Source of the DNA: Octopus vulgaris
Lineage: Eukaryota
DNA: 64,000 nucleotides
Reading direction: 5' to 3'
Assembly: GCA_951406725.2 (NCBI GenBank)
Contig: OX597832.1
Location: forward strand, 8,432,001 to 8,496,000
The notes beneath the pieces were generated by a model, which saw nothing but the letters and a program-made list of their open reading frames with translations, did not search any database and was not told where the DNA came from. The position numbers and the translations under genes were made by a program. Shown here one piece after another: positions 1 through 64,000 of this stretch. Numbering within the stretch: the stretch's first letter is position 1; every line of letters begins with the position of its first letter.

Positions 1-500
1 GTACTACACCTCCTCAGCTGCTCCAAATAACGCCAAGTCGTTTCATCTCCAGGGAAGTCGGTGGCCTCAGTCTGTTGCGATGCAAAAAGTCTTATGTTTA
101 TTGACTTCAAAAAGGCGACCCTATCACTGGAGTGTACTATAACAACTTGTTGAAACAGTCACGGATGACGATCGAAATCAAACGCGCGAAAAAACTGACG
201 AAACGTGTCTTCTTTTAATAAGGATAATACTCCAGCAAACAAGTCCTTAGTTACAATGTCTGATGTACTTGGCAGTGACTTTGAACTGCCAGATCATCAC
301 ACATATTATCCTGATTTGGCCCCATCTGTCTATCATCTATTCTTCAACATGAAAAAAAAACCAAAACACTGTTGACATTCTATTTGCTGTTGTTGAATTT
401 GTGAGCAACAGGATGAGACCTTCTTCATCAATGAGAGTCAAGCACTGCAACATCGATAGAAGTGTGTGGACTGCAAGGAGGTCTATGTTTAATAATAAAC
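1..500 (+). mobile_element. Decayed mariner (Tc1/mariner, DD34D) transposase, C-terminal part
   Basis: Interrupted frames read KVVSSPGKSVASV, MFIDF, KDN(T)P and HHTYYPDLAPSVYHLF (cctgatttggccccatctgtctatcatctattc at ~310-342), matching the mariner YSPDLAPSDYHLF motif. Same family as 30000-30670. Confidence 0.8.
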
Positions 501-832
501 CGCAAATGGTTGCTTTCCTTGACTAGGATGTTTTTGTAGTCTAGCACATGACTTTAAAACCCGATATTGTCATACACATTTAGTGACATATGACACAATT
601 TGTAAGGGATGGTTGGGGTTCAAGATTTGTACCTGCCTGAGCATTTCGATGTTCATGTGACTACATATGATTCGCGTATCCTGCTTTTGACAACAGAAAA
701 CGATCGAACAAAATACATTCACTGTTGATTTCAGTTCCAATTATTCTTTTCCGAGAGGCCTTTTTTACACATACATACATACATTCATACATATATACAC
801 GCACACACACATACACAAACACAGACACACAT

Positions 833-872
<40 letters not shown>

Positions 873-1065
873 GTATGTATGTATAAAAAATATATATAAA
901 AAGACAATATGGGACAAGAACGCAAAACACTCAAAGAGACGACACAAAAAACGGACGGGTCATTCGAAGCCTCTAATCTTCAGTCAAGAACCGGATCATC
1001 CTCGCAATTTCGGCTGATTAATCTTGATATATATATGTGTGTGCGGGTATATACATACATATACA

Positions 1066-1129
<64 letters not shown>

Positions 1130-2492
1130 AACAGCATAGTGGCTCGTGACACACTCAGGTCAAGGGTCAAGCAGTTGAACTGTACCTATGTACAGGCATC
1201 TTATTTGTATTTGATTTTTCTCTTCACTGTATTCTATTTCTAGAACATAGCGGTCTAGCTGAAACGTATGCTACTCTAAATAATAGACTTACTCCATAAT
1301 ACAATTATCGTTTATGTGAAAATGTGTGTGAGTACGATTGTTTCAAGTGGACAGAAAATGTACGGATATTAGGGTCAAGATTCGAATTCTGAAATAGAAA
1401 GTAGGTGAAGCGGGGTTGGCAACATATTTAATGCAATTCATTTAGTCTACCATTCTGCAATACATTAACTTCTTGTTGACTTTCAGGGAAAATCTGAAAA
1501 TAAGTTAGTCATTTTTCTAGAGATGTTCAATAAAAGGAGGAAAAAAGACATGATTCACAACATCTCATATCCCCCAGGAAAAGAATAAATAAGATGGAAT
1601 GAAATTACAGTTTGAATTTCAGATACTAAAACTTTCTCTATTTCACAGATTGAAGTATCTTGCACTGGTAAACCGAAACTTATTGACGAATAGATGTGTG
1701 TTAATGACTTCACCGCCTAGAAAGTATAGCAATCTAGTATTCAAAGTGCACAAATACTATATTAACGCAGGTTGACAATGAATAATATGGTACAACATTT
1801 ACAAAGATTTCTAATATCGAAAAATAGGTCATCATTTCTGGAACACTTTCCCTTAAAAGTTTGTTGGATAAGCTGTGATATGGCTTTCTTTATGACTGTT
1901 ATTGCTGTATATATCAAGGTTATATACAAAAATAGTCAAACACAATTGAAGGAAGAATTTTCAGCAAAAAGCGAACTCCTAAAGTACTAACTTATTTAAT
2001 GCTATTTTTCTAATTACATTTATATATTTTATATTCAAAGAATAGACCCAAAACAAGAAACGATCATATGAAAAAGAAACATAATTGCATGGAAATATAA
2101 AAGAAGAAACCCAGCAAATATTGAAAACTTGTAGCAAAACGAACCATTACTTCACATTTCTTATTAAAATATCTCCTGTTTAATAGTAGTCGGAACTCTG
2201 TCTGTCTGTCGTAAATAGATTTTTTATTGCGAAAATAAGTAGGTAGTTCATGTTTCTGAATAACGAAAAACAGAAAAAGAAATTCTAAAGAATAAGTAAA
2301 CACAAAACCCCTCTAACGAATTTATATACACATGGGTGTGTATGTTTGTATTCATATATACGAATATACAACTATGACAGTTCCATACATATACATACCT
2401 ACGTACGAATATGTGCATATATCTATAAGCACACACACACATATATAAATGTGTGTGTGTATGTATATATATGTATGTATATATAAAATATG

Positions 2493-2537
<45 letters not shown>

Positions 2538-3092
2538 ATGTATATACATACACATATATATATATACATATATAAAAATATATATGTATATATATATATA
2601 TACTTATACAGATGTAATATATGTGTACATGTATACACACACACGTACAAATAAATATATGCATATACGCATATTTGTATGTATATATATATATAGATAG
2701 ATAGATAGTTGTATAGGTACACAAAGAAATAGACGTCAAGAACATATATAATCACGCCTTTATTTGTATTCTAGACATTGTAAAACATATGTTGTTGTAT
2801 TCAGTACCAATATACTGATTTCCAAAGTGAAAACTTCGATGGTGATACTTTTTACATCACAAAAATATAGAAAGGAAAAAAGTAAAATGTTATTTTAAGT
2901 ATACATATGCGTATTTCTTGATTCATTTTTATAACATTGTATTGTATTTTGTGATAAACAGACGTATTGAAGGAAATACATCGATATGTGATATGTTATG
3001 TAGATGCTATTTCTCTCTTGTCTCTTGCTTCCTTATACTTCTGTAGACAAATACACGCAGGACAAACACGCAGACACAGTAATATGGTTGAT

Positions 3093-3129
<37 letters not shown>

Positions 3130-3214
3130 AAATATATATATATATGTATGTAAATATATATCTATATATATAAATATATATATACATATAGATATATACA
3201 TGTATACACACACG

Positions 3215-3347
<133 letters not shown>

Positions 3348-3580
3348 TTATATATATATACAAAAGTACTTAAATGTATGTGCACCCCTTCAGATAACGT
3401 GGATTTGATGTGGCGTTTGAGATAATGAGCGGCAAGAACATTTGATTACTATATACACAACTTTTGTGCAGGTCGTGCAGCTATAGTTGAACGCTCATAC
3501 GTCGCCTTTGCCGTATATGAAGACTTCAACGTATATGCATACTTACATCAATACATACATATTACATACATATATATTTG

Positions 3581-3619
<39 letters not shown>

Positions 3620-3623
<4 letters not shown>

Positions 3624-3988
3624 CAGTAATAATGTAGGGTGAAATTAATTAATTTGGAATAATTATTAATTTCACCATGTAGATTTCGGCATGTAAAAGC
3701 CCCATTTGAGGAAAGTTTAAGTAATACTAAGTAATTAAGGGTTTAGCAACGATTTGCCTCACCACACACCGAATTTAGAAATAGCAGTCAAAGAGTTATA
3801 GCTATTCCTTTCTACTAAAAGGGAGATCTCAGTAAACCCACAGCACTTGAAAGGCAAACACAGACAGGCAAGAGAGAAAGAAAATGACGACAATCGATCA
3901 TACAATAAAAAGTCACCTACGGACGTACGTTTCGAAATCAAGTTTTAGGAAAGCATAAGAATTAGATAATCCTGTCTTACCCAACTTC
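3620..3988 (-). mobile_element. Short non-coding element between (TA)n tracts carrying the 3' half of a hammerhead; probable truncated PLE pLTR
   Basis: The minus strand reads gaagttggg...cttgatttc (stem II), GAAA, CGTACG, TC, cgtagg. The CTGANGA half is replaced by (TA)n at 3989. Confidence 0.5.
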
Positions 3989-4039
3989 TATACATATATA
4001 TGTATATATGTATATATATATATACATATACATATATAT

Positions 4040-4240
4040 GTGACCTCGTGTGCACCGTTGGCGATATTTTTCCTCTGTCTTCCCTTCTCGGGATCTTTCC
4101 TTCTCCTATGTTTCCGACGAAGAGCTCCGCTCGAAACGTTAAACCCTCCTTCTCTTCTTCTTTCCTGAGCGTCCAATAATACTATATTTGTTCCACGTCC
4201 TCGCGTTGTTGTGTTTTTTTTGTGTTTTCCTGTTTGGATC

Positions 4241-4243
<3 letters not shown>
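4040..4243 (+). mobile_element. Short (TA)n-flanked PLE-tail-like element with a hammerhead-like motif
   Basis: gttt-CCGACGA-a-gagc(tcc)gctc-GAAACGTT-aaac at 4110-4144; T-rich tail running into (TA)n. Related to 51040-51367. Confidence 0.6.
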
Positions 4244-4302
<59 letters not shown>

Positions 4303-4699
4303 TATATATATTGTTGTGGAAAGAGTCATTGACATCCTTGGGAGATTGTAAGAATGGACTAGCCTAACTCTTATAAAGAGTAGAGGTCAGCAGCAATCGG
4401 GATAGAATATTTTCCTAGCCTCACGAAGTACATTGGTTAAACCTCAGCTGCATAATTTATATATCCTACATGTGTCAAGGATATAGAAGTATTTGGAAGT
4501 TATTCGAAGTTTGTGTCGGACGTATACATTTTTTGGGTTTCGAAACCAAAGAAATATTATTAACATACATGACATGTTGGCTTGTGTTGTACAGTTGCAA
4601 CAGCAACAACAGCAAAAGCAACAGTTGCAACAACAACCACAACCGCAGCAGCAGTAACAATAACTACAACAGCAACAACAAAAATACCGAGAGATACTG

Positions 4700-7032
4700 G
4701 AAGTAATATTGAATAAGTCTGAAAATACTTCAGGCTCGTCCTCGTCAAGCAGCGTAGATTATTCATTGAAGGGTTTCTTCATAATCCAGAAGAAGGTCGT
4801 ATTTTTCTGCATATTTTAGAAGATACGAAGAAATCTTCGAAGAAAAATGTAAAATTTGCACTGACGAGAAGGTGCGATTACTTTTAAATATATTTTGTCC
4901 CTGCCGAACACAAAAATTACAGCAATTATATTCTGCCGAAGAAAATATACATAAATATTACATACATATAAATAAAAATGTTTAAGAAATAAGGTAGAAT
5001 TTGTTTCGATGAAAGAGTTAATATTTTATCGAGGATTGTTCAATACCCGTTGGTAGTTATTAAATTTATTTAAAAACGATAAAGATGTCGTCATCTATAC
5101 AGGTGTCGTTAGCACAGTGTGAAATATTCAAATTAAACGAATTAGCCCCGGATGTATTCAAATCTCTAATTTTTTTGCAAGGGTTACCAGCAAGAAAAGA
5201 TGCTGATATACGTTCTCGTATATTAACAAATTTAGAGCAGGAACAAAAATTAACTCTACAGGCAGTGGTTGAAGAATGCCAGAAGTCTAAATTTAAGACA
5301 TGACGAGGATAAAATTGAAGAAAAAGATTGCTCTCAGAGACATGTGTGTCGACCTGAAACGGATACGAAAATCAGAAAAACGAACGTCAAACCAAATCCA
5401 TGCTGTGGATGCTGAGTTTACATTTTAAAAGTAATTGTCTTTTTAAAAATCGTAAATGTTTTGATTGGGGAAAAATTGAGAATGAAATCTCATTATAAAG
5501 CGAAACAAAAATAAAAGGATAAAAAACATTTTAGAAAGGATGTATTTTTTAAAACAAATTCTAAGCGAGGCTCAGAAAAGAAAATTTGTGTGTATAAAAA
5601 TGAATAAAATTAATATCAAATTACAATTGCGTACGGGCAAGGATATCACGATAATTAATGCAGATACATGGAGAAAAATAAGGAAACGTAGATTAAAGGA
5701 AACTTAGAAAACTGCGCGAGTTTTTTCAAGAAAATAGGTGTATTTTTTATGGGCGAAATGTTAAGTGTCGTTACATTTCGTGGTAAAACCTTGAAAGCCA
5801 AATTTTTTATGTTGAAAAATACGAAAACTGTATTTGGAACATACATGATAGAACTATTTGACTAATGGGGCCTTCTCATAAATATTATATGTAAAAATGT
5901 GAATGGCTCTTCCGCTAATTACAAATGAAGCGTCGGGGGATTTAAAAAAGAATTTAAAAAAAATTCCTGAAAAGAGGTGAGGTTTCAAGTGAAAGAAAAC
6001 GCTTTACCTGTATTTAAGCCTAGACGAACAATATATTTCGCAGCGTTGAAACAAGTCAAGGAAGAATTGGATAGACTTGAAAAGCTTGGCGTTATTGGAA
6101 AAATTGATCACACAAAATTGGCATCCCCGGCAGTTAATGTCAAGAAAAAAATTATAAAATCTGAGTATGAGCTGATTTCTCAACGGGATTAAACGAATAT
6201 TTAATGTCATATAATTACCCGTTACCAAGTATGGAAGACCTTTTCATGAAGTCGAATGAAGGAAATTTTCATTCGAATGAAGGAAAATATTCTCAAGAAT
6301 AATTACAGGTAAAAGTCCATGATCAATGATCAAAATTATTGACAATAAATACCCATAAAGGGTTGAATAAATTTAATCAACTTCCCTTTGGAATAAATGT
6401 AGCGCCTGACATTTTCCAGCAAATCATGGACATTACGCTTTCAGGTTTGGATTTTGTTGTAGCTTAACTTGACGACATATTCATAGAAAGTGAACTTGGA
6501 GTAAGCACGCTGAGCATGTTAAAAATGTCTTCAAAAGACTAAAATATTATGAGTTTAGTCTCAGCGGGGTAAAATGTGAATTTTTTATGACAAGAATATA
6601 ATATCTAGGGCAGATTATTGATATAAATAGATGCGGACCAGACCCGTCTAAGGCGAGTGCAATACAAAATGTCTCCTCCAATAAACTTTACAACGTTACT
6701 AGATTTGTTGGGGCTTCCAAATTACTACCAGTTTTACATACCAAATATGCAGGGTTTAAGGCCACGCCTGAATAACTTGTCTAAAAAAACAGACGTTAAC
6801 TGGACCTGGTCGGACAAATGCCAAAACCTTTTGAAAAATTAAAACCTTCTTAATGTCGGAATTGCCCTTATCACATTTTAACCCGTATTCAGAAATAGTA
6901 GTGACAGTAGATGCTACTGAAAGTGGGATGGGAGCTGTGATTTTACACAAGTATGAAGATGGTAGCCCGAAAGCAGTAGCTTATGCTTCGCGTTCATAAC
7001 TACCGGCTGAGAAAAATTACAGTCAAATAAAA
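4700..7032 (+). mobile_element. Decayed Ty3/gypsy LTR retrotransposon gag-PR-RT-RNaseH (K02A2.6/Mag-like), 3'-truncated
   Basis: Broken frames give AYFRRYEEIF (gag), PVFKPRRTIYFAALKQVKEELDRLEKLGVI, ADFSTGLN, YPLPSMEDLF, NTHKGL..LPFGINVAPDIFQQIMD, VA*LDDI (YLDD decayed), KCEFF, YLGQIID and VDATESGMGAVI..AVAYASRS*LPAEKNYSQI. Many stops and frameshifts; no integrase seen. Confidence 0.9.
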
Positions 7033-7089
7033 GACCTCTTTCTGTTTGAAAGATCTATCACTTACGTATTCATTACTCAAAAAAATTCT

Positions 7090-7495
7090 TTATTTTTAGA
7101 ACCCATCATGAATGGGAGTGGTGTACAATTGTTGCTCTGTTGTTCAAACGTCTTATGAAAACGACCTGTCTGTAATAGCGACGCATCGAGGGTTCCCTTG
7201 ACATTTTTGCGTTCGGTCGAAATGCATTTGTACCAGACAGGAAAAGGATTTTGCTTTGTATGTCTAATCTTCATGCAACTGGATCCACATAGGTAAGAAA
7301 ATCTTCTGACAGACCTAGAACTCCAGAATATATATCAATGACAGCTTCTTTCCGCAATCGTCAAAGCGATCTGCTCGTCAGCATAGCATATCACTGGAAA
7401 TATCTATCCGAAGTTTGAGGATGATTCTACATGCTGATTTGAAACTGCATCTTTACAAAATTATGTTAGTCCCAATAATTAACCGAGACAGACCA
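7090..7495 (-). mobile_element. Possible mariner 5' end / N-terminal HTH remnant
   Basis: The minus strand begins ggtctgtctcggttaattattgggact (TIR-like) and contains WYKCISTERKNVK, resembling mariner WYKRFKEGREDVE. Confidence 0.35.
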
Positions 7496-8163
7496 TAGTT
7501 TGTTTAGATCAATATATAAAATTCATAAATTTTTCTTTAAACTTTTCAAAACGTATTGCATTTCTTCTTATGAACTCCACTCAGGCACACTCATCCCATT
7601 CCTTACAGTTCGTCTATTCACATTTGTTGTGTTCGACCACACAGGCTTCACAATATTTACTACGTACAGCCCTTGCTTTCGGATCAGCGTCCTTGCTTAT
7701 GTCTTCCGCATGTGTTGATTTACAAATAGTTAGTTACCATAGTATTAAACCGTTCCCCTAGACCAGAAAGTAAAAACCGTCCTGAGAAACAGCTATGCAG
7801 CGAATGTCTTTAGGTTGTATAGCTTCAGTACGGATAGTACATGACATCGATTGAAGTACATCAAAATGTTCTGTCATATACCTAATTTCAAGATCAAAAT
7901 ATAATATTAAAACAAAACTGAGCTTGGGTATGTGTGCGTATGTGTGTGCATGCATATGTGTGCGTGTGTGTGTGTGCATATAAATTATAGCATATTTAAA
8001 TTTTTCTATATAATATATATAATGTCTTTCACTATTGAATTGCTTCATAGAAGTCATTTCTCTTAATTATATACATATATTATATATTGCGAAATTTGAT
8101 TTAGAATTGCTAAATTGAATTTTTCCCTGTAAGTTTGAAATTATATTCCCTACTATTATAATA

Positions 8164-8216
<53 letters not shown>

Positions 8217-8229
8217 CAATATTATAATA

Positions 8230-8264
<35 letters not shown>

Positions 8265-8297
8265 CAATATTTTTGCCATTATAATGCGTGTTCGTAT

Positions 8298-9974
8298 ATG
8301 TGCGTGTATATATATATATATTCACTCATAGACAGAGAAAAAATTGACATAATTCTATTAGCTAGAAAAACCATAATAGAATTCGACGGTAGACTCTGGA
8401 CCAGATCCGATACCCCCGACAATTTCGATGTGGCTATGGGCTCGAGCGATTCAGCTCAGGTGACTGACTTGGTCGGGGCCTACCTGCTCAAGAAGCTTTT
8501 CTCCGAGGTACCGGATCTTCAGGGGGGTCTATACAGAGACGACGCTCTCTTCATATACCCCACCAATAATAGGAGTAAACTAGAAAGAATTAGGAAAAAG
8601 ATCAGGCTTTTTTTCAAATCCTTCAATCTTAAACTAGAATTTATGACCAATACTAAAATAGTTAACTTCTTAGATGTTACGTTAGATTTGAATAAGCACC
8701 TTCACTACCCGTATAGGAAACCAGAAGAAACTACCAAATACATCCATACCTCTTCCAACCATCCACCCTGTATAATTAGCACCACAGTCCAAGCCATCTC
8801 AGACAGACTGACAAAACTATCCTCTAATAGAGAAATTTTCAATAATCATGCACAACACTACAACCAGGCTCTCTATAGTGCCGGGTATAACCAGAGAATA
8901 TCATATGTAGACCAACCGGGAGCGTCCGTCGACCATAAGACTCCCAATTATAATCGAACTCAGCACTCAACTCACACTACCAATAAGTCTAATTCAAACT
9001 CCAAACAACGTATAGGAAATAGGCGAACTAATAGAACAGCACACAATAGTAACCCTCCCGACGAGAGCAATATAGATCCTATTAGGAGAAATAGAAGGGA
9101 TAATAGTAGATTACGCAAATATATATGGTTCAACATACCTTTCAACTTAGCAGTTAGGGGTAAGTTATGTAAGAGAATATTCTCTATAATTTCCAGCAAC
9201 TTCCCACCCACCCACAAATATAGAAGTATCTTCTCCAACAAAACTATTAGGATTTCCTACTCTACCCTGCCCAACATGAGCTGCCTCCTAGCTAAACATA
9301 ACTATATTAATATTAGAACAGCTAGATCAAGAGCAAACCATAGCGACCAACAGAACCCCCCTCATCTAGACAGTAGGCAATATAACCAGACTGGCAGCCA
9401 TACTACCCAAGCAGTTAGTAATAACACCCGCCAACACAACAGAGGAAATACTACACCCATCAACAACCAGGAGGATACCAACGCCCCCACTCGTATTGCA
9501 ACACCTCCGCCTGGGATTAGCAGCACACGACCGAATAATGCAATGCAATGCAACTGCAGATGTGCATCAGAGTGCCCGCTGCAGGGCGCATGCAGGGCGA
9601 AAAACGTAATATACTCATGTGAGGTGAGTACTCAGTTTAACACACTCACCTATATTGGTTGCTCAACCTCCTGGAAATCCAGATACTACAACCACCGGTC
9701 CTCGCTGAGACATAGACATAAGGCTAACAGCACCTCCCTCTCTAAAAGAATTTGGGAATTAAAAGACAAATGCATAGGCTTCAAACTCAGATGGTCCATC
9801 ATCGGATCAGCTGCACCTTATTTAAATAATAGAGCAGGATGCCAACTATGCTGTGTAGAACTCCTGAACATCTTGAAATTCAAAGACAAACACAATCTTA
9901 TTAACAAAAGGTCAGAGTTCAAACCATCCTGTATACATAAACTTATTAATACTTTCAAATACTACAATGCTTAG
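8298..9974 (+). CDS. Penelope-like element ORF (5'-truncated RT + Cys linker + GIY-YIG endonuclease), Naiad-type
   Basis: Uninterrupted 558-aa frame containing FDVAMGSSDSAQVTDLVG, GGLYRDDAL (8532-8543), VNFLDVTLDL, PYRKP..YIHTSSNHPP, IWFNIPF, IRISYSTLPNM, CNCRCASECPLQGAC, VIYSC..YIG, RYYNH, SLSKRIWELK, CQLCCVE and LINKRSE..CIH. The first ~9 codons are microsatellite-derived, so the listed start is not the real one. Confidence 0.95.
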   Translation: MCVYIYIYSLIDREKIDIILLARKTIIEFDGRLWTRSDTPDNFDVAMGSSDSAQVTDLVGAYLLKKLFSEVPDLQGGLYRDDALFIYPTNNRSKLERIRKKIRLFFKSFNLKLEFMTNTKIVNFLDVTLDLNKHLHYPYRKPEETTKYIHTSSNHPPCIISTTVQAISDRLTKLSSNREIFNNHAQHYNQALYSAGYNQRISYVDQPGASVDHKTPNYNRTQHSTHTTNKSNSNSKQRIGNRRTNRTAHNSNPPDESNIDPIRRNRRDNSRLRKYIWFNIPFNLAVRGKLCKRIFSIISSNFPPTHKYRSIFSNKTIRISYSTLPNMSCLLAKHNYINIRTARSRANHSDQQNPPHLDSRQYNQTGSHTTQAVSNNTRQHNRGNTTPINNQEDTNAPTRIATPPPGISSTRPNNAMQCNCRCASECPLQGACRAKNVIYSCEVSTQFNTLTYIGCSTSWKSRYYNHRSSLRHRHKANSTSLSKRIWELKDKCIGFKLRWSIIGSAAPYLNNRAGCQLCCVELLNILKFKDKHNLINKRSEFKPSCIHKLINTFKYYNA

Positions 9975-11715
9975 GTCTTATACCAACTCCCCCATGCTAT
10001 TTCCTCCCACCCGGTGCAACCTGTCGGCTCCAGCACATCCCGCTTTCCTATATGTGCGTGTGTATGTGTGTGTGTGTGTGTGTGTGCGTGTGTATGTGCG
10101 CATACGTGTACGTATGTGTACATATACATATATATATATATGTGTGCCACCTCCATCTCATGTTAAACTTTACAAAATTATATTTTTACCTTATTTTTTT
10201 ATTTTATTTTATTTTATTTTTATTTTTATTTTTATTTTTACTTTTATCCTACTTCCTTTTATTTTTATTTTTAATTTTATTTTTACTTTTATTCTACTTC
10301 CATTTACTCTCATTTTCATTTTCATCCCTTACCTTAACTCTTATAACCCTTATAATTCTTATATTTCATTTCTAACTATTACATTGTATTTCTTATTTTA
10401 TACTGTATTTTTTATTTCTAATATTTACCCTTACCCTCATTCTTACCCCTAATTTATCGCTTTACACCTCTATATATGTTTATTTACTTACCTATGGATC
10501 CGCCTTTTGAGTATGCGAGCGTCCGCGTACGTGTGTATGCGCATACATACATATGCACGCGCGTATATGTACATGCATACTTCGATATCTTATGGCTATA
10601 CCCATGTGCGCGTGTGTCTCTGTGTGTGTATATGAGTGTATATGTGCACGCACATACGGACACACAGCCGTGTGTGCGTGCGCGTATTAACATGAGTACG
10701 GGATTCTTTACATACGTTCTTATACACATCCTTTAATACCTTATACCTAGACCTAGAGGCGTGGGCATATACGTGTGTGTATGTAGTGAGGGGCGCGCGT
10801 ATATACATGTGAGCGGGTACGCGCGTAATGCTCGTCTATATATGCGGATATTCTGTTGTATGTATGTGTGTGTGCGCGCGTGCGTGTGGGTGCGTGTGTG
10901 TTTATGTACGTGTTTACACGCGAGTGCGTGTGTATGCTTATAGGCTTGGAGACGTATATGTACGCGTGTATGTGGGTGTATGTATCCATGATGATATGTA
11001 TGTACTGGAAGTCCATTTAATTCAAGGAACCAGATTAAATTCTCATCAGCTCTGATTTACGACGAAACTGTTAATTTACTGACAGTTCTACAACTAAGTT
11101 TTATCAATCTCCTGACCACCATGCTTGGTCCACGACCTCTATACATCCCTTATCTTTACATTCTTTTACACTTTTATCATGTTTTTATCAGGTTCTTTTA
11201 CTTATTTTACTATTATTTCCATTTCTATTTTTACTTTACAACCTTATGCCTTTACATTTCTTTATATTTCTTTATATTTCTTTATACCCCCTTTACATCT
11301 CCTTACAACTCTTTATATCTTTATCCTCTACATTTTTATATTATTCTATACGTACATTTTTTATATATATTTTTTATCCCTCGTCCCGAACTCTCGCCCC
11401 TCCATCTTCACCTCTATATACGTATTTATTTATTTACATTACCTCAACATCCAAGTTTCCTCATTCTACATTGAGAGAAGAAAGAGATGGACGCTTCAAT
11501 TCTATGCTGCTGCCGCATTATGTCGTACGTGAACGAGAGGATTTGCATCCCCAACCAAGAATTTTTGATGTAACACATGTCCTTGTGGAAGCTGTTGTGC
11601 GCGGCTGAAGAAGGCCACAGACATACATTATGCTTTGTTATAAATCTGTCTAATAAAGGCCCGAAACATATGTACCGCTGAGTCCTTCGCCTCATGTTTT
11701 TATTTTTATTTTGAT

Positions 11716-11718
<3 letters not shown>
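8320..11718 (+). mobile_element. Extent of the young PLE insertion: ORF plus ~1.7 kb low-complexity 3' region ending in HHR, flanked by (TA)n
   Basis: Starts directly after (TA)n at ~8320 and ends tttgatcaa|(TA)n at ~11718. The hammerhead is ~40 bp before the end. Confidence 0.75.
11601..11678 (+). ncRNA. Type I hammerhead ribozyme (PLE pLTR type)
   Basis: gcgg-CTGAAGA-a-ggcc...(~40 nt loop)...ggccc-GAAA-catatg-TA-ccgc. Stem I gcgg/ccgc, palindromic stem III ACATATGT, GUA cleavage triplet. Confidence 0.85.
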
Positions 11719-11779
<61 letters not shown>

Positions 11780-11930
11780 ATATATATATATGTATATCAA
11801 GTTGATAGCGAATAATTTAAACGAATATGTAGTAAGATTTTCTCGCTCTCCTAGAATCTGACAAGAAAAAAAAACAAAACAAAAGGAATTGCATGTATAT
11901 AATTGAAAAGAAAATTACAATTTGACAATA

Positions 11931-12152
11931 CAGTAATTCCTTCGCCATATCGCGGTTCACATATCGCAGTTTATTATTTAAGCTTACGTCGATTTCTCTG
12001 TGATGTTGTTTTGCATTTATGATAAAATAAATATATTCAAATTAAAAAAAAATAATAGTAAAAAAATATGCAGTAGTATTTCTACTTCGCGGATTTTCAC
12101 CTATCGCGAGGTGTTTTGGAATATAACACCCACGATAATTCAGAGATTACTG
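11931..12152. mobile_element. Tigger/pogo-like MITE
   Basis: ta|cagtaattcct ... gagattactg|ta: CAGT...ACTG termini, TA flanks and internal repeats of tatcgcg. Confidence 0.7.
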
Positions 12153-12451
12153 TATATGGACAGCTGGCTTAAATTTGAATATAAGAAATAAATAACCGAA
12201 GATGAGATGACGGAACACTGGGTGTGCATTAAGTGGAATACTGAAATGCTTTGAATTTTATGAATAAGAGTCGAGTATCAGTTGTATAGACTTGTTGTTG
12301 GAGAAACCACGACAATCGCTGTCATGTCTTTTCCTATTTTGTATACTTTTCTCCCATACATCTCCTATTCTTTTTATATGCGACTTATTTTACTTGTTGT
12401 TTTACACCTCTCATTATTAAGAAACAATATTAAATAATATATATTACAAAG

Positions 12452-12482
<31 letters not shown>

Positions 12483-12909
12483 CATTTTCATACACCATTA
12501 TAGAGATGGAGATGCATCCTCGTCTTCTCAGTAAACATATCTTTTTTCACCACACACAAACATTCAAGAGGGCTAGACATGATCTTAATGCTAGACACTC
12601 GTACACACTCCTATGTGCAAACACACACACACACACACACATACACACGCAAGCACACACACATCACCACACATACGCGAGCACGTGTATTTCTGTACAT
12701 ATATGTGCGTCTAGTGTGTGAGTGTACAAAATATGTTTTAGTTTATTGCGAATTTTTCCTCGATTTTATTTACCAATATTTTTCATGAGTGGCATTTCTT
12801 TTTTTCTCACATTCTTTCGTCTTCCGGAAATTCTCTGAATCTCAGAAAAAATATTATAATAGTACTAAGTAAAAGAAAAAGCAAATGAAATGTCCGATGT
12901 ATGTTTTAT

Positions 12910-13430
12910 CAGCACCAACAATATCATCATCATCATCAACATCATCATCATTATATTTGTTGTTGTTGTCATCGTTGTTATATTGTTGGTAGAAATTATA
13001 ATAATTTTTTTCGTAATGAATAATATACATGATACCTAGGAGGCATCATTATAATTCTTGTCACCGCCACCGTAATCATTCCCCTGCACAATATCATCAT
13101 TATCATCATCATCATCATCGTCATCATCACCATCACCAGCACTATCACCCACCACCACCACCACCACCACCATCATTCTACTCTACATTTCTTCTGCTCA
13201 CTAGCTTTATTATCTTCTCCTTTTCTTCCTTTTTCTCCGCGTCTTCATGTTCCTTCCTCCTCCTCATCATCAACATCGTCATGATCAACATCATCATATT
13301 CATCGTTATTTTCATTCTAAGCATCGCCGTCGACTTCTTCATCATCTATTCCTCTTTTTCATCATGTACGTCATTGTTATAATCATAATTATGATTATTG
13401 TTATAATCATAATTAAGATCATATTGCTTT
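12910..13430. repeat. Compound (CAT/CAC/CAA/TCT)n trinucleotide low-complexity region
   Basis: Directly visible; explains the His/Pro/Ile-rich ORFs. Confidence 0.9.
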
Positions 13431-14019
13431 TCTTTTTCACCGATGGAAGTTGTGCTCAAAGTGTGATAGATGTAACCACCAAATCCGCCATTTGATATCA
13501 TCGTTAATTTAAGCATCAGATATCTACAATTTTTTTCTCTTGGATGTAATAGTAACTACTGTTCAAGTAATTTATCCTTTGTTTTAATATATACATGATT
13601 ATGTTGCAATTTTTTTCAAATATATCCCATATATATCAAGGTTAGTTTTCGCGTGTATCTGTTATAAATTTATCAAATATACGATATCACTCACTTGTGA
13701 CGTTTCACTCACAAATAGGCTACTGATATATTGGGAGATGAAATATTGTCTGGCTGTGACAGGTATATGACAGCAACTAGATTGTAATTTTAATATGAAG
13801 GATGCTGGGATGGTGTCATGTATAGTGATATCAACGATATTATACGAAGTAAATAAATACCAAGACATTTGGTATACTGAGAATGTAAATTGTAATGCTA
13901 AAATATTTTCTTTATTGATGCTCAAAAAAATTTCGACATCAGATGTAATGTGCGGTGGGTTGTTATCTTGGCTGTCGGAATAAGAAGCTTGCTTTGCAAC
14001 CAGAACTAAGAGAACGATG

Positions 14020-14275
14020 AGGGGGAGAGGACGTGGAAGAGAAAACGCAGAGGAAGAAGAAAAGGAAAAGCGAAGACGTGGAAGCAGAAAAAGAAGACGT
14101 ACAAGATGGAGTCGTAGAAGGAGAAGACGAAGGCGTTGAAGATGTAGGAGGAGGAGAAGAAAAAGACGAGGTAGACCTGGAAGAAGAAGGAGACGTAGAA
14201 GAAGGAGACTTAGTAGTAGTAGAAGAAGAAGAAGACGTGGAAGAAGGAGACGTAGAAGTAATAGTAATAGTAGTA

Positions 14276-14326
<51 letters not shown>

Positions 14327-14345
14327 TATGTGTGTGTGTGTGTGT
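14020..14345. repeat. Purine-rich (GAA/GGA/GAC)n grading into (GTA)n and (TG)n
   Basis: Directly visible; explains the poly-Leu/Thr/Glu ORFs. Confidence 0.9.
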
Positions 14346-16131
14346 GCATATATATACGTATAGATATACACGCACATATATAAAATACGGTTTAATTGAA
14401 ATACAGTTTCCCCAAAATTGTAATATCTAATATAACAAATATGAATGTCAGTGTGTCAGTGTGTCACACCTTTTCAACTTTCCTTCTAGAGGCCATCGCC
14501 CAATATATCATACCATTTTGGAATCTGGCTCTGTGAGTAAATTGAAAACATTCCGGTCCAAATCCGGACCTGCAATCCTGAAATTTTAGATTCCTATGTT
14601 TTCGTTACTGTGATTGTTTTGGCGATTTTCTTTTTTTACATAATTTTTAGGGACGAATATTATCATCATTTGGATATGACTCTGCAGGAAGCAACTGCTA
14701 CAGGTTCTCCAAAACAAGTCAGAGATCCGTTTGCAGATCTTCCCATTCGGAGTTAGTTGTTTAAAAGCTATATACTGGCTTGAAAGCCGCCTGATAGGAC
14801 AGCTTTTAAGGCAGCAGTAGAATAAATGCTAGCCTGAAAATGAAATTCGATGTCGATTTGTTCGGGGAAACACTCCAACGCATTGCCGCATTCCAGTGAC
14901 TAAAAGAAATATACGTATAAAATAATTAAAGAAGATGCTCTTATTGTATGGAAATTTTATGCGGCGAGGGAATGTTAAGAGTAACGTTCCTCTCTAATTA
15001 AACGGTAATCTGTGAGTCATACCTTAATACCATTGACAATTAAATTAGCTACTAAGAAAATCTCTATAAGAGGTGTAAAAAGTAAGATACTGAGAAAAAA
15101 TGTTTATCATCACTTCAACATGGTTGTTATGTAGGTTCCGACGTAACGACCATTTTAACTCCCTGAGGTCGCCTCCTCCAGCTGGTTATTCAATGCAATC
15201 TGCACTATATATATATATTGTAAATAGGGGAGCGAACCCCTACCATTTTCCAGCAACGGGACCACAAGGCAGTACAGTGGTTTGTACTTATCCTCGATGT
15301 TGGATACTCCTCCGCTAGAGATAGTAGTAATTCGCTCCAGCTCGTAATATGTAGAAATTAAGTGACAACCAGCTAATTAGCTAGTTAGAAAATCTCCATC
15401 AGAGATGAAAGCAATAACTATACTGAGAAGTAAATGTCATTGCCGCTTCAACATGCCTGTCCCTAGTTACAGTTATTGACAAATATATATATATAAATGT
15501 ACGTGATGTTCATATTTTCTCGAATCACCATTTAAGGATACGTCTTACTTAAATGTTGTCATATTCAATTAATACGGTAAAGTATTTGAAGTGGGAAGCC
15601 ATAGATTTTTTGATTTTTTGATTAAATCATTTAATATCACCAAATTTAATTATCACAAAATAAGATATCAGACTTAATAAAGAAGATTTTAACTTAGAAC
15701 ATTCCTCAAATCAATATAATTATTTTCATAGACAAATGACTTTCATTCATATATATCTATTCAACTCATACGAATTGTGGAAGGACGGAGAATGTTACTT
15801 TATATTAAAGGGCTACCCATTATAGTTTAGAACCATTTTGTGTAAAGTGAAGTTAGGCTGATATTGCTAGATATTTGAGTTGAGATTGAGAAAAAAAACA
15901 CCATTAGTACACTCGAACACATGTTTAACATACATTGCTTCAAACGAGAATGCATCTCTTAAAACAAACTTTCATACTAAATTGATATTATCTTTGTAAT
16001 ATCAGTTAAGCAATAATGCATTCGATTTGTAGCTCATGATATAGACACAAATATCTAATATTCTCTTTGGCATATTTATTATGATGTTGTATCCGTAACT
16101 CGAAAACATTACCACTATGATATTTTATTAT

Positions 16132-16386
16132 CTCTACTATAGACACAAAGCTTGAAATATTAAAGCAGGGATCCAGTTGATTACTTCGACTACAGTATGG
16201 AACTGATACTTATTTTATCATCTTCAAAATAATGAAATACAATTTCGACCTCGGCGGAATTTGAACTCAGAATGTAAAGCCGAAAGAAACATTTTACCCG
16301 CCGCAAGACATTTTACGCACCGCTAGATATTTTACCCGCCGCTAGATATTTTACCCGCTGCTAGACATTTTACAGTTCGTCGCTTT
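16132..16386 (-). mobile_element. Octopus-type SINE copy with an internal ~20-bp tandem repeat
   Basis: tcgacctcggcggaatttgaactcagaa is the reverse complement of the SINE core seen at 57645-57670. Four to five copies of a(c/t)attttacccgccgctag at 16289-16373. Confidence 0.7.
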
Positions 16387-17269
16387 AATTCTTAATATAA
16401 TATTATTTTATAACTATGTATGTTTCTAATATTTAATATTTGACAGATATTTTATTTTAAGCCTCTTTCAAATGTTTATATATTTGATAAATCATCTATA
16501 ATATTTATATCGTTTGTATTGTTTATTTTGGAAGTATTTCAGAAGTCAGGTTTAAGTTTAGTTCTAGTCTCAAAAATATGAATAAGAAGATGTGTGGATA
16601 CTTTGAGTGCTTATCTCTATGTCTTTATAATTCGTTAGTATTATACTTCCATTTAACACTAAGTTAATACCCCTATATAATCATAAATTCTCTTGCTTAG
16701 TCACAAACGACATTAACAGATATTAAGTTAGGATGTCATTAATAATGTTTTGGCTTAAGAAACCAAGACAAAATTGTATGGCGATAGAATTAGTCAGCGG
16801 TATTATCGCAAGTGTGGTAATCATTTCATTGGAATTTCATGTTATGTCATAGACAAAATCGGCAGTTAGTATCTTATGGACCCATTTTAGGTATATATAT
16901 ATTAATTCTTATTGTGATAGCAATGCCTTCATTAGTTCATTAATTTGAATCTTGATAATTATTCAATTATGAAAATAACGATCTTAAATTTCGTTTTCAA
17001 ATATAACATTGTTTTAAAATAATTTCTTCAAATTAGCCGTATGAATATGTCTGCTTGATAATGATATTATAATTTTAACATATAGTATTTTAATTGAAAA
17101 TACTGCTGTTACTACTATTACGTTTATTGTTACTATATGATAAACATCTGTTCATCCAGCCCTCTAAAACTAACTCAACTCATGCCCTCTGTTACCAAGC
17201 AAACTTTCAGATTAAAATATAAAACACTCCTTTTTTGAAGGAATGAAATTCGATTATCATTAGTATAAT

Positions 17270-17995
17270 AATGCTCAGGTTAAGAGCAGATTCAAATTAA
17301 AGATATCTTAGAAGCCAATAACTGAAAATATGAAACCCAAAGCTAAACTCTGGAAGATAGTATGGTTCGCTGTCCGCCTTTGTCTTTGAATATTAAGAGT
17401 AAAGTAGGTAGAACACTAATGGCATTAATAGATAAGCATTTCCTAATTAAATATAAATAGTTGAAATATTTTAAACTTTAAATGTTCCATGCTGCTGCTG
17501 CTGCTGCTTCAGTCATTTGCAGGTCATACCAAGCGCCCAGTTCCAATTTTCATACCAAATTCTAACTGTCGATATCATGAAACTTGCCCACATAACAAGG
17601 CATGCATGATGAGCTCTGTTGTTAATGAAACAGAAGTTACAGCATTGCTACAAAGTAAGGGACCCCGTCACCAAAATGAAAAAGCGAAAAATACTTTGGT
17701 GTATACGATGTTAATTTTTAAAAAAAGTATACGCACACGAGTATTTTCTCCGACATGTGGAAGGAGAAAAAGCTGCATCGTGTTATCTAGGCATGGGTGA
17801 GAATTGAATGCCAGCTCTAAACCACACACCATCATGTGGAGTTTCGAGAAGAGTCCCAAGACATAAAATGATTGATCGTCAAAATGCAGTTTACATTTAC
17901 TTATAAACTTTTTAGATCTGAAATATCTACGGTTCTACTAAATTAGATGTGAAATGTTGCTTAAATGTAAGCATATGGGCAAATTTCTTTTGTTG
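17270..17995 (+). pseudogene. Decayed PLE C-terminal region (thumb, Cys linker, GIY-YIG)
   Basis: KIVWF..PPLSLNIKSKVGRTLMALIDKHF, SNCRYHETCPHNKACMMSSVV, LSRHG*EL, KCSLHL and LN*..EMLLKCKHMGKF are collinear with the 8298 ORF. Confidence 0.75.
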
Positions 17996-18434
17996 AACTG
18001 GAGGAAACCACTCGCTCCGGGTCAGGCATGCAGTCTCACAGACACTGCCATCATTTACGTAGAATTAATTTACACTAATCATATCAATTCTGATTTGAAG
18101 AGACATAAAGACGTGACTTAATATTCTTTTCTCATTTTCTTTTATTTCGTTTTCTTATTCCAGTATATTTGCAGTTTTGTTTTTATTTTGAAAAAGACCA
18201 GACATGTCGTATTTCCGAGTCGGAAAACAAATTACTTGGAATTACAAGGCATACTCTATAACCTTGTCAGTTTATTGTGTTTAAAGAGCATGAAATTAAT
18301 AATAGCTCGCGTCTAAAATCTGTGTTCAGTAAACGATATATATTTCACACTGGATGGAATGCACTTTTTGTTCATCACACACATTCCGAATAGCAAATCT
18401 CACAAACACACACGCACACACACACATACACACA

Positions 18435-18491
<57 letters not shown>

Positions 18492-18746
18492 ACATACACA
18501 CACACAAACACACACACATACTTGTAGTATATGTGTGTGTATTTGTGCGCGTCTTTCTAATACCTCAAATACAGTCAATCAGGACTGAAATCAAAAGACT
18601 AGAAACTTCATAATTCTTATATTCCATACCATTCTCTGAAAGATCCTGTATATTGCCTCCCATACTTCTGCAATATCCTTTGCATTGGGTTGAGGAGATT
18701 TTCGATTATAATATGTAGGACAATGTCACGAATTGCTTACATATAC

Positions 18747-18820
<74 letters not shown>

Positions 18821-21199
18821 CGTATATATACATATATATAGTTATGTATATATGTGTACACCTATATGCATGCATATAGATGCACACACAATACTTATAT
18901 ATATATACATACATACATACATACATACATACATACATACATACATACATGCATACATACATATATATATATATATATCCGTATACTTCGGTATCTGATA
19001 TGCAATTAGTAGTCGTAGTGATTACGTAATTCTTTGACAATTCCGATTCGGTATTTCATTTATGTGCTAAAGGAAATAGAGAATGACGGAAATGATATAC
19101 ATACAATAGATACAACAAGTGAGTTCCTCAGTTCAGCTCCTCGGTGTCTGCCAAAGATGGTGCGCATAATAGATTTTTGAAGTATATGTTAAAAAATACA
19201 ATAGGAATAACAATGGCCAATCATAATCACTATGCTGTATGGATTTTACAATTTTGTTGAAATATACTCTATGGGAGGCCATGAACTACAATATTGCCCA
19301 TTGTATCAACTATTGTTAAACTTGGAGTAATTAAAATATTTCTATAAATTGCTCATGGAACAATGCAATTGCCATGAGTACAACAATGCTATATTCTGCA
19401 TAGTTATGGATTATTACCTTTGAGTTGCCGTTTCTTTTTTGAATTTATAATTGCTTGTTGCCATTAATAAAGACGCCTGGTATACGCTAGATCCGCTAGA
19501 AATAAGAGCAATCTTTACCGGAAACCGGACTTCCAATATATTTTTTTCTTTTATTAAAGCATAAAGTTTGTCGTATGCAATGTCTTAATAACAATAGATG
19601 TCTGTAAGTGTAATAGACTTCATAGTAGTGTTTTATTATTAAGTCTTAATTAGGAATAAATGGCAACGACTGCTTTGTAAGACAGTTTCTCATACATTGT
19701 TTATTCTGCTTGAAAGTAAAGCAAATTTCACATATAGCGACACATTAAGTTTTCAAGAAATGAAAGGCGCCAATGTTGTTATGCAATAAGGAAAGATAAT
19801 TACGGATAAAATGGTTTATTATAGATCGTTTCAGTGAGAGTTGAAATTTAAGCTATACACTATCTCATTCTATTTCCTTTGCTTGCCTTTATGGTTACAG
19901 TTTTTACAAAAGATCTGTTTTATCACCACTCATCATATTGCTTCTACATTTTACTATGTAACACTTATAGACTTATAGGCTGAACGGTCTACATTTATTC
20001 ATATTTCACACGAGTTCTGCTGCCCTTGGTGGCGGTAGTTGTTCGCTTCTTGCTAGATTTTGCAAATATTTAAAGCCGCAACGGATTATTCCAACACTCT
20101 CCGTGGTTTACTCTATAACGTCCTGATTTTCTTTTCTGGCAATCTTTATATTTTGTTAGCGTAACTTAGTTCCTCATCCCCGGATCGAAGTAATATACTT
20201 ATTAGTATTCCTTCCTTATTGAGGTTTATTCTCTGATCACCATTAACACTCATAGGTGGAGCTTTGCGGTCTTACTATACCGGCTGACATAGCTGATATT
20301 TTGGCAAACACTGAATGATGTTCATACGCATTTACCACATCATATCAAACTTTCGACGTGGGCGCGTCATATGAAAGGAACAGCCGTTGTCATACTAGAG
20401 GTGCAATGAGTCAACATGTCGATGTAGCTGATAATTGTCGTGTAACTAAACATGGCATAAGCCAAATGGTTAATTTGTTTATTACCACAGATCTTCACAG
20501 TGATGTTGCAGTTATTCCTAACGGATGGGATGAAATTCCTTTTAATTGTTTGATTTACCACTTGAAATCTCTCGGTAATTTTTGTGAACTGTCTTTTCTG
20601 TGATTAATTTTGAAGGTTGAATTGCATCCATGACAACGAAGCTGACTTTTCCCCAACGAGCTTAATATCTAGCCTTCTTTGGATTTATGAATTCCTTAGA
20701 ATTAAATCCTCAATGACGTCTTTGTACTGCGGAGGTATTAAGTTTTCCTCAAGCTTTGGTTTCCTAGACTACCTACACTCCTCATGTATTTAATAGTAAA
20801 GGCAAGGCAGCGACAAGCAGGATTTAGACATATATCCATGCATGTATACAAAAACAACACACATACACACAGAGACACAGACACAGCGATAGACACACAC
20901 ATACACACAGAGACACATACATACAGACACACACAGATATACACATACATATATATATTCATGTTTACAAGTGTGTATGAACGTGTGTGCGTGGATGTGG
21001 GCGTGCTCATACACGCATACATATATACATACTTATATGCATATATACTCCAGACGAATCTCTTATTACAACGCATTACAAGAAACGGGTCAAGTAGCCA
21101 TTATGAGACGCAGGAGCAAGAATAAAAGACAGTGAATTTCAGAAGATTCATAATGCTCTTTTCTCGTTGATTGTTTATGGATTTGTTCGACCCTCAGGT

Positions 21200-22150
21200 G
21201 AAACATGTCACGTTGGAAGTCAACATCAATAACAACCTTACAGTTTGTAGGGCACATACATGCATAATATAAAGCTAATGAACTTGAGGAGAAGTATGAA
21301 ATAGGAGACGATACAGGTTTCTCTCAAAATATTATTGGTAAAATCTATTTATCAGAACAACAGAACGAAAATAGAACCGCTTTACTGAGAAGATTGTACA
21401 TGTGCAGGTGGAATGGAAAGCATAAAACGACAGAAGAAATTGTTCATGTCAACAGCCTGTCATGGAGTGCCGACAGGTTTATGAGATCCCACTTTGATGG
21501 CTATATCTATGGAATTTCAAGAGATCCTCTCCAAGTACCTACAACGTACGACGCAGAAAACGTTGACAGACAACAAATGTAGGCTGTGCAACACCAAGCC
21601 TGAAGACATCAACCACACTATTACCATCTTTAAGAGATTGTCTTCCAGATTTATCCTCCCATGAATCACAATACAGTGGTTAGAGCGGTAAGGAACAAGA
21701 TAACGGGGGTAAAAATGAATACCTACAACCTGACGTATATCGAAACCAAAGAGTGAAAAGGATACTGGTTTAACTTGAAAATAAAAAGAGCCACCAAGTT
21801 AAAATACAAACGTCCAGATATCGTTGCGTGGGATGACAAGGATAAGATATGTTCTCTTGTGAAGATCAGCTGCCCCTGGACATGAATCGGTTAGCAACAG
21901 AGAAGAGAAATAGGACATAGATGGACCATTGATAAGGAGTTTGCAATTCTAGTACCCAAGATACAGTTTCAGTTTCATACCCATTATTATAGGAGAAACA
22001 GTATATATAACCATCCGTCTGGAGCTAAGTATGGCCGAAGTTGGAATATTGCTGGGGAGAATGCAAATCATTAATTAATAAGTTACAAACGATTACTATG
22101 TCTTGGAGCATAAAAAAGCTGCAAGACCTTTTTTAAATATAGAGGATCTA
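21200..22150 (+). pseudogene. Decayed 3' end of an R4/Dong-like (RLE) non-LTR retrotransposon
   Basis: SLSWSADRFMRSHFDGYIYGI, CRLC..*DINHTIT (CCHC remnant), KYKRPDIVAWDDKDKICSLVKISCP and FIPIIIGETV; collinear with 47900-48760. Confidence 0.75.
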
Positions 22151-22419
22151 TTGATTAAATCAAGATACTTCCATTCACACACTTGCCATCAAGTCGATGT
22201 TCAGAAGAGCCAGACGATGTCATAAAGTTGGAATTTATGGATGTTATAGTGCAGTTGACATGTGAGCAAATTATCCACAGTGAAAACCGAAATAGCAAGT
22301 ATTCATACGTTTTCTCAATCATTCCGTGTTTCTCTTAGTATCCCTCTTCGTCCCTTAAGAGATACACAGACAGACACAAACACACATACATACACATATG
22401 TATACATACATTTACATAC

Positions 22420-22488
<69 letters not shown>

Positions 22489-22871
22489 TATATACAAAGT
22501 TATAGAGTAGTTTCAATAGGACCTGACACAGTGTAGTTATAACTCGTAACTGAGGTGAATATGGAATAAATATAAACAAAATTAATTTGTATTATTGTGC
22601 ATATATTTTGGCATTGAATGGTTTCTCAACGACAATTGTCCACCTTATTCTTCCGATGTGAAATGTTTGTATATTACCTACAATTCCTTAATATGCACGC
22701 ATGTAGATAGACAATAGCTCAGACACTTGCATACACACTATTTTATATGTATGTATGCATGTATGCATGTATGTATGTATATGTGTATGTATATCTATAT
22801 GTAAGTATATGTATGTGTATATATTCATTTGCTTGTGCACACGAATACACACATATATATACACACACACA

Positions 22872-22944
<73 letters not shown>

Positions 22945-24035
22945 TCGTGTGTGTATATATTCATTTACTCGTGCACACACACTCATATACATTGTGCTTA
23001 TATATCTATGTGTATAAATACATTTATATGTAAACATGCACACGCTTGTATATATATACAAACATGCATACACACATGATATACATAAATATATATATAT
23101 ACATATATATCTGCATATATATACGTATACATATACATATATACAATACATGCCGCATATATACGCACCACAACCACAACACACACATAGAACACACTCA
23201 CATTTACACACATAAATTTATACACTATTTATACTTACATATATTATTTTCTGCCATTTAGGATATTGATATATTATTTATTTCCTCAGATATTTTTTTC
23301 TTCTCAGCCTTTGTTTTTGCTGTTAGTTGAATTCATTGGTCATTTTTTTTTCATACATTTTCTGCAATTGTTTGTTTATTTAGTTGTCTCTGCTATATTT
23401 CTTAGATTATATATGTGAGATAACGAATTATATTCACCGTTATTACTGTTATGCTTTAGTAAGACATACTAATACATATATTTAGACACTATAGAAATAA
23501 ATATATTTTACCTATCGTTCTGGCAGATCTCGTCTGCAAAACACTTCATAATCAATGTCTGATGTAACTAAATAAAAAGAAATATTTTGGTACACACACC
23601 ATCACAGAGAAGCAGAGCTCTTTCTTTCTGTCTTCCTCTCTCTATCTCCCTTGATATATATATGCATATATATATATAATATTTTGTATGTATACACATA
23701 CACATAGATAGATGCATATATACATGCATAGTTACTGTGTTTCATTGGCTTCATTGATTTACAACAGATATGATATATATATATATATAAATATATATAT
23801 ATATATCCTCAAGCATATATGAATGCGAATGTATGTATACTAGGAAAGTGTATCATACCCGCTCATACAAATATGATATTGCCATACACACAAAATCATA
23901 TCTACATATACATGTTTATAAATCCATGCACATAGCCTATACATACACGCATCATACATTCATACTTAGATAGACACACATAAATGCGTTTATATGTATA
24001 AGAATATATAGACATATGTATATGCAATTATGTAA

Positions 24036-24070
<35 letters not shown>

Positions 24071-24122
24071 TGTATATATATGTATATATATATATATATG
24101 TATATATGTAAATATGTATATG

Positions 24123-24223
<101 letters not shown>

Positions 24224-24736
24224 CTGTTTATGTGTGCGTCAATTTGTTTGTTTGTGTGTGTGTGTGCTTATACGAATTTATGCCTTTGAGGAAGTAAAAA
24301 TCTGAATTCCATTTTTCCTCATAAATCTCTATATTTCTGGAAAACCAAGATCGCGTGTTTTGATTCTTTTTTTTTTCCCGTGAATTCTATTCCCCTTCCA
24401 TTTTATTCTATTCATGTCCAGTTATTTTACATTTCTTTTGTATTGAAAATATAGGGACAATATAGAATCAGCATTCTGACATCTATTTATTTTTGACTTT
24501 GTATTCTATTGTCACCGTCTTTCTTTTCGTTTCCTTCTTTATTTCCTCTCTCTCTTTCTCTCTCTTTCTCTCTCTCTCACACACACACACTCACTGTACC
24601 TATATATAAGTGTAAATATGCATTTATACATATATATATATATATGTATAATACACATACATATACATACATACATACATATATATACATATATATATAT
24701 ATGAAATTATATATATATATAAATTTGCACACACAC

Positions 24737-24778
<42 letters not shown>

Positions 24779-25630
24779 GTGTGTGTGTGTATTTATGCAT
24801 GTATGTACGTATTTTAATTTTCTCCTTCACTTCTTTCTTAATCTATTCTACAATCTCCTGTAACGGTACGTTTTCAGCAAGGATATAGATTAGCATTCAA
24901 CAACCTCCATGTTTGCTAGTTTTGTCAAATATATGATCTGTCATTCTTGGTGCCAAGCTTGTACTCTTTAAACTATATCAGATCGATCTTTTTCTTTCTT
25001 TATGAATCAATATATAGAAACGTTGAGAAATATAGCATATTTGTGTGTTTGTTTATTTCACTGTTTGTTTGTTTTACTGTGTGTGATGTCTGTTTCCCTT
25101 CATTTTTATTTTTGTTATTTTATTCGTTTTAGTTGTTCTAGCTTTTTTTTCATTTGCTTTTTTGCTTTTGTTGTTGGTTGTCCTTTTCGTTTTTAAACTA
25201 GTGCCATAAATCTTAGAGCAGCATGCAAAAGTAAAACAGTTTAAGAAAATCTGCTTAAAAGAGTAGAAGGGTGTTGCGGGAAGTAGGAGAGAGAAATATA
25301 GAATTGACGGAGAGAATGAATGAATGAATGAGGGAAGGAAGGATGAAAATATATAAAGAAAGGAAGACAGAAACTGTGTGGGTGAAGAAGTTGGAACTTC
25401 TTTCTAACTTATTGAAAAGAGCGATAAAAACACATAACAAGTAAAAAGAAAAGCTTCGGATAAGGAACAGCGAGAACAAGAAAAATTTTATATAGCAATG
25501 CAATGACATTTTATTTTATCTATCACCGCGCAACGTCCATAATATAGATGCAAATCACTTCTGTCATGGGCAAAATGCCTTTAACAGAAAAATAAATCAG
25601 TGAATGATGAAACTTTTTTCTGATGTATAT

Positions 25631-25714
<84 letters not shown>

Positions 25715-25821
25715 GCATATATATATATATATATGTGTGTGTGTATATAAAGATATACATACACACAATATATATATACATATTTATATATATATATATA
25801 TACACACATATATATATATAT

Positions 25822-25885
<64 letters not shown>

Positions 25886-26049
25886 GTATATTAGACTCAT
25901 ACACTCGCAGACACCCCACCGCACATATACGTTCTGTTTTCAATAAGTTTTACTCTGAAAAGAGCAATTCAGATGTTAGATTTCTATACTGTGTTATCAA
26001 ATAGTCTAACACATTGCCAATGATGCCATGGTTATTACTAACCGTGGAT

Positions 26050-27440
26050 ATTCCTATATATATTCACGCCTTAGCAGCAGTTTACATTTTAGATTAGTTC
26101 AGTTTAATCGATGTTCTATCCGCACACGTTTTAGGTCATGCCCTGCTTAAATGTAACTAGTCTCTTTTTATATCTGAATATTATTATACATGTGCTTCTC
26201 ATATAAAGGCAACTCTCTGAGAAAGTCTGTATAGTTTTTATGCATACATTCTGGAGCAGCTATAAAAGCAATATGATAAACAACATTATCATGCCTGGAA
26301 CTTAAATTCTTCCAACTATTTCTCCTATAACAGCTTCAGCAGTACATCCGCATGTCAGGCTATCAAGGCTGTATATTTCCTGACCAAACTCTAATATTTT
26401 ATCGACAATTATCCAAATCTATCTAAGCCCTATCGATGTTAATCTGATTTATAGCAAAATCTATAACATGTAAGATGGTGTCTTGTGATATTTGGTAAGG
26501 TTCGATTACGACTTTCTTGGTGTGGAAGGCAATGCAGTAAAGTATTAATAATATACCAAATGTCAATTGAAGCAGACGCAATTCTATGAAAATTGAAACG
26601 GTTAAGTTTCTCCTTCAAAATACATCGTTTTATGCTTGCGTTGAAACTCTTTGCTCTCATATATGAGTAGCACTTTGTAATCGAATATTTTATGTAGCTT
26701 TTATAATTACAGATCTTTATAAAAAGTTAATGACCTGGCTATTGGACAATTGTTGTTTTATCGTTACTCTTGCTTATGAAACGTAGAATAATTGCACATC
26801 TTTCAGCTTCTCAGATAACACATCTGACATATCTTGTTCAAAGTCGTTATTCAAGCAACAAGTACAGAAACAGCAGCATTGTGTATTCTTCGGAGATGTC
26901 TATATCATGACAGTCGTATATCCTAAGCCATTTCTCAGTGTGGACTTCTTCCACTATTTCATTCATGGAAATCTCATCAAAGCAATCTATAGTATTTTTC
27001 GGGGTTTCTATGTCTCTACTATCCTTGTACTGGCAAGCATTTCGTTGCTATAAAAGCATTAGATTCGTGTGAACATAAATAATCTACACAAACCCGCTCT
27101 TTAAAACGTCACCCAACTGTTCTTCAAATTATACTCTATCTTCTAGGAAAATTGTTATATTTTATAGTTAGATCTACACAATCTCCAAGTGTAGGAAGGA
27201 CTAATCGTGATTGGATCATCGATTGTATATCTGCATGGTCACGGTTGTGCTGCGACAAATAGCTTCGATAAATTACAACTATAATTAATACAACACATGG
27301 GTCTGAGATTGTTGCATGTATGAACGTCTTGGGATAGTTGTATGTCTGAACTTTCAAATCTGAAAACATTTCACCCAAGTCAAAAGTATGTCGCCCCTCA
27401 TAGGCAATATGCGTGTGGCCTAAATTCTATTTAAAGTCGT
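26050..27440 (-). pseudogene. Possible highly decayed LINE (RTE-like) RT region
   Basis: Non-repetitive, A-rich minus strand with only weak resemblance to RT motifs (RPIxL-like near 27400-27420, GVRQGDTISPK-like near 26890-26930). No intact motif. Confidence 0.25.
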
Positions 27441-29999
27441 CCTGAGTTTTAAATGACTGCTATCTTGTTGAATCTACATTGAGGTTTAATCTATGTTTAT
27501 CATACCCACTACTACGGAGCTAATACGTATTGATTCTAACCACATTTTCTTTGTTTTTCTGTTAAGGCAGGAACTTTTACATCCAACGTATGAACACAAT
27601 CGCATTTCGCTCAAATGTATCTTACTTTTTTTTTATTTTCATTTACCTTAATTTTGCAGAACTTGTTTTTTTTCTGTCCTCATTTAATCTAAAACAGTGT
27701 AAAACTACTGTCAGTGCTGTTTAAGTTATTATAGTAAGTGACTAAATTACTTGTTATTTCCTATTTGTGTTTTTGATAATGTCCATGAAGTAAATGTTCA
27801 TGTCTGTCCTGCTATTAACGTTGGAATTATTGCTGCGAGTTGATTAGTTGTTCACAGCACTCAAAGTATTCATCGAAATACCAAACCAATTTCTCTACAT
27901 CAACATTGAGAACAACATGATATTTCTAGTAATGCTAACACACGTATTCTTTTTCTTATTTTAACGCAGTTGTTAGCGTACTTAAATGTTGTGTATGTGT
28001 TTTATACACGCTTTTACAATTGTCTTTAAGTATACAATTATGTCAAATGCGGTAATTTTATCAACTTTGAGAATTGTGTAAAATATCTTCACAAATATCT
28101 TGACAAGCAATGCGGTTTTCACAATCGATTTTGTACAGTCTTTATACAATTATACCCATTCTTCTTAATGTTTACCGTTTCCTATAGAAGAAAGAGAAAA
28201 CGCATATAAAAAAGTATCTCTCTACTAGCATCAAATATATCTTTAATAGCAACAGCTACAAAGACAAGGACGACCAAAAAATCTTAAACTCAATTACAGA
28301 ACTTGTAAGTACATAATATATATGTCTCTAAAACTAATCAATATATTTAGAAGAGTTAATGAGTTAAAACTATTGTTCAAATACATCCTTTTTTGTTATT
28401 TGTTCTTGATGAATGTGTATAATTTCTGATGTTATACGTATTGTATTTATGCAGATATGTAAAAGACTTGGCATATTTTGTATAAATCAAACTGAAAAGG
28501 AAAAGAATAAAAGGCATAGAGAGAAGCGAGTCGCAGAATTAAATAAAAGTATTAATGTAATAATATTGTGATGTATTTAGTGTTTTCTTTTTTCCTATAC
28601 AAATATTAATATTCTCACTCGGTCGATCGCTAAATTACGTCTTACCAATTTCAATATGATATGAAAGTAGACGTCTACAATTAATAAAATGCAAGTTGTA
28701 ATTATTTTCATTCTATATGAATAACATTTTCATAAGGTGGAATGAGAGACTTATCGGAGCAGGATATACTGGTTCGTAACTTGTGAACACTGAAAGCCCT
28801 CATCTGAAGAATCTTCATGTCTTGAACTGTGGTAAGAATCTCAACCAAGAATGAAAGGAAGAGGACTCGGATGAGTGTCTAGGGATATCGCATCGTACCT
28901 ACTTGGTTTCCGGTTCGGAACCTTTAGCAAATTCCTTCTACTGTAAGCTGTGTTAAAGCAAAGTTTTGCGACTAAAATTTGATAAAACGAAAATGTGTTG
29001 AATGGTAGATTTAATCTGTCTCTAAATCTCGCGCCCCCACTTTGGTATTTGGGTGTTTTGCGCGGATTTCCTTATTTCTAAGTATTATCGACAGCTCTCC
29101 GATCCTAAGATAGCTCTCTGCCATTTACACCGAAATCTCTAAACGATGGCTCTTCAACCATCTGTCATAAAGCCACAAAACCTGAAAGAAAAACACAGAG
29201 AAACCATGGCAGTTTACTTCAGTAGTACTTACATATATTCCTTATATACAATAGAAAAGATATGTACAACCTGCTCTGTTCACTGAGAATGAGAATCTAG
29301 TTCTAAGTTCCAGTTAAGCTTTGGAGATTTCTAAATATGAAAATAGGTTTTACTATAATTGACTGTTAACAATTATGACATGAGACCACGAACACATTTC
29401 CTCTTTATGATAACGTCTGTTTTATAATACCAGTTCGGTCCTCATTGAGCATACGTATGAAAATATGTATTCCATTTGTGATCATTCAAAGATTTTGGTA
29501 TATCTAGAACGGTATTGTCCAATCCATCGACTTTTAAAACGTAAATTTTTTATACTTAGTGACCAGTGAAGCTATATTATTGACTCGTACTCATCTTTTA
29601 TAGGCAATAATGGCCTTGTAGTATGTAAAGATTTTGAATAGTATCTTAGAAATAAACGCAACATTATTTTGCTCTCTACTGTACACTAAAGTACCCAATT
29701 TATTTTAACAATATCATATTCTATCCCGTAGGTTAATAGACTTGGTGCTGATCTATATATATATAGAGAGAGTACAAAATTAGTGTCGATGTTGTTGGTG
29801 GTGCTAGGTTTGTTTAGCTTAGGCTACCACCGATGTTTCAGAAGTAGTTTAGAACCTCGATAATTCAGCCCTTATATTTCATATACATTATATCAAAGAC
29901 AATAACTATCCAATGTAAATACTATTCCTAGAATGTAGGTAACGACATGAGGGGTTTCTCGTGTGCGGGGTATATCATATATACACGGCACAAATTTAC

Positions 30000-30670
30000 T
30001 TGAAATGGAAGAAATAGTGAGAATATTCTGCACTAACAACTTGGAAGGGTGAGGGTTTTTGTAGGTGGGTGAAATATTTTCAGGCATCAGATCAAAAGCG
30101 CACCAGGCTGACCACATCAAAGTAAATGTGAGATTATTAGAGGCAGATCCAGCTGATTTCCTTGAAGGTTTCCTAGGCCACGAGGATTGTTAGCTTCATC
30201 ACTTCGAGCCAGAGGCAATGAGGCAAGCTACGCAGTGGAATCACCCCGCCTCACAGTGGCTATAACAGGGCAAGGTCGTTTCATCTGCAAGATGGGATAT
30301 GGCCTCAGGCGGTAAAAGTCATTGTGTTTATTGACTGTCTTCAAAAATGTTACACCACCAAACAGGAGTATTATTCCAACTTTCTGTGACAGTTACGAAA
30401 ACATATCAAGGTCAAGCAACAACAAAATAGAAATCTAGCGAAAATAATCTTCTATCATCAGGACAATAGTCCAGTACAGATGTTCTTGGTGTCAGTGGTT
30501 ACTGTGCATAACTGTGGATTTGACGATCACCGACTCTATGCTCCTGATTTAGCCCCATCTGTCTTTCATCTGTTCCTCAACATGAAAAAACACTTTGCTG
30601 GGAACCAGTATCGCAATAATAACGTCATATCTGATGTTGATTACTTTTGATTCTAAGAGGATGAAATCGA
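30000..30670 (+). mobile_element. Decayed mariner transposase
   Basis: RWVK..DQKRTR, EADPADFLEGFL, *LHHFEPE, KVVSSA, IVFIDCLQK, HQDNSPV and YAPDLAPSVFHLFLNMKKHFAG. Confidence 0.85.
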
Positions 30671-31206
30671 CTAAACTAGATTCACCCTAAATATGAATGA
30701 ATATTCCTCGTCAACAAAAATGTGATCCCCATATTAGACGAATTCCAGTTAGTGATCATATGTTTTAAATTTCACGTATTCCTATTCTATCGATGTGCAG
30801 AGAATATTCTATACCAAACTAAAATTAATAAGTTAAGTATATTTATTAAAATATATAAGTCAGTGCGGAAAAGGCAATAAAATCATCATTATTATCGATT
30901 CTCTTTATGTTATGAATTAATTATTGTAGAAATTCTGCTTATACTCGTTCATAAAACGAAAATTCAATATTCATGTAGCAACTGTCGTCAACTTTACTCC
31001 ACAGATCGTTATATGCCTTATCCCTCTTGATGTTAACAAAGAAAGGATACATTCTATCATATAACATTTCCATATCTCTCCTTTCTAACTGCCATACAGT
31101 ATGCTGAATGGAGAAAATGCTTGATGCGATCTTCTTGCGCGACTGCTACAAAAGTTTGATACATAAAAGTTGGCCCGTCAATTTGAACGAAAATGCACAG
31201 ACACGC

Positions 31207-31322
<116 letters not shown>

Positions 31323-31448
31323 ATAGAGGGGTGGGACAAAATAAAGGAAACACCTTAAAACTTCAAACTAATTTATTCTAACATGGGGTAGAACCGCATT
31401 TGTCGGTAAATACAGCTTGAATTGTACAAAATTTGAATTGTTTCCCAA

Positions 31449-32622
31449 AGGTTGTATCACATGAAATGTTGCACCCCAACAATAATGGTAAACAAAATTT
31501 GAAACCACAGACCTTGTGAAAAGCTGTTATCATAGTTTGGTTGTTATTATCAACCAGAGTATGTTGAGCGATTTTCTTGTATGAGTAGAAACCGGGAAAA
31601 TTTGCCACAGGAGTTCTACTGAATATCATGCGGACCTTTACTAATGGTTTTGTTGACATCAGAACTGTTAAGAGGTGGTTCCGAAGCTCTCGTTCAGGAT
31701 AACTTTGAAAATGAACCAAGGGGCAGGTCAAAATCAGTTATCCAACATGATGGATTAAATGCTTTGGTTGAAGAAAATCCGAGAACCAAGGTATGAAAAC
31801 TTTCAACAGAACTCCGAACATCTGATACAACTGCTTTTGGATACCTGTAAAAATTTGGAATATTCAAGAAAGCGGATAGGTTTGTTCAACATCAACTGAA
31901 CGAGATTAAAAAAAAAAACGTGACGCTCCGAATTGTCCACCTTATTGCTTTCTCGAATGGAGCAAAACCAATTTTTAATCAAATCATTACTTCTCGTGAG
32001 ACATGGGTGCTCTTTTACAACAGCAGTAGAACAGGACAGTGGTTTGATGCAGGAAAGTCACCTAAACACTACCGAAACCCATCATTGCACCCTAAGAATT
32101 TAGTGGTCACTGTAAGGTGGTCTGTGAACGAAGTTATTTACTATTCATTTTTACAACAAGGAAAAACAGTAACAGCAACATCGTATTGCCTGGAAATTGA
32201 TTATATGCATGAAAATGTGAAAACAAGGGACCCAGAATAGTGAATAGAGATGGCCCAATTTTGCTGCACGACAATGCACGTTCTCACACTCCTCAATCTA
32301 CAGTCCAAAAGTTGCAAAGCCTGAATTATGAGATTTTGCAACATCCTCTCTATTTCCCTGATATCTCTCCTACTGATCATCACTTATTTAAACATTTTGA
32401 ACTTTTCATAAGCAATGAAACATTCTTAAATAAAGAATAGGTAATTGAAGGATTCGGACAGTTTATCATTTAAATGGAATATATTATAGAGAGAAAGGCT
32501 GGGTAAGCGTCATAAATGAATATGAGTCATGCTTTGTTTAAATAAATCAGTTCTCTATAACACTTCTGAAACATTTTCTTGTTACCTTTCAAATACGGCA
32601 TTTCATGTGAAACAACCTAATA
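31449..32622 (+). mobile_element. Near full-length decayed mariner element with TIRs
   Basis: 5' aggttgtatcacatgaaatg (31449-31468) and 3' catttcatgtgaaacaacct (32599-32618) are inverted repeats (19/20). Internal motifs: RTVKRWFRS, FVQHQL, ITSRETWVLFYN, LHPKNLVVTV, LLHDNARSH and HPLYFPDISPTDHHLF. Confidence 0.92.
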
Positions 32623-32639
32623 TATATTATATATATATC

Positions 32640-32674
<35 letters not shown>

Positions 32675-32679
32675 ATTTG

Positions 32680-32892
32680 TGTGCCTGTGTTTGTCCCCCA
32701 CCATCGTTTAACAACAGGCGTTAGTGTGTTTTCGTCTCCGTAACTTAGCGGTTCAGCAAAAGAAACCTATAGAATAAGTATCAGGTTATACAAAGAATAA
32801 GTCTTGGGGTCGATTTGTTCGACTGAAAGCGCTCCTCCAGCATGGCCACAGTCATATAACTGAAACAAGTAACAGAAAAAAGAATAAAAGAA
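32680..32892 (+). mobile_element. Octopus-type SINE, 3' half
   Basis: cgtaacttagcggttcagcaaaag...ggggtcgatttgttcgact...ccagcatggccacagtc...actgaaacaagtaa; matches 38310-38510 and 49061-49120. Confidence 0.75.
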
Positions 32893-32906
32893 CATACACA
32901 CACACT

Positions 32907-32993
<87 letters not shown>

Positions 32994-33555
32994 TATATTT
33001 GCCTATCGAAATATGAATTTTGAATAGCTGAATATTTGTGTAAACCACCTTCTGGTGTACCTTTGTAATATGACTTCAATTTGCACGAGTAGTTAGCAGA
33101 CGTATAATATTACCAGAGTATATAAGGATGTTTGGAGAATTAGAGAAGAATTTGAATTATAAAAAAAAATTATGAACATCCGAAAAAGGTAAGATAGTAT
33201 AGCTCGTGCAAATGCCTACAGCAATTTAAGTGCTTTGGTTTTAAGAATCTACTATTTTCGTGGGTTGTGGCCACTATGTGTAGAGCCATATCTTCCATCG
33301 ATTCACGTAAGTCCAGTGGTGACACATTCATTTTCATCGGACCCAGATTGCATTAAGTGGGTAACTTACTATTTCCATGTCACCCTGGTATTTGTAACTA
33401 ATAGGTGTACGTCAAATATAAAGATAAAATCTGATAAAGGTAAACTCACACACACGCAGAGATATACGCACATACATCCACACATTTTCATTCACATACA
33501 CACATACATACATATATACATATATATATATACATATACATACATACATACACCA

Positions 33556-33615
<60 letters not shown>

Positions 33616-33617
33616 GC

Positions 33618-33659
<42 letters not shown>

Positions 33660-33683
33660 CTCGCTCAGAGATATATTATTGTT

Positions 33684-33758
<75 letters not shown>

Positions 33759-33808
33759 CAAACATATATGCATGTGAGTGTATGCATAGAAACATTTATG
33801 TGTATGTG

Positions 33809-33848
<40 letters not shown>

Positions 33849-36775
33849 TGTATAAATATATGTTTGCATGTCTGCGTGTGTGTGTTTTCATTTATACATA
33901 AAATAACATACACTCACATACTCATTTAAGTACACCATCTTCATAAGCGGAAAATAATTGTATTCTCTCGCCAAATATTTATTAGTTGAATTCTCTTATC
34001 TGTAACCGGCGGCACGGATTAAGATTATAAATTAAGCTATTATTTAAAAAGTTTTAATTTTTAATCTTAATCTCTGCCTAAGGTAAAAAAGGAAATCTCG
34101 AGGATGCATAAATGTACATGGAAGTGATTAAATATTTCTATTTTGAATACCAGAGATAAATATAGGAAGCATTATTTATTCATTTATTTATCTATATTAT
34201 TATTTTGAATATTCTTTGTTGCTATTATCATCATCATCTTCATAAATTCTTGAATTTGTTGTCAGTTATTTTTGAGATAACATTTAAAAAATTTGCTTTG
34301 TTTTAAATTCAAATTTATGTGTATAAAAACAATGTATTTGGATTAAGAATTGAGTCATAGCGTGTTCGATCTGTGAGCTTAATTCTGAAATTAAGGTTTA
34401 CCGTGAAGTGTGATTATATGTTTCATAAAGTAGATTTCAAAGAACAGTGTTGTTCTGTTATGTCTGTGGAGAATCATTCTCTTTTAGTGCCTTATTATTT
34501 AGCACGTTCACCGGTAAAGTTTCCACTCGTCTACTTATCTATTTTCCTAAATTTTTTTGTTGAGTCTAGCAACCGCTTGAATGGTGTTTGACTCCGTCCG
34601 TTACCCGAGCTGCGTTCTTTCCTGAAAAAAAAAAAAACGCAGCTCATTTACATATCTATTTTTCGGAAATTTTCGTTGTGTCTTGTAACCTTTTCAATCG
34701 CCGTTGACTCTGCCGTTATGCGAACTGCGTTATTTTCTGAAAAAAATGCAGCTCTGATGCAGCTGCTTTACATAATAGCTTTTTGGAACAGGTAATGAGC
34801 CCCTCAGTAGTAGGGAATTTTGCGAATTATAGTTTGTTGGGAAAGATTCTTGGTGACAGTTTTTTCTTGGCCACGCTATGTGGCAGGCAAACGCAAGCAC
34901 AATAGCGACAAATGACGTAGTTATAGTAGTTATCGTAACCCAATTCTAAATATGTATTGCCTGGAAACTACATTACTTGTATTTCCGGTTATTATTGCTG
35001 CCATTTTTGGTGTCAGATTAGCGTTGGTTTCGTTCGTTTAGGATCAAAAGTGTTTTCTGTACGACTACGCCATCTTAGTCTTGGGGCCAAAATTACTGAG
35101 TGCGATTCGGTAGGATGTAATTCCTTCTGGTAGCAAGTTAATCGAAAATGTAAAGACTACTGCACCTGTAGGCCTATGATAACTCCGTGAACGTTCCACA
35201 TTTCTATAAGTATGTTTTCGGATTCAGTGCATGTTTAGAAGGCGGTGGTATGTAAAATATGAACGTACTTTAGATGAGCAAGCATCAATATTGCGTAGTC
35301 AATTTATTTTTTTAGCTCGCTATATCTTGTTATCGTAAAAATACTACGAAATAACGATGGATAGCTATGTCGTAGTTTGATTCGTTAGAATATATACTCA
35401 CAAATGACATTCTGCGTGGTTGGAAATGACTGTGTGACCACAGTCGAAGTTGTTTTATCATAGTTCTGCGTCATTGTTGGCCTGAAGCTTGTATTTTCTA
35501 ATTCGTATTGCGTGTAGCTAGTATTGTTAACATCTGTGTATACCCTTGAACACTTAACTGCGATATTACCATTAATAGCATATTAACTATTTTCTTTCTG
35601 CAACAGCAACCACATAGACATCATCATCGTCAGCAACAACTAAATTAAGATTAATCTCTTTCTTCTGTGACGCTGGTCTTTACTTGTCGATAAGAAAACC
35701 GAAGGAGTACTTCTTACCTCAAGGTAAAATACGCAGCATCCAGAAAGAAGCAATCCATTTCAACAGATGCTGTTTATTCTAGTCGGCATATTTACTGTAT
35801 TATTGACAAATGGTGGTTTTGTGACTCGTTTCTCCAATGGCTATATTCCTTATTGGAAAAAAGAAATTCAGAATAAAAATAGAATTAAACGCTTCTTCAC
35901 TTCTACAGAAATCTGAAATTCGCTGCGGGTTATCTATTATTCGTTGAATCACGATTAACTAGTTCAGCATGTGTCGCATAAAGGTCGGAATCGAAGCGGA
36001 TCAGTATCACAGCCTGCGGTGTATGATCTGATTAACCAAAACAAGAACAGTGACGTTGACAATGGAAACAACGAGATGAAAATCACTATTACCAGTAGAC
36101 CATGCAGTAGGTGACAAATAATTTGCAGAATCTTTAGAATATCACTCAGATACAATGCCTTGAGATATTTACTCACCTTCTCAGAGTTCAAATCCTACTA
36201 AAATCAACTTTGAATTTCATGCGCCTTGTGTCAACAAATAAGAAACCACCAAATACTGGGGAGGTTTCGTCTTGGCTCTCTCGCTCACCCTCTCTCCCTC
36301 TCTTCGAATTTAACCTGTGAGTAGTCGTTACAGAAAGAGCCGTTATCACACCTGCTTCAATGCAATGTGATATGTTGTAGCGCAGATGTGAAGTATTGTA
36401 TACATTGGGTTAAAAACCTTGTTTTCAAAAATCATATAAAAATTGATAAAAATGTTTGCAAGAGCATTACAAAAAATTTTGGTATTTATACAAAGCTAGA
36501 CACACAGATACAGACATGCAGCCACACAGACAGGCCGATACACATACGTATATATATATATATGTTTGTGTGTGTGTGTGTGCTTGTGTGTGTGTGTGTG
36601 TGTGTGCGTATGTGTGTGTATGTACATACAAATACCTACGCTTGAATATGTCTTACGCTTAAAAGCCGCAGCCAACACACGAACTAACAACACATACACA
36701 CACAAACACCTTATGTATGTGTGCTTGATGCTTCCAATTCAAATTTTAGTACATACATATACATACATACACATG

Positions 36776-36816
<41 letters not shown>

Positions 36817-37010
36817 TGTTAAGCAACCCTCAGTTAAACATCCATGAATGTTATATCGCCTGAAAAAATATATCTGTGTAGATGATCTACCTGATGTCCA
36901 TGGATGTCAGGAACTACACTGAAAACATCCCAAGAATACGGAATGTGATCTGAAGAGATATGCGCGTTGTAGAAACGTGCGTAGCGATGCATGAAAATAT
37001 TGTAGTTTTA

Positions 37011-37130
<120 letters not shown>

Positions 37131-37240
37131 TAAATATATATATATATATATATAATCTGTAAAAATAAATAAAGAACACTAATATTCAAGAGAGACACTA
37201 ATGTTTGTGATCGCATGCTACAACCGTATAGGCGCTTTAA

Positions 37241-37279
<39 letters not shown>

Positions 37280-37290
<11 letters not shown>

Positions 37291-37460
37291 GTATATAATG
37301 AGGGTGCATTTTCTAAAAGACACCAGATTTCCTGAATATAGGAGTGAAAATCCTTCGAACCCATTGATGCCTGTATAAATATAGCTTTCAATTTTGTGGA
37401 TTCAGAAGGTTTTAACTCCTATGTTTAGGAAAGCTGTGCCTTTTAAAAGAACCGCCCCCT
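37280..37460. mobile_element. Palindromic MITE-like element (~180 bp imperfect hairpin)
   Basis: The left arm agggtgcattttctaaaagacaccagatttcctgaatataggagtgaaaatccttcgaaccca pairs with the right arm tggattcagaaggttttaactcctatgtttaggaaagctgtgccttttaaaagaaccgccccct; it lies between microsatellites. Confidence 0.65.
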
Positions 37461-37487
37461 TTATCTATCTATCTATCTATCTATCTG

Positions 37488-37528
<41 letters not shown>

Positions 37529-38057
37529 ATATGTATCTACCTATCTATCTATCCATCTATCTATACATAAATGAACACATAATCAAATACACGCACATCG
37601 GTACGTGTACATGGCATATAATCATATACATATATACTCACTATAACCTTCAATTCGATAGTATTTCTTTACGTTTAAGTCTGATTTAGTTAACGCTTCT
37701 ATTAAAAATCTTTACATAGAATGATAAGGAGAGATATTTATCCACCAGTATAATCGACACAAGAATATATCCTATTTGTTTACATTCTAGATAGAGATAT
37801 TGTGCATTACGTCATTGGAAATGTAGTCCATAGACAGAATTTCGGGTTATTATCAATATATCGGAATTGAGATACTCTATATTATTTAATTAATAAGTGT
37901 TGTTAATTATAGATTAAAATTAATAATAACATCAAATTGTAGGTCAAAAATATTAAGCATTGTAAGATAAAAAATTGATATTCAGTTGGAAAGAATGTTG
38001 TATTAGTTATAGTTATGAATTTGTTACGTTATGTCATCTCATTTAATGTTAATAGAA

Positions 38058-38202
38058 ATAGTGGCTGTGTGGTAAGTAGCTTCATTAACAACCACATGGT
38101 TCAGAATCACTGCGTGGCACGTTGGGCGTCTTCTTCTATAGCCTCCAGCCAACCAGAGCCTTGTGAGTGGATTTGGTTGACGGAAACTGAAAAAAGCCCG
38201 TC

Positions 38203-38289
<87 letters not shown>

Positions 38290-38512
38290 TGTATGTGCAT
38301 GTGTGTATGTGTGTGTTTATTCCCCCAACATCACTTGACAACAGATGGAGGTGTGTTTACGTCCCGTCACTTAGCGATTCGGCAAAAGAGAGTGATCGAA
38401 TAATACTAGGCTTACAAAAAGAAGTCCTGTATTCTAATTGCTCGACTAAAGGCGGTGCTCCACCATAGCCGCAGTCAAATGACTGAAACAAGTAAAAGAA
38501 TAAAAGAATAAG
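38058..38512 (+). mobile_element. Octopus-type SINE with internal (TA)n(TG)n
   Basis: Head gtggctgtgtggtaagtagctt, body gccttgtgagtggatttggttgacggaaactgaaaaaagcccgtcg, tail aatgactgaaacaagtaaaagaataaaagaata. It interrupts the 3' end of the minus-strand PLE. Confidence 0.8.
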
Positions 38513-38514
38513 AA

Positions 38515-40210
38515 TTTTATATGCTTCTTCAGTACATGTGTCACATCTTTTGTTGGAGATTTCCCTGACGTTGCAAATCTCACGATCTCCCATGTAATTT
38601 TAAATTCAATGTTATTTTCCTTAAATTCCCATATGAACTTACTTAATCCAGCAGAATTCTTTTTTTGTCCATTTTTAAATCTCTGTAAACGGTTAGCCAC
38701 ACTAATTTTGATTCTATTCTCTTTCATATAGATTCTATTATACATTGGTAGACTAAGTTATCTTTCTTTCTATTAATTTTAACCTTATAGTCACAAGTTT
38801 CGTTTATATCTTTATGTATGTGATTCGAAGTATTAATATGGGTTATTTTCTTTCTATCATTAAGGTATTTATGGCCGTTAACATTATTATTTAGGTTAAA
38901 TTAAATTTGAGGTGAATTGTTGTATTGGACATTTCTACTACTCTCGTAATTATTTTATTTTTTGTTGTCAATTGATGATATAATCATGAATAGGTTACAG
39001 TTTAAACTAAAACCAACTCTGACATGTTTATAATTAATAATTTCGCTATATTTATTATAGTTGTTCAAGGGCTCATAAATAGACATGTATATAGATGTGA
39101 TTAAATTAGTTTTATGTTTTATAGCGTACAGAATGATAACCCAAATCGTAATAAATTCTTCAGAATTATCTTTAGAGTGTTTATAATCTATTTTTGGTTT
39201 AGTAAAATTTATGGAAGGGTTATATGGTTGATGTTTTCTATTACGAATATTACGTGGATTATCAATGGTATGATTATTCAAGGGAATTATTGGCTTGTTA
39301 TTATCATCTGCTTTATTATTTATGTGTTTGTCAATATAAGAATAATGATAATTATTTATTAGTTGCCTATTATTTATATTATGTTGAGAAGAAAATTTAA
39401 TATTTTTCTATATTGTAATTTCTATTTCGAGGTTGATGTTTATTTATTTCGAGTTTATTATTATTACCGCTTAACGGTTTATTATTACATGATTTATTAA
39501 TTCTGCTTTCTTTTAGTCATAGGTTTAACTTTGATTGAATTAGCTGTTCTAACAGTTTTAAATCCTATCGTATAATTTATTCCATCATGTATAATTTTAT
39601 CATTTGGTGGATAGTAAAGCTTTTGTATCTTGTATCTGTGACCAGCTTTACCTACAGCCATGTTGTAATAATCTCCATGTTTCATAAATATTTCTTCGTT
39701 AGATGATAGTCTTGATGTTCATGTTTCTATGTTTTAGATTAACGTTTCAAATTGATCCTGGATAATTACTTAGGAAATTAATGTAGCTTAAATTCGTATT
39801 TAATTTATAAAAAGTTTCGCGTTTAGCAGTTATAAAGTTGAAATTAGCATCTAAAAACTTAACTGATTTATCATTTTCAAAAGAGATGGAGAGCCCATAG
39901 TTTCTGAAAAAAATAGTCTTCTCTGAAATAATTCTGTCTATTCGAGGAATTTTGTGAGAAAAAGTGCATCGCCCCGATATAACCCTCCCCTCAGTTCAGG
40001 AAATTCCTCATGCAGGTTCTACAAAAGATAAAGTCCAACGAGATCCCGTAATTAGACCGAGTCGGCGGCGCCCATTGTAATGTCGAAGCCGTTAGGAGTG
40101 TCTTTTCTAGTCCAATATTTACTATCAAACTCAATTGAATTTCGAGCAGCTAGGATAACATTAATTTCATTCATATTAAGGTTTCTAGCAAAAAGTATAA
40201 TAGTATTGAT
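38515..40210 (-). pseudogene. Decayed PLE ORF (RT + GIY-YIG), a relative of the 8298 element
   Basis: The minus strand gives EINVILAARNSIEFDSKYWTRKDTPNGFDITMGAADSV*LRDLVGLYLL, GGLYRGDAL, SVKFLDANFNFI, LSSNEEIFMKHGDYYNMA..AGHRYKIQ, HVRVGFSLNCNL, NLVYQC and GLSKFIWEFKENNIEFKITWEIVRFA..CDTCTEE. Confidence 0.9.
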
Positions 40211-40509
40211 AGACAAATAATGATTGTCAGTGTCTACTTGTAAAAATGTATGTAAAAATATATTTCAATATTATTAAACAATAAGCTTCATGTGCATAAC
40301 AGCATATTTTGAGTGTTATAATATTTCTAGGTATAGGTATATTTCTATCTAAAATAGTTCTACGTAATCTACTTAAGTCCGAAGTACATGCGCTCTGTTA
40401 GGGGGCCTGCAAAACTTGAAGTAGCATGGAAATCAAGTGAAACAGTTTTAGATATTACACGTAACTCCCACTAAAAGTGTTGAGTAAGCTTTACTTTCGT
40501 CTGTCCCCT

Positions 40510-40556
<47 letters not shown>

Positions 40557-40576
40557 CTGTGTTTGTGCGTGTACAA

Positions 40577-40663
<87 letters not shown>

Positions 40664-40664
40664 G

Positions 40665-41560
40665 TAATAGAAATATTAAAATTACTAAGTCTCTCTAAAA
40701 GAGAACAGCAGCAGCGTTCCCGGAAAATAATAGTTATCGCCATACTAATATGGCATTCTTATAAAAATAAGAATAAAGCTGTCCGCTTATTAGCTCCATG
40801 AGGCCATCGCCTTAAGTTAGCTATTTGATACACAAACTGTATCCATATAACCTTCGAACAAGGGAGGTCAGTCACTCCACACTACTTGACCGGCAGCTAC
40901 AGACGCGTTTCGGGGTATTGCCCCTTTTCAATGCAGCGTAGCCAGCCAGTAGGTGTCGCTTCCGACAATCTCTGTTCGATGGTTTTATTTACCTAGTTTC
41001 GGTGGAATACATCCACTTGTTTTCAATAATAGAAATATTAAAATTACTAAGTCTCTCTAAAAGAGAACAGCGGCAGCGTTCCCGGAAAATAATAGTTATC
41101 GCCATACTAATATGGCATTCTTATAAAAATAAGAATAAAGCTGTCCGCTTATTAGCTCCATGAGGCCATCGCCTTAAGTTAGCTATTTGATACACAAATT
41201 GTATCCATATAACCTTCGAGAGATTTAGAGAGACTTAGTAATTTTAATATTTCTATTATTGAAAACAAGTGGATGTATTCCACCGAAACTAGGTAAATAA
41301 AACCATCGAACAGAGATTGTCGGAAGCGACACCTACTGGCTGGCTACGCTGCATTGAAAAGGGGCAATACCCCGAAACGCGTCTGTAGCTGCCGGTCAAG
41401 TAGTGTGGAGTGACTGACCTCCTTGTTCGAAGGTTATATGGATACAGTTTGTGTATCAAATAGCTAACTTAAGGCGATGGCCTCATGGAGCTAATAAGCG
41501 GACAGCTTTATTCTTATTTTTATAAGAATGCCATATTAGTATGGCGATAACTATTATTTT
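40665..41560. mobile_element. Young non-coding HHR-like element: 362-bp unit + 193-bp partial tandem copy + 337-bp inverted copy, flanked by (TA)n
   Basis: 40665-41026 is repeated from 41027 to 41219 with few substitutions. 41224-41560 is the reverse complement of ~40724-41061. Confidence 0.9.
41343..41389 (+). ncRNA. Variant minimal type I hammerhead-like motif (mirror copy at 40896-40942, minus strand)
   Basis: tgca-TTGAAAA-gggg(caata)cccc-GAAA-cgcg-TC-tgta; palindromic stem III ACGCGT. The core deviates from CUGANGA at two positions. Confidence 0.6.
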
Positions 41561-41565
41561 ATGTA

Positions 41566-41631
<66 letters not shown>

Positions 41632-41653
41632 TATATATATGTAAATAGGTATG

Positions 41654-41696
<43 letters not shown>

Positions 41697-41700
<4 letters not shown>

Positions 41701-42137
41701 TATATACAAACTCTACTGTCTGTCTGTGTATCTTCTCGAATCTCGGGCATCCTCCATCCGATTGCGCTCAAATTTGATATGTAGATACCGACGGTATCAG
41801 GGCGTGTACAGGTCATGAAAGAATTACAAAAATCGATTCCATACGAGAATACGATCCATAAAGCCGTTTTTGTCACTGCTTTTCTTCCGTCAACCTGTAT
41901 ATAACTGCACCTTCCATTTTTTGTAGGTTTGTACTGCTTAAAGGCACGTTTCTTTCCTGCCTAGATTACTGTTTAAACAATGTTTGTATTCTCCCAATGA
42001 ACAGCCTTACCATTACTGGTACTTTAAAGTCTTCGGTTGCATATGTGTGTGAATAAAATCGTTTTTCTTTGCTGGGGTCTCAAATTTAAGTTAAACCAGT
42101 GTTTCTCAGTCCATTGGACGGGGGGCGTTTTGGTAGT
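41697..42137 (+). mobile_element. Non-autonomous Helitron-like element
   Basis: 5' atcttatatacaaa followed by ctgtctgtctgtgt and ccgattgcgctcaaattt; 3' hairpin gtccattggac followed by ...gGTAGt. Confidence 0.55.
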
Positions 42138-42140
42138 TTA

Positions 42141-42199
<59 letters not shown>

Positions 42200-42267
42200 A
42201 TATATATACATAAATGTATATATACCCGTTTATAAACCTGCTAAGTTACGGGTATATAAACCCACAC

Positions 42268-42298
<31 letters not shown>

Positions 42299-45200
42299 CG
42301 TATATACATACATACATACACACACATGTATATATATACATATTTATATATATGTCTGTTTATTTATATATTTGTATATATGTGTGTTTGTGTGTGTGTG
42401 TGTGTTTGTCTTTCTGTGTGTGCGTGCGTGTTTTTTTACAGAGACATGAACATGTACGTAAGGAGATGAAGGGAACGGATATACCATATACCTAAAACTT
42501 CCGATCATTATAATAGATTACCAGTGCACTTGAAAAAGGAGTGAAATTCTTTGTACAAAGAGAGATTTCATACACGAATGCAGACATTCAGCATGAGTAA
42601 AAACGTTCATTGGGAAATATGTATATAAAAACATTACTGTTTGATATATATATACATATACAGATTTCAAGAGAATAAGGTCCCTTCCGGTATTGTAAAT
42701 GCTACACGATCGATTGGTATACATAATATGGTTGCGATATATCTTTCCACTCATCCTTTATTTCCTCAAAAATAAAAAAATGAAATCAAACATTCTAAAA
42801 TGCAGTTCTGTTAAACAATACCGGAAGGGCAAATTACATACTGATTATGGTTTGTCCCTTATTGAATACATATTTTGTTTAACTAGAGCTGATCTAAAAG
42901 CTTTTGGTAAAACATGATCAAGAGCAAAAACGTTCCAGTGCCAAAGATGGTATTAGATCTTAGATCAATCACCCTAATGGAAATAAGATACACGTATGCT
43001 TTACATCACGTCCTATAATATTCCAGAACAGGAAGGATACATTTATGATATATTTGTAGGTAAGCTGTGTCTGAAAAAATGATTGTAGTGGGAGTCGCTT
43101 TTCTGATAGGACATTTTAAATTAAAGATCAGGTTTTAATCAGCTGGCATATCCTATAACAAGAACAAAGGAAAACTTTTAACACCATGACTCATACGTAC
43201 TTGTAAACAGGTATAATAAGATTCTTAAGGCTACACCGACATCTGGACCTACTTGTCAACAACGAAATACATTCGATATCCAGGATAGAATTAGGAGTTA
43301 TAAACATGATCGTAGGTAAACGAAGAAATATCATATTAATTTGTGAATGTCGGAATCAAGCAATTGTAATTTGAAATTCGTTTAAAACTTGAGCATGATA
43401 ATCTCTTTCATCTCGATTATAACGCATACAAATAGTTTGTATAAACTGTAAATAAATACTAACAAAACGATGTTATTCATATTTAGAAAATAACACTGAC
43501 CTGAACATTAAATAGTACAACGGTTAGTGAGACATATTTCACACAGACTTGTCTTCTCGACGTGCCACAGTTTCAATAAGTTTTAAAGCAAATCAGACAA
43601 CAATCTATTCTGTTAAATTACAGAAACATCAAACGTTTCAGTTCGTTGAAAGTATATAGTCATTAGACTGAATATTTTGAAATATTTTGTAAGCTATTCT
43701 TCTCAATGTTGACGATGGAGAGGAATCGCATCGCTGATACTAACTTTAGTTTAACGTTTAAACCATCGTTAGATTTACAGTTTTCGAGAGAAAAAGAGGT
43801 AACAGTAATTTCTTTCATGACCTTATCTTGGCCCGAGCCACTGTGTGAACAGAGATTCTAATTCGTTCGGGGTGATGAAAATAATTTACGAACTTTGACA
43901 GATGTGAATAGGGATGAGCCCTCATTTAGAAGGCGACAATAAGTCCCTGTTGTAAATCTAAATAAAAATAATTTTCGAAGTGCCAAAGGACCGCCTGATG
44001 ATATATAAATCACCTTCCAACAGTCGACGCCAAATAAGCATAGCTAACCCTATTCACACCCGTTAGGGTGCTATTATATTTTATCCCTATAAGCTGCACC
44101 ACCACACACCACAAACTGCACGTAATTATATGGAATATGATGTTAATATCTTATAAATCTGTGGTAAATATTTAAATGCTAATCCAAGTATTTTTCTTTC
44201 AAACTATTAAGAATCTGCTCGTATATTTTTCCTTCCCATTTTGTAAACTAGTTTGCGGTTCACTAATAATTGTTAGTTCATTAGTTTAACTCTAAGGTTG
44301 TTTTTGCATTGCTTTCATCCCCTCAGCTGATATCTGGTTACAATATTCCTATAGCATCTTCATAATATATTCACATCCTTACTTTATCAGTTCGGTTTCA
44401 TTTCATATATATTTCTTTGTCATAACAGTGTAACTTTTGAAGTTATTCTTGGACCATATTGATATCAATATGAATAGGTTTTGTTATAGAATCATTATAT
44501 TACTGTCAGCTAGGATTCATTCCAAGTCCATTTGATTTGGTTGGTCGGTTGCCATATTTAACTTGATAAATTGACATTTTTTAGGTCTTTGCTCATTTAT
44601 AACCTACAGCAAATACGCACTTGGATATTTGCTTAACACGTCTTTATATTTTTAGCATTAAGAATCCATATATATTTTACTGCGCTAATTATTATTTTTC
44701 ACTCTCCTATTGGCAAATCTACATTCCATTATTACTGTCATGCTGTCATCTCGTTTGTTTCAGATCTCCACTTACAACGCATTCATCTCAACCAATTAAA
44801 CATCATTGTTTAGTTTGGAATTCTTAAGTTTTTCCTTTTACTTAGAATTGCGTTGACATTGATATGTTTTTTCAAAGGCTTCTCTTAATTCTTGAACATT
44901 TACAACTGTAAGTAATAATTTCCATATATCAGTGCTATGCGATAAATTCCGCTTGTGTTATTAAGATTGAAATCCTTTAAGATCATGTTTTAGACTTACG
45001 TTTTGCGTGGGCTATATTCGAGAATGCCGCTTATATTTGCACATGTAAGATCTAACTTTCAACTAGAATTACACGCAATAGTTATCTATCGAGTATGAGA
45101 ATGAAACACAATTTAGTAATCATAATCGTCCTGTTGAATTGTAGTTTACTGTGTTGGGAATTTTGTGTTAATAGAATTCATTCATGTGGACAGATGTTAG

Positions 45201-47106
45201 AGCAGAATTTTGAGTGATTAAGATTGAGGGGCTTCGGTGACAATCCTATTATTTTATATATTCTGCTACAACTTAGTGTGCAACATATGAATGACTTCAC
45301 GATACGTCTATGAAAACTATGGTTCCTATAAGATGTTCACTTTAACTTCTCCCCTCATATTTCTATCATATTTAAAAGCACTAAATAATATATCTACATC
45401 TTCAGATTGATGAAGGTTTCTTTCTTGTGTATATTTATAGACAATTTACGGAGAAAAAAGTGAAAACGGAAACGAAATTCATTTCATATGTTGAGTATTG
45501 ATCCTATATGCATGATGTCTGAATTTCATCGCAACATAATCCACGCTTTGAAGAAATAGTATGTGAAGGTTGTCCCCACTCTTGGAGCGTTTAGACGGTG
45601 TGTCGCGGTGATGGAGTATCCGCTATTTTACATGTTTTATTTTAAATCTTGCTTGGAAATCGACACAACTTCTCAAACTGTATGCTAGTTTAGAGGAGAT
45701 GAGGGATCTGGTGAACAGAGTCCCTAAACACGAGACATATATTGCATTACATAATGTTAGTAGCTATAGAACCATGATCTATAAACGTATGTTTATGCGT
45801 GCGTAGATGTGTACATGTGTGCATCTATGTACATACGTGTATGTGTGCGTGTGTGTCTTTGTATCTACGTCCATTACCCTACAGACTTCATACTGTGATA
45901 AAATGAAAGTTGATGCAATCAGGGAGGTTCTCTTTCTTGGAAATAGTGACGCTATACCATGTTTGTAAGAAAGTATCTTTGTAAACAACCACCTAAATGA
46001 TGATGAGCACTTATCTACAAACCGCACAAGAGCCCCAATTGCTGCATCTGAAGTTTTAGTGGATTCCTATCGGAAATAGCATACACTTAGACAACACCGC
46101 ATCACAACAACAGACCTCTCTCTCAAAGCCTTTCAGCCAATAACAGTTGCTAATCTACAAAGCACACGTGTGATCTACCTGAAACCTGCGCTCCTATCTG
46201 GTGCACCTGGACGATTATAAGACGTGATGTAAAACATACGTGTATCTTATTTCCATTAGGGCGATTTATCTAATACCATCTTTGGCACTAAAACGTTTTT
46301 CCTCTTGATCATGTTTTACCAAAAGCTTTTAGATCAGATCTAGTTCTACAACAAATGTATCATTTTCCACCTGCGAACGAGTATGGTTTAATAATACGTA
46401 CCATACTTGTTTTCAGTTTAATTGTTTTTTAAGAAACTAGAAGACATAGATACCATCTTGACTCCTCTAGTCCTTAATTCAGCAACACGTTCATGATATT
46501 ACAGCTGGGAAGTAGAGCCGCATCGGCACTGATCAGCTATATATTTTTTGCTCGAATAGAAGGTAGCAACGTAAATTTAAGTACCTTGCATAATGACATA
46601 ACACTGAGCGCAGTCCAGGAACTGATCCATTGATGTGATCATCAGCTGAACTCCTTAAACTCTAAGTCATGCATTTTCAACATACTAATATTGCACAAAC
46701 ATCGTAAACTACAACCACACGGCGTTTAACCTAAATTACTCACAGATATACTCCGAGAGACATGTCTAATCTCTGCTATTTTTCAGTTAAAGAAATTGCC
46801 CCTTCCACTTCGAGCGTGCTGGGTCTATTCATTGCAGACCCATTCACATATCCTTTATTTCAACTCTATTTGTGTCTCAAAACTGCTAATCTTGCACTAG
46901 CCTCTACGTTCAGCCATTCCTTCTCACATAGTAGGTTATCTCACATCTTTTTTTCAAAGCTGTCCACATACAAAGGTTCAAATAGAATATTTGAAAGTAG
47001 ACAACTCTAGGACAACCAAGAACAAGAAACGAAATAATGGATTAAGTTAAAGGAATGAATAAAAAATGAGGTCTTGCGGCATGCCTCTTAATACAGACCC
47101 ACTAAA

Positions 47107-47218
47107 TATACATACATACATACATACATGCATGCATACATACATACATACATACATACATACATACATACATACATACATACATACATACATACATACA
47201 TACATACATACATACATA
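47107..47218. repeat. (TACA)n microsatellite
   Basis: Directly visible. Confidence 0.95.
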
Positions 47219-47219
47219 A

Positions 47220-48870
47220 GTATCATGAACTCCTAGAAATATCAACGTAACTCATAATTTCATTGTAGACGTGTTGAATATTTATGTTAAAAATGTTAAC
47301 AATGCCAAGAAACAACTGGAATTAATAAAATTTTCAGCTGAAATAGGCATGGAATTTGGCCAAAAGAAATGTTCATTTCTGGTTATAGAACAAAGAAAGT
47401 CAGTCCCCCAAACGCCAACCCTGAGCATCAACGGTCTCTCTATTTCACCCATTCCACACAAAGAATGCTACTAATACCTAGGCATAGGCAAGGATGTATC
47501 ATAGGGAGGCACTGTGAATAAAGACAGAGTGACCCGAGAACATTATACAAGACTTAGAAAAATATGGAAGTCGGGAGACCCCTCTTACAACAGAACAATA
47601 TCCCACAATGCGTTTGCAGTACCAGTGCTGATCCCAACATTTGTGATGCTTGATTGGTCTGTACAGGAAATTCATTCCATACATATCAAAACACGCAAAA
47701 TCCTGACAACTGGGAACTTCCACAGAAACAGTGATGTTGAAAGGGTCTGCCTAAGAAGAAATGAAGTTGGTAGAGGCCTGAGATCTGTGCAGACAACCTT
47801 CGAATGACGTATGGTAACACCTGCTAAACAATAGCAGTAAAAATAAATAAAAACATGCAGTGCTGAAAAGTGAAGTGAGCAACATTGTAGGAGTTTGCAG
47901 TGAGCTCCTCAAGAGGCATTCTCTTCTTGATGATTTCCTATACAGCCCCAAAACAGCTGGGCTCTCTTACGTCAGAGAAGACCTCAATGGAAAGCCCCTT
48001 AGCATAGAAAAAAAGATTATGCATGGGCATGTTGCTCGGAAGCTTGGAGATGACAGTAGAATTGACACGAAATGCAGCCTATCTTGGACACTAGATCACT
48101 ACATTACATCACACTTTGAAGGGCTATGTTTTTGCAATCCAGGTATAAGAGATTGCCACAAAATACCTGGTGAACAAGAGAGATAGTGACGCTCTTGCAA
48201 TCGCATGTGCAGACTATTTCATGTTTCTGTGTAAGATATCACACATATGAATAACAGCTGCCCTAAAATGTCCTTACTTTACTACCTCCCTAAACGATAA
48301 GCTTTACAATGCCATCCACACAAAGACGACTGTCCTGAAATAAACTTAGAAAATCCCTGTTATGGAATACATTCATAAATACCAACTCAAGGAATACTGG
48401 TGAAATATTGCCTTCAAAATAGCTATCAAATGTAAACATAACAGGCTAGATATTGTTAGGAACAGAGGGGCAAACGTATGTGCCATCATAGAGGTCAGCT
48501 GTCCTGCAGATAGAAAATTAGAGAAAAAGAGAACATCTATGGACAACTGCTTCTATATCCTCCTACTTCTATATCCAGACTATGAATTTATATTCATACC
48601 AATAATAATTGGAGCTCTAGGTTTTATTAGTAAATGCTTAAACGAGAATCTGGATAAACTGGGACTTCGAGAAAGAGAAATTGACTGGCTAATTCATACA
48701 CTACATGTCCATTCTCAGAGTGGAACAGTAAAAATATGTAAAACGTTTCTCAAAAGTTCCAAATGTGAATTTGTGTGTGTTAACTGCATCACAAAGATGG
48801 AACCTTGTATCTTTGTTTGAAACCGGCTCCCTCCCCAGTGGAAGATTTATAATAATTAAAGAATAGGAGA
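47220..48870 (+). pseudogene. Decayed, 5'-truncated R4/Dong-like non-LTR retrotransposon (RT, CCHC, restriction-like endonuclease)
   Basis: FIVDVLNIYVKN (DD decayed), FSAEIGMEFGQKKC, Y*YLG, RLRKIWKS, NAFAVPVLIPTF, FHRNSDVERVCLRRNEVGRGL, MHGHV, CRLFHVSV*DITH..SCPKM, KHNRLDIV..CAIIEVSCPAD and IPIIIGALG..KICKTFL. Confidence 0.9.
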
Positions 48871-48983
48871 GACATGCACATTAATACGTGTGTGCATGTA
48901 TGTTTTTTATATATATGTAAATACATGTGTGTATGAATGTATGAATGTTTGCACATATGCATAAAGATGTACAATCACATATG

Positions 48984-49063
<80 letters not shown>

Positions 49064-49267
49064 CGGTGCCCCAGCATGGCCTCAGCCGGATGGCTGAAAC
49101 AAGTAAAAGAGTAAAAGAGATATATACATACATACATACACACACATACATACATACATACGAAAAATGTATAATTGAATCTTGAATTCATAAATATATT
49201 TTGAAATTATGTGTAACGTTATACAATATATAACTACATTCAGCTTCAAAATATGCATAAAGAACCC

Positions 49268-49373
<106 letters not shown>

Positions 49374-51039
49374 TGTCATATTACATATCTTTATTCATGG
49401 AAGCCACATCTGAAATATCAAACGTGCTTTAGATATTGAAAACTCATGGTAAATTAAAATATCCCTCCACATCTACACATTATTTGGTAATGTGGTCTTA
49501 TTGCAGGAACTAAAGCTAAATGCTATATTACATCTAACACAAGTGTAAACGTAAATAATGCAGAAACATTCTATATTCTATATTCTATATACACGAATTG
49601 CCCTATACCCAAAACATATTACTGTAAACATCTCGATAATGTATCATTGGATTTAGAATGGCTGAATGATTTTACTATTCAAATAGTAAAAGATTCATAA
49701 AAGAGAAAAAAAAAAAGAAAATCACATTGACATTAAATCTAGCAAGAAAGAAACATATCTTGAAATATTTGAAGCGTAAGAGCGTGTAAAACTAACTTAA
49801 AATTGAAAATAAAATATCGTTGTATCAAGATTTACGATTTGCAAAACACCCGGTGAATAAATACATTCTGATATTTTTTTATCAAATTATACCGTACATC
49901 ATAATATTGACTTTCAGGATACAAACATTTGGATTATTACTTCAAACATCAGCTGTGGAGATATTGGGATAGAATGAAAAACACAAATATGGTTGATATA
50001 TTTTTTTTATATATTTTATTGATCTGGAGCTTCTCCAGCGATATATTGTAGATGATATTTTAAACGAATCAACTTCAAACGTTTTAACATTTTCCAAGTC
50101 TTTGCGTAAGCTTCCATCAAAAGGTACGATATTTTACTTGTTTTCCATTCATTTAAACTATTCTATGAGTGCTGCCTTGTTCATAATAACATTGCTATTC
50201 TCTCTTCATGTGTGTTCTGTAGGGACATTTCAATGTGAATAAGGTCAGAGTTAGAGTTAGGTCTAGGGTTAAGGTTCAATTGGATGTTTGGATGTTAGTT
50301 GCTAAAGCAAACCAAAAGGCAATGCTGAAAATGCAATAGCTCTGAAGTTCTGAGATGAAAGGGCTGAAATATATTACAGGCAAGGAAATACGGGATTTAC
50401 AAAAGCAGAAAGTGTTCCATTAGCAGTTCATGAGTGTGTATAAGTTTACATGAAGCCAGTAGAAGGGGAATCTGGCGTTTCAGGGATGACCCATAGAATG
50501 AGGGAAAGAGAATATTGTTGCCAACAATTTAATCTAATATATTGTTTATTAATATATCTTCTGTCAGATGAATTGTCAATAGGAAACTGTGAGGTTCCAC
50601 ATCTCTTCATTGTATACAAACTCATCTAAGTTCAAGAACAACGCTTTACAAGAAATATCCAAAAACAGAAGTATTAGTATTCGTCGAACATTTACAAAGA
50701 ATTTCAGAAACTAGGGCTGCCATTACTAGGAGGCCAAGCATTATACAGGGGTGAAGTGATGGTCTCTGTTACCATAGAGCATGACATTTTCAAGAAGGTG
50801 TCACTCAAGTCGACGTGGATAGGTACACGAAACATAATCCGTAACAGGGCATTATCTAAAGTGCTCACTGCACATTCTGATTAAAACCTCCATGTGTTAA
50901 AACGTACCTCTTTGCAACAATGAAAACTTTCATTTAATCAAGATGTATTTGGCCTGAAGAATAGCCTACGATATACACCTCGCTTGGATATTTACCATTT
51001 CCTAGGTCCCGCTCGCTATGAAACATATGCAACGCTGTT

Positions 51040-51364
51040 CTCGTCTACTCCATTCCTTAACTCTTGTGTGTGTGTTGGTGTATCTATATATACACATACA
51101 TATCTTCCTTATGGGATCACCACTACTTTATTATCTCCCCTTCTTCCTAACTCGTGTGTGACCCATCTGGCCGGCATTCGCCATGATATATCGCTAGCCA
51201 CTACACATTTTTATTTTTTCTCCGTGTTTCTTTCTGTGTTCCTTTCTGTGGAAGAGCGTAGGCTCGAAACGTTAAAAACTTTTTCACTTCCCGAGTGTTA
51301 ATCTAATACATATGGTTGTCAACACCACCTATCTTCGTTTTCTGGTTTTGTTTTATGAATTCCT

Positions 51365-51367
<3 letters not shown>
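51040..51367 (+). mobile_element. PLE-tail-like element with hammerhead-like motif, ending in (TA)n
   Basis: ttt-CTGTGGA-a-gagc(gtag)gctc-GAAACGTT-aaa at 51243-51276; downstream sequence resembles 4141-4243. Confidence 0.6.
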
Positions 51368-51434
<67 letters not shown>

Positions 51435-51444
51435 CGTACATACA

Positions 51445-51476
<32 letters not shown>

Positions 51477-51486
51477 CGTACATACA

Positions 51487-51522
<36 letters not shown>

Positions 51523-51532
51523 CGTACATACA

Positions 51533-51572
<40 letters not shown>

Positions 51573-51582
51573 CGTACATACA

Positions 51583-51628
<46 letters not shown>

Positions 51629-51929
51629 TGGACAGCAACATACAAATGGACTGGACGATGCCATTTCAAGTTCATCAGTCATCGACTACCCTATATTATA
51701 CTACCATTTAGGAATTGTGAACGCTCATTGAATGGTGGTGTTCGGCTCACGATTGTAATGTCGTGAGTTCAAAAACAGCAGGGCGTCTGTGCAAGATAAT
51801 TTATTTCACGTTGTTCCGCCTCACTCAGCTAGCAAAAGTGAGTTGTACACGTAGTTCAATGGACAACCTAGTGAAATTCTGTGTCACGCTGCATCTCTGT
51901 GAGAACTATGTGAAGAGTACCCGTATCTT

Positions 51930-52125
51930 ATTTCTTTATTACCCAGAAGGGGCTACACAAAATGAGGACAAACAAGGACAGTCAAACGGATTAAGTCGAT
52001 TACATTGACCCTTGTGCGTAAATGGTACTTATTTAATCGACCTCAAAAAGATGAAAAGCAAAGCCGCCCTCGGCTAGGCCGGCGTGCTAACGTTTCTGCC
52101 TGCTCGCCGCCTTCTCTGCCAGCTC
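51930..52125 (-). mobile_element. SINE copy (family of the 57510 array)
   Basis: ggacaaacaaggacagtcaaacggattaagtcgattacattgaccc...cgtgctaacgtttctgcctgctcgccgcctt is the reverse complement of the array unit. Confidence 0.8.
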
Positions 52126-52616
52126 GCAACTTTCATACCGTATCTGTGTAGTGCTCAGCAACTTGCAAGTCGAATTTCTGTAGCAGGCTGTTCCTTTGAT
52201 CGGATCAAGTGGGAACCTTTCGGAATTGTATTTGAAGTCACTAAATGATACCACTCGTATTCATAATTTTGGCTAATATTTGTACGGTACCAATTAGTGA
52301 TGTTGATGCAGCCTATATTTTTCATACTAAGTTTTGCTAAGAAATATATCCATAGGATTTGTAGTAAGCGATTACTTCTACGTCACATCTCTAGTAAATC
52401 TAGTAAATCAAAGTAATTAAATTAACGGCTCAAACACTAGACGGTTACTCCAGAATATAGCTTAATATGTACATATTCGCACTATATATAAACTCATGGA
52501 AAATCGCACATAGTCACACTTACACTTACACAAGTAAAATCATACTCACACGTATATATATATATATAGGATTATGTTACGTCATTGTGCGCGTGTGTGT
52601 GCGCGTATGTCTTTTT

Positions 52617-52668
<52 letters not shown>

Positions 52669-52851
52669 TAAATAAATGGTACAACGAAGTACCGATATTT
52701 ACTGGAAAATAGCGATCGTAATAAATACGACGCTATTGTATAGTTTCATTGCGTATATACTATCAAAGATGTGTGCGTGCAACAAACATGAAAAAAATTT
52801 GTCTTACCTCTGGGAAGAACATCTGAACAATGAAAAACCTAGAAACGGATA

Positions 52852-52922
52852 ATGCAGGACCGGTTTCAGACTCTTCAAATACGTTTGACAACGTAGATTT
52901 GATTTGTCCTCATCAGCTGCAT
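52852..52922 (-). ncRNA. Type I hammerhead ribozyme with canonical core
   Basis: Minus strand: atgcag-CTGATGA-ggac...gtct-GAAA-ccgg-TC-ctgcat. 6-bp stem I, 4-bp stem II, palindromic stem III ACCGGT, GUC triplet. Confidence 0.88.
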
Positions 52923-53088
52923 ATACCTAGACAAAATTTCAAATGTTGCCACATCTATATATAGGGTTAGTATTAAAATACCATCCCGAGTGATAAGCGA
53001 ATCATCAGTCGTATAGGCAAAGTAATAAAATATATACATACACTATTAGATATGCACATACATATATATAAAGGTACTATATGAGTAT

Positions 53089-53877
53089 CTATATCGCTAA
53101 AAAATAGAAGTATATAAAATAATTCTGTACCACTGAATAATCACAAATATATAACAGTCATGATAGGAAAACAATATCAGTGAACATTAATAATGTCTTA
53201 CGTCTTCTGGGTCAGAACAGGTAAACGCTGGTCAACCTGGTACCGATTTCAAAATTTAGTGCCAAATAGGTGCCCGATTTCTCAACAGCCAAAGTACGCC
53301 AGCTAAAGTACGGGTTCTCCCCCACCATGTCAGCAAAAGTTCTCCACAGACAACAATATTTGTAACTCACAATGAATATTTCACTCCCCGACGACAAAAC
53401 TACGAAGTTCTTTTCAGCAGTACTATTTTGTGACGCACATGGTAGAAAATTGGAGGGAAGTACGAATTCACTCGTCTATATAAATGTGGATATGCTGATT
53501 AGCTCTTATGTGTTCTGATGATACTTGGTCAGAAATATAAGGGGTAAGTTTTCCTAGCATCTTCAGATTCATAAATATATACAAATTTCGTTTGTTCCTA
53601 TAGTCCTTGGTCACTTCAAACGAACTTTTGCCGACATGGTGGGGGAGAATGTTTGTAGTAATTTAACTGGCGGACTTTGGCTGATGAGAAATCAGGCACC
53701 TATTTGGCGTTAAATTTCGAACCAGTACCAGTTTGACCATCACTTACTTGTTCTGACCCAGTAGAGGCAAGGCACTATTATTGTTCACTGATAATTTTTC
53801 CTGTCATGTGTGTAATAGATTTGTGACTATTAAGTGGTACAGAAGTATTCTTTGACTTCTACTTCTTAGCTATATAG
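53089..53877. mobile_element. ~255-bp diverged inverted repeats, each with a decayed hammerhead (inverted-pLTR structure)
   Basis: 53089-53341 is the reverse complement of 53622-53877 (visibly diverged). HHRs lie at 53238-53291 (-) and 53678-53730 (+). Confidence 0.8.
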
Positions 53878-53917
53878 GCAGTCACGTAATCTCCTTGTGT
53901 ATATATATGTATATATC

Positions 53918-53962
<45 letters not shown>

Positions 53963-54786
53963 CATATGAATCCATGTACAAATATATGTGTAGTTGCACA
54001 GATAAGCACTACGCCACACACATATATCAAGAGAGGGAGATCAAGAGAGGTAGAGCGATCAAGAGAAAACATTCTTCATCAAAATAAGTTATATATATGA
54101 TATGGTTCAATGTGTGCTTTCAAAGGTTTTTTGCTCCTATTTTCTCACCCGCCCTTTATATACCTTTATATACCTTTGATTAGTACGTTTAAAATGTATT
54201 ATCACTGTGACAGATTATTAAAAGTTGATTTTGGCGCTCGCTTAATTACCGTATTCAGAAGTAGGCGATGAGGGATCAAATAAACGACTTTCCTACGAGT
54301 AAACTGTCCTTCACTCCATTAAAAATAGATTATTTCCATACATTATGTCATGTGTTGCATCAGTCCACTGTATTATACAACAAAGAATGCTCCATGGTAT
54401 TGTAATCATGTTTCTTTCTTTTTTTTTAGGAATGCTATATAGTAATATTTCTTAATTTACATTTTTCTATTAAGTTTTGTTTCATGATATATTTTGTAAT
54501 ACACCGTATTAGCAAAATGATACGAAAAAAGTGATGTTCATAAGCATAAAGATATATATGTTCTCTCTGTGTGTCTCTCTCTATATATCTATTTATCGTC
54601 TCTCTCTCTCTCTCTCTCTCTTTATCTCTCTCTCGTGTGTGTGTGTGTGAGAAAAAAATATTTTTACATAACGAGAAGTTTCGAGTACTTCATTTATTAT
54701 ATCATCACTTATAGGCATGCATTTACATACAGACATTTCCTATCATTCTCCTTTCATACGCTTACAGAAATACTTCCACACACATA

Positions 54787-54859
<73 letters not shown>

Positions 54860-54903
54860 GTATATATATATATATATATATATAGACAGAGATACACACA
54901 CAC

Positions 54904-54938
<35 letters not shown>

Positions 54939-54975
54939 TGTGTGTGTGTGTGCGTTCGTGCTTACAGGTATTTAT

Positions 54976-55175
54976 GCCTCGCGGCTTTACGGAAATTCAT
55001 TAATTTTAGGAATTTGAATAGAGAAATATACTTTCGGAGGCTTAGTTGTTGAGAAAAAGAAAAAAAAAGCTGTTGTTGGCGTGTGACAGGTTGTGCGACA
55101 TCATAGGTGATTCAAGTAACATAACAATATATATACTGTCTTTCATGTTATAATCACTCAATATTTCCGTTTGAG
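54976..55175 (+). repeat. ~195-bp direct repeat, copy 1
   Basis: gcctcgcggctttacggaaattcattaatttta...ataatcactcaatatttccgtttga aligns with 56332-56523. Confidence 0.85.
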
Positions 55176-56331
55176 ATGTCATCTCTTTCTTGCTATTTCC
55201 CTATATTTTCAGCTATGACTATATGATGCGACTCTCCCTAAAACAGAATACCTAATAATGTCATTCAAAACGCTAGTTTTCTTTAGTTAAAGAAAGAGGA
55301 TTAGGCAGTGATTTCCTTGCGGCGGGGATTGATATTATTATTCATATGCTGCTATGTTGCAACTGCAAATGGATTTTTAATCAAGCCATTGCAAGTCATA
55401 GCACTACCGTTAGCTTTCTCTTATTTTGGTTTGTTACACCCATTAGTAATTGAAAATTTATGTATAGGTTATACCTAAATCTCGTCTTTGTTTTCCACCG
55501 TTACAGTAATTGTCATTTAATTTATATTGTAATTCTGCCTATGTTACTGAATTATTTTCCCCACAACAAGTTTTGTAGATTTTTAAAATCTTGAAAAAAT
55601 TTAAAGAAAATTGATTCCGGAAAAGATTTTGTTAAACAGAGAGAGAAAATACACGCCAGAATCATAGTTGCTGAACTGTGGATTCACGCTCTGAAATAGG
55701 ACATTTTATGGCTCATTGTTTATGAAATATATGCTAATAATAAATGACGGTCACTACCATGTCTTCTGGTCCCTGGAGTGTCTCCTCATCGATGAAAGAT
55801 AACGTATATGTGCACTTACTGTTGAATATAATTGTTTGGATGGCTAAGATCTGAACGCAAACAAATCCTGTATCCTAATAACTACTCAGTTCATAGACCT
55901 TTACGCACCATTCTAACAGAAGTGTAAAAAAGGAGAGAGTAGAATAGGTTTTGTATAATCCACCAAAACACCATCACCAACGCTATTATATTTTATATAT
56001 TAATCGAGTATCGACAGTTAGGAGAGGCAGCTAGTGGATGTAAGCAATATTGCCCCTGCACACAGCATCCCCGAGGTGAGGGTCGTCTTCCAAAGACACA
56101 GGGTTGATTCAGATTTCATACTCGTCTATGGTATCAACAGGATTAATGTTTGCACTTTGGACACTGTCCAGCAGTTTCTTGATAAAACCTTTTTTTTGTC
56201 GAATCGATGAGAGAGAGAGAGAGCGACTTCGGTCTTTATGTCATAATTATAATATATGGGTTTGAACACAATTTAATATCAATTACTTCTGGGTTGATAA
56301 AGAAAAGCAAAGACATCGAAAAATTTCCTTC

Positions 56332-56523
56332 GCCTCACGGCTTTACGGATATTCATTAATTTTACGAATTTGAATAGAGTGATATACTTTCGGAGGTTTA
56401 ATTGTAGAGAAAATATCTACGTTGTTGGCGTGGGCTAGGTTGTGTGACGTCATAGGAGCTTCAAATAAAATAACAATCCATATACCGTCTCTCATTTTAT
56501 AATCACTCAGTATTTCGGTTTGA
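56332..56523 (+). repeat. ~195-bp direct repeat, copy 2
   Basis: gcctcacggctttacggatattcattaatttta...ataatcactcagtatttcggtttga. Confidence 0.85.
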
Positions 56524-56914
56524 CCAGGAGGAGGTAGTGAGGTTATAGAGCCTTGCTTCGGTTTAGAGTAAATAATATAAATTATTTTATTTCAACCGAA
56601 ATCGTGTACCTATTTATTCTGGGGAAGCTTGAATGCATAACGAAAACCAATCATGTGTAACACAAACGGGCGGAAGGTTAAATACTTTAGAAGCCTTGGA
56701 AACGAAGCAAAGCTGGCATGCTAAAGAAAAATATCGTAACTGCCAGAAAGTAACAGGAAAATCAACCAACATCTGTCACTTTTATATAGAACAATTAAAT
56801 CCCTTCAGATTTCTTGTGTGTACTATATAAACATAACAAATATACATACAAATACACTCACGCACACACTCACACACTCAAACACATAGGTTTATATATA
56901 TTTCTTTTACTTTT

Positions 56915-57039
56915 ATTTATTTAACTTGTTTCAGTCACGTAAACACGCCAACAGCGGTTGTCAAGCGACGGTGGTTTTCAAGCGATGGCGAACAAGCACA
57001 GATTCATACATACATACATACATATATACAGGCATACAC

Positions 57040-57135
<96 letters not shown>

Positions 57136-57270
57136 GACAGGCTTCTTTCAGCATTTGTCTACCAAATCCGTTCACAAGTCTTTGGTCGGCCCGAAGACAC
57201 TTGCTCAAGGTGCCACGCAGTGAGACCGAACCCGGAACCATGTGGTTGGAAAGCAAGCTTCTTACCGCAC
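56915..57270 (-). mobile_element. Octopus-type SINE (38058 family), minus strand
   Basis: cgacaggcttctttcagcatttgtctaccaaatccgttcacaag...ggaaccatgtggttggaaagcaagcttcttacc. Confidence 0.75.
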
Positions 57271-57509
57271 ACACACACACACACACACGTTCAGATCCCA
57301 AACAGTAACTTTAATTAATATGACATATAAAAAGTTCAACAGTGGCGACTAATCTGACACTAGAGAACAAAATATAAATTTTACCCATCTTCAGAGTGGC
57401 AAACCTACGGTGGCACTCTTCCCCTCTATAGTTTAGACGTTTTTTCTCAAAAACATTGCGTTTCGAAAATAAAGCTATATCATAGACATCGCAGAATTAA
57501 TGCGAGCCT

Positions 57510-58187
57510 AAGGCGGCGAGCTGGCAGAAACGTTGGCACGCCGGGCGAAATGCTAAGCGGCATTTCTTCTGCCACTACGTTGTCCCCTCTGTGTTTAGCC
57601 CCTTGTGGGTAGTAAAGAAATAGGTATTCCTTTTGCCGTTACGTTCTGAGTTCAAATTCGGCCGAGGTCGCCATTGCCTTTCATCTTTTGGGGGTCGATA
57701 AATTAAGTACCAGTTACGCACTGGGTCGATGTAATCAACTTAATACTTTTGCCTGTCCTTGTTTGTCCCCTCTATGTTCATACCCCTGTGGGCAGTAAAG
57801 AAATAAGAAACGTTAGCACGCCGGGTGAAATGCTTAGCGGTATTTCGTCTGCTGCTACGTTCTGAGTTCAAATTATGCCGAAGTCTGCATTGCCTTTCAT
57901 TCTTTCGGGGTCGATTAAATAAGTACCATTTACGCACTGGGGTCAATATAATCGACTTAATCTGTTTGTCTGTCCTTGTTTATCCCCTCTGTATTTAGCT
58001 CCTTGTGGGTAGTAAAGAAATATGTATTTCTTCTGTCTTTATGATCTGAGTTCAAATTCCGCTGAGTCGACTTTGCCTTTCATTCTTTCGGGGTTGATTA
58101 AATAAGTACTAGCTGCGTACTAGGGTTGATCTAATCGACTGTTCCCTTCGCCCAAAATTTCGGGTCTTGTTCCACGAGTAGAAAAGA
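57510..58187 (+). mobile_element. Tandem/multimeric SINE array (tRNA-derived-like head) with ttaatgcgagcct target-site duplication
   Basis: Head aaggcggcgagctggcagaaacgttggcacgccgggcgaaatgct; three repeats of ttctgagttcaaatt..ttgcctttcat..ggggtcgat..aagtacc. gaattaatgcgagcct flanks both sides (57494-57509 and 58186-58201). Confidence 0.85.
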
Positions 58188-60026
58188 ATTAATGCGAGCC
58201 TGCTTGTAGTTTCCTTTAAAGAAGTGTTCTAGTATTTTTAGTGCAAGTTTCTAATTCAGAAATTAATTATTCTCGCTATGCTCAACTCAGAATAATGTCG
58301 AATAGAAAGTGATGAAACTTTCATACATATTTTCAGTCCGGTGTTTAGTTAATTTCATCTGTCTGAGTGGGGTTAATTAGCAATTATATATGTTGCTGTT
58401 ATGGAAAACTGTCGTAGGTCCAAAACGTTGCTTTTTCAGAAAACGAAAAAGTAATGTCACTATCCCATAGTAAAACCGTTGTATTACATTTTGACAATGT
58501 TTGATATCTTGACATCTGAAGTAGGTGTGGATAGGGTATTTTGACCAAAAGAAACGACTATTGTAAGCAAAAATAAATATCGATAAAAACGCATTTGGCC
58601 AAGTTTGGTCATATGACAGCTTAACATAACAGCAACGATTGCAGAGGTATTGTTGCTGAATCTAAATAAAACTATAATTTGTTAACTGCCATCAAGTTTC
58701 ATATTTTAATAAAAGCAACCTATTGTGGTTAAAATATGACTAAAGTAATACATAGCTACGATCAATAACATATTTAAGAGTGCATGCAAGAAATAATCAA
58801 AGTGTATCTAAGGAAAAATCAAAGCGTATCTTAGGAATAATCGCAGCCTGTGTATGAAGCCCATTCTTTCTTAATTACGTATTGTTCTCTTGGCAAGAAA
58901 ATCAATAAAAAATAAATGCAAACATTTGGAAACCTTATTACTTCAAAAATTAATTCGTGTGAAACACCTTAGCCCATGCAGTATTTTGTAATAATGTAAA
59001 AATTGGAAGATAAAGCAAAGAATTTTATGAGCAATATTACAGGGAAAGTTATATCAAACGAAACTACTATTATATCAAATAAGTATTCTCTTAATTGAAA
59101 ATTGAAAATTTGTTAAGTCTAGACTATTCTTATTTATAACGATTTTTCTTAGCAGCCAATCATTTACATAATCCTTCTAGTGTTTAATCTCCACCCATCT
59201 AGCAACAAAAAGAAAAAAAAAGTAAGAAAAAAAAATTACAATAAAAAAAAAACGCACTTAAATGAAACGAAACCGCAAATTGAATTTGTTTAATCATTAT
59301 TATAACAAATTTTGTTTACATTTTGTAGGGGAAGAAGAGATAGATTTAATTTTATGAAAATTTGTCTAAGCTAATAGGAAAGAAAAAATCGGTAATATAT
59401 AATACGATTAAATCAAATCCCAATGAAATATTTATATGTAAATGGAAAATTCCACATGTTTTATCCCATTTTTTTTATTTATCTTTTCATTCAGCCTACT
59501 TTCAATTATAAACTGACAAGAGTGACTATGCATCTGTAACGAAATTACATTTTCTTTATTTTATTAACTCTATCATGTCTCTTTTTAATCACTAATTGTT
59601 TATTATTGAAATTTATATTTCAAAATACATGTTTAGATACACATAAATACATTAATAAGTGTACCCATATTATAATAATTCTTATACATTATGATACAAA
59701 AGTTATAGATAATGTTAAGCACATTTTTCCATGAAGGCATATTTAATTACAGCGTATATATTTCAAACATCTATAGCATTAAAAATCGCTTATCATTTGC
59801 AATATTACCAGTATTAATATTTAATGAAATATGCGGTGCGAAAAGGAGGTATGTACTCAATAATGAAACAAAATAATTTTCATGATGCATAACAACTGGT
59901 GCTCTAGAAGCGCACGCAAGCAAAGCACTTCAGTATTTAACACACACATCTACACAAAAACAACCACATATGAACACACACACACACACACGCACACACA
60001 CACATATATATATATATAAATAAATA

Positions 60027-60081
<55 letters not shown>

Positions 60082-60323
60082 GCCTGCCTGAGTGAAAACT
60101 GTAAATGTAGGTTTTCACGTGTATTGACTATAGAAAATAGTCTAATAATCGGACACATAAAAAGCTGCGACGAAAATAAGAGATGTGGATTCGATTCCAT
60201 CTCCGGGTTGTCTTCGACCAAATCTACTCGCATGACTTCGGTCAGCCCGGTTCATATAATAAGACTGAAATCAATGTCATGTGCTAGGTCAGCATACTTC
60301 TTCACATTCAGACAAGCTTGCAT

Positions 60324-60516
60324 CTACATACATACATACATACATACATGCATACATGCACACATACATACATACATACATACATACATACATGCATACA
60401 TGCACACATACATACATACATACATACATACATGCATACATGCACACATACATACATACATACATACATACATACATACATACACACATACATACATACA
60501 TACATACATACATACA

Positions 60517-60546
<30 letters not shown>
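60324..60546. repeat. (TACA)n microsatellite with a higher-order tgcatacatgcacaca unit
   Basis: Directly visible. Confidence 0.95.
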
Positions 60547-60550
<4 letters not shown>

Positions 60551-61488
60551 CAAATTGCCCAGCTGATTCGTTTGAATGGAAGAATAAACATATGCAAGTA
60601 TTTTCTTTAGTTCCAAATGTAAAATTGGTCTGTGTTAGCTAAATCCCAAAATGAAGCCTTGTATTTTTTTGGCATAGTTTACATAGTTTTGAATACAACC
60701 AGTCCAGACATTACACTCTTTGTATTTTTTAAAGGCGCATTTTATTTAGATTAGTATTAGCGAATAGATATTGTTTCAGACACCAAAGATTGTCGTTTGA
60801 GTGAAAAGCTGTAGCTATTTCTAGCATACTTTCAACCTTGTTGATGTTCTAACTAAATGTCTGCAAGAGAGCCTCGCGAATTAATTGAAGCAAATGTATG
60901 ATACTGCGTCAAGTTCTTTAGTTCTCGAAATAAGGCTGATGCAATGTTACCCTACCTAACGTATGTTGCTGGGGAATCCGAATATCATTCACAATTAGTC
61001 GAGTTATGCCTGAAAGAACTTAGCAACTACTTAAAGAGAATCCGACTGGTGGCTGAAGGGAACTTTCCCAATATTTACAAACAGTTACACACTCACACAC
61101 GTATGCATAATATATATATATATATATTATACAGACGCGTTGTGTCCCTGAGCAAGACACTTTGCTTCACGTTGCTGCAGTCTACTCAGCTGCCAAAATT
61201 CAGTTGTACCTGTACTCCAGAGTGCCGGCCTTGTCACATTCTCTGTCACAATTTACCTCACTTTGAACTAAGAAACAGGTACTGGTGTCGATGGGTTGTC
61301 CAGCCATTTACTCGTTAATTTCTTGAACAGGCTTTCCGTTAATCGGATTAACTGGAACACTCGTTGTCGGAACCAATGCAAAAGCAAGGTATATGGAAAT
61401 ATATATTTACACATATTGTAAGTTTTATCATTTATACACACACAGTTTTAAAATGCTGAGCACTCATCAGCCATTAATAGAGGTTTTC

Positions 61489-61556
61489 CATTAATACATA
61501 ATTTTCATATCAAGTGGTATAATGTTACCACTTGATATGAAAATTATGTATTAATG
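61489..61556. repeat. Perfect 31-bp inverted repeat with 6-nt loop
   Basis: cattaatacataattttcatatcaagtggta-taatgt-taccacttgatatgaaaattatgtattaatg. Confidence 0.95.
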
Positions 61557-61648
61557 TAATACTATGTAATACTTACAACATTTAATAAAATTATGTTGTG
61601 CGAAACGATCGTACCAAATTACCGGAGTTATTCTTGTTGCTTATTTTG

Positions 61649-61719
<71 letters not shown>

Positions 61720-62410
61720 GTGGGCGGACGAAGGAAACAAGGGCATCCAAGAGGTTTATTGGGTGTTATGTATGGATCAAAAGAATTTCATGCAAGTTCG
61801 TTAGTGCTCTTGTATATACATACATACACACATATATGCATGTATGTATATATACCCACATGCCTATATGGGTACAGGACCTCATTAACGGTAAACAGCA
61901 TGAAATACGGAGGCAAATGAGTTCAATACGCAAACAACGAGATAAACAAAAGGAAAATGGGACAAGTAATATAAAGTACAACCCTTCATCAGTTGTCTAC
62001 CTACTCCTAATTTAAAGCATTGAACGAGAATATGAGTCTTCGAAGGAAGTTGCTACCATAAATACTAAAATAAAATTTGGGATTTATAGAGAGTCAAAGT
62101 TGGGAACAAAAACACGACAGTGGAGATATACACATATAGAAAAAAAGTCAAGGTAGAAAATGCTAAAATCATTTTATAAAAAACATTTCAGTACCTGTTT
62201 CAGTCACTGAGAAGTCTTCAACTGTAACGATGGAAAGGATTTAAATTTTGAATAAATTAAATGAGAAGTATTTTTAAAAGAATATGTCCATTGTATTCAA
62301 CTACAAGTGGCATTTCCCTTGTTTCTGCCTGTCTCTCTCTCTCTCGCGCGCTCTCTCTCTCTTTTCTTTACTCTTTTGTATTTGAGGTTGTTGTGAATTC
62401 TTGGCAGAGT

Positions 62411-62469
62411 AGAAGAAGAAGAAGAAGAAGAAGAAGAAGAAGAAGAAGAAGAAGAAGAAGAAGAAGAAG

Positions 62470-62501
<32 letters not shown>

Positions 62502-62517
62502 GAATAATAATAATAAC

Positions 62518-62591
<74 letters not shown>

Positions 62592-62607
62592 TGATAATAA
62601 TAATAAT
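62411..62607. repeat. (GAA)n followed by (TAA)n
   Basis: Directly visible. Confidence 0.95.
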
Positions 62608-62724
62608 GCGGAGTGCTATGATAGTAGATGGATGCTAAATGGCCAATTGCCCTGAGTGTGATATGTGGATGCTAGTAGTGACTGAATTCTTGAGATATCT
62701 GTGTTGAATGTATTGTTTATAAGA

Positions 62725-62779
<55 letters not shown>

Positions 62780-63238
62780 ACACATATATATACGCTCTCA
62801 CGCACACGTCCAAGTATATGGACCTATACATACAAATAAGTACACTCCCGCACACATGCGTATTAACGTTAACAGCATTATACTTACTCGATAGTTACTG
62901 AATAGCTTCTTGACATTGAGTTTAACTTATATATTCGATCTCTTGACTGTATTCTAGACAGTACTTGTAACTGGCATTATCTAGTGTAAATGATAACCTT
63001 GTGCTACTCTTTATCTAGCTTACGAAGCTGCTGATTATATCACACCGCTGTTATATCTATTGGAAACAATTCCCCAACACACATGTTCAAGTGTTTAATT
63101 TGTTCTGTTGTGCAGAATAGAACGACTATAATAAGTCTATTTTCTTTTCCCATCAGAAATATGTAAGTATGTGTACACAAATACACATATTACCCCTTGC
63201 ATCATGCGGCGTGTTGCGTACTTGATCAATGAACTATG

Positions 63239-63330
<92 letters not shown>

Positions 63331-63419
63331 GTATGTATGGATGGATTTTATATCTGTCTATCTATCTGGTTAGCTAGCTAGCTCCCTCTCGCTCGCTGTC
63401 TTTCTCTCTCTCTCACTCT

Positions 63420-63459
<40 letters not shown>

Positions 63460-63649
63460 AATACTGGTTAGATGTTTATGTTGTGGCGCCACAAAATGCG
63501 ACTCTACTCAGAAGACATCAATATCATTTGACAGGAACACAGTATAAAGAATTACATGGAACAAGGCGATAACTTTAAGAGTCTTTAATGCCAACCACAT
63601 GTATATATAAACAAGCTGAATGAGAAATGGAAGTGGTTGATGAATATTT

Positions 63650-64000
63650 ATTCATATTCTAAATATCTGCTTGGGTTGTATGTTTGCTGTTAACCCTAGT
63701 GAGGAAGCTGACGAAAAGCGACATGTTAGAACCTGTGCAGTGTTGTCGGTGCCGTGTAGAGATGTTGTTGCCGATGTTAGTGAGAGACATGATGGTGGCG
63801 ACGAAAATGGAGGTCGCTGTAATGTGGTCAGTAGTTTGCTCTTAGGAGATCCTGAACTAAAAGACCCCGAGATTTTATCGCTAACGGTAGGCTCAAATGG
63901 AGTTTAGAGCAGGCTACAATTGGTTAGGTTGCATATTGGCGCACGATAGGGAGAGAGACAAATTGCGCCAATACCAACAGGGTCCAAAAAATCGACCAAA
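63650..64000 (-). other. Possible last coding exon / 3' UTR of a host gene entering from the right edge
   Basis: Unique, higher-GC sequence. One minus frame reads ...LVDFLDPVGIGAIVSLPIVRQYAT* from the window edge, and there is an AATAAA on the minus strand at ~63647-63652. No family recognised. Confidence 0.25.

Follow-up and report, generated by a model that had tools for sequence, protein, structure and literature searches.

A Probable Young Insertion of a 362-nt Retrozyme-Type Element with PLE Anatomy in Octopus vulgaris

The window, the 64-kb stretch of Octopus vulgaris DNA analysed here, contains between two (TA)n tracts a hammerhead-bearing unit that is present both in tandem and in inverted orientation. 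This arrangement raises the question of which RNA served as the template, if any did, and which machinery placed the copies. Metazoan non-LTR retrozymes are tandem units of 150–450 bp with less than 50% GC and canonical type I hammerheads (PMC7229834). Their circles are expressed in coral, mussel and axolotl, and PLEs have been proposed as their helpers (PMC7229834; PMC7761336), a role that rests on co-occurrence and pLTR homology (PMC7229834, PMC7761336, bioRxiv 10.64898/2026.07.22.740005). The last of these sources, a 2026 preprint, treats animal retrozymes as pLTR-derived non-autonomous PLEs, which weakens the choice between retrozyme and pLTR that the first-pass annotation had offered. Further background is found in PMC6155905, PMC7151607, PMC6765202 and PMC7936874. 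Our main reading, to which we assign a probability of roughly 0.78, is that the protein of an autonomous PLE inserted a non-coding, multi-copy 362-nt element of the non-LTR-retrozyme type at this locus, and that the insertion is young.

Anatomy of the insertion

The repeat alignment agrees with the first-pass annotation on the overall structure: 1.5 tandem copies of a non-coding 362-bp unit are followed by an inverted 337-bp copy, with (TA)n on both sides (Table 1). The direct repeat (40665–40857 and 41027–41219) covers 193 nt with a period of 362 and contains two substitutions (40710/41072 and 40837/41199), and arm B is the reverse complement of 40724–41061 minus one G. The unit copies at the locus thus differ at three positions in 892 nt. 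Their near-identity had been taken as the mark of a very recent insertion; the count suggests a young one, not necessarily very recent. The three private differences may be later mutations, assembly errors or traces of a mixed multimer.

The two arms diverge on the ribozyme strand, so that the insertion is head-to-head and both 3' ends lie at the microsatellite. The 3' end of arm A extends 59 nt beyond that of arm B, forming a one-sided tail. Joined to the final two bases of arm A, the filler makes up a 6-mer that also occurs at the beginning of arm B, and it is likely templated. A target-site duplication is not callable because the flanks are low-complexity (TA)n. A head-to-tail junction seen earlier within the inverted copy does not hold as such: it is merely the end of arm A, and the boundary of an RNA monomer would be the cleavage site.

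The insert is solitary and 896 bp long, and no further copies of the unit are present elsewhere in the 64-kb window. Neither a reverse transcriptase nor a GIY-YIG ORF was found within the insert, nor a tRNA at 39000–43000. Read as a circle, the unit contains no ATG-started ORF longer than 38 aa on the ribozyme strand or 21 aa on the opposite one. The predicted circular fold has z = -7.2 on the ribozyme strand and z = -4.8 on the other.

Several other repeats occur in the window. Dispersed SINE-like repeats, 70–83% alike, were found at 38066–38203 and 57135–57271, and at 32695–32887 and 38322–38511. A decayed tandem at 57580–58140 has relatives at 16175–16289 and 51922–52074. The broken frames at 47505–48820 (+) resemble, by our reading, the C-terminal part of a LINE-type retroelement and have no Pfam match.

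Table 1. Features of the insertion and other hammerhead- or PLE-related features of the window
Feature	Position	Strand	Remarks
5'-truncated PLE	8265–11717	+	stop-free 569-codon frame 8265–9974; long 3' region; (TA)n on both sides
Hammerhead of this PLE	11605–11678		C3-G8; long stem II
Decayed PLE, same broad type	38581–40168	-	36% identity to the PLE at 8265; many stops and frameshifts; 500 bp from the insertion
(TA)n tract, left target side	40577–40663		
Arm A	40665–41219	- (ribozyme strand)	repeat alignment; 555 nt, 1.53 units; 3' end 40665 (3' site 1, equivalent 41027); truncated 5' end 41219
One full unit	40665–41026	-	362 bp; 41% GC; no ORF
Canonical-size type I hammerhead, arm A (predicted)	40890–40945	-	U3 at 40931; cleavage between 40902 and 40901
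Second, degenerate minimal-type hammerhead-like motif, arm A	40986–41031	-	U3 at 41026; begins directly after 3' site 1
Short hairpin	41052–41066	-	inverted arm starts in its loop (equivalent 41061 at the locus)
Filler at head-to-head junction	41220–41223		4 nt
Arm B, inverted copy	41224–41560	+	337 nt; 3' end equivalent to 41086 (3' site 2)
Degenerate hammerhead-like motif, arm B	41254–41299	+	U3 41259; G12 41285; H17 41295
Canonical-size type I hammerhead, arm B (predicted)	41340–41395	+	U3 at 41354; cleavage between 41383 and 41384; stem I 41348–41353/41384–41389; core 41354–41360; stem II 41361–41364/41370–41373; GAAA 41374–41377; self-complementary helix III 41377–41382; 3-nt/1-nt internal loop and distal stem
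(TA)n tract, right target side	41560–41706		
Third hammerhead	52665–52925	-	C3-G8; U3 position 52916; 6-bp stem I; long loop II; palindromic helix III

Two hammerhead motifs in the unit

One hammerhead-like motif per full unit had been noted before. This main motif is a putative type I hammerhead of canonical size, and a second, degenerate motif had been missed. The main motif has a stem I of 6 bp, a stem II of 4 bp and a palindromic helix III. It contains the type I core (N3UGANN8A...GAAA...UH, with a Watson-Crick 3-8 pair and three helices), in which U3-A8 replaces C3-G8, and has A15.1-U16.1 and C17. Canonical hammerheads have conserved tertiary nucleotides in loops 1 and 2, and the loop letters of the main motif, UAC and CAAUA, appear to resemble the Schistosoma loops. 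None of 5000 dinucleotide shuffles of the unit matched the strict hammerhead descriptor on either strand, and one of 5000 matched the loose one. The U3-A8 pair is a natural covariation that was reported to be active in vitro (PMC3088659).

The canonical metazoan form combines a helix I of 6 bp and a helix II of 4 bp with a short palindromic helix III, and with so short a helix III it requires a dimer (PMC4209133). Stems I and II of the main motif are predicted to form with p of 0.94–1.0 in the circular ensemble. Helix III alone, in a monomer, would have one or two pairs and a 2-nt loop. It is weak in this form but 6-bp self-complementary, with a predicted self-pairing energy of -7.5 kcal/mol, and cleavage is therefore expected mainly as a dimer.

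The degenerate motif lies 95 nt upstream of the main hammerhead and has the same U3-A8 core; its stem II is longer and its stem I is bulged. The relaxed descriptor to which it conforms was written after the motif had been seen, and none of 5000 shuffles matches it. Pairing of helix III between the two motifs was considered and rejected as unfavourable (+0.2 kcal/mol).

No Rfam hammerhead family was found for the main motif at E ≤ 10, the single match being a chance one. The region 41230–41540 had no Rfam match, the whole window gave nothing at gathering score, and 39500–43000 at E ≤ 1 gave no hammerhead, just microsatellite-driven microRNA matches. The variant U3-A8 core is a likely reason why Rfam misses the hammerhead. 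Two exact-pattern scans of metagenome contigs returned no matches; two viral contigs that match a short core pattern were taken as unrelated.

The unit family in public contigs and other explanations of the locus

At least 75% of the sampled words of the unit were found in 20 of the 24 listed runs, from 13 studies and nine organism codes, and in 19 runs from 12 studies when run X1, possibly the source of the window itself, is left aside. Under the nine codes, the unit words are present at 75–97%. This spread may reflect close relatives, mixed samples or transfer. Contigs of four of the 24 listed runs (X1, X6, X9 and X18, of which X9 and X18 are RNA by guess only) were aligned against the reference 40858–41262. 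The unit family is unreported in the literature on octopus and cephalopod hammerhead ribozymes and retrozymes that we searched.

Run X6 (organism E) yielded one contig of 392 nt, that is 362 plus an overlap of 30 bases, which forms a closed loop with no loose ends, branch or ORF and has about three mismatches to the window. The loop is compatible with tandem DNA and with a circle alike. Together with the lack of an ORF in the unit, it bears out the earlier assignment to non-autonomous, hammerhead-bearing tandem units of the retrozyme type. Run X1, which is not independent if it is the source of the window, contributed 2,630 contigs, and the unit is multi-copy in it. Its records 3 and 4 bridge the tandem junction 41026/41027 with at least 31 letters on each side, one of them being a diverged copy with 20 differences; contigs of X9 and X18 pass this junction by just 8–18 bases, less than the 31-base rule. 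A joint that goes back 362, seen in all four runs, was rejected as evidence for a tandem or a circle since it merely shows that other copies continue past 41219.

On the 3' side, 10–11 of the listed contigs exit into at least 30 unrelated letters, seven of them at 41026–41030, two or three at 41085–41092 and one at 40985. The main exit positions match the arm ends at the locus (41027 and 41086), and several of the ends at 41026–41030 belong to a sister family of about 85% identity, not to the subfamily of the window. Among the loose ends listed for X1, no single well-supported exit into unrelated sequence was seen, the share running on unlike being 0. None of the six displayed 3' flanks in X9 and X18 is (TA)n, short-word assembly being biased against such flanks, so strict (TA)n targeting is unsupported.

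The sister family was seen in X9, X18 and X1. What it has in common with the unit is just the 3'-terminal 88 nt (41030–41117), after which the two diverge. The consensus of its loose ends, inspected by eye, retains a hairpin at the place of the one at 41114–41140 in the unit, the inner stem being a different one. Record 13 of X18 extends this family by 963 nt upstream and is the best lead to a helper element. The joint 40989>41084 in X1 drops 94 nt and has a 7-nt filler; it was read as a copy that ends at site 2, here at 41084, and is joined to a truncated copy, giving a shorter variant of the unit that lacks most of the second motif.

Two other head-to-head junctions were found in X1 at a depth of 29–49: 41049>41227 with 41056>41234, which by our reading are one junction seen on both strands, and 41123>41226. 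Their inverted arms start in the same hairpin as that of the locus (41059; 41058/41051). The starts at all three junctions fall within 41058–41061, with a possible bias as the reference covered just that part of the arm. The locus and both X1 junctions share the head-to-head orientation. The junction of the locus itself is known from the window only, because no listed contig piece spans 41219–41224, the listing stopping short of 124 loose ends and 2,701 pieces.

Sequence variation in X1 was counted at sites with a frequency of at least 5% (n = 22). None of the 22 sites falls in the 40-nt core region 40894–40933 (P = 0.035 over all sites and 0.064 once four sites supported by a single contig are removed, for a region chosen afterwards). 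The flanking variant at 40934 changes a G-U pair to A-U, and the variants at 40893 and 40942 fall on pairing partners, possibly in different copies. With respect to the predicted fold, ten sites are unpaired, six keep the pair and six break it, so across the whole set the fold is respected only weakly. The GAAA of the degenerate motif is disrupted in 13% of the X1 depth (site 40997).

The alternative that survives best, improbable though it is in our estimate, is a 5'-truncated coding PLE whose hammerhead-bearing pLTR end was copied as a partial tandem with an inverted head, there being no independent 362-nt element. The anatomy of the locus is identical to that described for truncated PLE copies, the second motif has minimal, PLE-type features, and the sister family runs upstream into other sequence of up to 963 nt (X18 record 13) that could be coding; a low-depth run such as X6 might also miss a minority branch with an ORF. 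Such a stump predicts a tandem junction specific for the locus, whereas 41026/41027 is bridged by the two X1 contigs, one of them diverged, and closes the loop of X6 under another organism code. The lack of a well-supported exit into unrelated sequence among the listed X1 loose ends, the absence of a PLE reading frame in the unit, and a main hammerhead of canonical rather than minimal size also argue against it.

A tandem satellite with an old hammerhead, spread and inverted by recombination or repair at the DNA level with no RNA step, is very unlikely. The closed contig loop is what tandem DNA would give just as a circle would, the preprint (bioRxiv 10.64898/2026.07.22.740005) leaves room for unequal crossover as a means of local amplification, and the filler could be seen as a templated insertion of the repair type. 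Against this, the locus is a solitary insert and not an array, the 3' ends listed fall together at two positions of the ribozyme strand, and three of three observed junctions have the head-to-head orientation of PLEs. An artefact of assembly or of chimeric reads, affecting the inversion or all of the tandem-plus-inverted structure, is equally unlikely. In its favour, no listed contig piece spans 41219–41224, fold-backs between microsatellites are hard to assemble (PMC8557442), and a homopolymer deletion accounts for one of the three differences. Against it, the arms also differ by two substitutions, the junction is offset by 158 nt and carries a filler instead of being a mirror fold-back, the end of arm B coincides with independent contig ends, and the X1 contigs contain two analogous junctions.

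Proposed helper, template and mode of insertion

The preferred reading, an insertion of a retrozyme-type element by a PLE protein, can be compared with several known systems. Like non-LTR retrozymes, the unit is non-coding, arranged head-to-tail and within 150–450 bp (350–390 bp in mussel); it has a GC content below 50%, a canonical-size type I hammerhead, a strongly self-paired predicted circle, and PLEs in the same genome. Its size, GC content and longest ATG ORF (362 bp, 41% and 38 aa) are within the range of retrozymes, and a weak palindromic helix III is shared with the axolotl HHR_Amex1. It differs from them by the U3-A8 core in a canonical-size motif, by the second degenerate motif per unit, and by the inverted head and two 3' sites; inversions and tails are not treated in the main text of the preprint. 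The features that the unit shares with the retrozymes are those of the sequence. The preprint recognises an active copy by two consecutive units with a complete hammerhead, and the locus is not such a copy because each arm has one complete main hammerhead and arm B is inverted. In the same source, eight of nine predicted retrozyme dimers of Xenopus were uncleaved in vitro and one was cleaved.

PLE insertions bear the signature of a partial tandem, an inverted copy truncated at its 5' end, and a tail on one side (PMC8557442, PMC3846280), and the locus has the partial tandem and the inverted 5'-truncated head in head-to-head orientation. The inversion is standard PLE anatomy and is uninformative on circles. 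With the endonuclease-bearing PLEs (PMC3846280, PMC8557442, PMC11167929) the locus also shares the one-sided tail, the AT-rich or microsatellite target and the hairpin at the inversion point; it differs from their published descriptions by the lack of an ORF, by a tail of 59 nt (the spacing of the two recurrent 3' sites) against the 30–40 nt reported, and by the repeated unit being itself the family consensus. MRC1 and other non-autonomous Chlamys PLEs (PMC8557442) are likewise PLE passengers that lack coding sequence, have pLTRs and form multicopy insertions arranged head-to-tail. These elements are green algal, most are described without canonical hammerheads, and those of the MRC1 type have 3' sequence in common with an autonomous family that is known, whereas none was found for the unit. 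The U3-A8 covariation also occurs in the minimal hammerheads of the Schistosoma Cercyon PLE (PMC4209133), some of which form pairs 100–700 bp apart on opposite strands (423 bp here); the Cercyon motifs are minimal with a long helix II, whereas the main motif has a 6-bp helix I and a 4-bp helix II with an internal loop.

Other PLEs are present in the window (Table 1). The element at 8265 has YRDD, GIY-YIG-like, CxCX5C, CxxC and CxH motifs, which are those of the Hydra clade, and 599 homologs; no Pfam family was found for its ORF, and a 'Neptune-like' label was replaced by the Hydra clade after the motif test. Hydra-clade PLEs insert into (TA)n (PMC8557442). The unit shows no similarity to four PLE-end regions in the window (53–142 of 200 shuffles score as well), so no partner was identified among them, and the Hydra-type PLE is only a candidate clade or partner. 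The decayed PLE, although close to the insertion and on the same strand as arm A, was rejected as a partner given its stops and frameshifts against a young unit, and the lack of similarity. The third hammerhead lies about 190 nt before a (TA)n tract and probably belongs to another PLE 3' stump. No sequence link of the unit to the Hydra-type element or to the third hammerhead element was found.

In assays with a purified PLE protein, AT-rich DNA was cut and extended on both strands, and synthesis began at two internal positions of the RNA, the spacing of which sets the tail (PMC11167929). We propose that tandem genomic copies of the unit would be transcribed on the ribozyme strand, and the hammerhead would cleave mainly as a dimer within multimers, freeing 362-nt monomers that a host ligase may circularise. 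An AT-rich target, in this case (TA)n, would then be nicked on both strands by the reverse transcriptase/GIY-YIG protein of a PLE. Each nick would prime cDNA, and the two internal start sites would lie 237 and 178 nt downstream of the cleavage site, 59 nt from each other. Both cDNAs would pass the cleavage site, one running for 1.53 units and the other stopping in the short hairpin, and their truncated 5' ends would be joined head-to-head with the 4-nt filler.

The predicted cleavage site is preceded by 318 nt and followed by 237 nt in arm A, the corresponding lengths in arm B being 160 and 177 nt. As both arms cross this site, neither could derive from one cleaved linear monomer, and with arm A longer than one unit the template would be an uncleaved multimer or a re-ligated circle. 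The earlier proposal of a multimeric or circular template therefore stands insofar as the template was longer than one cleaved monomer; the structure does not choose between its two forms. An uncleaved multimeric transcript accounts for the structure equally well as a circle does, and the one PLE examined in vitro relied mostly on unprocessed RNA as its substrate for insertion (PMC11167929). By our own judgement the multimer stands slightly above even odds and the re-ligated circle slightly below.

A more far-reaching version is doubtful as a whole. We speculate that a 362-nt circular RNA could be copied by a PLE protein on both target strands from two fixed internal sites, that the two U3-A8 motifs could represent a minimal pLTR hammerhead superseded by a canonical one, and that spread from species to species could explain why near-identical units occur under nine organism codes. 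If this is true, such insertions would be direct physical evidence of the PLE machinery moving retrozymes by rolling around a circle.

The retrozyme class, the PLE anatomy and the U3-A8 variant have each been described already, which limits the surprise; the 362-nt family itself appears to be new in the literature searched. Searches fixed on C3-G8 and on Rfam models miss families of this kind. A PLE insertion signature on a repeat that consists of the unit only bears on how animal retrozymes move. With its exact predicted start sites, its cleavage site and a natural core variant, the family makes both the helper and the question of circle versus multimer testable.
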